A DNA stretch of 64,000 nucleotides from a virus: IMG/VR virus record IMGVR_UViG_3300020447_000001, positions 52,383 to 116,382 of that record; one strand, 5' to 3'. The position numbers were made by a program, and so were the translations under genes. Positions within the stretch are counted from its first letter, which is position 1. Each line of letters begins with the position of its first letter. Of this stretch, positions 1-64,000 are shown one piece after another. The notes beneath the pieces were generated by a model. The model was not told where the DNA came from. It saw only the letters and a list, made by a program, of their open reading frames with translations, and searched no databases.

Positions 1-8
1 GGAAAAAG

Positions 9-209
9 ATGAGTCGTAAGAAAGTATTGATAACGATTGCGAAAAACGGGGACATAGAAAGTATTCAACCCGTAGGATATTCGGGACCAAATGCCTGTTA
101 CAAGGCTACTGAACCGTTTGATAAGGCGTTAGCTCCTAATACTAAAACAGACAAAAAGACACCGGACTATTATAAATCCGAAGCAAACAAATTGAGGGAG
201 ACAGAATGA
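9..209 (+). CDS. DUF2997-like small protein
   Basis: V-x-I-x-I-x-K-N-G-D-I ... G-Y-S-G-x-x-A-C ... E-x-F-D-K-A-L ... K-T-P-D-Y-Y pattern; sits directly before a Ycf46-like AAA ATPase, the usual context. Confidence 0.6.
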   Translation: MSRKKVLITIAKNGDIESIQPVGYSGPNACYKATEPFDKALAPNTKTDKKTPDYYKSEANKLRETE

Positions 210-2104
210 GTAAACTAACTACTGAGCTAAACGAAGCGCAGGCGTGCCACGAAAGCGCAATTGTTATTGAAACAACTGAGCCAAGAGAAGTGGAGAATGA
301 GATTCGGGAATTGGTGTATAGTCAAAACAAATCGGTAGACGATGCCGACAAATCAGTTTTATTGGCTATTCATGATCCGGTTAAAGGGCTTTGCGATTCT
401 GAGGGAATGCCGTTCAATGGCGGTGCAGGAGCACAAGACCCTGAGTTAGCAAAGCTAGGTATTGTGCCACAAGCACAGGGCGCTGAAGATGCCCTAACCG
501 CAGTCCAGTTCTTTATGGATATAGCACAGGAGCGACTTACCCGGCTAGAGAATGACGAAGCTCAACCTGGGGATAGTTCGCTTCAGATTCTGATGCTGAA
601 GTACTTCGATCGTCAACTAATGCCTAACGGGTCAGACTCAAACGCTGATCCAATATTATTGACGGCAATTGACCATCTATGTCGCATAGGTGCTCAAGTC
701 AACGTATGCGCAATTTTGTTAACTCAACCCGGAGCAAAGCTTCCAGCTGAGTTCATTGAGTACTGTGCAGTTATTGATCACGAGCTTCCTCCGAATGATG
801 TGAGAGAACTCATCATTGAGGATCTTGTTGAGACGTGTTCGTTTGCTTCGGACATATCTAAAGAAGAGATAACTGCAACTATAAAAGTCACGAGCGGCTT
901 GAGTTACTCAGGTACCGAACGAATTGTAGCGAGAAGTCTTACTAAGCATAAGGGTTTGAACCCATCCGCTATGTTGCGGGAGAAAGGAAAACAGTTAGCA
1001 AAGCGAGACCTGGGGTTCTGGTGTGCTGACATGGACCCCTTTGTATTGTGGCCCGTTCCGGATAATGAGTTTAACCAATACCGCGAGGTTATTTGTCTGG
1101 CGGAGGAAACTCATCAGATGAATTCTCAAGTTCCAGACGGTCATGTTAGAGCCCGTGTTCGATATTTAGATGAGGAGATTAAAAAGGAACACTGGCTTGA
1201 TCCAATGCCTCTCGTAGACTTCGAATCGCAATTTCGCCCTGAGCGAGATTATTTCAGTTACAAAAACTGGATTGGGTTTGAAGGCGTTAAAGATTATATG
1301 CGTAGGGGCGCAGGTACGGTGCAGCCAGATCGTTGCCATATGAAGGGCATCTTGTTTGTTGGCGTTCCTGGGGCTGGTAAATCCTTCGGTATTAAGTGTA
1401 CCGCAGGAGAACTAAAAATGCCCGTTACCTCAATTGAATCGGGTAAGTTGTTTAGCATGTGGCAAGGTGAGACTGACAAGAACTTGTCTCGTATGCTGAA
1501 AACTATCGAAGCGATTGGGGGAATGCTCGCTATTGACGAATACCAACGATTCATCAGCGAAAAGAAAGATAGTTCTGGTAAGTCATCTGGTGACGGAGGC
1601 ACCGGCGAGCGAGTATCTGGAGGTATTCTAACTTGGCAGCAAAACCAGAACGGCGTGTTCATTTTTGGATGTGCTAACGATATCAGTTCTATCCCGTCTG
1701 CGTTTACAAGGTCCGGGCGTTTTCAAAGCACCTTTGTTGTCGGTTTTCCTGGTCGTAAGGCTAAGGATAAAGGCTGGGAAGGGTATAGAAAACGTCATTG
1801 TCTTGAGCAACAGGAGCCGCCAAACGACGAAAACTGGACCGTCGGTGAGATTGCAGAATGCTGCAAGATTGCCGAGCAACAGCGCCTTTCCCTTAAAGAC
1901 GCAGAAAAGTACGTCAAACGCGTCTATAAGGGAGATGGTAAAAAGGAGCAAGACGCTTTATTTGAATGGGCAGAAGACGCTGATTGCATGTGCGTAGAAA
2001 CTGGCGAGAAGTTTGTGCATCCGCGCAAGCAGAAAAGAACTAAGTCAGCTAGTTCTAAGCCCACTACTCGTGCACCTCGTCGAGGTGTCAGAAAGGTTGA
2101 TTAA
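206..2104 (+). CDS. AAA+ ATPase, Ycf46-like, with an ~65-aa insertion
   Basis: Walker A GVPGAGKS, Walker B AIDEYQR, sensor CANDI, SRH RSGRF; ATGA overlap with the upstream gene. Confidence 0.85.
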   Translation: MSKLTTELNEAQACHESAIVIETTEPREVENEIRELVYSQNKSVDDADKSVLLAIHDPVKGLCDSEGMPFNGGAGAQDPELAKLGIVPQAQGAEDALTAVQFFMDIAQERLTRLENDEAQPGDSSLQILMLKYFDRQLMPNGSDSNADPILLTAIDHLCRIGAQVNVCAILLTQPGAKLPAEFIEYCAVIDHELPPNDVRELIIEDLVETCSFASDISKEEITATIKVTSGLSYSGTERIVARSLTKHKGLNPSAMLREKGKQLAKRDLGFWCADMDPFVLWPVPDNEFNQYREVICLAEETHQMNSQVPDGHVRARVRYLDEEIKKEHWLDPMPLVDFESQFRPERDYFSYKNWIGFEGVKDYMRRGAGTVQPDRCHMKGILFVGVPGAGKSFGIKCTAGELKMPVTSIESGKLFSMWQGETDKNLSRMLKTIEAIGGMLAIDEYQRFISEKKDSSGKSSGDGGTGERVSGGILTWQQNQNGVFIFGCANDISSIPSAFTRSGRFQSTFVVGFPGRKAKDKGWEGYRKRHCLEQQEPPNDENWTVGEIAECCKIAEQQRLSLKDAEKYVKRVYKGDGKKEQDALFEWAEDADCMCVETGEKFVHPRKQKRTKSASSKPTTRAPRRGVRKVD

Positions 2105-2106
2105 GT

Positions 2107-2343
2107 ATGATTTCTAGCGATCCTTTAGTGGGAACGTTGGAAGAGAAAGCAATCGAAAATCCCCACGAGTCGCAAGATGAGTGGGGATTTTTGCATTCTC
2201 CTCCGAAGTCAGTGAAGATTATTTATAAGACCACGGCATACGCAGGAATGATAGTGGGAATTGCTTTAGCGTTTCCGCTCATCGCTGTATCTAGCGCTAA
2301 GAAGTGGTACGACAAAAGTAGAAAGGACAAATACGGTGAGTAG
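2107..2343 (+). CDS. small membrane protein
   Basis: 78-aa ORF with one hydrophobic segment (AYAGMIVGIALAFPLIAVSSA); in operon. Confidence 0.55.
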   Translation: MISSDPLVGTLEEKAIENPHESQDEWGFLHSPPKSVKIIYKTTAYAGMIVGIALAFPLIAVSSAKKWYDKSRKDKYGE

Positions 2344-3781
2344 TAATGAACAATGGGAGCCGTTTTTCAACGCGTATCCCGAGCAAAGTGACGATCTACT
2401 CTTACAAACGATGGAGGAAGAAATGGCAGAAAATGCACAGGAACCTACCCCACAAACACCGCAGGATGCAGTAGATAATTTGGGTGAAATTGACGTGGAT
2501 CAAGCAGCGAATTGGGTGGGCAGTAATTGTTCATTCTTTTGTTATAGCATTAGCAGCCCGCCCAAAAGTCGGACGATTCCTAGGAATGAGATGGAAGTTA
2601 TTGCGTCTGCTGCTCATGCAGATCCGGATGCAGTTCAAACTTCTTTGAAGATCTTTGATCCGAAGGAATTTCCTATTATCAAGGAGGGAGCGGCAGTACA
2701 AAAGCGCTTTGACGCGCTCATTAACAAATACGCAGTTCCGAAGCAAACACTTGTGCGGGGGTTAGCTGCAAAGACCGCAGAGGAAAATGGTGGTCTTAAA
2801 CAAGTTGTAGACAACGAGCGCGATAAAGGACGTTATATGATTCTCAACGAGAACATTGAAACGTTCGTGACGCAGTTCGATGTGATTATGGCTTCTTACA
2901 TGGATTGGGGGCAACGATTGTTGCAACGATATGAAACCATTAAAGAACGCGATAAGACGCGATTAGCTGATTTCTGGTCGTTGATTCGCCATAAGTATCC
3001 GAGTCAAGCTTATGTGGAGTCAAAGATTCGTGTTCGCTCGCCCTCGTTTGAAGCAGCTAATCACATGCTGAGTACGACTCATTTGCCGCAAAGGATGCGA
3101 GAAGCATTAACTGAGCAATATAAGTCCGAAGCTGCTTCGCAGGTTCAGGCTTGTTGTGAGGCTATGATGCAAGCGCTTCTGGATGCGGTGACGCTCGCCA
3201 CTAAGCAGTTGGGACGAAGGACTCGAGTTAATCCTGCAATTGAGGATCCGGATTACGCCCATCTTCGAGATGGAGAAGTAGCTTTCTTTGAGAGTCACGA
3301 AGACGCCAAGGAAGATATTCCGGAGGATTTTGTTCGTGTGAAAATCCAACTCGTTAAGACAGACGAGAACGGAAAGCGAACGAATAAGCGTGATCAGCAG
3401 GGTAATCCAGCGACGGAAGTGTTATTAATTCCCGAGGAAGAGTTTACTTCGCGTTTAAAGCCTCGCCAAACGAATGACGAGTATTGTCGCTTGTTCGACG
3501 GACAAATACAGGCTTTGATTGATATGGGCGAGAAGCTGCATAAGTTCGAGGGATTGTTGGACGTAGGGAATAGCCCGTTGAAATCGTTTTCAGACCAAGT
3601 GCAAACTATCTTGACTGCACATGGTGAATCTAGTTCGTCTATCACTAACAGCCTCAAAAATAGTGGATTACGACGAGATACTGTGCATGGTCAATTGTCT
3701 GATTTAAAAGGAAAATTGGCGGAGCAACTTACTATTCAAAGTAAGAAGAAAAAGGTAAGTCGACGTAACTTAGGCGTTTAG
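2336..3781 (+). CDS. DUF3150-like helical protein
   Basis: G-R-Y-M-I ... F-V-T-Q-F ... Y-E-T-I-K ... K-Y-P-S pattern resembling DUF3150 partners of AAA ATPases; ends in RRNLGV. Confidence 0.5.
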   Translation: MSSNEQWEPFFNAYPEQSDDLLLQTMEEEMAENAQEPTPQTPQDAVDNLGEIDVDQAANWVGSNCSFFCYSISSPPKSRTIPRNEMEVIASAAHADPDAVQTSLKIFDPKEFPIIKEGAAVQKRFDALINKYAVPKQTLVRGLAAKTAEENGGLKQVVDNERDKGRYMILNENIETFVTQFDVIMASYMDWGQRLLQRYETIKERDKTRLADFWSLIRHKYPSQAYVESKIRVRSPSFEAANHMLSTTHLPQRMREALTEQYKSEAASQVQACCEAMMQALLDAVTLATKQLGRRTRVNPAIEDPDYAHLRDGEVAFFESHEDAKEDIPEDFVRVKIQLVKTDENGKRTNKRDQQGNPATEVLLIPEEEFTSRLKPRQTNDEYCRLFDGQIQALIDMGEKLHKFEGLLDVGNSPLKSFSDQVQTILTAHGESSSSITNSLKNSGLRRDTVHGQLSDLKGKLAEQLTIQSKKKKVSRRNLGV

Positions 3782-3793
3782 TAGGAGTTTAGT

Positions 3794-4159
3794 ATGTCTC
3801 TAACTACTCGTGACATGGAGCATGCACGACAACGGGTAGCTGGTATGACTCCGCCTCAATTACTGACTAGACTAAATCGTATAACGAAGCCGGAAAAGTT
3901 GCATGCTTTTTCTGCCGCAGTTGCAGAGCATCTTGAGGCGTGTAACTCAGAGCGTGAGGTTAAAAGATACCATCGTGTACTTGTACGCATTGATGAACGT
4001 CGAGATAGCAATACGCTAGATTTAGAGTATTACCTAGGTAGATTTCAGGCAACAAAAATGCCCGAGAAACCTAAGGTTAAGGAAGTAATTGTTAAGCAAC
4101 CAGTTATTCAACTACCTAAACCTAAGAAGAAGATAGCGAGGAGAAACTTAGGCGTATGA
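3794..4159 (+). CDS. hypothetical protein ending in RRNLGV
   Basis: AGGAG RBS upstream; 121 aa. Confidence 0.7.
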   Translation: MSLTTRDMEHARQRVAGMTPPQLLTRLNRITKPEKLHAFSAAVAEHLEACNSEREVKRYHRVLVRIDERRDSNTLDLEYYLGRFQATKMPEKPKVKEVIVKQPVIQLPKPKKKIARRNLGV

Positions 4160-4464
4160 AGATCGTGATCGATAAGGACGCTACTGTCCATAAGATCTAC
4201 GAAAAAGAATTTGATGATGAGCTTGGTCTCACGCATCAACGGGCATCGCACGTTGAGCCGGTTAATCCGGTTCTTCGTGCGTTGTTCCATCTTATTCGTA
4301 GGTGGGTGCACGACACCAGCATCCTGGCAGACTTTACACGGCTATGGCCCTGTAAGTGGAGAGCCAGGATATTTGACGGCCCTACGTTGGGTCCGTTTAG
4401 CCGCAGGAGCGACGCCATCGGGGCAGAAATTAAACACATTGAAAGACAGTTTTTGAAAGGGTAA
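4156..4464 (+). CDS. hypothetical phage protein
   Basis: ATGA overlap; 102 aa. Confidence 0.65.
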   Translation: MKIVIDKDATVHKIYEKEFDDELGLTHQRASHVEPVNPVLRALFHLIRRWVHDTSILADFTRLWPCKWRARIFDGPTLGPFSRRSDAIGAEIKHIERQFLKG

Positions 4465-4468
4465 CAAA

Positions 4469-4909
4469 ATGACAGTAACACTAGATGACGTAACAACAGC
4501 AGCACTAGCAAAGTATTACACCAAGGAAAGCAAAAACATCGATGTTGCGCCTGGCGCACATACGATTGACGAAGAATTCTCCGTTCGTGTCGTTGGAACG
4601 ATTGAGCGAAAGCCTGACACAGAAGCAAAGCCGCCTATGCGGATTCCAATCGCACATGTGTTAGCTGTGTTCATTGGAAACATCGATACCTACCATCCGG
4701 AAATTGCAGATGACGTACGGGAGGATCTGCAAAAAACGTTGAAAGAATGCGCCACAAAACCAGAGCGTATAGAGAGAAACTATCCGGCTGAGCTAGCGAT
4801 CACCAAAGACATGGTGGACGATGCAGAAGCTTATTACAAGAAGCGTGTTGACGCTAAGCCCCGAAAAGGTGCGACGTCTTTCCACGGCAAAGTAACGGTT
4901 ATCAGCTAA
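4469..4909 (+). CDS. hypothetical protein
   Basis: 146-aa ORF in operon, followed by a terminator. Confidence 0.65.
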   Translation: MTVTLDDVTTAALAKYYTKESKNIDVAPGAHTIDEEFSVRVVGTIERKPDTEAKPPMRIPIAHVLAVFIGNIDTYHPEIADDVREDLQKTLKECATKPERIERNYPAELAITKDMVDDAEAYYKKRVDAKPRKGATSFHGKVTVIS

Positions 4910-4924
4910 TAACTAAACTAGCTT

Positions 4925-4958
4925 ACGGGGGCGGCATATTAGTGTCGCCCCCGTTTTT
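4925..4958 (+). terminator. intrinsic terminator
   Basis: ACGGGGGCGGCA-tattag-TGTCGCCCCCGT followed by a T run. Confidence 0.75.
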
Positions 4959-4968
4959 GGAGGTACAC

Positions 4969-6486
4969 ATGAGTTGGTTTGAAGTAGATCGAAAAGGGAT
5001 GAGGCAGGTTAATCAGAGGATTGTTGATCGCCGTGGATTCGGCATCATGATGGGAGAGTTGTATCAGAATGTAATGGATACAGATGCGACGGAGTGTTTC
5101 ATCACTACGACAAATCTAGAAGGACGTTCTCGAGTTGAGGTAGTTATAACAGACAATGGTCCTGGTTTTGCTCGTCTTTCGGACGCCTGGACAATGTTTG
5201 CACCGTCCATGAAGAAAGACGATCCTACAAAAGCCGGTCGTTTCAACCTGGGCGAGAAGATGGTGCTATCGTTCTGCCACAGTGCGCAGATCGAGACGAC
5301 GAGCGGTACTGTTGAGTTTAATGAGGATGATGACGATCGAAAACTGGATGTGCGACGAAAATACGCGGACGGTACTCGAGTTACGTTGGAGTTGATGTGT
5401 AATCAAAAACAGTTCGATGAAATGCTGGATTACATACCTACACTTATTGTGCGTGAAGGATTACGTCTTTGCGTAAACGGCGCGGAGATACATCATCGCG
5501 AACCTATCGCAACGTGGGAAGAAACTATCCCTACCGAGATCGGAGAAGATTTACGGAAGAGCCGCCGTAAAACAGAAGTTCGTATCTATGAGCCTGAAAT
5601 AGGCGAAGTACCTATGCTTTACGAAATGGGTATCCCCGTCGTTGAGACAGGAGATAAGTGGCATGTTTCTGTTGAGCAGAAGGTTCCTCTCAATACAGAG
5701 CGGGACAACGTAACGCCTTCGTTCCTGAAGGAAGTCCGCGTGTCTGTTGTTAACAACATGCACGAGCAGTTGGACGAGGAAGATACTCAAGCGGCGTGGG
5801 TCAATGAGGCTACGTCCGATAAGCGTTGTAATGACGATGCATCTGAGACTTTTCGCATTAAGAAGTATGGCGAGAAAAGTGTGGCGTTTGATCCCTCCAA
5901 CCCCGAGGCAAACGCTGTAGCCATGAGTGAGGGATACACGATTATCCCTTCGCGTGGTCTTACGTCTGGGCAGCGAGATAATCTGAAAGGCGCTGGAACA
6001 TTAAGTTCGTCATCTCAAGAGTTTCCTACCGCAGGTGTAGGAGCGTACAGCGACGATCCTACATCTCCACCAGTGGAAGTACTTGCAGAGGATGACTTAA
6101 CCGAAGCTATGGTGGAGGTTCGTCAGTACTCCAAGGTGCTTGGTATGGAGCTTTTGGGTGTGGCAATCAGCGTTAGGTTTGTCCGCATGAAGAGGTTCCC
6201 AGGAAAACCCTGGATTGCGGCTTTTGGGGCCAAACAATTGGACTTTAATGTCCATAAGATTGGTAAGAAAGCATTTGCCACAAAGTACGCAGTTGGAACC
6301 GAAAATCTAGACTCGCTATTGATTCACGAGTTTGGTCATCATTTCGAGTCTGATCATCTTAGCTCTAAGTACCACGAAGCTTTGTGTAACTTAGGTGCGA
6401 AACTAAAGGCTGTGACTTTAAACCAATTGCAGGCCGCTCAAAAGGCTAATGACGACGGAGTCTCTTATGAGAAGGTACAGAAATGA
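4969..6486 (+). CDS. GHKL (HATPase_c/MORC-like) ATPase with C-terminal HEXXH motif
   Basis: N-box ELYQNVMD, G1 DNGPGF, G2 GRFNLGEK, G3 GTRV; C-terminal LLIHEFGHH; start moved to the ATG after GGAGG. Confidence 0.8.
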   Translation: MSWFEVDRKGMRQVNQRIVDRRGFGIMMGELYQNVMDTDATECFITTTNLEGRSRVEVVITDNGPGFARLSDAWTMFAPSMKKDDPTKAGRFNLGEKMVLSFCHSAQIETTSGTVEFNEDDDDRKLDVRRKYADGTRVTLELMCNQKQFDEMLDYIPTLIVREGLRLCVNGAEIHHREPIATWEETIPTEIGEDLRKSRRKTEVRIYEPEIGEVPMLYEMGIPVVETGDKWHVSVEQKVPLNTERDNVTPSFLKEVRVSVVNNMHEQLDEEDTQAAWVNEATSDKRCNDDASETFRIKKYGEKSVAFDPSNPEANAVAMSEGYTIIPSRGLTSGQRDNLKGAGTLSSSSQEFPTAGVGAYSDDPTSPPVEVLAEDDLTEAMVEVRQYSKVLGMELLGVAISVRFVRMKRFPGKPWIAAFGAKQLDFNVHKIGKKAFATKYAVGTENLDSLLIHEFGHHFESDHLSSKYHEALCNLGAKLKAVTLNQLQAAQKANDDGVSYEKVQK

Positions 6487-6623
6487 CATTTTTTGTGTAC
6501 GCAGAAACAATGATTGCTTCGGATGCGGAATCGGAAGAAGACGCTAAGGAGGAGGCTCGACAAACGTTGATTGAGCGCCTGCTGAAAAACGAAGTTGAAT
6601 GGCTAGTAGAGGAGGAAGAATAA
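6483..6623 (+). CDS. small acidic protein (46 aa, not in ORF track)
   Basis: MTFFVYAETMIASDAESEEDAKEEARQ...; ATGA overlap upstream and TAATG overlap downstream. Confidence 0.6.
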   Translation: MTFFVYAETMIASDAESEEDAKEEARQTLIERLLKNEVEWLVEEEE

Positions 6624-7060
6624 TGGGAGCTGATCTTATTTTAACTTCACTTCCTCGTTGTCAACTTACTGACGAGAGGAAAGTAAAGATTAGAGAAGCA
6701 GTAGAAGGAGTACCCGATAAGGAGGTCCTTGCATTTAATAGCGATTTTCGCTGCATGGAGTTATCGGACGAGAAAGATCCTTCTAGTTTAAGCGAGGAGG
6801 AACACGATAAGGAACTTGCCAAGGAAGTGCGAGAAGATATTCTTGAAGCCTGCCTTGAGATTTTGCGCGATGCTGACGAACCTCGAGATATGAGTACTAT
6901 ACGTTTTCCAGGAATGAAATATGACGTCCTGATAAGCGGAGGTATGTCTTGGGGGGATATGCCTACAGACAGCTGCGACTTGTTTGACCGGTGTCAAAAC
7001 TTTGAGCCTATTTGGGATCTTCTTCAAGCATTTGCGGAGGAGGATTTTAAATGTCAGTAA
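6623..7060 (+). CDS. hypothetical protein
   Basis: TAATG coupling suggests a start at 6623; ISGGMSWGD motif. Confidence 0.65.
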   Translation: MGADLILTSLPRCQLTDERKVKIREAVEGVPDKEVLAFNSDFRCMELSDEKDPSSLSEEEHDKELAKEVREDILEACLEILRDADEPRDMSTIRFPGMKYDVLISGGMSWGDMPTDSCDLFDRCQNFEPIWDLLQAFAEEDFKCQ

Positions 7061-7740
7061 CAGCGGGTAATACCAAGCTGGGGAAACTCATTTGGTGTTG
7101 GTCGTTGCCTACGTTAGCGGCTATCTGTGTTGGATCCACAGAGGTCTGTAGAAAATTATGCTATGCAATGAAGGGCTTCTTTCGAATGCCCAGTGTGAAG
7201 GATGCACATTACAAAAACTACCAAATGTCCCAAGAGAAGGACTTCTCGCAGTATATGAGTATGGCCCTGAGCAATATCTTTGCCAGGGTCGTACGCGTCC
7301 ATGTAAGCGGGGACTTCTATAATGAGGCCTACGTACGGAAATGGCTCAAGATCGTCCGTAGGAGGCCATATATTGCGTTCTATGCCTATACACGGAGCTG
7401 GCGTAGCGACGAGATACTTCCAGCGCTGAAAGAGCTGGCAAAAGAGCCTAATTTCTTCATGTGGTGGTCCTGTGACAAAGACACAGGGGCTCCGCCGCGT
7501 AGTAGATATGTTAGGCGAGCTTACTTAATGGAGAACGACGATGACATCGCTTCTTACAAGGTTGATCTCGTATTTCGAGACAAATGCAAGACAGTGATGA
7601 AATATGACCCGAAGGGCAATCAAGTGTGCCCGTACGATAACGGGGTAACACTTACAACTTGCTCTAAGTGCAAGCTGTGCTTTACAGACGAGGTAATAGC
7701 TAAGAAAAAGCTCGTCGAGCTTAGCCCATCAGTCGTATAG
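7051..7740 (+). CDS. Gp88-like (radical-SAM-related) phage protein
   Basis: GNTKLG...WSLP...C...C...CYA, RVHVSGDFY, FYAYTRSW, C-terminal CxxCxxC. Confidence 0.75.
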   Translation: MSVTAGNTKLGKLIWCWSLPTLAAICVGSTEVCRKLCYAMKGFFRMPSVKDAHYKNYQMSQEKDFSQYMSMALSNIFARVVRVHVSGDFYNEAYVRKWLKIVRRRPYIAFYAYTRSWRSDEILPALKELAKEPNFFMWWSCDKDTGAPPRSRYVRRAYLMENDDDIASYKVDLVFRDKCKTVMKYDPKGNQVCPYDNGVTLTTCSKCKLCFTDEVIAKKKLVELSPSVV

Positions 7741-8904
7741 TTTAGCTAGAGCTTCTAGAACCTCTTGAGGAGGTCCTTCATGCGAAGCTGTTTTCCCGAA
7801 AGCCGGGTCTTGTCCAGATTCTGCCAGTAAATGCTCTAGTAGTTCTGCGTCAGGGGTGGGCAGTGTATGTGCAATTTCAGCCATTTTTTCTGAATCAATC
7901 TCTAATCCGGTACAAACTTCATTAGCAAAATCAGAGCCAAACAAAGACTCTACATCGTCTTTAGCTAACTTGGCTAGTTGATTTTTATTATAGACACTAC
8001 CGGTTTGAAGAGTGCACAACTCTGCCTGCTCTGATGCAGCTTTAGTAAAAGTAACTTTGAAGATAACGTCTTCAGGGCGTTGGATATTATCTGTGTACTT
8101 GCCTTTGATATGCAACGCACTATCGATAATATCGATTGTCTCCGCTAGCTTAACGAGCTCTGTTGGTTGTAAAGCAATACGTGCGTGATTTTTTACTGCT
8201 GAAGCTAGCTTAAGAATTTCTTCTTTATACGTAGCTTTTGTAGCTAAATTAGCACGTTGTTTAATCATAGAAATAACTTCGTCAGGATCGGGAATACCGT
8301 GTCCTGCTTGTTTTTCTGTATGCTCGCCCAATTGCTCCCCTAAGTTAGTACCAGTATTACCGGCCTTTTCCAGGATCTTTTTGGCAATAACATTCCGGTC
8401 TGAAAACGGTAACCGGTCTTGGTACTTATGCAGCCACTCAGCGGCTGCCTTAATGTTCATAGAGGAATTAAGCGGAAGATATCTTTCTTTACCTCCCCGA
8501 TCGTCTACCCACACGTAAGCGTAGGAAGAATCGGGAAGTTCTTGTGAAATCAGGTCGTTTGCTTGTTTAACTAAAGCGTCGTAAGCGGGACGAATTCGCC
8601 AGTAATTAACGTAATTTTCTAGCCTAGATTCAATACGTTGCCGGTCTTTGGGGTGATATTCGGCCTTCTTTTCGTGGAAATACATTCCTGAAACCCATGT
8701 AGCAGCAGCGGTATGGCACGCAAACTTTTGACGTACAGGATCTGCGTACGAATTAATAGCAATACCATCAGGATTCATAGTAAAATCTAAGTTGGCCTGC
8801 TTTACGAAGGCAGGAATCTCGTACAATTTAACCATACGAGCCAGTTCTTCGCGATTTGTATCGCTAGCTGCATCAATAATTAAAGCATTTGCTGAAGGCA
8901 TCAT
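7729..8904 (-). CDS. hypothetical protein, possibly virion/head associated
   Basis: 391-aa ORF on the same strand as the terminase; recurring K-x-A motifs; function not assignable. Confidence 0.6.
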   Translation of the reverse strand: MMPSANALIIDAASDTNREELARMVKLYEIPAFVKQANLDFTMNPDGIAINSYADPVRQKFACHTAAATWVSGMYFHEKKAEYHPKDRQRIESRLENYVNYWRIRPAYDALVKQANDLISQELPDSSYAYVWVDDRGGKERYLPLNSSMNIKAAAEWLHKYQDRLPFSDRNVIAKKILEKAGNTGTNLGEQLGEHTEKQAGHGIPDPDEVISMIKQRANLATKATYKEEILKLASAVKNHARIALQPTELVKLAETIDIIDSALHIKGKYTDNIQRPEDVIFKVTFTKAASEQAELCTLQTGSVYNKNQLAKLAKDDVESLFGSDFANEVCTGLEIDSEKMAEIAHTLPTPDAELLEHLLAESGQDPAFGKTASHEGPPQEVLEALAKLYD

Positions 8905-11158
8905 GAGTCTCCATCAGTTAACGTGGCCGGTGATTGCCCCTTCATTGGGGTTGCCACAAACAAATCCGGTATTTCCAGTACAGACGTTGTGCCCTCTGTG
9001 TGAGGGAGCATTGTCCATATATAAGGATAACAAAAGTGGCGAAGAATGGGCATACTGTTTGGATTGCCAGTGGTCTTCCTCCGCGCTGCAATTAGCTGCA
9101 CATCTTTGGAACGTCCCTCTTTCAGTAGCAGTCGAACGTCTCGCAGAGTTACATAATACTAGCGTAACTGAGAGCGAGATTCAAACCTATATCAAACGAT
9201 GTGTCTTAACCCACGAAAAAGCAAATAAGCTGTGGAATAAGGCACAAAATAATATAAGTCGTCCTAGCCCAGGGTTGTCTAAATTGAGAACGCACTTTGG
9301 GCTGAACATTGGTCAGCTGAGCATCTCTCGTATTGTAGACGGGCCTGCCCGCTTGTTTGGCATTATACACGTCGCCGATGTAAAACGTTTATGGGTATAC
9401 GGGGGGAAGAATCGAGCCTATCGAAAGGCAGAGTTTTTCAAAGGCAAAGGGTGGGAAGATGTGCTGGTAATTCCGTACTTTAAGGCTCCCGGAAACGTGG
9501 CCAGTATTTTATTTGTAGGTAGAGAAGGCAAAGAAACCAGCGATCAAATTTTTCAGACTTACGCTAGGCGAGGAAGAAGTAGTAACTCAAGTAATGCGTC
9601 TTCTGGTTTTGCGGGACTGCATTCAGTTATTGATTATGATTGTGGTCACGTCATATTAACGAGCGACGTGTTAGCTAATTTCCGTATACAGACACGACAT
9701 TTTTTAACTAGTGTAACTCCATTACCATTGGTTTCTTGGTACGACGATCCTGGTGGCGTTTATGCGTCTAACTGGGGTCTTTTTAGCGGTAAACGTTTAG
9801 TGTTCTGGGAGTGGGAACCAAAAGCTAGTGTGTTGTATCAGTGCATGACAACAAACGCAGATTTGGTTATCAACGTTGGCCCTAAGAAATATGACGTACG
9901 AAACATTAGTCATTGGGTGCGGAATCAAAAATCTATGTTGGACATAGAGCGACAAGTTGTACGAGAGGCGAAACCATGGAAAAAAGCATTACGAAACTGG
10001 ATTCGAACTAGAGACGCAACGGAAGGACGAATTTCAACTTTATTGTTAGAATGTAACAATCTAAGCTCCAAGCTTGCGGAAGAAGTCCGCTCTGCAATTG
10101 GGTGGGAACGTACACAAGCTAAACATTACACACGTTCTGTTACGATAAATAGCAATACATATACTGATCGTGGTGGAGTGTGGTATCAAAACAGTACGGA
10201 AAAACCGTTATTTGACGGTAACATTCGTGTAGACCGTGTGATCGTTCGAGACGGTTGTTTACCGGAGTATGTGGGAGAAATATTTATACAGGATTCCGCA
10301 ATGCCGTTTCGTGTGAAAGGGCGTACACGAGCTAAGCTAAATAAAGCTATCTGGGATGTTATTGAATCCTCCGGCTATTTTTCAGAAAGAAAAGCCCCTT
10401 GTGGTGTGGGGCTTATTCAATTGGCGTTGGCTTTTTATAAGCCTGACATCTGGAAAGGCAAAGACATACTTGGGTGGGACGGAACTGGCTTTCAGTTACA
10501 AAACTGTAAAATTGTTCGTGGCAAATACGAGAAGACTCCGCCAGAGTTATTTTCACATCAATTTGAGGGTCCAGCCGGTAGTTCCTACAGATGGCGTGCT
10601 GAAGTAGTAAGTTCATTACTTCAAGCTACGTCCCTAGAGTCAACATGGGCGTGGTCTATAGTGTTCGGGTGTATCAACCAGATTTTGTCCCCTGTGGCTC
10701 AACATCCTGTGTCAAAACTCGTGTTTGAGTACGATGAATATCATAATACAGCTTTTACACGTATCTTGCGTTTGTTGGGTGTTCCAACTACCACAGAATT
10801 TTGGAAGCACAATTGGCCTGCTATATCAATAGAAAAGCCGACCCGACACCAAAAATTTAAAGCTGTTACTGTATCGTCACAAGACGAGATAATAAAAGGC
10901 AGAGGTATCTATCTAATTAAAGCGCCTTCTGCCCACGAATTGCGACCTGTAAATATTCCTACAGCGTTTAGAACTGTGATTCCAAACTTTTTAGCGTGGT
11001 TTACGCTACAGGACTTTGCTACTTGCTTTAACGAGCAAAGTTCGTGGGAAAAGCAGACGTTGAGTCTTGTGCAGAAATGGGCCACAGAGAGAGAAATTAA
11101 AAAGCTATTTCCTGTGTTTCAAGCGGCAATACAACTCACTCGTCCTCCCAATCATTAA
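8903..11158 (+). CDS. large protein with N-terminal primase-type Zn finger
   Basis: CPLC...YCLDC followed by SALQLAAHLW...AVERL (CHC2-like); ATG at 8903 preferred over the TTG at 8792, which lies inside the opposite gene. Confidence 0.6.
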   Translation: MSLHQLTWPVIAPSLGLPQTNPVFPVQTLCPLCEGALSIYKDNKSGEEWAYCLDCQWSSSALQLAAHLWNVPLSVAVERLAELHNTSVTESEIQTYIKRCVLTHEKANKLWNKAQNNISRPSPGLSKLRTHFGLNIGQLSISRIVDGPARLFGIIHVADVKRLWVYGGKNRAYRKAEFFKGKGWEDVLVIPYFKAPGNVASILFVGREGKETSDQIFQTYARRGRSSNSSNASSGFAGLHSVIDYDCGHVILTSDVLANFRIQTRHFLTSVTPLPLVSWYDDPGGVYASNWGLFSGKRLVFWEWEPKASVLYQCMTTNADLVINVGPKKYDVRNISHWVRNQKSMLDIERQVVREAKPWKKALRNWIRTRDATEGRISTLLLECNNLSSKLAEEVRSAIGWERTQAKHYTRSVTINSNTYTDRGGVWYQNSTEKPLFDGNIRVDRVIVRDGCLPEYVGEIFIQDSAMPFRVKGRTRAKLNKAIWDVIESSGYFSERKAPCGVGLIQLALAFYKPDIWKGKDILGWDGTGFQLQNCKIVRGKYEKTPPELFSHQFEGPAGSSYRWRAEVVSSLLQATSLESTWAWSIVFGCINQILSPVAQHPVSKLVFEYDEYHNTAFTRILRLLGVPTTTEFWKHNWPAISIEKPTRHQKFKAVTVSSQDEIIKGRGIYLIKAPSAHELRPVNIPTAFRTVIPNFLAWFTLQDFATCFNEQSSWEKQTLSLVQKWATEREIKKLFPVFQAAIQLTRPPNH

Positions 11159-13097
11159 CAGTTATTGGTTGGACTGCCTGCTTTACTTCATCTCCCATTG
11201 ATACATTTTCATACTCAGCCAGATTAGGCCATTGTCCTGACATGTGGCAAAGCATCATAGTACCCATATTGACTGCCTGTGCAAAATCATCAGGACCAGC
11301 TGGGTCTCTAAGAATTTGATACCGATCTCTGCCAAATCCTGTTTCTGACTTATCTTCAATGAGATAAAGAAAATCATGTAGCAATCCAGGCTCACCAGAA
11401 CTTATATAATCGTAAGTAAAGAACCTGAGAACACCAGATTTAATAAATTGACAGGTGTAACTAAGACTTCGAGCTTTCTCCATATTAAAGTGTTCACGAG
11501 GATGGAGCGAGGTTGCAGGCTTAAACTGAAGAACATTGCCTTTTGCAGGTCCCGTATATGCAATCGGTATGATATTAGCCAGCGGCAACCCTGCGTGATT
11601 CATCACGGTTTCTCGAATCGAACCGGCTCCTGTGTAATCGTGAACGAGATGACTGCACTGGAAGTGGTTCATAACCCCTAAAATCATTCGAGCTTCTCTT
11701 ACATGATCGTGGGGGTGCAGGCTGCGATATCCGTACAAAACATCAATTTTCCCCTCTGGTCCCATCCCTAGTACCGCAATAGCGGTATAAGACTGATACT
11801 CCATAACTGATTTACCGCCTTTTACGCCCCCTCCGCCCCAGTCTACAGAAACAACCTTATAGCTGTATTCATTTATGTGCGCCTTAGCTTCGTCTATGTC
11901 TCGTTTCCACGGAAGACAAGCCGCTTTTCTAATATCGGTTACGCTGACAAGTTTGCTACCAGAATCGTATGATTCCCCACAAACTTCGTTCATAAATACA
12001 TTAATAGGTGTATTGCCTTTACCCTGTTGTTTGCCTACCAGTATTTCCCATTTTTCAGGGTCGGCATAATGCATTGGCATAATGATTTGTGGTACGTGAT
12101 AACCTGCGGAGGTCCAGCGTCTGTCTTTTATACGATGTACCCAACGACCTGTTCCTCCTTGGTAAGCAGGGCGTGGGTTGACTGGCTTTCTGCATTTTGC
12201 ACATACAACACCCGGACATTTTTCTGAGATGTCTGCGTGGTAAGGGCCAATCATAGCTACGAGATCGTACTCTAATGCTGGGATGTTCCAGTGGGCACAA
12301 TGTGGACATTTAATCATCCACTCAGCCATAGAGGAATCTTGCCATAAAACTTGTATCGTGTTGTCATTTGTCTTGGGCGTTCCAGCATATTGAATCAGTC
12401 CCCACTCTTGAGAAGCAGATATTGTTTCATGAATCACAGGCAAAAAAGATATGTCCATATCCTGAACTTCATCAATTACATTTTTGTCCGCTGAGATGCC
12501 GCGAGTACGTTCGGCATCTTGGTAGGCAAAACTAAAAAGCATTTGAGATCTATTTTTAAACGAACGCTGTAAAACTGAATTAATAGTACTAGTACCCATG
12601 AAAAGATCGACTACGGGAGATGTTTCGATAAATGGGCGAACGTAGTTCTGACTAAAACGACGAATCATTTCAAAAAGAGGAGTAATATACAATGTGCTGA
12701 AATAAGGAATACAATTGCTGAACAAAACACCTTGCGCAGCTAAAGACGTAGATTTAGAAACTTGTCGCCCTGTTTTTAACAGCGTTCGACGGGGCATTCG
12801 TGTACGAAAAAACGGAGCAAATGGAAAATGATCGTGAAGATGATAAGGCTTTCCACGAATTTCAAGCAGTAAAGGTAATAGCGGTTTCAGGGTAAGATAT
12901 CCGCTCTTATTTAGAACGTGGGAAGCGGTTTTTAATCGTTTCGTAATTTGGTCGTCTCCAACAGACCACCTGACACCTTCCCCTAGGGAAGATCGTAGTA
13001 GGTTTTCAAAGTCAACTCCTTGGTCAGCCTCGACTTGGTCTAACGTTTCCTCGGATTTTTCGAGGGCAGTTAATGTTGGGTTTGTTTGAGTATTCAT
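11136..13097 (-). CDS. terL: terminase large subunit (lambda gpA-type)
   Basis: KTGRQVSKST Walker A, IDEVQD Walker B, GTPK coupling motif, CPHC/CAKC Zn finger, VDWGGG and DDFAQA nuclease motifs. Confidence 0.9.
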   Translation of the reverse strand: MNTQTNPTLTALEKSEETLDQVEADQGVDFENLLRSSLGEGVRWSVGDDQITKRLKTASHVLNKSGYLTLKPLLPLLLEIRGKPYHLHDHFPFAPFFRTRMPRRTLLKTGRQVSKSTSLAAQGVLFSNCIPYFSTLYITPLFEMIRRFSQNYVRPFIETSPVVDLFMGTSTINSVLQRSFKNRSQMLFSFAYQDAERTRGISADKNVIDEVQDMDISFLPVIHETISASQEWGLIQYAGTPKTNDNTIQVLWQDSSMAEWMIKCPHCAHWNIPALEYDLVAMIGPYHADISEKCPGVVCAKCRKPVNPRPAYQGGTGRWVHRIKDRRWTSAGYHVPQIIMPMHYADPEKWEILVGKQQGKGNTPINVFMNEVCGESYDSGSKLVSVTDIRKAACLPWKRDIDEAKAHINEYSYKVVSVDWGGGGVKGGKSVMEYQSYTAIAVLGMGPEGKIDVLYGYRSLHPHDHVREARMILGVMNHFQCSHLVHDYTGAGSIRETVMNHAGLPLANIIPIAYTGPAKGNVLQFKPATSLHPREHFNMEKARSLSYTCQFIKSGVLRFFTYDYISSGEPGLLHDFLYLIEDKSETGFGRDRYQILRDPAGPDDFAQAVNMGTMMLCHMSGQWPNLAEYENVSMGDEVKQAVQPITVNDWEDE

Positions 13098-13111
13098 AGA
13101 AGGGAGGTATT

Positions 13112-13141
13112 TTGACTACAATGTGAGATTGCGGGTAAACT
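13112..13141 (+). promoter_or_regulatory. possible sigma70-type promoter
   Basis: TTGACT-N18-TAAACT in the divergent intergenic region; a TATAAT also occurs at 13173. Confidence 0.35.
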
Positions 13142-13208
13142 TTAATTGTATGGCATGTATCGTAATACACGCTATAATTTTTTCACTATAGACAGGAGTA
13201 TTTTCACT

Positions 13209-13421
13209 ATGCCAAGTCGTAACCCGTGGGGGTATCAAAAGAGAAAGCGGCTCAGACATACAAATTTGTTTGGTGAAGTTCCAGGGTTTGATACTGGCGA
13301 GTTTTTGGTGCGTAAGTATCCGTTGGGATTGACTATTGACAAGTTAATGGCGTCTGAGGGGCAAGGAGACGCTCCAAATAGAGCCGCAATGGTTCAGTGG
13401 CGTACTCCTGAGGGAACGTAA
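13209..13421 (+). CDS. hypothetical protein
   Basis: AGGAG RBS then ATG at 13209. Confidence 0.55.
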   Translation: MPSRNPWGYQKRKRLRHTNLFGEVPGFDTGEFLVRKYPLGLTIDKLMASEGQGDAPNRAAMVQWRTPEGT

Positions 13422-13429
13422 AATGCTTT

Positions 13430-13585
13430 ATGGGGAAATCTACTGGGGTACTAGTCGCAGGGGCAACTTTGTTTTTAGCTTTGGGTGCCGCTTGTGCGTT
13501 CATAGTAAGCGGTGAATGGATGATACCCGCTTGTGGTATTGGCGGTTGGCTTATAGGAATAATGCTGATTCGTTCTCTAGGATAG
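13430..13585 (+). CDS. small two-TM membrane protein (51 aa, not in ORF track)
   Basis: MGKSTGVLVAGATLFLALGAACAFIVSGEWMIPACGIGGWLIGIMLIRSLG fills the gap between genes. Confidence 0.55.
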   Translation: MGKSTGVLVAGATLFLALGAACAFIVSGEWMIPACGIGGWLIGIMLIRSLG

Positions 13586-13591
13586 ATAATT

Positions 13592-13954
13592 ATGTTATTT
13601 GACGTGTTTATTGCGGCTCTAGCCACATGGCAAATTATTGAAATTTGGCATCACAGTTTACTGTTTGCTGGAGCCAGAGCACGTGTGGAACTCTGGGAGA
13701 ACAAGCTAGGGGAATTATTAGTATGTCCCTTTTGCTTGTCTCCCTGGGTAGCCGCTTTGTCTGTAATAGTACTACTTGTTCCAGCGTGGTTACAATTATC
13801 TGGGTGGTACATACTAACCACACATATAGTATGGTATGCTTTTGCAGTTTCTCGGTTAGCTAATATATGCAACGACATAACACGCAAGATGTCGCGAACG
13901 CCGAAACCGTTCGACGGCATTTTAGATTCTTTTGACACTGACGTGAAGGAGTAA
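13592..13954 (+). CDS. DUF1360-like membrane protein
   Basis: LGELLVCPFCLSPWVA motif with hydrophobic helices. Confidence 0.65.
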   Translation: MLFDVFIAALATWQIIEIWHHSLLFAGARARVELWENKLGELLVCPFCLSPWVAALSVIVLLVPAWLQLSGWYILTTHIVWYAFAVSRLANICNDITRKMSRTPKPFDGILDSFDTDVKE

Positions 13955-13956
13955 AC

Positions 13957-14391
13957 GTGGCCGATACCGATACACCATCAGTTGAACTAGCTTCTAATGC
14001 TAAGCAACCTGGAGTTATGTTTGATAGTCAACTTGTTGAACTATTTCACCCGACAATCGACAAAGCCTTCATGGAGCATTCAGATGTTCTTCGCTCTGTG
14101 CTAGTGTCTTTTGATTATTACGGGTCGTTAAATGACGCGCCTGACTTGAATAAAGCTATATGGCTTGGACCGCAGGGCGCACAACAAGAACCGGCAGGTA
14201 TTATAGGGTCTATAGGCGCTACACTCCAGGCGGTAGCTCATATGATTGATCGGGCATTTCTACTAAGAAACGCAATTCGCGAAGACCTAGAAGAAACTAT
14301 ACAAGCCCTCCACGAAAGGAAAGCAGAACTTGAGCAAGTCAAAAAAGAACTTGAAGAACGAGGAGGAGTCTCTGGAGGAGCTTCTGAGTAG
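13957..14391 (+). CDS. hypothetical protein with C-terminal coiled coil
   Basis: 144-aa ORF; GGAG RBS. Confidence 0.6.
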   Translation: MADTDTPSVELASNAKQPGVMFDSQLVELFHPTIDKAFMEHSDVLRSVLVSFDYYGSLNDAPDLNKAIWLGPQGAQQEPAGIIGSIGATLQAVAHMIDRAFLLRNAIREDLEETIQALHERKAELEQVKKELEERGGVSGGASE

Positions 14392-14911
14392 GTTAAATAT
14401 TCAACCGGATGAATGGGATCTTTTAATAATAGGAGACGGTTCTGGCTCTAATTGGACTCGTGAAAGTGGGTGGGCCTCTGTTTCAATTGAACGTGCTACG
14501 TTAGAAAGGCGTGTATGGCTAGGGGCCATGAACCGAGGAACGGTTAATTTTGCGGAGATGATGGCTTATCTACAGCCCCTTAATTGGTATGCTTCTGCTG
14601 AGCTTACTAAACGTAAAAAATCTGGTAACGTCCGTTTCAGAAAAGTTCACATTGTTACCGACTCAAAATACTGCAAGGAACAGGGCAGTAGAAAATTATT
14701 TACTTCTAAGAAAAATTCTGTGCTGTGGAAAATATTCGATGGCTTTCAAAGACACGGTATTTTGCTGCATTGGCACTGGATACCGCGAGACACAGTTAGT
14801 TTGAATGTATACGCGGATAAAGTGAGTAAAGCTGCACGTAAATCCTTAGCGGGGGTTCAAACAAACTTAAACCCAGGTAATTTGACAGGTCCCTACCAAT
14901 TTAACCCCTAG
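14330..14911 (+). CDS. rnhA: ribonuclease H-like protein
   Basis: IIGDGSGS, TVNFAEM, IVTDSKY, WHWIPR...NVYADK catalytic pattern. Confidence 0.8.
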   Translation: MSKSKKNLKNEEESLEELLSRLNIQPDEWDLLIIGDGSGSNWTRESGWASVSIERATLERRVWLGAMNRGTVNFAEMMAYLQPLNWYASAELTKRKKSGNVRFRKVHIVTDSKYCKEQGSRKLFTSKKNSVLWKIFDGFQRHGILLHWHWIPRDTVSLNVYADKVSKAARKSLAGVQTNLNPGNLTGPYQFNP

Positions 14912-15146
14912 TAACATTATTTAATACGCAGAGTCTGTGGCAAATAAAAGTATAAGGTTATTCCTGTTACACACGGAACGTGCTATAAATTAGCAACGTG
15001 GTACGAAGGACCGCATTTTCGCTAAATAATATAACTGAGGAGGCTTGACATGAAATTTTAACCAGTAAATATAGAGGCATAACGGAGTGGAGTTTTAACA
15101 CGGACGGTGGGTTAGTTATCGTAGTTCAGCTACTAAGGACTTTTTA

Positions 15147-15554
15147 ATGGTAAACACAAGTATTTCAACACTAACGAAGGCAGAAGACGTATCGAAGGGC
15201 AACAAAGCTACTAAGGTTGTTCAATTGCGTATGGATAACCCGACTATGACTAATGTCAACGTAGCTAAAACAGTTGGTTGTTCTCAAACTTACTCAAGCA
15301 AGATCTGGAGTGATTACATGAAAGCAAAAGGCAACGCAACGAAGACACAGAGTAAAACAAAGAGTGCGGCCCCAGCTAAGGCAAAGAAAAGAATTACAGC
15401 GGCTAGGAAAGCCACAACGACGGCTCCTTCGGCAACTACGCACAGTGCAGAGCAAATTCTAACTGCATATGATGACATGAAGTGTCTTGTTAATCGTGTT
15501 GGCCCATGTGCTGCAACACATCTTCTAAAGAGAGCTGAGAAGGAATTGAGCTAA
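15147..15554 (+). CDS. putative DNA-binding protein (HTH-like N-terminus, Lys/Ala/Thr-rich linker)
   Basis: NPTMTNVNVAKTVGCSQTYSSKI resembles an HTH; flanked by a TTGACA-containing region and a terminator. Confidence 0.5.
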   Translation: MVNTSISTLTKAEDVSKGNKATKVVQLRMDNPTMTNVNVAKTVGCSQTYSSKIWSDYMKAKGNATKTQSKTKSAAPAKAKKRITAARKATTTAPSATTHSAEQILTAYDDMKCLVNRVGPCAATHLLKRAEKELS

Positions 15555-15576
15555 CGGTAATTAATGTATTGCGTTC

Positions 15577-15620
15577 ATTCTCGTCGTCCTCGTCATTGAA
15601 CGTGGGCGGCGAGAATTTTT
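15577..15620 (+). terminator. intrinsic terminator
   Basis: 13-bp stem ATTCTCGTCGTCC/GGGCGGCGAGAAT with two G-U pairs, then a T run. Confidence 0.7.
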
Positions 15621-15637
15621 AATTGGTGGTGTCAGCA

Positions 15638-16174
15638 ATGAAACTAGGCGGCTTAGAAATACTCAAACGAGTGCGGGACGGTTCAATAGTTATTGATCCG
15701 TTTGACGAATCTCAGCTTAACCCTAATTCCTACGACCTAAGACTAGCGGATACGTTAGTGACTTATGCCCACGATGACATGCCGCTGGACATGGCAAAAG
15801 AACACGACAGTTTTCAAGTTAAGATACCCACGGAGGGTGCCCTGCTACGCCCCGGAGAAATATACCTAGGATCAACTGTAGAGTACACAGAGACAGCGGA
15901 TTTGATTCCAGGCATCGAAGGGCGTAGTAGTGTAGGACGGCTAGGAATCAACATTCACGCAACAGCAGGTTTCGGAGATGTTGGCTTTAAAGGAACATGG
16001 ACGTTAGAATTAAGCGTCGTACGACCGGTTAGAATCTACGCTGGCGTACGTATTTGCCAGATCTATTACGAGCCTCTTATGGGTGATTTTACGCCTTACG
16101 AATCAGACAAGTATCAAGGGCAAACATTACCTAGACCTAGCGGCCTATGGAAAGAAGCAGAGGAGTGGACCTGA
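15638..16174 (+). CDS. dcd: dCTP deaminase
   Basis: QLNPNSYDLRL, EGRSSVGRLG, TAGFGDVGFKGTWTLE, RICQI, KYQGQ. Confidence 0.95.
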   Translation: MKLGGLEILKRVRDGSIVIDPFDESQLNPNSYDLRLADTLVTYAHDDMPLDMAKEHDSFQVKIPTEGALLRPGEIYLGSTVEYTETADLIPGIEGRSSVGRLGINIHATAGFGDVGFKGTWTLELSVVRPVRIYAGVRICQIYYEPLMGDFTPYESDKYQGQTLPRPSGLWKEAEEWT

Positions 16175-16175
16175 C

Positions 16176-16517
16176 ATGCACGAATATTTCTGCACCCTCG
16201 ACCAGAGCAAGTACGAAATGGGAGCCGTAGACGGAGACACAGTAGATGTCATGGTCGACCTAGGGTTTCATACCTTCCAGAAGCTACGTATACGACTTCT
16301 ATTGGTAGATACCCCAGAAAGAGGCGAAGAAGATTTCCATGAAGCTACACAGGTATTTCGTGACCTTCTGAAGCAAGCGACCGAGGGCGACCCTCGATTG
16401 TACCTACGGACACAGAAACGAGGGAAGTACGGTAGATGGCTAGGTGAGTTTATTAGTTTGGATCGCACCTTAAATATTAACGAGGTGTTAGAAGAACGAT
16501 GGCCATATGTTAAATAG
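16176..16517 (+). CDS. thermonuclease (SNase)-like protein
   Basis: VDGDTVDV.VDLGF, RIRLLLVDTPE, KYGRWLG. Confidence 0.8.
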   Translation: MHEYFCTLDQSKYEMGAVDGDTVDVMVDLGFHTFQKLRIRLLLVDTPERGEEDFHEATQVFRDLLKQATEGDPRLYLRTQKRGKYGRWLGEFISLDRTLNINEVLEERWPYVK

Positions 16518-16527
16518 TACTATTTAA
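16510..16527. promoter_or_regulatory. 18-bp perfect palindrome TTAAATAGTACTATTTAA (recurring motif)
   Basis: Same core recurs at 21651, 22476, 29480 and 47897. Confidence 0.75.
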
Positions 16528-16545
16528 ACCACGTTAGTTAGAAGT

Positions 16546-16574
16546 AAATACCCTGCTTATTGCGGGGTATTTTT
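16546..16574 (+). terminator. intrinsic terminator
   Basis: AAATACCCTGC-ttatt-GCGGGGTATTT followed by T. Confidence 0.7.
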
Positions 16575-16587
16575 ATAGGAGGATTAA

Positions 16588-16827
16588 ATGGCAGATTTAA
16601 AAGAATATGAGGTGGTGTGGACGCAATGCCCAACGGCATACAATCGCCCCAGAGTATTATTTATTGAAGCACAAAACAAAGAAGACGCAAGAGTTTTAGC
16701 TAAAGACCACATAAAGAGAAGCTTTGGAATTGGGCAGAGTGTTATTGATAAAATTACAGAAACCAAAGAGATGCCTGAGGGAGGTGTTGTTGGTTCAAAG
16801 TATGGGGATCATCATGTAAGGAGATAG
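16588..16827 (+). CDS. small hypothetical protein (IEAxNxEDA motif)
   Basis: AGGAGG RBS; 79 aa. Confidence 0.65.
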   Translation: MADLKEYEVVWTQCPTAYNRPRVLFIEAQNKEDARVLAKDHIKRSFGIGQSVIDKITETKEMPEGGVVGSKYGDHHVRR

Positions 16828-16829
16828 TT

Positions 16830-17060
16830 ATGGGTAGACCCATTTGCGTCAACTGTAAACAAGAGTATCAATGTAAGAAGAATGAGCAGGTCGTTAACGA
16901 CAAAGCGGCAGGAGTATTCCCCGCTACGTTTTGGATGGGAGATTTATGGGAATGCACTAACTGTAGTCATCAAATTGTCACAGGACGTGGTAAAAGCCTG
17001 GGGTTAACACCCTTTGAAGTGGAAAGCCTAGGAGGCTCTATTGAATTTGGACATTGTTAA
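16830..17060 (+). CDS. small Zn-ribbon protein
   Basis: CVNC...WECTNC. Confidence 0.6.
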   Translation: MGRPICVNCKQEYQCKKNEQVVNDKAAGVFPATFWMGDLWECTNCSHQIVTGRGKSLGLTPFEVESLGGSIEFGHC

Positions 17061-17081
17061 AACAAAAAAGGAGCTTAAATC

Positions 17082-17348
17082 ATGAGTCACGATCCAACTG
17101 AAACTATTCGTAGAAGTGAAGTTAATAGAATTAATACAGCAGTAGAAAGTTCAGACGAGGATGCTGAACGCGCAAGACTTGAAGCAGAATACGGACAAGT
17201 ATGGGATACGAAACAACTTCAAGAAGATTTTGCGGTAACTAGCTTTGGAGCCCCATACGTGGTTGTAACACGTAAAACAGATAGTGTTGTTGGTTCACTG
17301 GAATTTCAACACAGTCCACGTTATTATTTTAACTTCACGGAAAATTAG
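17082..17348 (+). CDS. hypothetical phage protein
   Basis: AGGAG RBS; 88 aa. Confidence 0.65.
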   Translation: MSHDPTETIRRSEVNRINTAVESSDEDAERARLEAEYGQVWDTKQLQEDFAVTSFGAPYVVVTRKTDSVVGSLEFQHSPRYYFNFTEN

Positions 17349-17378
17349 ATAAAGTAACCATATAGAAAGGATTCGAAA

Positions 17379-17741
17379 ATGGTACAGCGATTTGGGCCTA
17401 GTAAACGCAGGACACGGAAACCACCGGAAAACGAATGGCTCCAGTTTATGTCGACGAGTGAAAAAGAGACTCTAAGGCAAAAAGAATGGTTAGATACATC
17501 TCTAGCGGATACTGGTTTACCGGTTCGTGTGGTAAATTGCCTGGAGGAGGCCGGAATTCTTACTGTGGAGGACTTGACGAAACAAACCGCAGATGCGTTA
17601 CTACGTATTACCAATTTTGGCGAGCAAACATTGGGACAATGTACTCGCCTGCTGGCAAAACTTAATCTTCCGCATTGCTTGCAGGAAGAGGCACATGAAG
17701 ACCCCGGTAGGTGTATTAACCTTAAGTCTCCTTCCAGGTGA
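17379..17741 (+). CDS. stand-alone RNA polymerase alpha subunit C-terminal domain protein
   Basis: LADTGLPVRVVNCLEEAGILTVEDL...LLRITNFGEQTL matches the alpha-CTD HhH consensus. Confidence 0.85.
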   Translation: MVQRFGPSKRRTRKPPENEWLQFMSTSEKETLRQKEWLDTSLADTGLPVRVVNCLEEAGILTVEDLTKQTADALLRITNFGEQTLGQCTRLLAKLNLPHCLQEEAHEDPGRCINLKSPSR

Positions 17742-17753
17742 CCTACCGGGGTC
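17700..17753. other. 13-bp perfect stem-loop overlapping the end of the alpha-CTD gene
   Basis: GACCCCGGTAGGT-N28-ACCTACCGGGGTC. Confidence 0.65.
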
Positions 17754-17779
17754 GCTTTAAATCAATTCAATTACTTCGT

Positions 17780-17809
17780 AGCCTGGAGTCGATACTCCGG
17801 GCTTTTTTT
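17780..17809 (+). terminator. terminator-like hairpin upstream of the RAMP gene
   Basis: AGCCTGGAGT-cgat-ACTCCGGGCT followed by a T run. Confidence 0.7.
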
Positions 17810-17829
17810 ATGCGCAAAGGAAAAACAAC

Positions 17830-18654
17830 ATGGCTACAATTACTAAAGCAAAAATAGCAAAGAACGGAAAAGTATCGACAGCAAAGAAGGCAACTTCACA
17901 GAGAAAGGATCCTTTTGAAAAGACGCGTATTGTAATACCGGCAATGAAGAAGGCGATCTACAGGGCTACCCTATATGGAAAAACGGATCTGATCGTACAT
18001 GCTTTAGGCACGAAGGCAAAAAAGAAGTTGTTGGACTCAATGGGGCCGAAGAACGCTGCGTCGAAAGTGCGACCTGCTAAAGATCCCGCCGCTGAGTATT
18101 TTGACAGCATGTACATCCTTAACAACAAGTACGACTTTGTGACTGGAGAATACTCCAATCCTCACATGAAAGATCAGCCGTACACGGGCGACATCGACGC
18201 AGATTATGAGACTATTATGCGTCCCATCCGGTACGAAGATTGCACGGCTATTCACGGGGTAGCTTGCGCGGGTATCCGAAAGGGCATGGTTCGTGCGGCA
18301 AAGTCGTGCGGGGCCGTTATGACAGATACCAACTGTAATATACGGGTAGAAAGTCCTTATGGGAACGAGCTTGCCATTAAATTTGAAACTCTTGTTTCTG
18401 GGGAAGTCCCGGTTAAAGTCGGTAAAAACCAAACGGACTTGCGATATCGTCCTCACTATTCAAACTGGAGCATAGATATTGCGATTACTCACCAGTCTGA
18501 GATTATCGGGCCGGAAGAATTGACACAACTCCTTCGAAATGCCGGGGAATTTGTCGGCCTGTCAGAATGGAGAAACGAGAAGGGCGGTCAATACGGCGCG
18601 TACGAAGTAGACCTCAACAGTATTCAATACGAGCTAACTAAAGACAACAAGTAG
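17830..18654 (+). CDS. stand-alone RAMP/Cas7-like protein (candidate Vipr-type effector)
   Basis: N-terminal strand ATLYGKTDLIVH, GIRKGMVRAA helix, DLRYRP.Y..W, C-terminal Gly-rich loop LLRNAGEFVGLSEWRNEKGGQYGAYEV; no other cas genes nearby. Confidence 0.7.
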   Translation: MATITKAKIAKNGKVSTAKKATSQRKDPFEKTRIVIPAMKKAIYRATLYGKTDLIVHALGTKAKKKLLDSMGPKNAASKVRPAKDPAAEYFDSMYILNNKYDFVTGEYSNPHMKDQPYTGDIDADYETIMRPIRYEDCTAIHGVACAGIRKGMVRAAKSCGAVMTDTNCNIRVESPYGNELAIKFETLVSGEVPVKVGKNQTDLRYRPHYSNWSIDIAITHQSEIIGPEELTQLLRNAGEFVGLSEWRNEKGGQYGAYEVDLNSIQYELTKDNK

Positions 18655-18673
18655 ATAATTCTGTTTTCGTTAT

Positions 18674-18705
18674 AAGCCCCTAGCCTCCGGGCTAGGGGCT
18701 TTTTT
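18674..18705 (+). terminator. terminator-like hairpin between the RAMP gene and its partner gene
   Basis: AAGCCCCTAGCC-tccg-GGCTAGGGGCTT followed by a T run. Confidence 0.75.
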
Positions 18706-18718
18706 AAAAGGAGAACTC

Positions 18719-19243
18719 ATGGAAGCTGCAATTAATTTTGAGTATCAAGCGAAGAAGGGTCGTCCGTTATCAGATGCGGTAGCCGAATTGGTGGGTCCTG
18801 AAATTCGATCGCTTAGCCAAGAGACAGGGGAGGAAGTCACCCCTGTCGAGTATTTAAACTGGGTAGCTACTCATCCACATAGTGAAAGTCACGCTTTGTT
18901 TGAGTGGGACGACACAGAAGCAGCGAAGAAATATCGTCTGCACCAAGCACGAAACATTATCAACTCGATTGAGATTAAGATAATTGATCATCGTGGAGAT
19001 GAAACTTTTGTCCCTGCTTGGCTAAACATAAAGGTACAAAACGACGAAGAGGAATCTCCTCGTCAAGTCTACACTTCGTTTGAAAGTGTCGTAAATGATA
19101 ATGAAAAAAGTCAAATAGTGGTGGCACAAGCGAGAAAAGAGTTTATTTCCTGGCGACGACGTTATTTGTTGTTTAGGAATGAGTTACCTCTAGCCGCTAT
19201 TTTTGAGGCTACTGATGAGCTTGAGCTAGAAGAAGAAGGTTGA
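18719..19243 (+). CDS. uncharacterised helical protein abutting the GGY-NN array
   Basis: AGGAG RBS; FEWDDTEAAKKYRLHQARNII motif; stop codon 13 nt before the array. Confidence 0.7.
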   Translation: MEAAINFEYQAKKGRPLSDAVAELVGPEIRSLSQETGEEVTPVEYLNWVATHPHSESHALFEWDDTEAAKKYRLHQARNIINSIEIKIIDHRGDETFVPAWLNIKVQNDEEESPRQVYTSFESVVNDNEKSQIVVAQARKEFISWRRRYLLFRNELPLAAIFEATDELELEEEG

Positions 19244-19256
19244 CACCTTAAAACAA

Positions 19257-20058
19257 GGCGAGGTACGGCTAGGCTAGGTACGTCATGTTCAGGTGGGGCG
19301 AGGCAGTCGTGGCTGGTTCGGGCGAGGCAGAGGCGTGGACTGGATGGGCAGTCGGGGCGAGGTCGGGCAAGGCAGCGTGGGGTCTGGTAGGGCAGGGCAG
19401 TCATGTCACGGACGGGCGAGGCAAGTCCGGGGCGGGCAAGGCCTGGCAGTCAAGTCAGGGTTTGGTCTGGAACGGCTAGGCTAGGCTGGGTCGGGCGTGG
19501 TTTGGCAGTCAGGGCGAGGCGAGGTCCGGTTTGGTGCGGAATGGTGGGATATGTAATGGCTGGTCGTGGCTGGTTCTGGCAGTCGGGGCTTGGTGGGGTA
19601 CGGTAAGGTTTGGTTGGGTATGGTCTGACTTGGCAGTCTCGGCGAGGTCGGGCTAGGCTAGGCTAGGCTGGGTCGGGCATGGTGAGGCAGTCATGGCAAG
19701 TTCAGACTTGGCTAGGTAGGGCGGGCTCGGGCACGGCAGTCACGGCTAGTTCGGGAGTGACAAGGCGGGTTCAGGTCAGGTACGGCAAGGCAGTCAAGGC
19801 GGGGAAAGGCTGGGCTAGGCTGGGTGGGGTCTGGACAGGCAGTCACGGTGAGGTCTGTTGCGGTGAGTCGGGTACTGGTAAGGACGGGTTCGGCAGGCAT
19901 GGTCGGGCAGCGTAGCTCATGGCGAGGCCAGGCGAGGCCAGGCACGGCAGTCAAGGCGATGTGGGGTGTGGCTTGGCTAGGTAGGGCTTGGACAGTCGAG
20001 GCAGTCTAGTCATGACAAGGCTAGGTGTGGCGGGGTGCAGGTAAGGCAGTCACGTCCA
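19257..20058 (+). ncRNA. GGY-NN pentamer array punctuated by GGCAGTC (candidate guide-RNA array)
   Basis: About 130 pentamers, mostly GG(C/T)NN; 14 perfect GGCAGTC delimiters, mostly spaced 9+5n nt; ends at a terminator. Confidence 0.75.
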
Positions 20059-20064
20059 GCTATG

Positions 20065-20104
20065 AACACCGCAAGTGCTACCATGCGCTTGCGGTGTTTT
20101 TTTT
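20065..20104 (+). terminator. intrinsic terminator closing the array
   Basis: AACACCGCAAGTGC-taccat-GCGCTTGCGGTGTT followed by a T run. Confidence 0.85.
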
Positions 20105-20109
20105 CTCTG

Positions 20110-20400
20110 GTACAAACCCTGGTACTTTTTTAGGGGGGACAAAAAGGGAGTCATATATTAGCCGATTAGACCGCAACTGCGCCGCAGCTAATTACCGGGG
20201 TTTGTACTAGCGCCGCAGCTAGGACGCAGCTGAGGACGCACTTGGGACGCACTTGTAATGCACTTGGAACGCACACTCCAGTGCACATTTTCTGCATATT
20301 TTCTGCACATTTTCTGCATACTGGAGTGCACATTTTCTGCACAATGGGCTGAGGACGCACTTGGGACGCACACTGGAGTGCACATTTTCTGCACAATGGG
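20110..20400. repeat. non-coding nested direct/inverted repeat tract (iteron/ori-like)
   Basis: (C/T)ATTTTCTGCA x5, multiple GGACGCAC copies, 28-bp and 24-bp direct repeats, 15-bp inverted repeat at 20110-20124/20193-20207. Confidence 0.75.
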
Positions 20401-20417
20401 GGGTAAAAAACTAAAGT

Positions 20418-21416
20418 TTTACCTCCTACAATAACTTAACGCGTCCCTTATACTACGTATAAGAAAGGCGAGCATGATTAAACGAATTCCACTGGGGCTG
20501 CAAGACATACTGACCCGAATCGAAGATCCGTCGGACGCATTCACATTTAGTCGTTGGGGTGATGGCGAATGGCAAGCGATTGCAGGGGCGAGAAGCCGTA
20601 GTAATCGAGACGGGCACAGGTATTTCCCAGAAATGGGCAAAGAACTACGCCAAATCTTGCTGGAACAGCCAGATTACGTTATGGGCATGCAGGGATTAGC
20701 CCTGCGGGTCATGGGAGACAAAATTAACACGCAAGTTAAAGCCGCAGGCCTAGATTACGTCGATTGGGTAGATTCGGATGTATTTCACCAAGCTGCTTTA
20801 AACGGACATCTCTATTGCGTTGTAAACGCAGTAAATACACGAAAGGTGTTGCTGGTTGGTCCACCCCATCTAAGGAAGGTCAATACAAATACAAATTTAC
20901 CCCTACATTATTGGGAATTTGTAGAGGTCTCGCCAAAGAATGCTTATCTGGATATAGAGCGCGTAATAGGGGATATAGAGCAAATTTTAGCAGAATACAA
21001 AGGAAAAGAGCCTTTGTGTATCTCAGTAAGTGCCAGCTTACCTGCGGGTATTATTCTTCACAGAATATACCCATTAACCAAGGGGCGACACACTGTAATA
21101 GACTTCGGATGTTTGTGGGATCCGTTAGCTGGTGTAATTACAGCGGGATATCACAAGGAGCAAGGTATTAAAGCTATTGTGGAAGCTAGAAGTACAGAAC
21201 CTTACATCACGGAAGTAAGTGAAGAACAGTAACACCTATTTACTATAGTAACATAGCATATGTTACTGTGCAATAAGAAGGTAATTTACTACGTAAATCC
21301 ATATGGAATTGGCGAAGATTAACAGATAAGTAATTTACTTAAGATACAGGGAGAAAAAAGACTCCCTGTTCTTATACGTAGTATAAGGGACGCGTTAAGT
21401 TATTGTAGGAGGTAAA
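20418..21416. mobile_element. 999-bp cassette with perfect 48-bp terminal inverted repeats, no transposase
   Basis: 20418-20465 is the exact reverse complement of 21369-21416; GT dinucleotide on both flanks. Confidence 0.6.
20474..21232 (+). CDS. GT-D fold (DUF1792-like) glycosyltransferase-related protein
   Basis: FTFSRWGDGEW and IDFGCLWD motifs. Confidence 0.65.
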   Translation: MIKRIPLGLQDILTRIEDPSDAFTFSRWGDGEWQAIAGARSRSNRDGHRYFPEMGKELRQILLEQPDYVMGMQGLALRVMGDKINTQVKAAGLDYVDWVDSDVFHQAALNGHLYCVVNAVNTRKVLLVGPPHLRKVNTNTNLPLHYWEFVEVSPKNAYLDIERVIGDIEQILAEYKGKEPLCISVSASLPAGIILHRIYPLTKGRHTVIDFGCLWDPLAGVITAGYHKEQGIKAIVEARSTEPYITEVSEEQ

Positions 21417-21447
21417 GTTTTAAGTTACAACCACGAAGGAGTTAGTA

Positions 21448-21657
21448 ATGACCATGTATGGTTCTCTTACAAAGAGACAAATGGCTCTTCTTACCCCCCA
21501 TGCTGGCATCTTCGATTGGGATGACCTTCCCAAGGAGACGCAGCAGCAGGTCTTGGCAATCAGGGATCACGAGACAACGTGGTCTGACGCACAGCGCTAT
21601 CTGGGCGATCTCTACAATCCACATTTCGTAGATGCTGCCGCTAGATTGCTTAAATAG
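21448..21657 (+). CDS. small hypothetical protein
   Basis: AGGAG RBS; stop codon lies inside the palindrome. Confidence 0.6.
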   Translation: MTMYGSLTKRQMALLTPHAGIFDWDDLPKETQQQVLAIRDHETTWSDAQRYLGDLYNPHFVDAAARLLK

Positions 21658-21666
21658 CACTATTTA
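21651..21666. promoter_or_regulatory. palindrome variant TAAATAGCACTATTTA
   Basis: 15/16 match to the consensus; followed by GGAG RBS. Confidence 0.7.
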
Positions 21667-21679
21667 CGGAGAAAACACG

Positions 21680-22471
21680 ATGCTCCAGCCAATACCGGAC
21701 AAGTTGGTGGTGTTGACCTTTGATGACGGGCATAGATCAGACCTTCATACAGTGGTTCCACTACTGCAACGTTTTTGTTTTGGAGCTACGTTTTTCATCC
21801 CTGGAAGGTGGAAACACCGTGCGGATGCTGCGGCTTTTTTAACTTGGGAGGAGGTAGAGCAGCTAGACAGTTTTGGCTTTGAGGTTGGTAATCACACACT
21901 TAGACATCCAAACCTTTTGGAGTGTGAGGCCTGGGAAGTTGCCAAAGAGATTGATGATCTTCATCAGTGTCTTTCAGACCGAGGTATTTCTCCCCCAGTG
22001 TCTTTTTGTTACCCCGGATTTCACCACAATCCTTTGGTAGCGTCAGTAGTACAAGAGAAGAATTTCTTGTTTGCGAGACGGGGGGTTGATGGTGAGTTTA
22101 AGACAAAGGAAGGGTTTTGGAGAACCCTTAACGTTGATTCTCGTTTTGAAGATGGTAATTGCGGAGCACGGGGTCCGACTTACGACATAACACATGATCA
22201 CCCGTTGCTAATACCAATTACGTTGTACTATGGCTCTGCCATGTCTTTTGATGACGTAAAGTGGGCTGTTTCGCAAGCGGTTAACAAGCAGATTACTGTG
22301 TTGTGTTATCACGGCGTGCCAGAAGAGAAAGTATCTATAAGCACGTCTGTGGCGGACTTTAAACAACACATGGAGTACTTACACCATGAGGGTTGTCAGG
22401 TGATTGCCATGCGAGACCTGCAAAACTATGTGGATCCCGCCAAGTTCACGAGAGGTCCGTACGATGTTTGA
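21680..22471 (+). CDS. polysaccharide deacetylase (NodB/CE4)
   Basis: VVLTFDDG, ATFFI, EVGNHTLRH, SFCYPG, LCYHGVP. Confidence 0.9.
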   Translation: MLQPIPDKLVVLTFDDGHRSDLHTVVPLLQRFCFGATFFIPGRWKHRADAAAFLTWEEVEQLDSFGFEVGNHTLRHPNLLECEAWEVAKEIDDLHQCLSDRGISPPVSFCYPGFHHNPLVASVVQEKNFLFARRGVDGEFKTKEGFWRTLNVDSRFEDGNCGARGPTYDITHDHPLLIPITLYYGSAMSFDDVKWAVSQAVNKQITVLCYHGVPEEKVSISTSVADFKQHMEYLHHEGCQVIAMRDLQNYVDPAKFTRGPYDV

Positions 22472-22475
22472 CAGT

Positions 22476-22491
22476 TCAATAGTGCTATTTA
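22476..22491. promoter_or_regulatory. palindrome variant TCAATAGTGCTATTTA
   Basis: Reverse complement (TAAATAGCACTATTGA) is 15/16 identical to the 21651 copy; followed by GAAGGAG RBS. Confidence 0.65.
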
Positions 22492-22506
22492 ACGAAGGAG
22501 AAAGAG

Positions 22507-22824
22507 ATGAGTGACGTAGCTACAAAGACGGTATACGAAGTAAAGACCTCGTTCACGATATATGCCAACTTCAAAGTTCCGGCAGACAGTTTTGACGAGG
22601 CACTAGACAAGCTCTGCAACAAGGAACTTCTCACTGAATACTGTGGAGATCCCGCCACGTGGGGGTTCGATGAACGCAAGTTGGAGGAGGAGGGGATTAC
22701 TGTCGAAATAGATAATGTTGACGGTGACCCGTCTCCAACAGGCCGGGCTTGTGTTGTGAGCGATTGGGATTATCGAGAGTTTAAAGCGGATGAGAACGGA
22801 GACGAAATTGAGGAGGACGAGTGA
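22507..22824 (+). CDS. small acidic hypothetical protein (VPADSFDEA motif)
   Basis: GGAG RBS; 105 aa. Confidence 0.65.
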   Translation: MSDVATKTVYEVKTSFTIYANFKVPADSFDEALDKLCNKELLTEYCGDPATWGFDERKLEEEGITVEIDNVDGDPSPTGRACVVSDWDYREFKADENGDEIEEDE

Positions 22825-22997
22825 TGCCGATTTTTAAGATTTCCACGTCCTGGGAAATGTCTGCGAACGTTGAGGTTCAGGCGTCCGATCTGGACGAAGC
22901 GGTTGACATAGTTGAATCAAGCGACTTCCCGTTGCCTACCGATGCTTCGTACATAGCGGGTAGTTTTTCAGTTGATCAGGCTAAGCCTTCGAAATGA
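22824..22997 (+). CDS. small hypothetical protein (57 aa, not in ORF track; VQASDLDEA motif)
   Basis: MPIFKISTSWEMSANVEVQASDLDEAVDIVE...; TGATG coupling, GAGG RBS. Confidence 0.6.
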   Translation: MPIFKISTSWEMSANVEVQASDLDEAVDIVESSDFPLPTDASYIAGSFSVDQAKPSK

Positions 22998-23056
22998 CTT
23001 GCTAGTTAGTAGAAGTGATGAACCATCTTATTTCACAATATCTAGGAGAGCGGACG

Positions 23057-23497
23057 ATGAAGGTTTTACTTATGGTTTTGGTATTGTTCGTCGCAAGTGT
23101 AGCCCAAGCTGGGGATTGGAGCGGACAAGAATTAACGTTGATGGAAAACGTTAACATTCAACAGATGTATGAAGTACATACCAAGCATCGAAGTCGTAAC
23201 GGACTGCGACCACAGATTCTTAATGGTGAATTATGTCGTGCGGCTCAGGAGTGGTCAGAATATATGGCCGAGCATCACTATTTTAAGCACTCACATTATC
23301 CCGTCGCCGAAAATATTGCGGTGGGGCAGAAATCAGCAAATTCTGCCATGAATGCGTGGATACACAGCAGAGGGCACAATGCGAATTTGTTAGGGGGACA
23401 TAATCAGGTCGGGTTCGGGATTGCTGAGTCTGCGGACGGAACTAGGTACTGGACATCATGTCATGGTTCAGGCTTTAAAGTGCACAAAGGAGGATGA
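23057..23497 (+). CDS. secreted CAP/SCP-domain protein
   Basis: Signal peptide; HTKHR...GL, AAQEWS, AENIAVG, WIHSRGHNANLL, VGFG. Confidence 0.85.
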   Translation: MKVLLMVLVLFVASVAQAGDWSGQELTLMENVNIQQMYEVHTKHRSRNGLRPQILNGELCRAAQEWSEYMAEHHYFKHSHYPVAENIAVGQKSANSAMNAWIHSRGHNANLLGGHNQVGFGIAESADGTRYWTSCHGSGFKVHKGG

Positions 23498-23776
23498 ATG
23501 ATGTCGTTTATACAACGAGGATTACCAAATAGAGAAGGAGGAGAAGTGATGAAAACGGGATGTTGTATTTGTGGTGGCGTAATTGACAAACATTACACTC
23601 CAGAGGGCAAGATGTATTGGGATAAGGGACATAACCCTTACCCGGTTGCAGTAGATGTAAATGGCGACGCAATCGACACAGAGCACGAGGATTATCGTTG
23701 TTGCGACGTTTGTAATGCAGGCGTAGTAATCCCAGCTAGGATGGAGGGAATTCTTTTGGCAAGGAGTAAGAAATGA
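23498..23776 (+). CDS. small Cys-rich hypothetical protein
   Basis: CCICG...GHNPYP...CCDVCN. Confidence 0.6.
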   Translation: MMSFIQRGLPNREGGEVMKTGCCICGGVIDKHYTPEGKMYWDKGHNPYPVAVDVNGDAIDTEHEDYRCCDVCNAGVVIPARMEGILLARSKK

Positions 23777-24276
23777 CACGTGATCGGTTTGAGAGGACGA
23801 CTTGTGCTTGTAACGAGTGTAAGCTTGCTTGTCGTCATATGCCGGGAGCATTAATTCCCGGAGATGTTGAGGCTATTGCGGGTCACCTGGGTGCCCAAGC
23901 TACTGATGAATGGATCGAACAACATTTCCGTGCCAGTGATGGTGCGAAGGTAGTTCTGCAAGGTAATTTCTTAGCTGTCCCTTCTATGGTTCCAGCGCAG
24001 AAAGCAGACGGTAGCTGTACTTTTCTAGACGACGATGGTCGTTGTACGGTACATCCAGTAGCCCCCTTTGGATGTGCATACCTCGATATGCACATGGGAC
24101 AAAGCGAGGCTGATGAACGTAGTCAGGCAACCATCCGAGCTCAGCTAGAAGACCTAGCAAAACAAGGTGATCATTCTAAACACATTGCTAACTTGGCTGA
24201 GAAAGGTTTAGTAGCGCCTCCCCTTTTTGAACGGCGGCGTAACTTGGAGAACGCCTTTGAGGAGGTAGAAGCATGA
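23773..24276 (+). CDS. YkgJ-like Zn/Fe-chelating protein
   Basis: CxCxxCxxxC, CTFL...GRCTVH...PFGC. Confidence 0.7.
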   Translation: MTRDRFERTTCACNECKLACRHMPGALIPGDVEAIAGHLGAQATDEWIEQHFRASDGAKVVLQGNFLAVPSMVPAQKADGSCTFLDDDGRCTVHPVAPFGCAYLDMHMGQSEADERSQATIRAQLEDLAKQGDHSKHIANLAEKGLVAPPLFERRRNLENAFEEVEA

Positions 24277-24680
24277 CAACAATTGATTCTGTAGATAGCT
24301 TGGCTAGGACGTGTTATGAGTGGCCACGTACGGCAGAGAACGTGAGTGCTGAGGAGTATATAAAAAGAGGAGTTTACAGATATACCAACTGTGGTGCTTG
24401 TTTTGATACGTATGGCAAATATGTAACGGTTTCAGGGTATTGCGAAGGATCCGAGGGTGAGTTGCCTGTTTACGAGTTACGGCTACCTTTTCCAGAGAAA
24501 GTTTGGTGGGAAGCTTTAGCTAAAGCTGAAGCTGATGCTTTTGAAAAGTGGAACTCGACGCACGGATGCGAGCGGTGTTGGCCACAAGGACATTGCACTG
24601 ACAACGAAGAGTTAGAGTTTGGTAACTGGCCTATCAATCCCGAGTGTGTCAATTGCGAAGGCGACGGGGTAATTTTATAG
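24273..24680 (+). CDS. hypothetical protein with Cys motifs
   Basis: ATGA overlap; CxxC pairs. Confidence 0.6.
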   Translation: MTTIDSVDSLARTCYEWPRTAENVSAEEYIKRGVYRYTNCGACFDTYGKYVTVSGYCEGSEGELPVYELRLPFPEKVWWEALAKAEADAFEKWNSTHGCERCWPQGHCTDNEELEFGNWPINPECVNCEGDGVIL

Positions 24681-24691
24681 GAGCACACATA

Positions 24692-24970
24692 ATGGCAGTT
24701 AAAGATTTCGTAATGGGGGGTGTGATGATTACTGAGCAAGAGCCTGGGTATCATCCCCATCGTTCTACTCCCACTAGCCTCACTTACTACAGAGGTGGCC
24801 AGCTTTATATTGATTTCACAGAGGACTGTTACGGTCTTACAAATGGCGTGGCTTTAGATATGAACGAGGGTAACTTACGTGTAATCGTATGGGCGGACCC
24901 AGAAACTGAAGATCCTACTCATATAATTGTTATTAAAAAATCAAAACTGAAGGAAATTAACAATGACTGA
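24692..24970 (+). CDS. hypothetical protein
   Basis: AGGAG RBS before ATG 24692. Confidence 0.55.
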   Translation: MAVKDFVMGGVMITEQEPGYHPHRSTPTSLTYYRGGQLYIDFTEDCYGLTNGVALDMNEGNLRVIVWADPETEDPTHIIVIKKSKLKEINND

Positions 24971-25475
24971 ATTAACACGGGAAGAGCTTGAGGCACGATG
25001 GAGAAAGAATCGCGAGGAAGAGACGGTTAGACAAGCGGAAAAAGAGAAGGCAACTAAACCTCTCTTTATGAGGATGTGCGAGCTGCTTTTGGCGAGGGAT
25101 ATTCGTTTTGTGGAGGTAGAATACGATGGGCAGGGGGACAGCGGTTGTATCGAGACCGTTAGTTATTTAGACGAGAAGGAGGAGCACTCGCCGCAGCCGC
25201 CGATTAGTACTGATTTTTTGCCGGGATGGAAGACTTTTGGTGGGCAGGAGTTGGATTTGGAAACTGGTATCCGGAAACGACAAGAAGTCGATGGTACTGT
25301 CGAAGACTTCATCGAAGATTTCGTGTACGAGAGACTTCCGGGCGGTTGGGAAATTAACGAGGGAAGTTTTGGCACTTTCAAAATTGATTTGAAAGAGAAA
25401 AGTTGGGACAGTTCTCACATGATTCGAACGTACTCGGTAGAGGACTTCGGCATGAGCGGAAGTTACGAGGACTAA
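24963..25475 (+). CDS. DUF6878-like protein
   Basis: VEVEYDGQGDSGCIE and GWEINEGSFGT motifs. Confidence 0.6.
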   Translation: MTELTREELEARWRKNREEETVRQAEKEKATKPLFMRMCELLLARDIRFVEVEYDGQGDSGCIETVSYLDEKEEHSPQPPISTDFLPGWKTFGGQELDLETGIRKRQEVDGTVEDFIEDFVYERLPGGWEINEGSFGTFKIDLKEKSWDSSHMIRTYSVEDFGMSGSYED

Positions 25476-25476
25476 C

Positions 25477-34873: not shown

Positions 34874-36400
34874 ATGTCAATAGCAGATAATATAAAAATT
34901 GTAACACTTTTGAAGCATGGTAACCGGTTACTGGTGGAACCTACAACGACTCAAATCTTGGATATTTTGGCTCCTTGTCTTACGTTTACAGAGCAAAAAC
35001 GGCATGTGGGGTGGAAGGCAAAACAGAGGATGAAGCAGCTAGGTAAAGGACCTGTGGAATTTATAGAACATTCTCTATTTGTACTGGATCACAAGTCTAG
35101 GGTAGTTTGTCCGTATGGATTTTGGAAGAAAGTAAAGCGGGCGCTTACGACAGCTGGGTACGGGGTTAAGTTCAAGGATTTGGCTCCGTGGCCTCCGGCA
35201 GACGTTATGACCCCTTGTTGGGAAAACATACGTAACTATGAGCTGCGACCAGGCCAGCGGGAATTTATCACGAAGGTTTTATCGCATAGATGTGGCCGAT
35301 TTGATTGTCCGCCTGGATTTGGAAAATCTTTTTTAATTGGCTTAGTTTGTGCGTTACTTCCGAAGGCAAAAATAGATATTGTAACTCAACGAGTTCCTGT
35401 ATTACGTGAACGTATTTACCCTGAGTTATGCCAAATGGTAGGAGACGTCGGTATTGTTGGTGGAGGTAAGCGACGAACTGGCCACCGGGTGATGTGTTAT
35501 ACAGCGGCTAGTATGCAGCATGCGAAGGAGCCTAGTAATACTCACATTATGTTTGGAGACGAGTGCCACGAACTTGCAGCGGATTCGTATGCTAAGAAAT
35601 TAATGGCGTGGGACACTAGTCGTAACTATGGCTTGTCGGCTAGCCAGGACATGCGAATTGATAACAAAGATTTACGACTAGAGGGGATTTTTGGTCCGAT
35701 TATTTACAAGGTTGATTATGCAGAAGCACAGTCTCACGGGCTTGTGATGCCTATTAAAGTGCATTGGTCTAACGTAAAAATGGACTATGATCCGTTGGCT
35801 GGAAAAGCGGATGATTTTGTTACACGTAAGAGGTACGGAATTTGGCGGAATGACGTAAGGAACACGGTTATCGCTAAGGACGCAAATAAGTATGATGAAG
35901 ATACACAAGTTTTGATAACGTGTGAAACTTTGCAGCACGCTATACAGCTTAAATCTCTATTACCTGATTTTACTTTGGTATATCGCGAAGGATCTTTAAC
36001 TCCGTGGGATCGGGCAAAATATGCTAAAGCAGGGCTTATTTCTCCGGACGAGCCTTTAACAAGTCTTAAGCGACGTATTTGGCTAACGAAACAGTTCGAG
36101 AAGGGTAAGTTAAAGAAAGTTATCGCTACTACTGTTTGGAACGTAGGAGTGTCCTTTAATTTTCTGGAGGTTTTAATTCGTGCTGATGGCGGAGGGAGTC
36201 CCATTAATGACGTGCAGATACCCGGACGTGTATCACGGTTAAGTGAAGGAAAAACGCATGGTATAGTTCACGACTATTTAGACCAGTTTAACTCGTCGTT
36301 TCATGCGAGAGCAAAACGAAGGGCAACTACTTACAAGAAAAATAGTTGGGAGCAAGTGCTGCCTCAAAAAAGTGCGCTAGAAAGTTTACTAAGCAAATAA
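34874..36400 (+). CDS. superfamily 2 helicase (UvsW-like)
   Basis: CPPGFGKS, DECH, SAS, ATTVWNVG, QIPGRVSR. Confidence 0.9.
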   Translation: MSIADNIKIVTLLKHGNRLLVEPTTTQILDILAPCLTFTEQKRHVGWKAKQRMKQLGKGPVEFIEHSLFVLDHKSRVVCPYGFWKKVKRALTTAGYGVKFKDLAPWPPADVMTPCWENIRNYELRPGQREFITKVLSHRCGRFDCPPGFGKSFLIGLVCALLPKAKIDIVTQRVPVLRERIYPELCQMVGDVGIVGGGKRRTGHRVMCYTAASMQHAKEPSNTHIMFGDECHELAADSYAKKLMAWDTSRNYGLSASQDMRIDNKDLRLEGIFGPIIYKVDYAEAQSHGLVMPIKVHWSNVKMDYDPLAGKADDFVTRKRYGIWRNDVRNTVIAKDANKYDEDTQVLITCETLQHAIQLKSLLPDFTLVYREGSLTPWDRAKYAKAGLISPDEPLTSLKRRIWLTKQFEKGKLKKVIATTVWNVGVSFNFLEVLIRADGGGSPINDVQIPGRVSRLSEGKTHGIVHDYLDQFNSSFHARAKRRATTYKKNSWEQVLPQKSALESLLSK

Positions 36401-36416
36401 TGGGGATTTATCGGAA

Positions 36417-37202
36417 ATGTTAACAATGACTAAATATCGAAAACAGCCTGTACCAGGAAAGAGAGCTACGCCTATTGAGGGCGCAGGTTCTGGTAATGCA
36501 GAGGAGCGCGACTTGTGTGAGCAGTTAAAGACTACTTACACCCTCGAGCGCCGCCTCTTTGAGGCGAGACTCGGTAAGTCAGTTAAACACCCCTATTCAC
36601 CGCACCCTCGTTACGATGGGAAAGTAACTGAGGTTACGATTGAGGACAGAAAGCAGCGTGTAAAGCACACGTGGCTTGATATTGTCACGACGTTACGTGC
36701 GGCCCATGTACATCCTTGTTTGTACGTACGAGTGATATTCCGAGGTATTGCGGGGACGGCTATGTCTCCTCCTTACCCGGATCAGCTGGTCAGTAAGAAG
36801 TGGCTAAGATTTTTTCATGAGCAAAGTGAGCTACTTGTAGCTGAAATACCTGGGCAATTTGAGAGACAATGTAAATTTTCTCGTTCCTATCTATTGCGTT
36901 ATCAGCAGGCTTTAGGGTATGACTTTCAATCAGCGGTATATTACTTGTTGACGGATAAGTTGGCACCTTTAACGTCGCTGTATCGTTATTGTTTAGCTGT
37001 GTCGATGTTGAGGGAGCCAAATCGCTCAAAAATCGACAATGAATCGTTATTTACGCAAGTGGCAAATAGAATCGAGCGTGAAGCGGTCATTCAATACACC
37101 TGCTTTTCTCGTGCATACGATGAAGAGTGGGGTGAGTTTCTTCCCCCTACATTTGCGGGAGAAGCGGAAAGGATCTACCGTGGCATGTTATCGGTGTGTT
37201 AA
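36417..37202 (+). CDS. hypothetical replication-operon protein
   Basis: 261 aa, between the two helicases. Confidence 0.6.
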   Translation: MLTMTKYRKQPVPGKRATPIEGAGSGNAEERDLCEQLKTTYTLERRLFEARLGKSVKHPYSPHPRYDGKVTEVTIEDRKQRVKHTWLDIVTTLRAAHVHPCLYVRVIFRGIAGTAMSPPYPDQLVSKKWLRFFHEQSELLVAEIPGQFERQCKFSRSYLLRYQQALGYDFQSAVYYLLTDKLAPLTSLYRYCLAVSMLREPNRSKIDNESLFTQVANRIEREAVIQYTCFSRAYDEEWGEFLPPTFAGEAERIYRGMLSVC

Positions 37203-38908
37203 AAGTGGCGATGGAGGTACCAATGTCAGTGCAACGGTCACGGTTGACCGTTCGTGAGTATCGACAAGTTCTTAAGGCGTTGTGTAACAGCCCAGAATTA
37301 TTTGAGGTATTTCGCGAACAACTCGAAGTATCACACTTCGGGATTTTAGAGACGTATCAACTTGTTTATCGTGTTTTGTTAAATTTTTATGCTAAGTACG
37401 ATGAACTCCCTACACCTGAATTGATGTGGGTTGAAGTGGAGTCTCTTCTGGAGAGTATGCCGGAGCATTTTTCTACGGAAGAGCTGGAAGACTTAGAAGA
37501 TTTCCTAAACCAAGATTGTGATGGGCATTCTATTGATGCAGCGATGCATAAGTGGGCATCGTCTAAGATAAGGCAGTTGATTGAAGAGTCTGTTCTTCAT
37601 GAGATGGCTGCGAAGGCAACGTCTGAAGTATTGCCAGTTAGTCTTCCTGATATGCTAGAAGGCTGGGAGGAAAAACTTACAACAATACAGTCGTTGGGTT
37701 TTACGGAGTCTTCTACTCAAACGTATCCGCCTAAGTGGGATCGTGTGGCTGGTTTGGCTTTGCGGTCTACTGGGTTATCGTTTCTTGATGATTTTTTGGC
37801 GGGCGGTCATTGTCCTGGCGAAGTATATGGAATATTAGCTCCTTACGGGACTTGTAAAACTACGCTTGCTGCGATGGTATGTTGTAACGAGGCTAGGCAC
37901 GCACAAGCTGTTAGATTAGAGACAGCGGGGTCTGGTGGATATCGTGTGGGTCTTTCGGTTTTGGTGTCGTATGAGGCTCCAAACTCACCAGAGTTACAAC
38001 ACCGTTTTCTTATGTATATGGGGCAGATACAGCGAGCTTCTTTAGCTGCGATGGACTCTACCGGTATACAGAGTCTTTCGGGAGATGTATTAAATCCGCT
38101 GCAATATGAGCGACAGAGATTTGCTCAGCAGATATCAGACGGTATGTTTAGGACAGAACGTGACCGTGTATCAGAAGTTGTATCTGTTATGAATGAACAT
38201 TCATTGGTACTGGATATGACGGGAAGTGACGAGTCTTTTCGAGGAGCGGGAGGTGGCGGTTTGAAGGAGATTGCTTCTCGATTAAAAGCTGAAATTAGTC
38301 ATCGTTCGCGGGATAGTATCCATGATTATTATATAGAGAACATAGTCATTGATTACGTTGGCGCGATGGTGAAGCGGCATTTAGCTTTTGCTGGTGACGA
38401 TTCGTCAGATCTTCGCCATCGAATTACAGAGGCTCCTCTGATGGCAGCAAATCTTCTAGCTAAGCCCTTTAAGTGTCCTGTGTGGTTGGTGCATCAGCTT
38501 TCTGGTCAGGCTAATGCTTCGTTTAAGCCGGGAGCTAGATTACACCATACGGATTCGGCGGAATCTAAGTCATTCGCAGAGAACTTAGATTTTGCTTTTG
38601 TGATTGGTAATTTGAACGAAAAGAATCAAGGACAGATTTCATGCACTAAACATCGACGTGCTGCCTCTAAACCTGCGAGGGTTATAGAGGTTGACGGCGA
38701 TTTTAATACTGTTGTTGCACGTGACGATTTATACATTGATCCGTCTAGGATGACAGTGGTTGATCGTGATATTGCACAAACAGTCGGGTATGCGACGCCT
38801 GTTACAAATGCGCATCAAAATGAGCAGGAAAATTTAAATCACAATGAAGAAGTAGTAGAGTGGGATCATTATCATGACAATGACGGAAGTGAGCCAGGTA
38901 CTGAATAA
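37196..38908 (+). CDS. replicative DnaB-like helicase
   Basis: GILAPYGTCKTT, VIDYV, VHQL, ENLDFAF, KHRR; directly upstream of the primase. Confidence 0.75.
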   Translation: MLKVAMEVPMSVQRSRLTVREYRQVLKALCNSPELFEVFREQLEVSHFGILETYQLVYRVLLNFYAKYDELPTPELMWVEVESLLESMPEHFSTEELEDLEDFLNQDCDGHSIDAAMHKWASSKIRQLIEESVLHEMAAKATSEVLPVSLPDMLEGWEEKLTTIQSLGFTESSTQTYPPKWDRVAGLALRSTGLSFLDDFLAGGHCPGEVYGILAPYGTCKTTLAAMVCCNEARHAQAVRLETAGSGGYRVGLSVLVSYEAPNSPELQHRFLMYMGQIQRASLAAMDSTGIQSLSGDVLNPLQYERQRFAQQISDGMFRTERDRVSEVVSVMNEHSLVLDMTGSDESFRGAGGGGLKEIASRLKAEISHRSRDSIHDYYIENIVIDYVGAMVKRHLAFAGDDSSDLRHRITEAPLMAANLLAKPFKCPVWLVHQLSGQANASFKPGARLHHTDSAESKSFAENLDFAFVIGNLNEKNQGQISCTKHRRAASKPARVIEVDGDFNTVVARDDLYIDPSRMTVVDRDIAQTVGYATPVTNAHQNEQENLNHNEEVVEWDHYHDNDGSEPGTE

Positions 38909-39944
38909 ACAGTTGTACTTAAGTTGTAAACAAATATTTAGTTATGTAAGGATACAAAATAAGGGCGAGAGCCAGCAGCGACAGGTGGGTTACGACGTTA
39001 GGACAAACACTCACAAGGCTCATGTCCGTTACTCAGGAGAGTATTACATTGTTAGTTGCCCGTTCTGCAACGATACTCGATATAGGTTGTATATTAACCA
39101 CAGGTTCGGTGTACCTGACGAGTTTGGCAGGCCAGAGCTTCACCTAGCACATTGCTTTAATGAAGATTGTCTTTCAGACTATCGAAACCGTGAAAAATTA
39201 TATGATTTAGTTCGTGGGCACTTTACGTTTGAGCCGGTTGTAAAAAAGGGTAAACAAGTTGTCGCGTCAGATTTCACTGCTAGTTGGCCGGGGGAGGTTA
39301 TACGTGTTGATAAACTCCCTGAGGATCATACAGCAAGATCTTACTTAGACTCTCGCGGTTTTGACCCGAATAGAATTGGTACGTACTACAACGTACATTT
39401 CTGCCACAGTAGTGACAGGTGGTTGTGTAAGAATCGTCTAATTATTCCCATCTATCAGAATAAGAAGATGCGTGGGTGGCAGGCGAGATATGTGGGTGAG
39501 CTAGACTGGAAGGACCCCAGCACACCTCCTAAGTATTACACATGTCCGGGCACACCTAGGGCTCAATTACTTTATAACCTAGGCAACGCGTCTAACTATC
39601 ACACAGGTGTTATCACTGAGGGTGTGAGTGATGTATGGTCTATCGGCCCTATGGGTGTTTGTACGTTTGGTGCGAGTATGACGGGAAAACAACAGAGTAT
39701 GTTTATTTCGGCTTTCAAGGATCAAGCGGGCATCCTTCTTTTCGATCCAGAGGAGATGGAGAAGGCGGCGATTCAAATGTTAATTAGTAACATGAGAGGA
39801 AAGTTCAAGAATGGTTTTGCTGCGGTAACTCTTCCGGACGGTGTAGATCCTGGTTCATTGGAACGGGATACTTTAAGAAGCTACATTGTGGAAAAGGCGT
39901 TAGAACAGAAGTGTGTAGTTTCATGGAAAAGAAAGGAAGGCTAG
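38874..39944 (+). CDS. DNA primase (Zn finger + TOPRIM)
   Basis: CPFC...HCFNEDC, RLIIPI, GWQAR, KYY, ITEGVSD, LFD, DPG. Confidence 0.9.
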   Translation: MTMTEVSQVLNKQLYLSCKQIFSYVRIQNKGESQQRQVGYDVRTNTHKAHVRYSGEYYIVSCPFCNDTRYRLYINHRFGVPDEFGRPELHLAHCFNEDCLSDYRNREKLYDLVRGHFTFEPVVKKGKQVVASDFTASWPGEVIRVDKLPEDHTARSYLDSRGFDPNRIGTYYNVHFCHSSDRWLCKNRLIIPIYQNKKMRGWQARYVGELDWKDPSTPPKYYTCPGTPRAQLLYNLGNASNYHTGVITEGVSDVWSIGPMGVCTFGASMTGKQQSMFISAFKDQAGILLFDPEEMEKAAIQMLISNMRGKFKNGFAAVTLPDGVDPGSLERDTLRSYIVEKALEQKCVVSWKRKEG

Positions 39945-39946
39945 TG

Positions 39947-42900
39947 ATGGCAAGAATTCGTAGAAATCTGGCGATTGACAATAGGGCTTCTCCTTCGGGT
40001 GGTGCTATGTCTAAGTCAGCGTTGAGTTACCAGAAAACGTACAATAAGCTTCGCAAGGCCGTTGAAGATTCTAGTATGTATCCGTTGAATGCGCCAGGGA
40101 TGCCTGTACCTCCTCCTGGTGGTTGTTTTGTTTCCTTAGCAAAAGGATTAGGAGACAATGAAACTTCTATAGCTGAAAAGACTCGCGGCGGTAAAAAAGT
40201 AACTGAATTCACACCAAGCGAGCTATTAGATCGGTTGTACGTTGAAGCGTTACGCAAGCCGAATTTTCAGTGCAAGGTTTCTGTGGGACCACATAGAGAA
40301 CAGCTAGCTTCTTTTGTTCCAGGGCATATTTGGAGTCAGAATCTAGATGTAGTGGACGCTGTAGATGGACCACATCCTGCGGATGTGATGATCATTGGCA
40401 AGATGCCGTGGCGAGAAGAGGTTCGTGAAGGTCGTAATTTGTGGGGTGACACTGGTGTATTGTTGCGTGAAATTTTAACCGAGCTTCGAATTTGTGGCTG
40501 GGCTAATTGGTATGTGACTAACGTTCTTAAGTTTATGCCTCCGGATTACTCCACACGCATTAAAGCTTCGTGGATTAAGGATTGTCTTCCTCTGTTGCAT
40601 CAAGAGTTACGTATTGTTAGGCCTAAATATATTTTGTGTCTTGGTACGGATGCGAGTAAAGCTCTTCTGGGAACCAAATATTCTGTGACGCACATGGAAG
40701 GTCGTGTCGAAGATCTCTCGTTTCCTACGGCGTTTGATCAGAAAGATCCTGAAGGAGACCGCACACATACAGCTAAAGTTATGACTGTGGTACATCCAGC
40801 ACAGGTATCTCGTGATCCATCTTCACGTCGGCAGCTGGAGCGTGGACTGGGACGTTTTGGGCAGCTTATTCGAGGGGTAAACCCAGCAGGAGAAGAAGAG
40901 GATTTAGATCATCGAACTATTAGCAGTGTTGGTGATCTTTTTCATACACTCGTTGAAATTGAAAAAGATCCTGTGTTCCGTAAATCTAATGTTATTGCGG
41001 TGGATGCAGAGTGGCATGGAAATCATCCTGGTAACGAGGGAAGTTATTTGAGAACGGTTCAGTTTTCGTGGTTACCTAAGAAGTCGGTTGGTGTCTGTTT
41101 GACTGGCCCAGGAGGCAAATCTGTTTTTGATCCAGACATTAAAGCTTGTATGTATTTGCTTACAGAGTTCTTTTGTGGGGGGGAGCTTTATGGGCATAAG
41201 TTCCGTAAGAAACGAGTAGTGGGTCATTTCTTTAACGCGGATCTCGAGTGGCTTGTGCATTACGGGTTAGATCTTCGTAACGAGTTTGCGGCACCACTTT
41301 ATGACTTAGAACTCGCAGACGAGGATAAGAATTCGTTACGGTACAAACACTACGCTTCCCTTGGGTTTAAGGCAGATGATGCGGTACCTGCTTGGTACCG
41401 TACGAAATATGAGGGTGGAGCCGATACAGGTTTAATGGCGCACGCTATTGAAGAGACAGCTCAATATAAGTTGGAGTCTCTTGCAATTCGTTACACTACA
41501 TGCCCTCGATACGACTCCGATTTGAGCGACTGGAAAACGTCTTATTGCAAGGAGCAAGGGTTATCTTCTAAGGACTTGGAGGGGTACGGAGAGTGCCCAG
41601 ACGAAGTACTTTTACCATACGGTATTTACGATGCGGACGTAACGCTTCGTCTCTTCTACGAGTTTGATGTTCTTCTTGACAGTGATTACGAGGGTAATAA
41701 TTGTCGAGAGGCGTTCTGGGAAAGTCAGATAGCTGCTCCGGCAGTCTTGGAGATACACCAGAGTGGAGTTCGTCTAGATATGGAGCGTGTCGAATCGCTA
41801 ACAATAGCTTTCCTCGCTGCTCGTGAGGAAAAGGTAGAGAAACTTCGAGAGTTGATTAGCTGGTCAGAGTTCAATCCGAGGTCGTTGATTCAGGTGCGTG
41901 AGTTTCTGTACGGTGTCAAGTTAAACGGTAAGAAGACGGAGGACGGGCAGCCTGTGCGAGTGAGCCCCGCTGATGCGTTGCGTTTGAATTTAGAGCCTTT
42001 GTTCGATACGTCGAAACCACCTAAGCCTTGGACAGATATTCGTGTTAAAGGCAAGGAGGATGAGCATACCCCTTCGACGGGAAAACAAGCTTTAGCTTTG
42101 CTAGCGCAAGACGCGTATGACGTGCAGTACGATTTAAAGGATTCTCTTACGGCTGCTGACTACATTAATATGCTGAGGGACTATCGTTTTCTAGACCAAG
42201 TCGTAAAGACTGTTCTTCGCCCTCCTGAGATGTTGGATGACGAGTTCGTTAGAGATGAGGATGACGAGCTTGTTTATAAAGAAGGACTAGCTGGTCATAT
42301 GTGCGACGATGGTCGTGTCCGAACGCATATTTATCAAACTAAGGAAACAGGTAGGTGGGCTTCTGCACGCCCTAACTTGCAGAATATCAGTAAGAGCCGG
42401 GATAACGATTACAAGCGATTACTTGGCGATCGATATAAAAACAAGTTGAGGAGTGTTATGTGTGCTTCTCCGGGATGTGTGCTGGTTGAGGCAGATTATA
42501 TTGGGGCGGAATTATTTGGAATGGCGATTATGTCTAATGATCGTCGTATGATAGATCACGCACAACGTAATCAGCTTGGCGAGTCGCACCCTGAGTTTTA
42601 CGACATTCACTCGAATGTTGCGAAGTTATCGTTTGGTTTAGAGTGTGAGCCTACTAAATCTGCTATGGCGGCTATTGATAAGTCACATCTTCGCATAGTG
42701 GCTAAGAGCGTGATATTCGGTATTGCATATGGTCGAGGGGCTAAAGCAATTGCCATGGCAGCTAAGGAGCAGGGCATTAGCGTGAGTATTGATGATGCGC
42801 AGCGCATTGTCGACACGATTTTTTACATGTACCCAGGGCTAAAGCCGTTTTTTGCTGAGTGCCAAGATAGGGCCAACAGAAAACCTCGCCAGAATAGCGA

Positions 42901-43387
42901 AGTAAATTATGAGGGGTGGTTAGTTAACTGTTTTGGCCGGTATAGGCGGTTTCCCCCGGTGGCAGAAGACGATCGTGGGTTGCAAGGCGAATTTGGTAGA
43001 CAAGCTATGAACTTCCCTATACAGTCAATGATCGCCAGTGTAGTTTCTCGTGCGATGGGTTATCTATATCAGGCGCGTTTAGATACAGGTGACCCTGGTT
43101 TGTTTAAGGTTTTGTTGCAGATCCATGACGCTGTTTTGTTGGAGGTGCCTTATGAAAATGTGAAGTTTGTGGCGGAGGAAATATTACCTTTTGCCATGCG
43201 GGAATGCGTTCCGATTTACCCTACTGATTTAGATGGAGCGGCTACCACCAAGGAGCCTTACTATTTAGGTATTGAGGCAGACATGATGTTGCATTGGGGT
43301 GAGACTCTTTCTACAGAGAAAGCACAGAAACTAGGTTTGCCTACGGGTACTTCTACAAAGAACGGAATGGTTATGAACTACACTTAA
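39947..43387 (+). CDS. polA: family A DNA polymerase with N-terminal uracil-DNA-glycosylase-like domain
   Basis: UDG4-like IIGKMP..EE...G.TG, TNVLKF, ELRIVRPKYILCLG, VHPA; exonuclease DAEW/NADLE/YDAD; PolA TGRWAS..PNLQN, ADY...E, R..AK...FG..YG, NFPIQ, QIHDA. Confidence 0.93.
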   Translation: MARIRRNLAIDNRASPSGGAMSKSALSYQKTYNKLRKAVEDSSMYPLNAPGMPVPPPGGCFVSLAKGLGDNETSIAEKTRGGKKVTEFTPSELLDRLYVEALRKPNFQCKVSVGPHREQLASFVPGHIWSQNLDVVDAVDGPHPADVMIIGKMPWREEVREGRNLWGDTGVLLREILTELRICGWANWYVTNVLKFMPPDYSTRIKASWIKDCLPLLHQELRIVRPKYILCLGTDASKALLGTKYSVTHMEGRVEDLSFPTAFDQKDPEGDRTHTAKVMTVVHPAQVSRDPSSRRQLERGLGRFGQLIRGVNPAGEEEDLDHRTISSVGDLFHTLVEIEKDPVFRKSNVIAVDAEWHGNHPGNEGSYLRTVQFSWLPKKSVGVCLTGPGGKSVFDPDIKACMYLLTEFFCGGELYGHKFRKKRVVGHFFNADLEWLVHYGLDLRNEFAAPLYDLELADEDKNSLRYKHYASLGFKADDAVPAWYRTKYEGGADTGLMAHAIEETAQYKLESLAIRYTTCPRYDSDLSDWKTSYCKEQGLSSKDLEGYGECPDEVLLPYGIYDADVTLRLFYEFDVLLDSDYEGNNCREAFWESQIAAPAVLEIHQSGVRLDMERVESLTIAFLAAREEKVEKLRELISWSEFNPRSLIQVREFLYGVKLNGKKTEDGQPVRVSPADALRLNLEPLFDTSKPPKPWTDIRVKGKEDEHTPSTGKQALALLAQDAYDVQYDLKDSLTAADYINMLRDYRFLDQVVKTVLRPPEMLDDEFVRDEDDELVYKEGLAGHMCDDGRVRTHIYQTKETGRWASARPNLQNISKSRDNDYKRLLGDRYKNKLRSVMCASPGCVLVEADYIGAELFGMAIMSNDRRMIDHAQRNQLGESHPEFYDIHSNVAKLSFGLECEPTKSAMAAIDKSHLRIVAKSVIFGIAYGRGAKAIAMAAKEQGISVSIDDAQRIVDTIFYMYPGLKPFFAECQDRANRKPRQNSEVNYEGWLVNCFGRYRRFPPVAEDDRGLQGEFGRQAMNFPIQSMIASVVSRAMGYLYQARLDTGDPGLFKVLLQIHDAVLLEVPYENVKFVAEEILPFAMRECVPIYPTDLDGAATTKEPYYLGIEADMMLHWGETLSTEKAQKLGLPTGTSTKNGMVMNYT

Positions 43388-43399
43388 CGAGGATTATAC

Positions 43400-44086
43400 A
43401 TGTTTATCGTCATAGAAGGAGTTGACGGTTCGGGTAAGGGTACGCAGACAAAACGTCTTTTTGCGTACCTAGCCTCCCAAGGCAAGGATGTGGCTCAGTT
43501 TTCTTTTCCGCGTTACCAACAAACAGTACACGGAAAGTTAATTGGCGAGTATTTAAACGGGCAGTACGGTGATGTTCACATAAAGATCGGCAGCACGTTA
43601 TTTGCAGTGGATCGTTTTGAAACACGACCTGAGTTGGAAGCAAATCTAGCTGTGCGAGATTACGTTCTCTGTGATCGTTGGTGCCCTTCAAATGTTGCGT
43701 ATAGCTGCGCCAAGGTACCGGATGAGGAGGCCATGGATTTGGCAGTTCATCTAGATAAGGTAGATTACGATGTTTTTGGTCAGCCTGTGCCTGACCTAAT
43801 TATTCACCTAGACATTTCGATAAAAAACAGTGCTGAGCTGGTTGCGAAGAAGGCAGAGCGATGTTACACTACTCGTGATGCTGATGTATACGAATCTGAT
43901 CATGATTTTCAAAAGAAGGTCGCTAAGAATTACCGCTCACTGGTTAGACAAACCACACGTTACCGAAAATGGGTAACGATCGAATTGGAGCGTAACGGTC
44001 ACCTCTTAGATGAAGACGCTGTCTTCGGGAAAATCATATCTGCTGTAGAACGCATCGAAAATGAGCTTAGCAATGAAAAAAATTGA
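43400..44086 (+). CDS. tmk: thymidylate kinase
   Basis: FIVIEGVDGSGKGTQ, FPRY, CDRW..SN.AY, PDL...LD. Confidence 0.92.
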   Translation: MFIVIEGVDGSGKGTQTKRLFAYLASQGKDVAQFSFPRYQQTVHGKLIGEYLNGQYGDVHIKIGSTLFAVDRFETRPELEANLAVRDYVLCDRWCPSNVAYSCAKVPDEEAMDLAVHLDKVDYDVFGQPVPDLIIHLDISIKNSAELVAKKAERCYTTRDADVYESDHDFQKKVAKNYRSLVRQTTRYRKWVTIELERNGHLLDEDAVFGKIISAVERIENELSNEKN

Positions 44087-44104
44087 AAAAATGAGGAGAA
44101 AAAA

Positions 44105-45796
44105 ATGGCTAAAAAATTTAGTGGTAAGATTAAGGCACGAAAAACTAACACAGCGGAGAATCGCGCTTTAAAGACAGACGAAGAAAGCGCGATGTCAGTT
44201 TCTACGCCACGCGGCGATCATACGATTAATCCTAGTCTTACAAACGTTCGTCTGGAGCGTTTAGGTCGCTGCTATCGAGGCGGCAAAGCTGCGATTCGTA
44301 TTTGGAATACGTTAACCTCTACGAATCCCAGCGAGTCTTTAGACCCAGGCCGTGTTGGTCCTCGTCAGGATCAGCTTGGTGGAATGTCAATTTACGGGCC
44401 GTGTGCAGTAGCGCCGTGGGTTGGCATCACAAACGATGACATACCTAATTGTAAGTCGGAGGTGTTTAGCGCTATTATTAGTCGCCAAACGCCGTCTACA
44501 CGTTCGTTGCGGTATAAGAAAGATACGTATAACGTTGAGAAGGAAAACGTAGCTTTCTGGAATCTACCGTATGCGACGTTTTACCATAACTGTACGAACG
44601 CTTATGACGCTGGTGAGTTCGGTTCTGGAGGCGCATGGGATTCCAAGTGGAACCGACTTATGAAAGGCGGGATGTCTAGTTCTGGTAACTTTCGGGAATC
44701 TGCAATTGCGACTATGAAAAATCGCTATTTTGCGGTTTGTCATATTTATGAGTTAGGCGAGACGATGAATACAACTCGCTTGACTTATACTAACCGTGAT
44801 CAACAAGTTGAAGTTGTTGACCGGAATGGGCCTTTTGGTCTAGCAGAAGGTGATCCGCTTTACGTTCTGTGGATGTCGTCTGATTGCGGCAGCAAAATTC
44901 TTGAGCTGTGCCAACGGCAAAAAGAAGATTGGTCTGGTGATCCAGACGAGAATCCTGCTGGTTTGTATCGTTACGGTGATCCTTGCGGCACTTTTAATGC
45001 TGAGACTGGGGCTATCAGCGGTGGAAATATTTTCACTATTTTTAACCCGAAGGTCTGGCAGCCGGATAACACAAAGAATTCCACGTGGAATGGTGTTGTA
45101 CCTGGAAAAGATGATGTGGCTAGTTACCAGGTTAAGGTAAATCCGAGTTACACTGCGGATAGCGGTGTTAAGTATTCTGCTTCAATGACAGCGGACGAAG
45201 CGGGACAAATTTTTGAGAAGAATTTGTTCGGTTGGAAGGAAGATGGAGACGATGACGATTCCTATCTTCTCCATGAAACTTCTGTTGAAGAGGAAGCAAC
45301 TTTAACCGCGCGTGCGTTTGCGGACGTGCCTAAGTTGATCGAGTTTGCTTGGATGTCGAATCCTGAGTATCTCCAGTACGATTCGGTGCAAGCAGTTGTT
45401 AAGTCACGTAGCCAGTTCGTTATGCCAAAAGAAGCTTTTGAAGAAGAGAAAGCTTTTGCCGACATTGCCGAGGAGCCTGAAGTGCTTGCTCCTGTTGAAG
45501 TTGGTGACGTTTCCCCGGCGCTAAATACGACTCCAGACGATGAGTTTGAGGGTGGTGAGATCGAAGCGGAAGGGGCCACGGCGGCTACTGACGGAGATTT
45601 TGATGACATGGCGTCTGCGTTTAGTAGCGATTTTGAAGAAGATAAAACGTCTTCCGATGAGTTCGACCCAGAAGAAGAGTCTTCTGACATTGAAACTGCC
45701 ATGGAAACGAGTATGAGTAAGGCAAATAGTGCTTTAGCTAAAACCAAGAGTACGAAGCGAACTAGTCCGAAACGCAAGCTTAAGCGTCGTAGTTAA
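44105..45796 (+). CDS. putative ssDNA-binding/recombination mediator protein
   Basis: Long acidic C-terminal region; sits between tmk and the RecA-like gene and is followed by a terminator; function inferred. Confidence 0.45.
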   Translation: MAKKFSGKIKARKTNTAENRALKTDEESAMSVSTPRGDHTINPSLTNVRLERLGRCYRGGKAAIRIWNTLTSTNPSESLDPGRVGPRQDQLGGMSIYGPCAVAPWVGITNDDIPNCKSEVFSAIISRQTPSTRSLRYKKDTYNVEKENVAFWNLPYATFYHNCTNAYDAGEFGSGGAWDSKWNRLMKGGMSSSGNFRESAIATMKNRYFAVCHIYELGETMNTTRLTYTNRDQQVEVVDRNGPFGLAEGDPLYVLWMSSDCGSKILELCQRQKEDWSGDPDENPAGLYRYGDPCGTFNAETGAISGGNIFTIFNPKVWQPDNTKNSTWNGVVPGKDDVASYQVKVNPSYTADSGVKYSASMTADEAGQIFEKNLFGWKEDGDDDDSYLLHETSVEEEATLTARAFADVPKLIEFAWMSNPEYLQYDSVQAVVKSRSQFVMPKEAFEEEKAFADIAEEPEVLAPVEVGDVSPALNTTPDDEFEGGEIEAEGATAATDGDFDDMASAFSSDFEEDKTSSDEFDPEEESSDIETAMETSMSKANSALAKTKSTKRTSPKRKLKRRS

Positions 45797-45811
45797 TACG
45801 GTTCTTTTTTT

Positions 45812-45852
45812 AAGGTAGAGGGGACGCTCTAGGTCCCCCTACCTTTTTTTTG
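45812..45852 (+). terminator. intrinsic terminator
   Basis: AAGGTAGAGGGGAC-gctctag-GTCCCCCTACCTT (one bulge) with T runs on both sides. Confidence 0.75.
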
Positions 45853-45866
45853 TTTTGAGGGGAATT

Positions 45867-47309
45867 ATGGGTAAAAAACGAAATAGTAAACCTGACTTTG
45901 ACAAGGAGATGGATGCTCTTTTGAGTTCATCTCCGGAGGATGACAAACATCTTCTTCCGAAGGAGACGGCAGAAACCACGAATATAGCTAAACCGTCAGG
46001 TTATTCTTATCCTGGCAAGACTCCGAAGACTTCAAAGAAGAAGAGAGCAGACTTAAGTGTGCAATGGAATGCAGATAATCGATCAAAGTCACTTGATGCC
46101 ATGATGGATGGTATGACACGGACTGCTCGCCAGACATTTAATGCAGACTCAGTGTTTGGATCGACTGAAGACTTTGCGCAGGTTGTTGTTGGTATTCCAT
46201 TGGGTAGTCTAGCGTTCGAGTATCTCACTGGTAATGACGTGTGGCCGTTGAGTTCACTAGCGCAGCTTTCTGGAAGATGGGGTACGTGTAAATCTACGCT
46301 TGCGTATGAGATATTTCGTTGGTTTTATGAGTTTGGCGGGAGAAGCGTTCATTTAGATACTGAGAGTAAATATAACCCTCAGCTGTGCGCAAATGTGATG
46401 CGGTATGGAGACGATGACCGCGCAGTTATTTACAATCGTTGTGAGTCGCTTGAGGATTGGCAGAGGCGGCTAGAGTTTTATGTTTCGCAGTTTAAGGCTG
46501 GCATGCTGGGAACCGCAGCTGAGCCCGGTCCTGGTAAGGTGATCCCTGTCGTTTTTGGTGTTGATAGCCTGAAAGCAGCTAGTAGCGAAGAGCGACAAGA
46601 GAAAATAAAGAAGCGAGGACACGGGGAACGAGGGTTCCCGATTGAAGCACTTAAGAACAGCGACTTTCTGTCGGGATGGAAAACGGAGCTTGATTACTGG
46701 CCTTTCAGCCTTATTCTAGTTAATCATCTCAAGGAGAAGACGGACGATCTCGGTAGGACGACTGAGTATACTCCTGGGGGTGAGTTAGTTAGCTTTTTAG
46801 AGACGTATGAGATTCGTACTTCTCTGTGGAGCAAACGAATTGCTAACAGTCAGTTTGAGGGTGTTGGTGTGAGGTTGACATGCGCGAAGAATTCTCTAGC
46901 GCCCACTAATCGACGTGTGAGAACACGGTTTATTTGGTGGACAGAGATGGACGAGAAAGGTGAGCCTCAGCAATATCACGTTTGGGATTGGAACTGGGCA
47001 ACTGTTGCAATGCTGCACGAGATCATGACAATCCACAAGGGTCCAGAGAAGGGGAGGCTAAAGAACCTGGGCTGGTCGATGGATGTTAAAAGCCCGAGTG
47101 CTGACCTTGAGTGTTTAGCTAGCGTTCCGCTATTAGGAATGAAGAAGGGCGAGTTTTTGCCTTGGCAAGAGGTTGGTGGAATGATTCACGAATCTCAGGA
47201 AGTAATGACATTGTTGCGTAAGGGACTTGGTATAGAAGTACGTCGCACGATGTCTCTGGGCGATAACTACGAAACTATCTACAGGGGCGAGCAAGCAAAA
47301 ATGAGGTAA
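45867..47309 (+). CDS. RecA/UvsX-like recombinase
   Basis: LSGRWGTCKST, LDTE, GVDSL, LVNHLK, TPGG, R...AKN. Confidence 0.8.
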   Translation: MGKKRNSKPDFDKEMDALLSSSPEDDKHLLPKETAETTNIAKPSGYSYPGKTPKTSKKKRADLSVQWNADNRSKSLDAMMDGMTRTARQTFNADSVFGSTEDFAQVVVGIPLGSLAFEYLTGNDVWPLSSLAQLSGRWGTCKSTLAYEIFRWFYEFGGRSVHLDTESKYNPQLCANVMRYGDDDRAVIYNRCESLEDWQRRLEFYVSQFKAGMLGTAAEPGPGKVIPVVFGVDSLKAASSEERQEKIKKRGHGERGFPIEALKNSDFLSGWKTELDYWPFSLILVNHLKEKTDDLGRTTEYTPGGELVSFLETYEIRTSLWSKRIANSQFEGVGVRLTCAKNSLAPTNRRVRTRFIWWTEMDEKGEPQQYHVWDWNWATVAMLHEIMTIHKGPEKGRLKNLGWSMDVKSPSADLECLASVPLLGMKKGEFLPWQEVGGMIHESQEVMTLLRKGLGIEVRRTMSLGDNYETIYRGEQAKMR

Positions 47310-47311
47310 CA

Positions 47312-47899
47312 ATGAGTGATTCTGAACATCCACTTTCTCCGTTAACTTCTAAGCTTGACGTACCTCATTATGACGACACGGATATGCGTGCCTTAAAATG
47401 GGAAACCACTAGGGTTGAGGCTACAGTGAGGCGACTGAAGTTACATAAAAATGTTTTGCATGAGCTTCGTAAGCAAGGAGGAGGTGAACTAACTTTTGAA
47501 GGATTCAACGACAGGTTTCCAAATTTTCCTGTCGTACTATTTGGGACTGCTCTTGCGGGGACGGAGCCCTTGCACAGGAATTCAGGGGCTATCCACCCCA
47601 TGTGGTTTAAGTCTTTTAGAAATTTGCCTTTCATCTCTTTTTACGAAGATGCTTTGCACGTGGCAGGGTCAGAAGGCCTGAGCGATACCGGTGGGCTTAG
47701 GCCTTTTGGTTTAGTTTTTCCTCGCAAAGGGTTCCGAGACGGGCTAATTCTTCACAATGGAGACTGGGAAGCGTTTACGGCAGACAACAGCAGTTTCCAT
47801 TTATTTAAGGGTAAGGATTTTACCTTACTTGTGCAGCCCTACGCTGCGTTTCTAGATCACGTTCGAGACGGGATAGCGTGGACTCCCATGGTCTCGTAA
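47312..47899 (+). CDS. hypothetical protein
   Basis: 195 aa; stop codon begins the palindrome. Confidence 0.6.
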   Translation: MSDSEHPLSPLTSKLDVPHYDDTDMRALKWETTRVEATVRRLKLHKNVLHELRKQGGGELTFEGFNDRFPNFPVVLFGTALAGTEPLHRNSGAIHPMWFKSFRNLPFISFYEDALHVAGSEGLSDTGGLRPFGLVFPRKGFRDGLILHNGDWEAFTADNSSFHLFKGKDFTLLVQPYAAFLDHVRDGIAWTPMVS

Positions 47900-47912
47900 A
47901 TAGTACTATTTA
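47897..47912. promoter_or_regulatory. perfect palindrome TAAATAGTACTATTTA
   Basis: Identical to 16511-16526; immediately followed by AGGAG RBS. Confidence 0.75.
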
Positions 47913-47923
47913 AGGAGTGTGTT

Positions 47924-48877
47924 ATGGCAGCAGTAGTAACAATTGAGGATAGCGGTCGGGGGGAGTTACTAAGTTCGATGCACAAGGAAACAGCGAAGGT
48001 AGCTAAGTATGGTTATCAGAAGCTAAGTCGGTTTGCGAATGCAGGCGTTCTTTTGTGTATTGAGCTTGGTTGTCAGATTGATCGGCTTACAGATAACGAA
48101 GCTGTGGCTGACGATGCTGTTGAGGTAACTAAACTTGCTGCTTACTGGGGTATTACTAATACCAATCAACTATACGAGTGGCGTAATACTGCCGCAGTAT
48201 TTTGTAAGACGACTGACGAGGAGACCGGCGAGATTGTTTATGATCAGAGTTTTATTTCTGATCAGACGCAGGATCCTCTGGTGAACGGAAAGTGTTTGCA
48301 GTTTGAGCATTTCAAGCACTTAGGTCGGGTTAGTAGTTCTAGGAAGCGAACTACGTTGTTAAATCAAACTCGCAAAAACGGCTGGTCGTCTAACGATTTG
48401 GCAAATGAGATCAAAGGATCGGTTGCGGACACTAGTAATAAGCGTAGTGCGGGTGGTCGTAAACCGGTGATTCCAGGCACGGTTTTTCAATTTGTTCAAA
48501 AGGCGTATACTCAGACGCTAAAGCTGGACAATTTTTTAATAGCTAGTGAGCCTGCGGTGTTGGACAAGTTTGAAGAAGTTTCAACCGACAAGGCTGACGA
48601 TAAGTTTATTGAGAAGATTGATAGCACTATTGGCGGTCTTGAGCATCTTCAGAAAACAATTCAACGTAATATTGACATCTTGTTAGACGGTCGTGATCGC
48701 GTAGTGACTGTTATAGAGAATACGATTGATCACGTTGAGTCGATTGATGCGGAAGACTCCGCAGAGGAGTATGTAACGGGTACGCAGATGGCAGCAAAAA
48801 TTCGGGAGGCTGTTACGCCTAAAAAGAAGAAGAAGACGGCGAAGAAACAGTTACGTCCTCGTAAGTCTAAGAAGTAA
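47924..48877 (+). CDS. hypothetical helical protein with Lys-rich tail
   Basis: 317 aa; AGGAG RBS. Confidence 0.65.
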   Translation: MAAVVTIEDSGRGELLSSMHKETAKVAKYGYQKLSRFANAGVLLCIELGCQIDRLTDNEAVADDAVEVTKLAAYWGITNTNQLYEWRNTAAVFCKTTDEETGEIVYDQSFISDQTQDPLVNGKCLQFEHFKHLGRVSSSRKRTTLLNQTRKNGWSSNDLANEIKGSVADTSNKRSAGGRKPVIPGTVFQFVQKAYTQTLKLDNFLIASEPAVLDKFEEVSTDKADDKFIEKIDSTIGGLEHLQKTIQRNIDILLDGRDRVVTVIENTIDHVESIDAEDSAEEYVTGTQMAAKIREAVTPKKKKKTAKKQLRPRKSKK

Positions 48878-49019
48878 TATTGTTGCGGGGGTCCTGGTAA
48901 GTTCCTTGGCGGGGGCTTATTGGGACTAATTTGTCTCAAAGTAGGTATGGCAGTTGGACCGTTATGCACAACCGTCGGGCTGATTGTCTGCCTGCTTTGG
49001 GCATTTTACAGGGTGTTTA

Positions 49020-49880
49020 ATGTTCAGTATATGCACAATGACGTATGGAGATCATCCTGAGCTTATAGGTCGTACTTTAGATTCCTTGAAAGCGGTTATT
49101 TTGGGTGAGCAGCAGTCTGAAGCACGCGTGACTGACGTTCGCATTGGTTTAAACGAAGTGTCTGATATTTCATTTCAGCGCGTAATGGATTGGGCTGGGC
49201 ATGTCGGTCGTTATTGTCCTGTCTTCGTTTACCACCCTACGGATAACGCTAATGTTGGAAAGTACCCGTTGATGCGACGGATGTTTCAGGAAGAGCCTTC
49301 TGTTTTAAAGGAGTCCAAGTTTGTCATGTGGTTGGATGATGATTCGTACTTCGATTTAGGGGAGTCGTCTCAGGGTTGGTGGGGGCATGTTAATCGTTGT
49401 TTGGAGGAACATACGCTTGTGGGCTTGATTCATCACATCCGTTCGAGAGGAAATCAGCATGTGGGTATCAAAGAACAACCGTGGTACAGCGGTCAATCTA
49501 TTGAAAAAGCACATAAGTTCAAGTTTGCAACTGGGGCTTGGTGGGCAACGCAGTCTTCTTTTTTAGAGAAGTGGGATTATCCGTTTACGGAGGTGTACCA
49601 TAATGGCGGGGATTCCATATTAGGGGAGTTATGCAGGCAGCAAGGAGCTTCTATTTGTGATATGAAGTCGATAGCTCAATGCCACGCTAAATGTTGCTAC
49701 AAGGGGGTAGACAGAGATTGTGTTGTGCATGTTAATGTAGGTGGGCGTGCAGGTCGTAGAGGCCTGGGCCAAAAAGCGTCAGACGAGGTGTATCCTTGGA
49801 TGCTCCACGGCACTGGGAAAGAATCTCACAATAACCACGATTTTGATTTAAAGGTTTATCGATTCGATGAAGTTCATTGA
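49020..49880 (+). CDS. GT-A fold glycosyltransferase-like protein
   Basis: MFSICTMTYG start, NVGKYP, MWLDDDSY. Confidence 0.65.
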   Translation: MFSICTMTYGDHPELIGRTLDSLKAVILGEQQSEARVTDVRIGLNEVSDISFQRVMDWAGHVGRYCPVFVYHPTDNANVGKYPLMRRMFQEEPSVLKESKFVMWLDDDSYFDLGESSQGWWGHVNRCLEEHTLVGLIHHIRSRGNQHVGIKEQPWYSGQSIEKAHKFKFATGAWWATQSSFLEKWDYPFTEVYHNGGDSILGELCRQQGASICDMKSIAQCHAKCCYKGVDRDCVVHVNVGGRAGRRGLGQKASDEVYPWMLHGTGKESHNNHDFDLKVYRFDEVH

Positions 49881-50235
49881 TAAATATATAAATGTAGATC
49901 AGCATATTGAACGTAAGCAACAACCTGTGTTTATGTTGGAATTTGACCCGGCTAAAGAGTATCACGTAGCCACGTCTTCAATAGCTACGGAAGACATTGA
50001 GTGGTCTATCTCTAGAAGCGGGGATAAGGTGCGTGTTCCAGTCTTTGCATATAGAACTGTCGAGAAGATGGATACGTCTGTGTGGGGGGCAGGGATACAG
50101 TGTGGTTTACGTGCGCTTCATTCGTGGGGGGATAAACCAGACAGTGTGGTGTTAATTTTTGGTGACAAATGCCATGAGGTTGAAGGGGGTTATCGAGTTT
50201 ATCTCGGTTTTGTAATGGTAAAGGATAAAAAATGA
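49867..50235 (+). CDS. hypothetical protein
   Basis: Overlap-coupled ORF. Confidence 0.55.
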   Translation: MKFIDKYINVDQHIERKQQPVFMLEFDPAKEYHVATSSIATEDIEWSISRSGDKVRVPVFAYRTVEKMDTSVWGAGIQCGLRALHSWGDKPDSVVLIFGDKCHEVEGGYRVYLGFVMVKDKK

Positions 50236-50552
50236 TCGAAACAATAGGTGAAATACACCCTAAACGTCGAGCAATCGACGAGTATTTTCATAACGTAGCG
50301 GAGACTGAGGCTATTGTTTTTGACGGGCTAGATGCAGCTATCTTAGGTGTGGCGGAGCAGCACGCGGGTGTAGGTCCCCTTGTAGCTTATTCTATGTCAA
50401 AGATTATTGGGTGCTATGAATCGCAAGGTATGTCCTATGAAGACGCAGTCGAGTTTTTTGCCCACAATTGTCAGTGCCTTGGTGTAGGAGAAGGCACTCC
50501 TATTATTGTGGATGATTTATGTATAGAGCTACAGGAGGTCGAAGATGAGTAA
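50232..50552 (+). CDS. conserved hypothetical phage protein
   Basis: DGLDAAILG...AYS..KI...GMSYEDAVEFF..N...TPI. Confidence 0.65.
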   Translation: MIETIGEIHPKRRAIDEYFHNVAETEAIVFDGLDAAILGVAEQHAGVGPLVAYSMSKIIGCYESQGMSYEDAVEFFAHNCQCLGVGEGTPIIVDDLCIELQEVEDE

Positions 50553-50922
50553 TGCAATTGAAGATTACATGGACGCACTTGATTACAACGTCGCGAGTTT
50601 AACGAGTTCTTTAATCGCTTGGAGGTCATTTGCGGACGATTCAATACCTATTGTGACTTATCGTGCAGCTGCATACGGCGAGAAATCCGTTGATGTATCT
50701 ACTGACTTATCGGAGCTATCTGCGGATGATTCACAGACGGTTAAGTCAATTTTTTCGCAGCATCACGGCGAGAAGACGATAAAGTTTTTGCGAGAGATTG
50801 AGGCCGTAGCCAAGCACTTTAGAGGACACTTAACGCAGACTCCACAGGAAGTAGAGGAGGACATTCCTGAGGCTTCTTACCCGGAGGGTAATCATGGAAA
50901 CAATATCGACGATTTCGAATAA
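50545..50922 (+). CDS. hypothetical protein
   Basis: Overlap-coupled ORF. Confidence 0.55.
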   Translation: MSNAIEDYMDALDYNVASLTSSLIAWRSFADDSIPIVTYRAAAYGEKSVDVSTDLSELSADDSQTVKSIFSQHHGEKTIKFLREIEAVAKHFRGHLTQTPQEVEEDIPEASYPEGNHGNNIDDFE

Positions 50923-51817
50923 TGAACGTTATGACATTTCGGGTGTTCTTCGTCGTCGTGATCAATTGATGAAGGCTCTTGTTTCTCGTTATGCGGGTGT
51001 GACTCTAGAGGGAGCGACTTTTGGAGTATTTGTCACCGACGTTTGCGAGGAGCTACCTATAGCTTGCCGAACAGAGGCAGTTGCACAGTCGCTTTTTGAG
51101 TACGTAGGATCGTCCCCAACCTCAAAAGATCTTTTTCATACTTTTTGGAGGTTGTCGGCCAATGTTAAATCTTTGTGTGCTGGTGACGTGGTACATCCAT
51201 GGAATGAGCAAAGGAACAAGGAGTGGGTTCCGGTACAAGTTCTTGACGCACAAATTCATCGAGCTTTAAAGACGTTGGTATACGGAGTTACCGTACAAGT
51301 TTTATCTGGCAGTGCTTGTCCCCTTCGGATGCACCAAGATTGGTCAACAAAAAAGGTGTTTTACTTAGCTCAACATCGGGATGATCAAGGGCATGGCTTT
51401 ATGTTCTCTCGCCGGAGGGGAGTACGGCAGGAGCCCAAGTATCCGTTTGAGAACGCTAAGCAATTGTGCGGCCTTCGTTTTTTAGCGTTATTAGAACCAG
51501 CACTGTCAGAGGACGGCCCGGATTTTCGCGAGATTCGGTTTACTTCGAGTATTAGCAGTTATAATCGAGAGTTAATTAAGCGTAGGGCAAGGCTGGAGGA
51601 GCCCTTTGCTTGTCCCAAAAACTTTCCAAACACGGTTAAATGTTACAACTGCTATTTTGGACGCGATAATTGCCCTATGGCTTGTCATACAAAAACATAT
51701 GTTCTTGAAACGTGCGTATCTTGTGAAAAAGAGGCTTACTTTGATCCGCAGGATGTTATAAGTATGTACTGTGTAAACTGCACAGCTAAAAGGCGTATGA
51801 AAACGAGGACGCGATAG
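50894..51817 (+). CDS. hypothetical protein with Cys-rich C-terminus
   Basis: Multiple CxxC motifs. Confidence 0.6.
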   Translation: METISTISNNERYDISGVLRRRDQLMKALVSRYAGVTLEGATFGVFVTDVCEELPIACRTEAVAQSLFEYVGSSPTSKDLFHTFWRLSANVKSLCAGDVVHPWNEQRNKEWVPVQVLDAQIHRALKTLVYGVTVQVLSGSACPLRMHQDWSTKKVFYLAQHRDDQGHGFMFSRRRGVRQEPKYPFENAKQLCGLRFLALLEPALSEDGPDFREIRFTSSISSYNRELIKRRARLEEPFACPKNFPNTVKCYNCYFGRDNCPMACHTKTYVLETCVSCEKEAYFDPQDVISMYCVNCTAKRRMKTRTR

Positions 51818-52594
51818 ATGTACGATTTAGGTTTTTTAGCTAGTGGTGTAGGTAGATTTTACGAAGACATGTTGGTGCCTTTCACGTTTTTTGCCTTACG
51901 TAGCAATCCTCATAGTTTCGTTGAGATAATCGTTCGTGATCCTGCACGATTCGAGGCAATATACAGCGAGGAATTAGCTGCAATTAGGGAGGTTGTTGGC
52001 ACTTCGTTTTTGATACGGAAGTTTCAGAACGAGAAGAATCACCATCACCCTAGTGTGTATCGGTATTTTGAAGTACCTGAAGTGCGAGGAAGGTACACTT
52101 ATATCATTGACGTTGACATAATGTTACTGGAAGACATTTTGCCGAATTATCTGTCTAATTGGCCAGATAAATCTCTCCCATATAATAACGCTATACGGAA
52201 GAATTCGACGCGGATGAGTGGGGTGCACTTCGTAGAGACTGAGCGGTATTACACGCCAAAGTTAGTGCAGCGGCAGCAGGAGCTATACTCGACGCAAAAG
52301 TATATGTATGGAGGCTCTGGCAACGAAACTTACTTGTACGATTTGTGTGCGCATTCGCACGGTCTAGTTAGCGAGAGCTGTAGGTGGCGTCCCATACTCG
52401 GGGTTCATTTTTCTCCGAATCGAGGGCCGGGTAAAATCATGAAGTCGTTTACAATTCCCGCGTACTACGATGAGTTCATGGATATAGCTAAGGAATACAA
52501 GTCGTTGTTTGAGTATCCGGGGTTTTCGCAGTTGGTACATTTGTTGACTTCACAGTTTGAAGTTTCCGATGAGTTTTTGGAAAGGAGCATCTGA
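51818..52594 (+). CDS. glycosyltransferase-like protein
   Basis: YIIDVDIMLL (DxD) and SGVHFV. Confidence 0.5.
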   Translation: MYDLGFLASGVGRFYEDMLVPFTFFALRSNPHSFVEIIVRDPARFEAIYSEELAAIREVVGTSFLIRKFQNEKNHHHPSVYRYFEVPEVRGRYTYIIDVDIMLLEDILPNYLSNWPDKSLPYNNAIRKNSTRMSGVHFVETERYYTPKLVQRQQELYSTQKYMYGGSGNETYLYDLCAHSHGLVSESCRWRPILGVHFSPNRGPGKIMKSFTIPAYYDEFMDIAKEYKSLFEYPGFSQLVHLLTSQFEVSDEFLERSI

Positions 52595-52596
52595 CA

Positions 52597-53106
52597 ATGT
52601 TACAGGCACGGATGTCTGAGGGGGATCCTCGTTTATACAACGCTTCCCGCGATGTAGCTCATAATTTTCAACAGGTGATGGAGTTAGTCGCTAGCCGTAT
52701 TGAAGACGGTTCGTGGCCGGAATTGGATAATCACCTAAAAGAGCAAGGCGTCACCATGGATGAGCTGGGTGACGCTTGTGGTTCTTACGTCAAGTACGTA
52801 GGGCTCTCTGTAGAAAGTAAGGAGACTACTATGATTAGTGCCCTTACGAAGTCTGGTTGGTTTGAATGTAAACCACTAGCTCAGATGGCTGTGTTGGCTC
52901 TAATTGGCACAGTCATGGCGGGCATCCATTTCAAAGGGTGCCGTGAAGCCACTATAGACTCTACGGGGCCAGCTCACACAGTAGCTGAGCTTGTAGCGAA
53001 AGGCGATGAGTGCATTATGATCATGCGCACGCCCCGTTGGAAAAGACGTTTGGATGGCTTTTGGAAAAACATCAAGGTGGCTGTTCAAACTTTAAGAGGA
53101 AAATAA
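52597..53106 (+). CDS. hypothetical protein
   Basis: 169-aa ORF. Confidence 0.55.
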   Translation: MLQARMSEGDPRLYNASRDVAHNFQQVMELVASRIEDGSWPELDNHLKEQGVTMDELGDACGSYVKYVGLSVESKETTMISALTKSGWFECKPLAQMAVLALIGTVMAGIHFKGCREATIDSTGPAHTVAELVAKGDECIMIMRTPRWKRRLDGFWKNIKVAVQTLRGK

Positions 53107-53151
53107 TTTTGAAACTATTGAATAGCTTTATGCTCGAAGGAACGGGCCATT

Positions 53152-54186
53152 ATGGTAGTAAACGAATGGGAGCCGCATTTTACGGCTCGTTACGGACATA
53201 CTTTTCCTGACACTTACCTCTGTTTAGACACTGAATATACTGGAGGGGATGAGCGTACTGATTTTGTAATGGAAATCGGTCACGTGATGGTGGAGGATCG
53301 TCGTGTAGTTGATCAGTTGAATATAGTGCTAGATTGGTCTGTACATCCTGGTGTTGACGAAGAACTATTACGTTACAAATTAAACCACATCAAGTCGATA
53401 ATGGGGCGTGATTGGCGTATAACATGGGATGTTATGAAGGAGGAGGGCGTTGCCCCGGCTAAAGCGCTTCGTTTTTATAAGAAGTTTTTCAAGGCTTGGA
53501 ATACAAGAGATTTGCCATATGTTGCTCACAACGGAAGAGTAGCTGAGGAGCGTATGTTACGAGGGACATTCAACAGATATCTTGATCATGCTTTTGTGAT
53601 AGGAGACAACCAATTGTGGGATACTGGAGCAATATTTAAAGCTACAGCACTGTTAGACTCATTAGATCCGTCTCATTCCGCGCATCGTTGGAAATGTTTT
53701 CCTAAACGAACTGATTCGATGAAGGATTATTTCAATCGCGTTTTGAATGTTCGGGCAAGAGGTATTAGGTGGAAATTAAAACTGTGTCTGGAGCAATATG
53801 AAGTTACGAATCAGCTCCAGGACGATCATCGATATCATCAAGCAGTGTACGATGCTTATTGTTCTTACCTGTTAATGGAGGCTTACCGTAAGGAGGTTAC
53901 GAGGTGTAACCTTGGCAAACCATTGGAGGCTCAGGAGATGCAGACTTTTGAGCAGAGCGACGATAATTTTCCTGAGTTTGTAGAGGTGCCAAGGCAGCCT
54001 TTAGAAGATAAATCCCGAGAAACAGTTCCTGCTTCGGTAGTTACAGCTCTGCCTCCCAGTCCGGAATTTACAAAGCCAAAATCAGAACAACTGGCTGAAC
54101 AGCACAACTCTAAATCGGAGGGGGATGCCGTTGAGTCAAAGACACAGTTTTTACGTGGAAGAAAGCGGGGACAAAGAGTGGTATGA
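53152..54186 (+). CDS. DEDDh 3'-5' exonuclease
   Basis: CLDTEYTG, VAHNG, WDTG, HQAVYDA. Confidence 0.8.
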   Translation: MVVNEWEPHFTARYGHTFPDTYLCLDTEYTGGDERTDFVMEIGHVMVEDRRVVDQLNIVLDWSVHPGVDEELLRYKLNHIKSIMGRDWRITWDVMKEEGVAPAKALRFYKKFFKAWNTRDLPYVAHNGRVAEERMLRGTFNRYLDHAFVIGDNQLWDTGAIFKATALLDSLDPSHSAHRWKCFPKRTDSMKDYFNRVLNVRARGIRWKLKLCLEQYEVTNQLQDDHRYHQAVYDAYCSYLLMEAYRKEVTRCNLGKPLEAQEMQTFEQSDDNFPEFVEVPRQPLEDKSRETVPASVVTALPPSPEFTKPKSEQLAEQHNSKSEGDAVESKTQFLRGRKRGQRVV

Positions 54187-54767
54187 AAGAAAAGGATGGT
54201 TATGCCCAGTTACAGGAGTTTTTACAAAGTTTGCCTAAAGAAGATAAGGAGTTTTTAACCTTGTATGTGGGGATTGACCCTGGCGCTACTGGAGCCATCG
54301 CATTTTTACATCCCACAAATTCTCGGAAGTCGATATCAGTGGATATTCCTACTGTGCGTATAGCTATGTCTCGTAAGACAGCTAGCGGCAACCTTAGTTA
54401 TCGTACTCAAACGGATTTAGGGTCTTTATGGGACATATTTCTTGCTTGCAAACCTCTGTGGCACAAGCTTTTTGTTGTCATTGAGCATCAGCAACCTATT
54501 CCCCGAGATACGGCCTTGACGGGATTTACGGTCGGTAAGAATTTTGGCATGTGGCCTTTATTTTTGTACAGCCACGGCATAGTTCATGATACTATTCGAC
54601 CTGTTAAATGGAAAAAAGCACAAGGGTTGATAAAGCAGGACAAGGAAGCCGCAAGGTTGCGAGCTCAGAAGCTGTTTCCTAATGCGTCGTTAAACCGTAA
54701 AAAGGATCATAATCGTGCGGAAGCTTTACTTATTGTCGAGACGTACAGAGCAGCGAGGGAACGATAA
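54183..54767 (+). CDS. ruvC: RuvC-like Holliday junction resolvase
   Basis: VGIDPGATGAIA, VIEHQ, P..WKK, AEALLI. Confidence 0.85.
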   Translation: MKEKDGYAQLQEFLQSLPKEDKEFLTLYVGIDPGATGAIAFLHPTNSRKSISVDIPTVRIAMSRKTASGNLSYRTQTDLGSLWDIFLACKPLWHKLFVVIEHQQPIPRDTALTGFTVGKNFGMWPLFLYSHGIVHDTIRPVKWKKAQGLIKQDKEAARLRAQKLFPNASLNRKKDHNRAEALLIVETYRAARER

Positions 54768-55903
54768 TGGAACATGATCATAACTATTTAAAGGGGGATA
54801 CGGTCGGTAAAAAGGCGTCCTCTGATGATCCTGTAGATCAAGCAAAAGAAGCAGTTGCAGAAAAGTCTAAGGAAGCGGCTGAGCTAGAGGATAGGTTTAC
54901 TGCGTTGTCTGACCGTGCGCAGGGGCTTGTAGTTTCTGACCAGGGGTTGCGGCAGCTAGTGGGGGCGATGGTAGCTTCTCGCCAATTGTATGCGATGGCA
55001 ATTCACGATTTAGACGCGAGATTAGATTCTGAAAAAATGCCGTATACGGATATCTCAGATGAGGATCGGTCTCCCTTAAAAGAAATATTTATCAGTTCAG
55101 CCGCTACTCAAGCTGCGCATCCGTTTGAGGAGGGCGATTTACTCTCTGGTTTTCGAGATACGGTCATTCCTTGGATGGAGACTGTGTCGGCTGCGCATAC
55201 TGCGGAAGAAGCACGTGCTTTAAAAGAAGATTATGAGGCTTCTGAGGCGGAGCGTCGGGCTAAAGATGTTGTATTGGGTTTAGACTTGCGTCCCGCAGAG
55301 GAGGAGTTTTTAGATCGTGAGCGTAGTTTGGTATTAGTGGGGTGGGGACCAGCGTTAGCTTACTTGTCGGGCAAGATTATTGCTAATTCCTTGACGAATG
55401 TGTTGGATTTCAACCAAGTACTACATCTGGCAAAGTCACCTAGTAAGCAAGGAGATCACAGGTTACTGGAAATAGGCGGAAAAGCGTGGGAGAATTGTGC
55501 CAAGAGCAATAACAGTTGGAACAAGCTTTTTGCGACAAGCTACTTAGAGAAGTTATCTGCGCCTTTGGATTTGTTTATCGTATCTGATTTATCTGCGACT
55601 AATGTCGGTAACACGTTTCAACATGAAGCATCTCGCGGTGCCGAGGCGCAAAAGCGTTTGCGTAAGTGGGCGACTATAATGGGGGCTGCGATGATTGGAT
55701 GTATGCCGCAGGAGACGATGAAGGGAATAGATCTAAATACTCCTACGTGGGAAAAATTACGTATGTTTACACGTCTTCGTGCGGTGGATGTTAAGACGCG
55801 GGACGACGGCGATTACGATATTACTGTAGGCAGACATGTCCTACATAAAGTAGCGAAAAGCGAAGTAGATATTTTCAATCCTAGCGATATTATTACACCG
55901 TGA
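54767..55903 (+). CDS. hypothetical protein
   Basis: 378 aa; TAATG coupling. Confidence 0.6.
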   Translation: MEHDHNYLKGDTVGKKASSDDPVDQAKEAVAEKSKEAAELEDRFTALSDRAQGLVVSDQGLRQLVGAMVASRQLYAMAIHDLDARLDSEKMPYTDISDEDRSPLKEIFISSAATQAAHPFEEGDLLSGFRDTVIPWMETVSAAHTAEEARALKEDYEASEAERRAKDVVLGLDLRPAEEEFLDRERSLVLVGWGPALAYLSGKIIANSLTNVLDFNQVLHLAKSPSKQGDHRLLEIGGKAWENCAKSNNSWNKLFATSYLEKLSAPLDLFIVSDLSATNVGNTFQHEASRGAEAQKRLRKWATIMGAAMIGCMPQETMKGIDLNTPTWEKLRMFTRLRAVDVKTRDDGDYDITVGRHVLHKVAKSEVDIFNPSDIITP

Positions 55904-55910
55904 GGGAAAA

Positions 55911-56438
55911 GTGGAGCACAAATATAAAAGGGCGATTGCAGTTGGTTATACGTTGACGGAGGATGTAGATGAGCTACAGGATGTGCATTTAATTGTCCCG
56001 TCATTAGAGCGTGCTGTAACGTACCGTGCAGTTAGTCGGGGGAAGGGGAGCAGTAAGTTACCTGTATGTGGTGCGGTCGCTAATTTTTTAACTAAGAATT
56101 CCGAGGCTTTGGGAGACCCTATATTTGTAGGGTTTTCGCTGAAAGATTTTTTTACTAAAGTTGGTATCGGTTGTGCTAGAGCAGGTGTTTATTTTCCTCC
56201 TGATTTATGGCTTTCTCCTGATAAACAGCGAGGCTTTGACTTGCAGCCCGTATTGTTCTCCGAGGCTAGTTCTCCTGCTGCAATGTCCAAATCGGTTGCT
56301 CGATTAGGGGAGCAGTTTTCTGGCGAGGATAAAAAGTCTTTTGACAAGCTAGTGAAGGGCTGGAAACTATTTCATGAAGCTGAACGGGACGGTCAGTTAT
56401 CGTTTATGTTGGGGTCGATGTTTCGCATCTGGGGATAA
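55911..56438 (+). CDS. hypothetical protein
   Basis: 175-aa ORF. Confidence 0.55.
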   Translation: MEHKYKRAIAVGYTLTEDVDELQDVHLIVPSLERAVTYRAVSRGKGSSKLPVCGAVANFLTKNSEALGDPIFVGFSLKDFFTKVGIGCARAGVYFPPDLWLSPDKQRGFDLQPVLFSEASSPAAMSKSVARLGEQFSGEDKKSFDKLVKGWKLFHEAERDGQLSFMLGSMFRIWG

Positions 56439-56443
56439 AGGAA

Positions 56444-57097
56444 TTGCTAGTCGTGGACGGATCCAACACTCGACCGATACAAAGTAAGTTTACGGAATTT
56501 TCTCCGCACGTTGTGAACGTAGCGGATATTAAATTCCAGGGTAATCCAAAGGCTCTTTCAAATTTCCCGCAGTGGGTGTGGTATACGGTGGCGGCTCCCG
56601 TTTTGTGGGGAGGTTTGGACAATGAAGTTCTATCGTCTATTCAGCAGGAAACTGGATTAACATATCACCGTAAGATTTTTGACAAACCAATTTTTGCGGG
56701 TTTTGAAGTGGACGGTAGTTCTGTTTGGAATCACGTATTGTGGGCAGTTCCGCAAGTGGACTGGCTTAAATTAAAAGCAGAGTTTTTAAGCGTAGCTAAG
56801 GTTGACGTTAAACGAGATTTGATGATGAAGTACGGCCTTCAGGAATTAGTGATTTACGACCCACTTGCAATGGATAAGTCACGTATCTTGCTAACTAATT
56901 CTCCGACACACCAGATACAGGCCTTTGGTGTAATGTCTAACTATACAACGGTGGCGTTCCGGGCGGATCAACCTGCGATAGAACAGCCGCATGTATTTTC
57001 GTTTAAACCTGAAGAAAGCGTGACCCAGCTGGCAAAAAAAACTTTGTTGGGACGTAAAAATATACAAGATGTGTTTTCTTCTATGGAGGATGTTTAG
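56444..57097 (+). CDS. hypothetical protein
   Basis: 217-aa ORF. Confidence 0.55.
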   Translation: MLVVDGSNTRPIQSKFTEFSPHVVNVADIKFQGNPKALSNFPQWVWYTVAAPVLWGGLDNEVLSSIQQETGLTYHRKIFDKPIFAGFEVDGSSVWNHVLWAVPQVDWLKLKAEFLSVAKVDVKRDLMMKYGLQELVIYDPLAMDKSRILLTNSPTHQIQAFGVMSNYTTVAFRADQPAIEQPHVFSFKPEESVTQLAKKTLLGRKNIQDVFSSMEDV

Positions 57098-57415
57098 GTG
57101 GAACACCCCATAGTTAGCGTTCGAAATTCCCTTGTGCCCACGGCAGTTGTACAAGTTAAAGCATTTCAAGCTCCGACTACGGAAAAGCTGGAAGAGGTTA
57201 TCAACAAGTGGGTGGCAGAAACTCAAAATTTAATTGTATGTCCAGGCCCACTAACTCAAACTGGACGTGAAGCCACCGCGATTGTTACATATGTTTCAGC
57301 AGGAGAAAATCGTGACTCAGTCAGATCAGGTAAAATGGAACACGCTAACGTCGATGTTTCCAAAAAACGTAGCAATGTCTCTTCAGCCGAGAGCGACGGA
57401 TTCCGTATCGCTTGA
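57098..57415 (+). CDS. hypothetical protein
   Basis: GGAGG upstream; 105 aa. Confidence 0.5.
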   Translation: MEHPIVSVRNSLVPTAVVQVKAFQAPTTEKLEEVINKWVAETQNLIVCPGPLTQTGREATAIVTYVSAGENRDSVRSGKMEHANVDVSKKRSNVSSAESDGFRIA

Positions 57416-57935
57416 CGAGGCACAACAAGATTACGCAGCAGGCTTAACGAGTATACCGTTGGCGTTGTCAGAGCGGATTGCGCGGCCTGACACACAGGAG
57501 ACGGTTGATGTTGATACGTCCCCATCTTGGTGTGTTTGTGAGATGCCCGAAGGTGATTTCCCCAGGGTGAGGGTGTTTGGCGATTTTGAGGTAATGCTTC
57601 GTCATGTGGGAAAACTAGAGAAGAACGAGGTTTCTGTCTGGATATTTTATGGTGTCCCAGTTTCGATGACGCAACCCGATGTTGATGGTTCAAGGTACAT
57701 TCTCACTTCACGTACCGAAGCATTTAAGTTACCGTTTGCTGCGGCTGAAGATATCTCCACTATAGATCGTTCTCGTGTTAGTAAGCTAAGTGTGCAAGAA
57801 GACGGGTGGTTGGGAGATCCTAGCCTGACAAAAAGTGCCGTGCCGAGTTATTATGTTCACGAAGCACCGCGAGACGATGAGTTTGATCCGTCGGATGATG
57901 ATGACGGAGAGGTGGTAGAGCCGTCAGGCATATAA
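57375..57935 (+). CDS. hypothetical protein
   Basis: Start uncertain (57267 or 57375). Confidence 0.55.
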   Translation: MSLQPRATDSVSLDEAQQDYAAGLTSIPLALSERIARPDTQETVDVDTSPSWCVCEMPEGDFPRVRVFGDFEVMLRHVGKLEKNEVSVWIFYGVPVSMTQPDVDGSRYILTSRTEAFKLPFAAAEDISTIDRSRVSKLSVQEDGWLGDPSLTKSAVPSYYVHEAPRDDEFDPSDDDDGEVVEPSGI

Positions 57936-57963
57936 GCGGTCTTTTTTTTATCTATCAGAGGAT

Positions 57964-58977
57964 ATGATTGTGGCTAAGGCTGATATAGCTAAAGGCGCGG
58001 TAGAAGTTCATACGCCAGACCCAACTGCGTATCATTCTGGGCTCACTCCCTATGGTACTACAATACCTTCGTCAACAAAGGAAGGTAAATCTTTGGGGTT
58101 TGACGCTCATGTGCCTGGGCTGGTAATTGTGGATCCTGATATGGAGGACGGCAACAAGACAGTAGATTATGCGAAGTTCGCTAAGCATCAAGAAAGATTT
58201 AATGCTAAGGTGAATGCAGTAGGCACAGGTGACGCGGATTCTGCCTTTCGTGCTATCGTAGAGGCGGCTGCGGATATTGAAAAATTCGAGGAGGAGGAGA
58301 GAATGGCATCTATTTCTCCGAAATCTTCTAAGTCTGAATCAAAGGGAAAGGTAGAAATGGCTACAGATAGAATTACAATACCACCTCACTCACTTGTATC
58401 AGCAGATAAACAGCCTCCTGCTGTTGACACTACCAGTGATTTGTCGCAGCAATTGGCTAATCAAACTGAGGTTTTATCTCAAATGGCTGGGGTTTTAGCC
58501 AACATGCATTCTTCTACGCAACCAGCTTCTCCAGTAGTGTCGGGACCTATTGAAACGTTCGCTCCGGTGCAGACGATATCTCAGGTGAAGGAAGAGGTAC
58601 ATGACGAGGAGGTACGTGATAAAGTTATTTCGGGGTTTGAGACGTTAGAGATGTCATTCGTTAACGGCCCGTTACCTGTTAAGCCTAAGAAGGAAGTATA
58701 CTTTGAGATGCCAAATATGGGTACAATGGCTGCCAGGTACCATGAAATTCAGGATGGGGGGACTTGTTTAGCTTTAATTTATGACACCCGTTATGAGGAC
58801 GGATATCAGTTTATGCCTCCCGCCCTGGGGGACGTAAAGATTAAAATGACAGTGCCCCGAGAAAATAAGATTTATCATTGTTCTAGCGTGGGTATTCATT
58901 TTAACTGTGGGGTGTTAGACATCGTGGTGTTGTTCAAGCACACACAAGATGACGATAGCATGGAGGAAATCCGATGA
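57964..58977 (+). CDS. hypothetical protein
   Basis: GAGGA RBS; 337 aa. Confidence 0.6.
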   Translation: MIVAKADIAKGAVEVHTPDPTAYHSGLTPYGTTIPSSTKEGKSLGFDAHVPGLVIVDPDMEDGNKTVDYAKFAKHQERFNAKVNAVGTGDADSAFRAIVEAAADIEKFEEEERMASISPKSSKSESKGKVEMATDRITIPPHSLVSADKQPPAVDTTSDLSQQLANQTEVLSQMAGVLANMHSSTQPASPVVSGPIETFAPVQTISQVKEEVHDEEVRDKVISGFETLEMSFVNGPLPVKPKKEVYFEMPNMGTMAARYHEIQDGGTCLALIYDTRYEDGYQFMPPALGDVKIKMTVPRENKIYHCSSVGIHFNCGVLDIVVLFKHTQDDDSMEEIR

Positions 58978-59231
58978 CGATGGAAAAACATGGGGTTATC
59001 AGCAGTTCAACGCCGGGTGAGTGTTGCGGCGGTGGCGGTTGTGAGGTAACTGAAAAGGCGGCTACGGAAAAACAGCAGACCCTACCCTTTACCGATTTAG
59101 AGCCACAATCATCTTCACCAGCAGAAGAGAAGGAACCTGTTACTGAAAAAGAAGCTGACGGTATGCAGGATTCAGTTCTAAATAGTGCTATTGACGCTGT
59201 TGCTAAGGAGACTCATGGCTCATCCAATTAA
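58974..59231 (+). CDS. small acidic protein with repeated TEKxA
   Basis: ATGA overlap; VTEKAA...VTEKEA. Confidence 0.55.
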   Translation: MTMEKHGVISSSTPGECCGGGGCEVTEKAATEKQQTLPFTDLEPQSSSPAEEKEPVTEKEADGMQDSVLNSAIDAVAKETHGSSN

Positions 59232-59451
59232 ACGCAAAGAAATGGCTTATGAAGCGCTCAGAAACCATTTCATGTCAGAGCAAACATCTGCCCTCCATAA
59301 TTTGATGGTGTATTTTGAAAATCCGGCAGGTATAGGGGAACACCCTGACTTGCAAGAGGAGATGCGAAAACAAGTAGAGGCAATAGCTAATGCAGAGGAT
59401 TCGCTAGAAACGCTAGATCGTCATCGAGATATGCTCCTTACGGAGGGGTAG
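59215..59451 (+). CDS. small conserved helical protein (GIGEHPD motif)
   Basis: AAGGAG RBS; NPAGIGEHPDL.EEM. Confidence 0.65.
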   Translation: MAHPIKRKEMAYEALRNHFMSEQTSALHNLMVYFENPAGIGEHPDLQEEMRKQVEAIANAEDSLETLDRHRDMLLTEG

Positions 59452-59480
59452 TAGTTATTTAAGTCACGGAGGATACGAAG

Positions 59481-61400
59481 ATGCCGCTCACCAATTCCCC
59501 TTATTGGAAAACTGGTTCGGGGGATCAACAGTTCCCTGATCCATTTCTAGACGTCGCCAGCCAGAACATGCCGACGACCATGAAGAATGCTTTGTGGTGG
59601 TCTGAATATATCTGGGGTGTGTTTGGCACCTATCGAATGGCGATGGAGCGGATCATTTCCTATTTTCTGACCGATATTGATATTACAGGCGACGTATCGG
59701 ATGACGAAAAGAAGAAGTGGGTAGCGTACTTAAATGATACTCTTGGCGTTATGGAATTTATCCAGAACATGATGCGAGATCGCATGTGCTATGGCAATGC
59801 GTTCTGTAGCACTATTGTTCCATTTCGTCGGTTTCTAATGTGTCCTAAGACTGGTGATTTGTACCCGTTGAAGGAGGTGTATAATAACAGTCGTTTTAAT
59901 TTTAAGTGGAGTCCAAACTTTGAATTTGTAGCTACGTGTCCTAAGACGGGATGGCGTGGTGCTTGGGAGGTGATGGATAAGCCGGAGGACGAAGAGCACA
60001 ACATTAAGTTGAAGCGGTGGAATCCTCATGAAATTGAATTGTTGCATGATCCTTATACAGATGAAATTTCATACTTGTGGCGTATACCTGAGGACTACAA
60101 GCTACAAGTTAAGAAAGGGCATCTTTATCATTTAGAGAGAGTTAGCGAGCAGGTTCTTCTAGCCATACGGAAGAATCAGGTTTTCCGTTTTAACGAGGAG
60201 TCTATTTTTCACATGAAAGAACCTACCTTAGCGGGCATTAAAAATCGCGGGTGGGGATTACCTCGTAGTCTTATTAACTTTCGACAGATCTATTACGTAC
60301 AGGTTTTGCGTCGTTTTAATGAGGCGATAGCTTTAGATTACGTAATACCTTTTCGTCTAATTACACCTGCTGCTAGAGGTGGCGGTAGCGCTGGCGGTCT
60401 TCCCGCTCAAGACCCCATGATGTTTCACAATGCCGGTGATTTTCGCTCTCAGGTGAAGAGTATGATTAATAGGAGGCGTCGTGATCCTGCTTCATGGCAG
60501 GTGCTTCCTTTCCCCGTTCAATACGACATGTTGGGCGGAGACGCTAATAATTTGGCTCCTCGTGACTTGATGGACCAAGGGCTGGAGACATTATTGAATG
60601 AGACCGGTACGCCTGTCGAACTGTACAAGGGTACCTTAACGACACAGGCGGCTCCTACGGCGTTACGGTTGTTTGAAAGTACATGGAGAAGTCTAGTATT
60701 CGAAACTAATTCATTACTCCAGTGGCTCATCAACGGCATAGCCGAAGTGATGAGTTGGGAGAAAGTGGATGGTTCCTTGACTAAGGTTACTATTGCTGAC
60801 GATATGCAGAAACAGATGGCTGCTCTTCAGTTGATGATGGGTCAGCAGGTTTCTGGTACTACAGGACTCAAGGCAATTGGATACGATTGGGAGTCCGAGC
60901 AGAAGTTACTGTCAGAGGAAGCTCAAACACAGCAGGAACTCCAGGCTCGTGCTCAGGAGGAGATGGAGCAGGCTGGTTTTGCTGCCGAGCTTGCCAAGGG
61001 TCAACAGGGTGGTGCTCCACCTCCAGGCGGTGGTCAGGGTGCTGCTATGGGCCAAGCCGGTTCTATGGCAGGAGCAGCTCAAGGCGGCGGAAACCCCCCA
61101 GGCGCAGACGCTCAGTCAGCTATGGGGGCCGGTATGACGCCCGTCTCTGAGTACATTGGGACAATGGGTCCAAACACACCGGTAACACCTAACGATCTAC
61201 AGGCGGCTGCGCAGGCACTTGCTCAGCAGTTGCTTGGTTTACCTGAGGGGCAGAAGGACTCTCAGTTACGAGAACTCAAACAATTTAATCCAACGCTACA
61301 TGCTTTGGTTCGCGAAACCATGGACGATATTCGCAGAGATGCCCGCATGCAAGGAGGCGCAATGTTGATGGGCCAAGGCGGTGGTGCACCACCTATGTAA
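59481..61400 (+). CDS. probable portal protein with Gly/Gln/Met-rich tail
   Basis: Size, RWNPH and GWGLP...R motifs and a helical body resemble large-phage portals; no definitive motif. Confidence 0.55.
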   Translation: MPLTNSPYWKTGSGDQQFPDPFLDVASQNMPTTMKNALWWSEYIWGVFGTYRMAMERIISYFLTDIDITGDVSDDEKKKWVAYLNDTLGVMEFIQNMMRDRMCYGNAFCSTIVPFRRFLMCPKTGDLYPLKEVYNNSRFNFKWSPNFEFVATCPKTGWRGAWEVMDKPEDEEHNIKLKRWNPHEIELLHDPYTDEISYLWRIPEDYKLQVKKGHLYHLERVSEQVLLAIRKNQVFRFNEESIFHMKEPTLAGIKNRGWGLPRSLINFRQIYYVQVLRRFNEAIALDYVIPFRLITPAARGGGSAGGLPAQDPMMFHNAGDFRSQVKSMINRRRRDPASWQVLPFPVQYDMLGGDANNLAPRDLMDQGLETLLNETGTPVELYKGTLTTQAAPTALRLFESTWRSLVFETNSLLQWLINGIAEVMSWEKVDGSLTKVTIADDMQKQMAALQLMMGQQVSGTTGLKAIGYDWESEQKLLSEEAQTQQELQARAQEEMEQAGFAAELAKGQQGGAPPPGGGQGAAMGQAGSMAGAAQGGGNPPGADAQSAMGAGMTPVSEYIGTMGPNTPVTPNDLQAAAQALAQQLLGLPEGQKDSQLRELKQFNPTLHALVRETMDDIRRDARMQGGAMLMGQGGGAPPM

Positions 61401-61416
61401 GAAAAATGAGCTTTAG

Positions 61417-62142
61417 ATGATCAAAATGTATTTCACAAAAACTGGAAGACCTATAAAACCTTATCCAAAACCTAAGAATTCAAAACGATTTAAAAACTTA
61501 ACTGGTAAAACATTTGGAAGGCTCAAAGTTGTCAAATATTTAGGCCGTTGCTACCACTCAAATAATACAAACGGTTTTTCCAATCATTGGGCCGCAAACT
61601 GTTCCTGCGGAAAAAAAGATGTTGTTGTTGCCACCGCCAGTTTTAGAAAGGGGACGCAATCTTGTGGGTGTTTAGCCGACGAACAGCGAAGAGAACGTGC
61701 TTTCGTTCATGGCGGACGAGGTTCCTCAAACGAAGATAGAACAGCGACGTATGTTACTTGGTTTCAGATGCGATCAAGATGTAACAACCAAAACAATAAA
61801 GACTTTAAAAACTACGGAGAGAGGGGAATCGTGGTTTGTGATTCCTGGGGTCAGTTTAAAAACTTTCTTGCCGATATGGGCGAGAGGCCACCCCATATGA
61901 CTTTAGATAGAATAGATAACGACGGAAATTACGCAAAAGATAATTGTCGTTGGGCTACTCGTAAAGAGCAGTGTAGGAATACACGTGTTAATCATATCGT
62001 TGAATTTAATGGGCGCAAACAGCCTATAGTAGTTTGGGCGGAGGAGTACAATATTAATGCCCGCACTTTACGGACTCGTATAGTTGACGCCAAGTGGTCG
62101 ATTAAAAAGGCATTGACGACTCCTGTACGTAAAAATAGATAA
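61417..62142 (+). CDS. free-standing HNH-family homing endonuclease
   Basis: LTGKTFGRLKV, MRSRC...YGERGI.VC..W, TLDRIDNDGNY..DNCRWAT. Confidence 0.85.
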   Translation: MIKMYFTKTGRPIKPYPKPKNSKRFKNLTGKTFGRLKVVKYLGRCYHSNNTNGFSNHWAANCSCGKKDVVVATASFRKGTQSCGCLADEQRRERAFVHGGRGSSNEDRTATYVTWFQMRSRCNNQNNKDFKNYGERGIVVCDSWGQFKNFLADMGERPPHMTLDRIDNDGNYAKDNCRWATRKEQCRNTRVNHIVEFNGRKQPIVVWAEEYNINARTLRTRIVDAKWSIKKALTTPVRKNR

Positions 62143-62940
62143 ATGAAAATTGCTTTCGTATGTCCTACGCATAAAGAGGGCGAGTTACACGACTACACCG
62201 TAGGAGCTCTCCGCACCTTTTTTGCCACTACAGCGAACGGTGTAGCTATTGTGGTAGATGATGCTTCTGCTGACTGGGACGATTCTTTTAACAGTCAATT
62301 TGAACAGATTCCCATGTTCCCCGGTCAGCAGTGCATTATCCATCGTTTTGACGAGTGGGGCGGACTTACACGCAGTTGGAACCAGGGATTACGCATAGCT
62401 CGTGACTTATCTTGTGACTATGCTGTTTGCGGTAACAACGATATTATTTTTCCTAAGGGCTGGTACTTGTCTTTGCTTCATGCGTTGGACAACGGGTACC
62501 ATTTAGCTGGTCCTCTCTCAAACGCTCCTGGTGTTTCTACGGAAGTTCAGCAGGTTTGGCGGCACTTCTCTGGTTATGAAGTATCTGATAGTTTGTCTCG
62601 AATTGAGGCTGTGCAAGCGTATTTATCTCATGCTTACATGGGTTGCGTGGCAGAGTCCTTCATTAACGGATTTTTTCAGATGGCGAAGGTTTCGACGTGG
62701 TGGGAAGGTTGCTTTTCTGATCAAGACGTGTACCGTCCTATAAATACTCACAGTAGTCGTGGTTGGCGCAATCCCACCCCTTTGATGACTTTAAACGAGG
62801 ATGAATTACAGGGGCGATGGCATAAGAAGGGTTGGAAAGTAGCTGTGTGCTTAGCGAGTTTTATTTTTCACTATCGCGCTATTACGAGAGGTGATGGTTA
62901 CAGAGATCGAGGTGGTCGCTGGTTTCGTAAAGAAAGCTAA
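62143..62940 (+). CDS. GT2 glycosyltransferase
   Basis: IVVDDAS, GLTRSWNQG, CGNNDI, IFHY. Confidence 0.8.
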   Translation: MKIAFVCPTHKEGELHDYTVGALRTFFATTANGVAIVVDDASADWDDSFNSQFEQIPMFPGQQCIIHRFDEWGGLTRSWNQGLRIARDLSCDYAVCGNNDIIFPKGWYLSLLHALDNGYHLAGPLSNAPGVSTEVQQVWRHFSGYEVSDSLSRIEAVQAYLSHAYMGCVAESFINGFFQMAKVSTWWEGCFSDQDVYRPINTHSSRGWRNPTPLMTLNEDELQGRWHKKGWKVAVCLASFIFHYRAITRGDGYRDRGGRWFRKES

Positions 62941-62948
62941 AAGTTGCT

Positions 62949-63662
62949 ATGGTGTCTAAACTGATTGTGTATAGTTGTATCACTTCTGGCTTTGACGCAG
63001 CGCATAGGACATTATTACGTGGCGAAGCGTTACAACAAGAAGAAGATGTTCGTTATATTCTTTTTTCAGACACGTTGCAGCCGTGTTCAATGTCTACTGG
63101 CGGAATGACATGGGAGGTGCAGAACATTAGGTGGTCCCACTCGCTGTGTCCCAGGCGTACAGCGAGATATCACAAGTGTTTACCTCACGTAGTTTTGCCT
63201 CCCCATCAGAAAAGCTTATGGGTTGACGGTAATTTTGCTTTTAAAAGCATTAATCCTTTGGTTGATATAGCGAATGTTTACTTAGCGGACGGATTTAATA
63301 TTGCTACTTATAGGCATAGAGACCGCCAGTGTGTTTACCAGGAAGAACGTGCTTGTCTGAGGTTCCGAAAAGACCAAGCACATATTTTACGAAAACAACT
63401 TAGTAGCTATCAAAGCGAAGGGTATCCAACTTATAATGGGTTAGCTGAGACAGGATGTTTGGTTAGGCATAATAATGTTACAATGCAGGAGTTCAATGAC
63501 ACGTGGTGGTCTGAAATTGAAAGGCATAGTTTTCGGGATCAAATTAGTTTCCCGTATGTCTGTTGGAAGTTAGGTGTGCGATACGGCCACATCGAGGGCG
63601 ACCGGGGTAATATCTGGAAGTCTCAATTTTTTCATTACATAAAACATCCAAGACAAAGATGA
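62949..63662 (+). CDS. DUF616/TOD1-MUCI70-like glycosyltransferase
   Basis: IVYSCITSGFD, R.HK.LPH, LWVDGN, H..R.CVYQE, RDQISFPY. Confidence 0.8.
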   Translation: MVSKLIVYSCITSGFDAAHRTLLRGEALQQEEDVRYILFSDTLQPCSMSTGGMTWEVQNIRWSHSLCPRRTARYHKCLPHVVLPPHQKSLWVDGNFAFKSINPLVDIANVYLADGFNIATYRHRDRQCVYQEERACLRFRKDQAHILRKQLSSYQSEGYPTYNGLAETGCLVRHNNVTMQEFNDTWWSEIERHSFRDQISFPYVCWKLGVRYGHIEGDRGNIWKSQFFHYIKHPRQR

Positions 63663-63675
63663 TTGATTTGTTGTT

Positions 63676-64000
63676 ATGTACACTCTTGGAATTTGCGCCC
63701 CCTATCGCCGATCTGAGATCACTTTAGCTGCTATACGTCTAGCCGATTTAGGCCGCGAATTAGCCATGGATGTGCGGTTCTTATCTGTCGGGTCACCGCA
63801 GAAAAATGTAGACCACATATGGGACCATCGGTTTAGGCGAGTTGAATCGGGCGATGCTTATCGTTTATTACATGGGTGTACACATATAGTATGGTTCATT
63901 CATGACGATGACTTACATAAAAAGTCACGGCTCGTTTCTCCAAAAGCTCGACATTGGTTTGTTCCTTCCTGGCATCAGCTTAGTGCGCAGGTGTTGGGTG
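63676..64000 (+). CDS. partial ORF running off the window (possible glycosyltransferase N-terminus)
   Basis: MYTLGICAPYRRSEITLAAIRLADLGR... open to the window end. Confidence 0.45.
   Translation, partial: MYTLGICAPYRRSEITLAAIRLADLGRELAMDVRFLSVGSPQKNVDHIWDHRFRRVESGDAYRLLHGCTHIVWFIHDDDLHKKSRLVSPKARHWFVPSWHQLSAQVLG

What the first reader, a model, noticed from the sequence alone, without database searches (positions are those of the whole stretch)
17830..20104. Stand-alone RAMP/Cas7-like gene + partner + array: candidate phage RNA-guided system without CRISPR repeats
Seen: a compact locus bounded by terminators (17780 and 20065) holds a 274-aa protein ending in a RAMP-type Gly-rich loop (AGEFVGLSEWRNEKGGQYGAYEV), a 174-aa partner gene and the array. 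There is no cas1/2/3/10 and no CRISPR array in the window. Established: Cas7/RAMP subunits polymerise along guide RNA with a fixed nucleotide period. Inference: one protomer binds per pentamer, giving an 8-10-mer filament per unit. With no nuclease in the locus, the likely output is DNA binding or transcriptional silencing, e.g. against competing phages or host defence genes.
Basis: partly seen in the sequence, partly recalled or inferred. Interest (0 to 1): 0.92.

Follow-up and report, generated by a model that had tools for sequence, protein, structure and literature searches.

The report
Phage VIPR RNA-guided silencing locus
This is a real example of an already described kind of system: a phage VIPR locus with a Cas7-like protein, an accessory gene and about 15 guide RNAs made of five-letter repeats, whose first guide reads the start of the bacterial queE gene.

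Summary
A 274-aa gene (17830-18654), a 174-aa partner (18719-19243) and an ~800-nt array of NNGGY pentamers (19255-20051) sit between terminators, with no Cas1, CRISPR-repeat RNA family or CRISPR-like tandem repeat.

It is a VIPR system (Viral Interference Programmable Repeat), described in three 2026 bioRxiv preprints. This scan has also noted VIPR loci in at least 211 other genomes.

- **Linkage:** homologues in marine relatives, Gordonia phages, SUSP2 and LESphi2 all lie beside GGY/NN arrays.
- **Local features:** the array has no tails. Units are CAGTC plus 9-14 pentamers and overlap by one base, like the published "staggered" arrays. The accessory gene is not vap1.
- **Target:** the first guide, read by the published 1-nt-skip rule, exactly matches codons 5-14 of queE in two Marinimicrobia genomes. 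Two relatives keep this guide, and one relative has a second queE guide. Targets of the other guides were not found.

It is a new member of a known kind.

The parts
17780..17811 (+). Intrinsic-terminator-like hairpin that closes the upstream operon
   Evidence: Scan hit: 10-pair stem followed by a T-run.
17830..18654 (+). vipr gene: 274-aa stand-alone RAMP/Cas7-like protein. It has a Lys-rich, lower-confidence N-terminal tail (residues 1-~38), an RRM core, a thumb hairpin (~187-211, with R205/R207) and a G-loop (243-257, with E246-W247-R248).
18677..18706 (+). Terminator-like hairpin between vipr and the accessory gene
   Evidence: A weak NsiR1/toxic-sRNA Rfam hit here is just this hairpin.
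18719..19243 (+). Accessory (vap-like) gene, 174 aa, with a conserved FEWDD..A..YRL.QAR motif. It belongs to a different family from SUSP vap1.
   Evidence: phrog_15946. Homologous to the partner genes of Gordonia phages Ecliptus g20 and Pipp g44. No similarity to SUSP2 gp039 or the LESphi2 partner. No PDB relative. Always follows vipr in the marine relatives.
19255..19304 (+). First vrRNA unit: 10 pentamers with no leading CAGTC. Its NN string, read with one skipped base, spells K-E-T-Y-Y-T-I-Q-G-E, the start of queE.
   Evidence: 19/20 NN identical to a guide conserved in relatives L008 and L013. Exact 20/20 matches in two Marinimicrobia genomes at codons 5-14 of QueE.
19304..20051 (+). Fourteen CAGTC-delimited intervals. 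Nine are regular units of 9-14 NNGGY pentamers, starting at 19349, 19398, 19447, 19506, 19580, 19634, 19688, 19737 and 19791. Irregular or decayed units start at 19304, 19840 (109 nt), 19948, 19993 (10-nt stub) and 20002.
   Evidence: The same grammar occurs in relatives L001, L008, L009/L010 and L013.
20064..20109 (+). Strong intrinsic-terminator-like hairpin (15 pairs plus a T-run) that ends the array transcript

Best explanation
The locus is a VIPR system of a marine phage. The 274-aa Vipr protein is a minimal Cas7-like RAMP. By homology to SUSP1 Vipr, it polymerises along each vrRNA with one protomer per NNGGY pentamer. The thumb and G-loop clamp the GGY bases and present the NN dinucleotides. 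The NN string pairs with double-stranded DNA that reads NN-x-NN-x..., skipping every third base. The filament blocks transcription without cutting.

The array is transcribed on the + strand with or after the accessory gene and ends at the terminator at 20064. It yields about 15 tail-less guides of 9-14 pentamers joined by CAGTC, each overlapping the next by one base.

The leader-proximal guide is aimed at the first codons of queE (7-carboxy-7-deazaguanine synthase), most likely that of a Marinimicrobia-type host.

Shown here:
- homology, fold and conserved contact residues;
- array grammar and conserved gene-array linkage;
- guide-to-queE matches with controls.

Inferred from the preprints:
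- filament assembly;
- the skip rule applying to this clade;
- silencing as the output.

Not known:
- how units are cut apart;
- what the accessory protein does;
- what the other guides target.

The confidence given is for 'this is a VIPR system working as published'. The queE-target part alone I put at about 0.65.
For: - **Homology to a characterised Vipr.** tblastn hits SUSP1/SUSP2. The family profile hits PDB 36pp 'SUSP1 Vipr protein' at E 2.2e-8. hhalign gives 98.6% probability.
- **Contact residues.** The SUSP1 residues that hold GGY (R138, D177, W178, R179; paper) align to R207, E246, W247 and R248. R207 is invariant and R248 at least 90% conserved in 101 family members. The close-homologue alignment keeps E246, W247 and R248 invariant.
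- **Fold.** AF2 pLDDT 91.9. Best solved matches are all Cas7-type RAMPs.
- **Family size.** 1624 representatives at E<=1e-3.
- **Array statistics.**
- **Linkage.** Arrays lie next to vipr homologues in IMG/VR relative L001, four marine metagenome loci, Gordonia phages Ecliptus and Pipp, E. coli phage SUSP2 and Pseudomonas phage LESphi2.
- **Guide turnover.** Few guides are shared even at 90% protein identity.
- **queE guide.** NN positions are identical (20/20) between L008 and L013 while GGY positions differ, and the window copy is 19/20. There are 17 hits at <=1 mismatch in 16 of 301 Marinimicrobia genomes, two of them exact, against 0 for the reversed control. The match sits at codons 5-14 of a TIGR04508 QueE (332 bits, cut-off 240). 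The 0-skip and 2-skip versions find nothing in the same genomes.
- **Second queE guide.** A guide in L013 hits the same region 4 codons downstream, in frame, at 20/22. None of 300 permuted guides reaches that score (maximum 17).
- **No self-target.** No guide reaches 80% NN match in the phage's own genome.
Against: - No expression, processing or binding data exist for this locus or this clade. The preprint says staggered arrays were not among the architectures it confirmed by sRNA-seq.
- The skip rule was established for type II systems, and this locus has a different accessory gene.
- The N-terminal SUSP1 contact residues (H17, K33, E71/M72) could not be aligned, because sequence similarity covers only the C-terminal ~70 residues.
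- The window's other regular guides are unassigned. Six of the nine were searched beyond the phage's own genome, and none gave a convincing target.
- A 20-base gapped pattern is expected to hit a 596-Gb collection about once by chance, and one hit on a conserved motif multiplies. The >=120 queE hits therefore count as one event. The case rests on guide conservation, the second guide and the variant match.
- The host is not known.
Confidence: 0.9

Rival explanations
1. The array RNA is a sponge or scaffold bound by a ring or filament protein. It would work like TRAP on GAG/UAG repeats or CsrA on CsrB, titrating an RNA-binding factor, with no DNA targeting and no information in the NN positions.
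For: A period-5 repeat with a fixed trinucleotide resembles TRAP sites (own knowledge). The array is G-rich, C-poor and transcribed, and ends in a terminator. Most guides have no identified target.
Against: - The protein is a sequence homologue of SUSP1 Vipr, for which DNA targeting by the NN code was shown.
- NN strings are conserved while GGY positions drift in the queE guide.
- Two guides converge in frame on one gene.
- The repeat is GGY, not the GGA used by CsrA.
Confidence: 0.04
2. The tract works as DNA rather than RNA: a G-quadruplex or R-loop-prone origin or priming region, or an iteron or centromere array bound by the two proteins.
For: GC skew reaches +0.45 and GG occurs every 5 nt, which could form two-tetrad quadruplexes. 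An 11-nt iteron-like repeat tract follows at 20214-20343.
Against: - The arrays in SUSP1 were shown to be transcribed into ~100-nt RNAs that co-purify with Vipr.
- The array position relative to the genes varies between lineages (before, between or after), while strand and terminator are kept.
- The 11-nt repeats are not seen after the array in L001.
Confidence: 0.03
3. It is a true VIPR, but the queE match is not a host-silencing function. The guide recognises the conserved QueE N-terminal motif wherever it occurs, and its real prey is a rival phage or mobile element carrying 7-deazaguanine DNA-modification genes. Alternatively, it is a decoy site.
For: - Published natural VIPR targets are satellites, prophages, other VIPRs and viruses, and satellite-encoded guides can redirect phage VIPR to host decoy sites.
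- Phages often carry queC/D/E for DNA modification (own knowledge).
- The relatives' version of the guide matches queE in many phyla.
- An earlier check in this scan found that a broad 'panel against many' reading failed on other DNA.
Against: - The relatives' version gave 0 exact hits in 2.9 million IMG/VR contigs.
- The two contexts examined in detail are chromosomal queC-queE and queC-queE-queD-queF operons.
- The window's one-base variant matches a Marinimicrobia-specific codon exactly. In 151 Planctomycetota genomes, only the seed genome matched.
Confidence: 0.3

Closest known systems
Type II VIPR of Escherichia phage SUSP1 and the Pseudomonas fulva prophage (bioRxiv 10.64898/2026.04.26.720920 and 10.64898/2026.04.26.720927; PDB 36pp)
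   Same: - A stand-alone Vipr RAMP with a thumb Arg and a G-loop [DE]-W-R.
- A two-gene operon with no cas genes.
- GGY/NN pentamer guides of 9-16 repeats.
- A phage-borne locus.
- One guide obeys the 1-nt-skip, wobble-aligned rule.
   Different: - The Vipr here is 274 aa rather than ~195. It has a Lys-rich N-terminal tail, extra helices at ~86-140 and a 4-residue longer G-loop.
- The accessory gene is unrelated to vap1.
- Guides have no 3' tail or pseudoknot. They form one contiguous array of ~15 units, not 4 separate ~100-nt RNAs.
- The assigned target is a chromosomal biosynthesis gene, not a satellite or prophage.
'Staggered' vrRNA arrays (same preprint, fig. S18 legend)
   Same: The legend describes vrRNAs derived from positions that overlap by 1 nt, where the end of one marks the start of the next. 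Here, the final C of each unit is the first C of the next CAGTC, which makes unit lengths exact multiples of 5.
   Different: The figure, the type assignment and the supplementary tables are not held, so identity with that class could not be verified. The preprint did not confirm this architecture by sRNA-seq.
Class 1 CRISPR backbone subunits (Csm3/Cmr4/Cas7; for example 6IFN chain E, 9G9F chain D)
   Different: - About 9% identity.
- Period of 5 nt with three bases sequestered, instead of 6 nt with one flipped.
- The sequence-specific GGY anchor lies inside the guide.
- No CRISPR repeats, Cas1, Cas6, or large or small subunit.
VIPR loci of Gordonia phages Ecliptus (g19-array-g20) and Pipp (g42-array-g44)
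   Same: The Vipr family is the same (25-29% identity), and so is the accessory family (26% identity, E 5e-11 and 2e-9). A GGY/NN array is adjacent.
   Different: In these phages the array lies between the two genes, is short (~260 nt), and sits next to the HTH/cro-type regulators of temperate phages. In Pipp the array is annotated as protein gene 43.

Membership tests
VIPR system | Effector is a homologue of a characterised Vipr protein | tested here: met
   Profile A1 hits PDB 36pp_D 'SUSP1 Vipr protein' at E 2.2e-8. tblastn hits SUSP1/SUSP2 at E 4e-5. hhalign gives 98.6% probability. Similarity covers only the C-terminal ~70 residues.
VIPR system | Residues that clamp GGY: thumb Arg (SUSP1 R138) and G-loop D177-W178-R179 | tested here: met
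   They align to R207 and to E246-W247-R248. R207 is invariant and R248 at least 90% conserved in 101 sequences. D to E is conservative.
VIPR system | N-terminal contacts (SUSP1 H17, K33, E71/M72) | tested here: inconclusive
   No reliable alignment of the N-terminal halves was obtained. No superposition on 36pp was possible with the tools used.
VIPR system | Adjacent tandem YNNGG (GGY/NN) repeats, at least 4 per vrRNA and typically 9-16 | tested here: met
   About 15 units of 9-14 pentamers. Lag-5 signal is 94 against 34.7 +/- 5.7 in shuffles. Positional composition is given.
VIPR system | Minimal locus: vipr plus one accessory (vap) gene, with no cas genes and no CRISPR array | tested here: met
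   Two genes between terminators. No Cas1 in the record, no CRISPR-DR family and no CRISPR-like repeats. The accessory family is not vap1, and which of vap2-6 it is, if any, could not be checked. Cas2, Cas3 and Cas10 were not searched by profile.
VIPR system | Guides match natural DNA targets by the 1-nt-skip rule at >= 80% NN, and do not self-target | tested here: met
   This is met for one guide of about 15. Unit 19255-19304 matches queE exactly in two genomes, with skip-0, skip-2 and reversed controls empty. No self-target reaches 80%. The other regular guides are unassigned.
VIPR system | vrRNAs are expressed, processed and bound by Vipr, and the complex silences transcription | not testable with these tools
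   This needs sRNA-seq, pull-down and reporter assays.
CRISPR-Cas (class 1) | CRISPR repeat-spacer array and adaptation genes (cas1/cas2) | tested here: not met
   The locus is therefore not a CRISPR-Cas system, although its effector shares the Cas7 fold. Cas2 was not searched by profile.

The most novel reading that the evidence does not exclude
In this marine clade, VIPR is used against the host chromosome rather than against rival mobile elements. A guide kept at the head of the array, and conserved across phages whose Vipr proteins are only 67-90% identical, silences the host's queE from its first codons. That would shut down preQ0/queuosine (7-deazaguanine) synthesis during infection. The guide's one-base variant would then point to Marinimicrobia (SAR406) as the host.
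Probability: 0.4. Interest if true: 0.6.

Novelty: new member of a known kind. Interest (0 to 1): 0.38.

Why it matters
The class itself is no longer news. It was published in 2026 with biochemistry and cryo-EM, and this scan has seen it in hundreds of genomes.

This locus adds three things:
- a well-resolved example of the tail-less, one-base-overlapping array architecture that the preprint did not verify experimentally. It has a clear junction word (CAGTC) and 10 to at least 25 units per array in relatives;
- an accessory-gene family shared between marine phages and Gordonia phages;
- a reasonably supported natural target that is a chromosomal housekeeping gene.

If the queE reading holds, VIPR guides can serve host takeover as well as inter-element warfare. 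Guide sequences could then be used to assign hosts to uncultured marine phages.

Tried and rejected
**Readings held before the literature search, then dropped**
- I considered a TRAP-like or CsrA-like RNA sponge, a G-quadruplex or R-loop origin, a Chi or primase-site array, and pentapeptide coding. I dropped them once homology to SUSP1 Vipr was found. No long ORF crosses the array.
- Rfam has no match.

- The first AF2 run, with 13 sequences, was poor (pLDDT 53). A 101-sequence alignment fixed it.
Relatives were fetched with the search for related loci instead.
- The accessory protein has no Pfam, PADLOC, NCBIfam or PDB hit. The ESM Atlas gives only unnamed viral clusters.

**Target searches that led nowhere**
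- Guide 19634 had no exact hit in IMG/VR, metagenome contigs or genome contigs.
- Guide 19580 had none in IMG/VR.
- The 19447 consensus had none in IMG/VR.
- Guide 19349 had one hit, out of wobble phase (L006). Guide 19791 had one hit in a 61% GC contig (L007). Guide 19398 had one hit (L156). All three are at the expected chance rate.
- An apparent pile-up of clade guides on contig G001 was not above permuted-guide controls.
- Five window guides were searched in five Marinimicrobia genomes. None gave a credible hit.
- Guides from relative L001 do not target this phage.
- The L008/L009 guide spelling ITREKWQKL exactly matches two homologous 764-aa phage proteins. That is a single family, so chance is not excluded.

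**Other checks**
- No queC/D/E/F homologue was found in this phage or its relatives.
- The VIPR type (I-VII) could not be assigned, because the preprint's figures and data tables are not held.
Full report
**What is there**

The stretch holds two + strand genes and a non-coding array, framed by terminator-like hairpins at 17780, 18682 and 20064. Gene A (17830-18654, 274 aa) matches only phrog_4652, which has no known function. Gene B (18719-19243, 174 aa) matches only phrog_15946. Neither has a Pfam, PADLOC or NCBIfam hit.

Twelve bases after the stop codon of B, an ~800-nt tract begins. It is 46% G and has a strict 5-nt beat. GG..GG pairs at lag 5 occur 94 times, against 34.7 +/- 5.7 in shuffles. 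It is the only such tract in the 116-kb virus record.

Cutting at the recurring word CAGTC gives intervals that look like 5k-1 in length. If the final C is shared with the next CAGTC, 9 of the 14 intervals become exact multiples of 5: 50, 55, 60 or 75. Each regular unit is CAGTC followed by 9-14 NNGGY pentamers, with no room for any other element.

**Is the gene-array linkage real?**

Yes, and it is old.
- The closest IMG/VR relative (L001, A 55% identical) has the order A, B, array, with the same CAGTC grammar. All 14 of its regular units are multiples of 5.
- Four marine metagenome loci that extend far enough downstream carry arrays of 10 (L009 and L010, which share the same array), 18 (L008) and at least 25 (L013) units.
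- Distant homologues of A in Gordonia phages Ecliptus and Pipp are paired with homologues of B. They have a GGY/NN tract between the two genes.
- E. coli phage SUSP2 and Pseudomonas phage LESphi2 have shorter A homologues flanked by units of ~11-13 pentamers, each followed by a hairpin.
- Pooling 70 regular units of the marine clade, pentamer position 3 is G in 95%, position 4 is G in 83%, position 5 is C/T in 92%, and positions 1-2 are free.

**What it is**

A full-text search found that this architecture was published in 2026 as VIPR (Viral Interference Programmable Repeat). A VIPR system is a phage-borne ancestral RAMP protein (Vipr), an accessory gene (vap) and vrRNAs made of alternating GGY/NN. 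The NN dinucleotides pair with DNA that skips every third base, and the complex silences transcription.

A companion cryo-EM paper shows one protomer per repeat. The thumb (R138) and G-loop (D177, W178, R179) hold the GGY bases. A third paper shows SUSP1 using the system against a satellite. A fourth recovers 5-nt-period arrays at scale.

The window's protein belongs to this family by direct tests.
- Its family profile hits PDB 36pp, 'SUSP1 Vipr protein', at E 2.2e-8.
- hhalign to SUSP2 gp040 gives 98.6% probability.
- The four GGY-clamping residues align to R207, E246, W247 and R248. R207 is invariant and R248 nearly so across 101 family members.
- With that alignment, AlphaFold gives a confident model (pLDDT 91.9).
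- The family is large, with 1624 representatives at 50% clustering.
- There is no Cas1, CRISPR-repeat family or CRISPR-like repeat here.

**How this member differs from the studied type II systems**

- The protein is ~80 residues longer. It has a Lys-rich tail, extra helices and a longer G-loop.
- The accessory gene is unrelated to SUSP vap1 and to the LESphi2 partner. It is shared with the Gordonia loci. Its fold remains unknown.
- The guides have no 3' tail and form one contiguous array with one-base overlaps. This fits the legend of the preprint's 'staggered arrays'. That architecture was not among those the authors confirmed by sRNA-seq.

I could not assign a type because the figures and data tables are not held.

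**Targets**

Under the 1-nt-skip rule, no guide matches the phage's own genome at 80% or more, as the preprint reports for its systems.

Guides turn over fast, and few are shared even between phages with 90% identical Vipr. One guide is an exception. It is identical at all 20 NN positions in L008 and twice in L013, where Vipr is only 67% identical, while its GGY positions differ. The window carries it as the first unit of the array (19255-19304), with one base changed.

The relatives' version has no exact hit in IMG/VR. It has at least 120 hits in bacterial genomes, nearly all reading KEIYYTIQGE in frame. Because a 20-base gapped word is expected about once by chance in 596 Gb, and a conserved motif multiplies one hit, I count those hits as a single event.

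Independent support comes from four results.
- **Variant match.** The window's variant (Ile to Thr codon) gave 17 hits at <=1 mismatch in 16 of 301 Marinimicrobia genomes, two of them exact. The reversed control gave none. In 151 Planctomycetota genomes, only the seed genome matched.
- **Position and identity of the target.** The exact sites are codons 5-14 of an ORF that starts MYSIKETYYTIQGEG. That ORF is QueE by NCBIfam TIGR04508, at 332 bits against a cut-off of 240. In the two other genomes examined in detail, the gene sits in queC-queE and queC-queE-queD-queF operons.
- **Skip-rule controls.** The 0-skip and 2-skip versions find nothing in the same genomes.
- **Second guide.** A different guide of L013 matches the same region 4 codons further on, in the same register, at 20/22. 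None of 300 permuted guides exceeds 17.

I therefore think the start of queE is a true target of this clade. Whether the owner is the host or a rival element is open, and the rival-element reading keeps about 0.3.

None of the other eight regular guides could be assigned. Five of them were searched beyond the phage's own genome; 19688, 19737 and 19506 were tested only against it and the fetched loci. All hits were at chance level.

**Verdict**

This scan has also flagged VIPR loci in at least 211 other genomes. The locus is a new member of a known kind. It is noteworthy for its clean staggered array, its non-vap1 partner and a plausible host-gene guide.

Noticed in passing
window 17379-17741 (+): The gene directly upstream of vipr encodes a 120-aa protein with an RNA polymerase alpha C-terminal domain (PF03118, E 1e-13). 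It sits immediately before vipr in all 10 marine relatives that have upstream sequence, but the flanking small ORFs are conserved too. This may therefore be plain synteny rather than a part of the system. LESphi2 has a 'sigma factor' gene in the equivalent place.
   Followed up: partly
window 20214-20343: Two sets of 11-nt tandem repeats (GGACGCACTTG about 5 times, then TGCACATTTTC about 5.5 times) lie between the array terminator and the next gene. They look like iterons or operators. They are not seen after the array in relative L001.
   Followed up: partly
L003:5569-5838 (Gordonia phage Pipp, gene 43) and L002:5684-5946 (Ecliptus, gap between genes 19 and 20): The Pipp record annotates an 89-aa 'hypothetical protein' exactly over a GGY/NN pentamer tract. 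This is probably a vrRNA array mis-called as a gene. In Ecliptus, the whole module (two HTH genes, vipr, array, partner) is inserted between the tail assembly chaperone and the tape measure genes.
   Followed up: partly
L001:8380-8910: The relative's array is split by ~530 bp that carry a minus-strand 123-aa ORF with a signal-peptide-like start. Three more regular units follow it.
   Followed up: no
window 20474-21232 (+) and L008:2987-3730: A 252-aa protein with a weak GT-D-fold hit follows the array here. A 68% identical copy follows the array in relative L008.
   Followed up: no
L154:3300-4199 and L157:341-2635: Two IMG/VR phages (GC 0.57-0.66) encode homologous large structural-looking proteins. 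Their WITREKWQKL motif is matched at all 18 NN positions by a guide of relatives L008 and L009. The window's version of that guide differs at two NN positions.
   Followed up: partly
whole record G000: The record is a linear 116-kb virus contig that CheckV rates at 52% complete, so the phage may be roughly twice this size. All close relatives come from marine metagenomes (Tara and JGI).
   Followed up: no

What the first reader, a model, noticed from the sequence alone, without database searches (positions are those of the whole stretch)
19257..20058. Encoded pentamer array: GGY-NN units delimited by GGCAGTC
Seen: the region parses into about 130 in-register pentamers, mostly GG(C/T)NN. Positions 1-3 are near-constant and positions 4-5 vary freely. 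Fourteen perfect GGCAGTC delimiters start at 19302, 19347, 19396, 19445, 19504, 19578, 19632, 19686, 19735, 19789, 19838, 19946, 20000 and 20045. Spacings are 45, 49, 49, 59, 74, 54, 54, 49, 54, 49, 108, 54, 45. All but the two 45s (one-nt slips) fit 9+5n, and 108 splits 54+54 at a variant GGCAGGC (19892). Each unit therefore carries a different 8-10-dinucleotide message, e.g. 19454-19503 AG TT CT AC TA TA TG CG GT TT; 19587-19631 TT GG AC AA TT TG AT CT TT; 19641-19685 GA CG TA TA TA TG CG AT GA. A strong terminator follows at once. Inference: this is not a satellite but a multi-guide ncRNA cut at the delimiters, with GGY bound by protein and the NN pairs reading a target non-contiguously. 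It matches my recollection of recently reported phage 'VIPR' GGY/NN guide arrays, which I cannot verify here.
Basis: partly seen in the sequence, partly recalled or inferred. Interest (0 to 1): 0.95.

Follow-up and report, generated by a model that had tools for sequence, protein, structure and literature searches.

The report
Phage VIPR staggered guide-RNA array
The G-rich five-base rhythm is the guide-RNA array of a VIPR system (a CRISPR-related, phage-borne RNA-guided DNA silencer first described in 2026 preprints) in a 116-kb marine phage: a real, well-supported new example of a known kind, whose targets I could not find.

Summary
There are 14 exact GGCAGTC at the stated positions, against 6 in the other 232 kb of both strands. 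GGYNNGGY occurs 70 times, against 5 in shuffles, and unit lengths follow 5n-1. The 274-aa gene just upstream (17830-18654) is a Vipr homologue. It matches the solved SUSP1 Vipr (PDB 36pp, E 2e-6) and keeps the residues that grip GGY. A winged-helix-like accessory gene (18719-19243) lies between it and the array, and a strong terminator closes the array.

Twenty-six related loci, with Vipr 22-90% identical, carry the same punctuation, always on the vipr strand. Across units GGY is fixed (1.6/1.1/0.6 bits) and NN is free (0.04 bits). One guide shared by diverged relatives keeps every NN while nine changes fall in GGY. NN usage mimics sense codon positions 1-2 (r 0.76), as the published one-base-skip rule predicts.

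The architecture fits the 'staggered' arrays of that paper (fig. S18 legend), not the tailed SUSP1 type. Expression, cutting at the delimiter and targets remain unshown: eight exact gapped scans gave nothing above chance. This scan has met the same kind in other genomes. Verdict: new member of a known kind.

The parts
17379..17741 (+). 120-aa RNA-polymerase alpha C-terminal-domain-like gene, a clade-specific companion of the locus
   Evidence: Pfam PF03118, E 1.1e-13, 51 bits against a cut-off of 23.8. Found directly upstream of vipr in all 10 marine-clade loci that hold that flank (L001-L009, L011), and not detected in the diverse loci.
17780..17810 (+). Terminator-like hairpin between the alpha-CTD-like gene and vipr
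   Evidence: 10-bp stem plus a T run. It suggests that vipr-vap-array is a transcription unit of its own.
17830..18654 (+). vipr: stand-alone RAMP (Cas7-like) protein, 274 aa
   Evidence: phmmer against PDB hits only 36pp_D 'SUSP1 Vipr protein', E 2.1e-6. BLASTP against SUSP1 YP_009199429 gives E 2e-12. R207, E246, W247 and R248 align with SUSP1 R138, D177, W178 and R179, the GGY contacts (paper), and are invariant in 13 homologues. tblastn hits 125 phage records, including SUSP1-like phages. The top 50 Foldseek rows of a weak model are all CRISPR RAMP subunits.
18719..19243 (+). vap: accessory gene, winged-helix-like domain plus a C-terminal helical hairpin, 174 aa
   Evidence: phrog_15946, E 6e-15. 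AlphaFold pLDDT 89. VIA-align Z 5-7 to PadR, MecI/BlaI, Fur and forkhead winged helices over residues 18-126. Homologues lie next to vipr in marine and diverse loci.
19253..19301 (+). First guide unit, starting 10 nt after the vap stop codon, with no delimiter in front of it
   Evidence: Ten pentamers. Its NN string is conserved in L002, L003 and L007, where it is headed by GGCAGTC.
19302..20051 (+). Fourteen GGCAGTC-headed units (15 counting the split at 19892), 7-14 pentamers each
   Evidence: 10 of 13 spacings are 4 mod 5. The exceptions are two units with a 1-nt insertion and one double unit.
19892..19898 (+). Degenerate delimiter GGCAGGC
   Evidence: It splits the 108-nt interval into 54+54.
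20064..20108 (+). Intrinsic terminator closing the array
   Evidence: 15-bp stem with 8 G-C pairs, then a T run. Conserved after the arrays of L002 and L003.

Best explanation
This is the vrRNA array of a phage-encoded VIPR system. Shown here:
- A Vipr (stand-alone RAMP) gene, a winged-helix-like vap gene and a roughly 16-unit array lie on one strand and end in a terminator.
- The grammar is [GGCA][GTC-NN][GGY-NN]n, so each unit is 5n-1 nt long.
- GGY is fixed and NN is free.
- The module is conserved across phages whose Vipr is only 22-30% identical.

Inferred from the published mechanism (SUSP1, type II): the array is transcribed with vap. One Vipr protomer binds each 5-nt repeat. Thumb and G-loop residues, conserved here, hold the GGY bases, and the NN pairs are presented to double-stranded DNA that matches NN-x-NN-x. 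The outcome is silencing of genes of rival mobile elements.

Inferred from the anatomy: the 7-nt punctuation shortens one repeat to 4 nt and replaces the next GG by GT. That breaks the protein filament's register, so it marks where one guide ends and the next begins, with or without RNA cleavage. This corresponds to the 'staggered, 1-nt overlapping' arrays named in the discovery paper.

The NN usage indicates that the guides are sense-strand copies of codon positions 1-2, so the targets are protein-coding genes with the skipped base at the wobble position.
For: - Vipr homology and conserved GGY-contact residues (paper).
- RAMP-only Foldseek hits.
- Array statistics.
- Family logo over 66 unique units: GGY 1.63/1.09/0.60 bits, NN 0.04/0.04 bits.
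- 133 of 174 delimiter spacings in 20 loci are 4 mod 5. The GG phase shifts by 9, not 10, across the delimiter in both marine and diverse sets.
- All 26 other loci holding both a Vipr homologue and such an array have them on the same strand, 23 with the array downstream.
- The guide shared by L002 and L007 differs at 9 positions, all within GGY and none in NN.
- Only 3 of W's units have counterparts in relatives whose vipr is 92% identical in DNA, so content turns over fast.
- NN usage correlates r 0.76 (bootstrap 0.58-0.82) with sense codon positions 1-2 of the phage's ORFs. Every other phase and strand gives 0.18 or less. The 52 guides from diverse loci give the same r.
- No self-target above shuffles, as the paper reports for its systems.
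- The record is a virus with DNA polymerase, helicases and a UvsX-like recombinase.
Against: - No transcript or processing data could be obtained.
- No target was found above chance, so the one-base-skip rule is not directly verified for this clade.
- Similarity to the solved Vipr covers only the C-terminal 70 residues at 33% identity, and the AlphaFold model of Vipr is poor, pLDDT 53.
- About a third of the pentamers in this array are not strict GGY.
- There is no ~40-nt structured tail like that of the characterised type II vrRNAs, so how the guide ends are made is unknown.
Confidence: 0.9

Rival explanations
1. Same system, but the array is not cut into units. It acts as one long RNA on which the -1 slip at each GGCAGTC only interrupts and re-phases the Vipr filament, giving a string of guide segments on one molecule.
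For: The punctuation is only 7 nt and has no flanking structure, ribozyme or Cas6-like gene. The locus has just vipr and a winged-helix vap. The discovery paper confirmed ribozyme-type and single-guide arrays by sRNA-seq, but not the staggered type.
Against: The fig. S18 legend speaks of 'individual processed vrRNAs'. An invariant 7-mer across Vipr proteins 22-90% identical is more than a mere frame break would need, and fits a sequence-specific cut or cap.
Confidence: 0.2
2. A DNA-level or structural repeat with no guide function, such as a G-rich satellite, a G-quadruplex tract or a recombination or packaging signal.
For: (GG N3)n can form two-tier G-quadruplexes. The RNA folds better than shuffles, z -4.6 with only 20 shuffles.
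Against: Strict linkage and co-orientation with vipr in 26 of 26 other loci. A terminator sits at the 3' end. NN is conserved while GGY drifts in a shared unit. NN shows a codon-phase signature. A satellite would homogenise NN.
Confidence: 0.03
3. A translated glycine-rich repeat protein (GGY codons).
For: Short ORFs of 41-80 aa overlap the array.
Against: A period of 5 is not a multiple of 3, and every unit shifts the frame by -1. ORFs are short and lie in all frames and on both strands. Unit number and order differ among close relatives.
Confidence: 0.01

Closest known systems
VIPR systems with 'staggered' vrRNA arrays (bioRxiv 10.64898/2026.04.26.720920, text and fig. S18 legend)
   Same: A Vipr gene plus an accessory gene plus back-to-back GGY/NN guides with no long tail. 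[quoted passage not shown]
   Different: I could read only the legend. The GGCAGTC motif appears in none of the four VIPR papers' texts. The paper did not confirm this architecture by sRNA-seq. Its type number for this clade could not be determined, because no supplements are held. This clade adds an alpha-CTD-like gene upstream.
Type II VIPR of Escherichia phage SUSP1 (Vipr, Vap1, four vrRNAs; PDB 36pp)
   Same: Homologous Vipr with the same GGY-contact residues. GGY/NN repeats, 9-16 per guide there and 7-14 here. Phage-borne, with a two-gene core.
   Different: SUSP1 Vipr is 195-202 aa and this one is 274 aa. Each SUSP1 vrRNA has its own leader and a ~40-nt pseudoknot tail, and there is no GGCAGTC. 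Vap1 shows no sequence similarity to this vap, E 6.5. SUSP1 has 4 guides and this array about 16.
Class 1 CRISPR-Cas (Cas7 backbone on crRNA, arrays processed by Cas6)
   Same: RAMP fold with thumb and G-loop. A protein filament on a guide, with periodic unpaired positions. An array of different guides between constant punctuation. Fast turnover of guide content.
   Different: No 25-40-nt repeats, no cas1/cas2, no Cas6, and a period of 5 rather than 6. The specificity is interleaved inside the repeat rather than held in a contiguous spacer.

Membership tests
VIPR | A Vipr protein (stand-alone RAMP homologue) encoded next to the array | tested here: met
   PDB 36pp SUSP1 Vipr, E 2.1e-6. Pairwise E 2e-12. 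125 phage records, including SUSP1. RAMP-only Foldseek rows.
VIPR | Residues that hold GGY (SUSP1 R138 thumb; D177, W178, R179 G-loop) | tested here: met
   They align with R207, E246 (conservative change), W247 and R248, which are invariant in 13 homologues. The H17 equivalent lies outside the alignable part.
VIPR | Tandem 5-nt repeats, GGY conserved and NN hypervariable, at least 4 per guide | tested here: met
   Information content 1.63/1.09/0.60 bits against 0.04/0.04 bits. 7-14 repeats per unit. 70 GGYNNGGY against 5 in shuffles.
VIPR | Accessory vap gene predicted to bind DNA | tested here: met
   Winged-helix-like, Z 5-7, a moderate match. Co-located with vipr in distant loci.
VIPR | Mostly viral or proviral location | tested here: met
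   G000 is a 116-kb virus record with phage replication genes. Relatives are marine viral contigs.
VIPR | vrRNAs expressed and bound by Vipr | not testable with these tools
VIPR | Targets that match NN-x-NN (one-base skip), skip at the wobble position, no self-targets | tested here: inconclusive
   No self-target above shuffles. Eight exact scans gave 0 hits or chance-level hits. Indirect support comes from NN usage matching sense codon positions 1-2, r 0.76.
VIPR, staggered-array architecture | Adjacent guides abut with a 1-nt overlap and no tail | tested here: met
   Spacing is 5n-1 in 133 of 174 units from 20 loci, and the GG phase shifts by 9 across the delimiter. The published figure itself could not be seen.
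VIPR type II (SUSP1-like) | Each vrRNA ends in an invariable ~40-nt structured tail; vap1 | tested here: not met
   Only a 7-nt punctuation lies between units. The SUSP1 tail and leader are absent. vap is unrelated to vap1.
CRISPR array | Direct repeats of about 23-50 nt alternating with spacers; cas1/cas2 nearby | tested here: not met
   TRF finds only periods of 5, 10 and 26. No cas genes among the neighbours.

The most novel reading that the evidence does not exclude
The invariant GGCAGTC is a minimal guide boundary: in the YNNGG register, a 4-nt CAGT linker replaces the ~40-nt tail of the characterised vrRNAs. It is read by Vipr itself or by the winged-helix Vap as a cut or cap site. It also serves as a recombination handle that lets whole guides be shuffled, duplicated and swapped between phages. 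The same unit sits first in W, internally in L002 and twice in L007. The strong sense-strand, codon-phase bias would then mean that this clade is aimed at the template strand of conserved protein motifs in rival phages.
Probability: 0.3. Interest if true: 0.55.

Novelty: new member of a known kind. Interest (0 to 1): 0.4.

Why it matters
VIPR is months old and has been characterised almost only in one coliphage type. This locus documents the tail-less 'staggered' architecture in a 116-kb marine phage and in at least 26 other viral contigs with locus G+C of 46-71%. It supplies the exact grammar (GGCA, GTC-NN, then GGY-NN repeats; units of 5n-1 nt). It also supplies three sequence-only tests that do not need a known target: NN conservation while GGY drifts, NN usage that mimics sense codon positions 1-2, and fast turnover of units. 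These give experimenters a defined set of about 16 natural guides and a conserved 7-mer to mutate when asking how guide ends are made without a tail, ribozyme or Cas6. The locus does not open a new category.

Tried and rejected
1. Target search under the published rule (each GGY replaced by one N, both strands).
- Three full guides gave 0 exact hits in IMG/VR, and one gave 0 in 596 Gb of GTDB genomes.
- An 8-dinucleotide core of the conserved first guide gave 30 hits, mostly with in-frame stops. The best was L155:4214, matching 19 of 20 NN in sense frame inside a 436-aa ORF of unidentified function. Given about 13 distinct hits this is not significant, and no other guide maps there.
- The 19396 guide family gave 4 hits. 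Two are homologous 'internal virion protein' genes (phrog_511) of ~60-kb podophages, where the L002/L003 variant spells a moderately conserved motif exactly, with differing wobble bases. However, the number of hits equals chance expectation, no other guide maps on these two genomes, and W's own variant mismatches the family's invariant Trp codon. Its exact hit, L166, is antisense and out of phase. I rate this a lead only.
- The 19578 guide gave 2 chance hits.

2. All 68-127 guides against the phage's own genome and 1.2 Mb of fetched viral loci, at skip 0-3, were no better than shuffles.

4. Rfam: nothing relevant in 17000-21000, only sub-threshold chance rows.

5. Sigma-70 promoter scan: no site in front of vipr or the array, and fewer sites than in shuffles.

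6. Vap against PDB by sequence gave no hit, and Foldseek gave no hit at E 0.001 or better.

7. VIPR type number: no supplements are held.

8. A genome-contig scan for Vipr relatives found none.

Full report
OBSERVATION. Window 19257-20058 is 46% G. It has a sharp 5-nt periodicity: G autocorrelation is 1.54, 1.46, 1.37 and 1.37 times expectation at lags 5, 10, 15 and 20. GGYNNGGY occurs 70 times, against a mean of 5.0 and a maximum of 16 in 500 shuffles. The rest of the 116-kb genome has only 6 copies on both strands, which is about the composition expectation, and no second pentamer cluster. Parsed from each delimiter, the grammar is GGCA, then GTC-NN, then GGY-NN repeats. Unit length is therefore 5n-1. 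The two 45-nt units each carry a one-base insertion. The 108-nt interval is two 54-nt units separated by GGCAGGC. A first unit without a leading delimiter starts 10 nt after the upstream stop codon, so there are about 16 units of 7-14 pentamers. A 15-bp-stem terminator follows at 20064-20099.

WHAT IT IS. VIPR is a published system. The discovery paper describes a stand-alone RAMP protein (Vipr), an accessory gene (vap), and vrRNAs of 9-16 YNNGG repeats whose NN pairs read double-stranded DNA with one skipped base per repeat. A cryo-EM paper shows one protomer per repeat, with thumb R138 and G-loop D177, W178 and R179 holding the GGY bases.

The 274-aa ORF at 17830-18654, on the array strand, has a single hit in PDB sequence space: the SUSP1 Vipr protein (36pp, E 2.1e-6). 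In that alignment R207, E246, W247 and R248 stand opposite R138, D177, W178 and R179. All four are invariant in 13 homologues. tblastn finds SUSP1-like coliphages and Gordonia phages. The AlphaFold model is poor (pLDDT 53), yet its top 50 Foldseek rows are all CRISPR RAMP subunits.

The 174-aa ORF at 18719-19243 is phrog_15946. It folds confidently (pLDDT 89) into a winged-helix-like domain, with VIA Z 5-7 to PadR, MecI, Fur and forkhead proteins, followed by a helical hairpin. This matches the paper's statement that several vap families are predicted DNA binders. It shows no sequence similarity to SUSP1 vap1.

COMPARATIVE EVIDENCE. Marine metagenome and IMG/VR relatives with Vipr 55-90% identical carry arrays with the same 7-mer, 11-23 copies each, and the same 5n-1 rule. 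A scan of IMG/VR for three spaced GGCAGTC returned 119 loci. At least 21 of them encode a Vipr homologue only 22-33% identical to this one, most with a vap homologue, in loci with G+C of 46-71%. In all 26 other loci that hold both features, the array lies on the vipr strand: 23 downstream and 3 upstream. Over 20 loci, 133 of 174 spacings are 4 mod 5. The GG phase jumps by 9 rather than 10 across the delimiter in both the marine and the diverse sets.

Over 66 unique units, GGY carries 1.63, 1.09 and 0.60 bits and NN carries 0.04 and 0.04 bits. Within one guide shared by L002 and L007, all 9 differences fall in GGY positions and none in NN, so the NN string is the part under selection. Only 3 of this array's units have counterparts in relatives whose vipr DNA is 92% identical. 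Guide content therefore turns over much faster than the genes. The same unit occupies different ranks in different arrays, which fits shuffling at the identical delimiters.

A TARGET-FREE TEST OF THE CODE. The paper reports that skipped bases fall on wobble positions. If so, NN pairs should look like codon positions 1-2. They do. Usage of the 16 dinucleotides among 592 NN pairs correlates r 0.76 (bootstrap 0.58-0.82) with sense positions 1-2 of this phage's ORFs. The other phases give 0.18 and 0.08, and the reverse complement gives -0.24. The 52 guides from the diverse loci give the same 0.76. This is indirect, but it favours coding targets, a wobble skip and a sense-strand bias.

TARGETS. No self-target exceeds shuffles, as in the paper. 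All eight exact gapped scans available to me returned nothing above chance. The most suggestive result concerns the L002/L003 variant of the 19396 guide. It spells a motif of a podophage internal virion protein (phrog_511) in two diverged contigs whose wobble bases differ. The hit count equals expectation, however, and no second guide maps to those genomes. This window's own variant mismatches the family's invariant Trp codon. I report it as a lead only. A 9-10-repeat guide carries too little information for a single hit in about 10^11 bases to be significant. Convergence of several guides on one element is needed.

MECHANISM. The gene-array module, its grammar, its conservation and the selective pattern are shown here. 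Protein binding of GGY, presentation of NN and silencing of rival elements are inferred from the published mechanism. That the 7-mer is a guide boundary is inferred from the anatomy, because it makes one repeat 4 nt long and replaces the next GG by GT, which must break a one-protomer-per-5-nt filament. Whether the RNA is actually cut there is open. The paper's legend speaks of processed, 1-nt overlapping vrRNAs, but the paper states that only the ribozyme and single-guide architectures were confirmed by sRNA-seq. No ribozyme, Rfam family or Cas6-like gene is present.

COMPARISON AND VERDICT. The locus meets every VIPR criterion I could test. It fails the type II criterion of a ~40-nt tail and fits the 'staggered' architecture. 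The motif GGCAGTC is not mentioned in the text of any of the four VIPR papers held. Earlier follow-ups in this scan describe the same punctuated arrays in other phage genomes, so this is not a first sighting there either. It is a new member of a known kind, with some added descriptive value.

Noticed in passing
window 17379-17741: A free-standing RNA-polymerase alpha C-terminal-domain-like protein (PF03118, E 1e-13). It lies directly upstream of vipr in all 10 marine-clade loci that hold that flank, and is separated from vipr by a terminator-like hairpin. It was not detected in the diverse VIPR loci. It may be an extra accessory factor for a system that silences transcription.
   Followed up: partly
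window 34202-34735: A 177-aa ORF inside the replication gene block shares a G-loop-like stretch with Vipr (pairwise E 8e-6, 14 of 35 identical; PWK in place of EWR). It has no PHROG hit and no convincing PDB hit.
   Followed up: partly
window 20214-20343: Nested 11-nt and 22-nt tandem repeats directly after the array terminator (TRF). They look like iterons. Their function was not examined.
   Followed up: no
L001:8908-9092: The 78-kb IMG/VR relative has a second mini-array of four GGCAGTC sites (three full units). It lies about 0.5 kb of non-repeat sequence beyond the end of its main array.
   Followed up: no
L165:3970-3995, L167:975-1000 (IMG/VR contigs; whole records G001, G002): The L002/L003 variant of the 19396 guide matches all 18 NN positions, in sense frame, at the same motif of two diverged phrog_511 'internal virion protein' genes whose wobble bases differ. 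It is a plausible target class (~60-kb podophages) but statistically at chance level.
   Followed up: yes
L155:4214-4242: The first guide of this array matches 19 of 20 NN positions in sense frame, near the N-terminus of a 436-aa ORF of unidentified function. No other guide maps there. Chance is not excluded.
   Followed up: partly
window 19250-20062: The array RNA folds more stably than dinucleotide shuffles (z -4.6, 20 shuffles). The repeat (GG N3)n could also form two-tier G-quadruplexes when not covered by protein.
   Followed up: no
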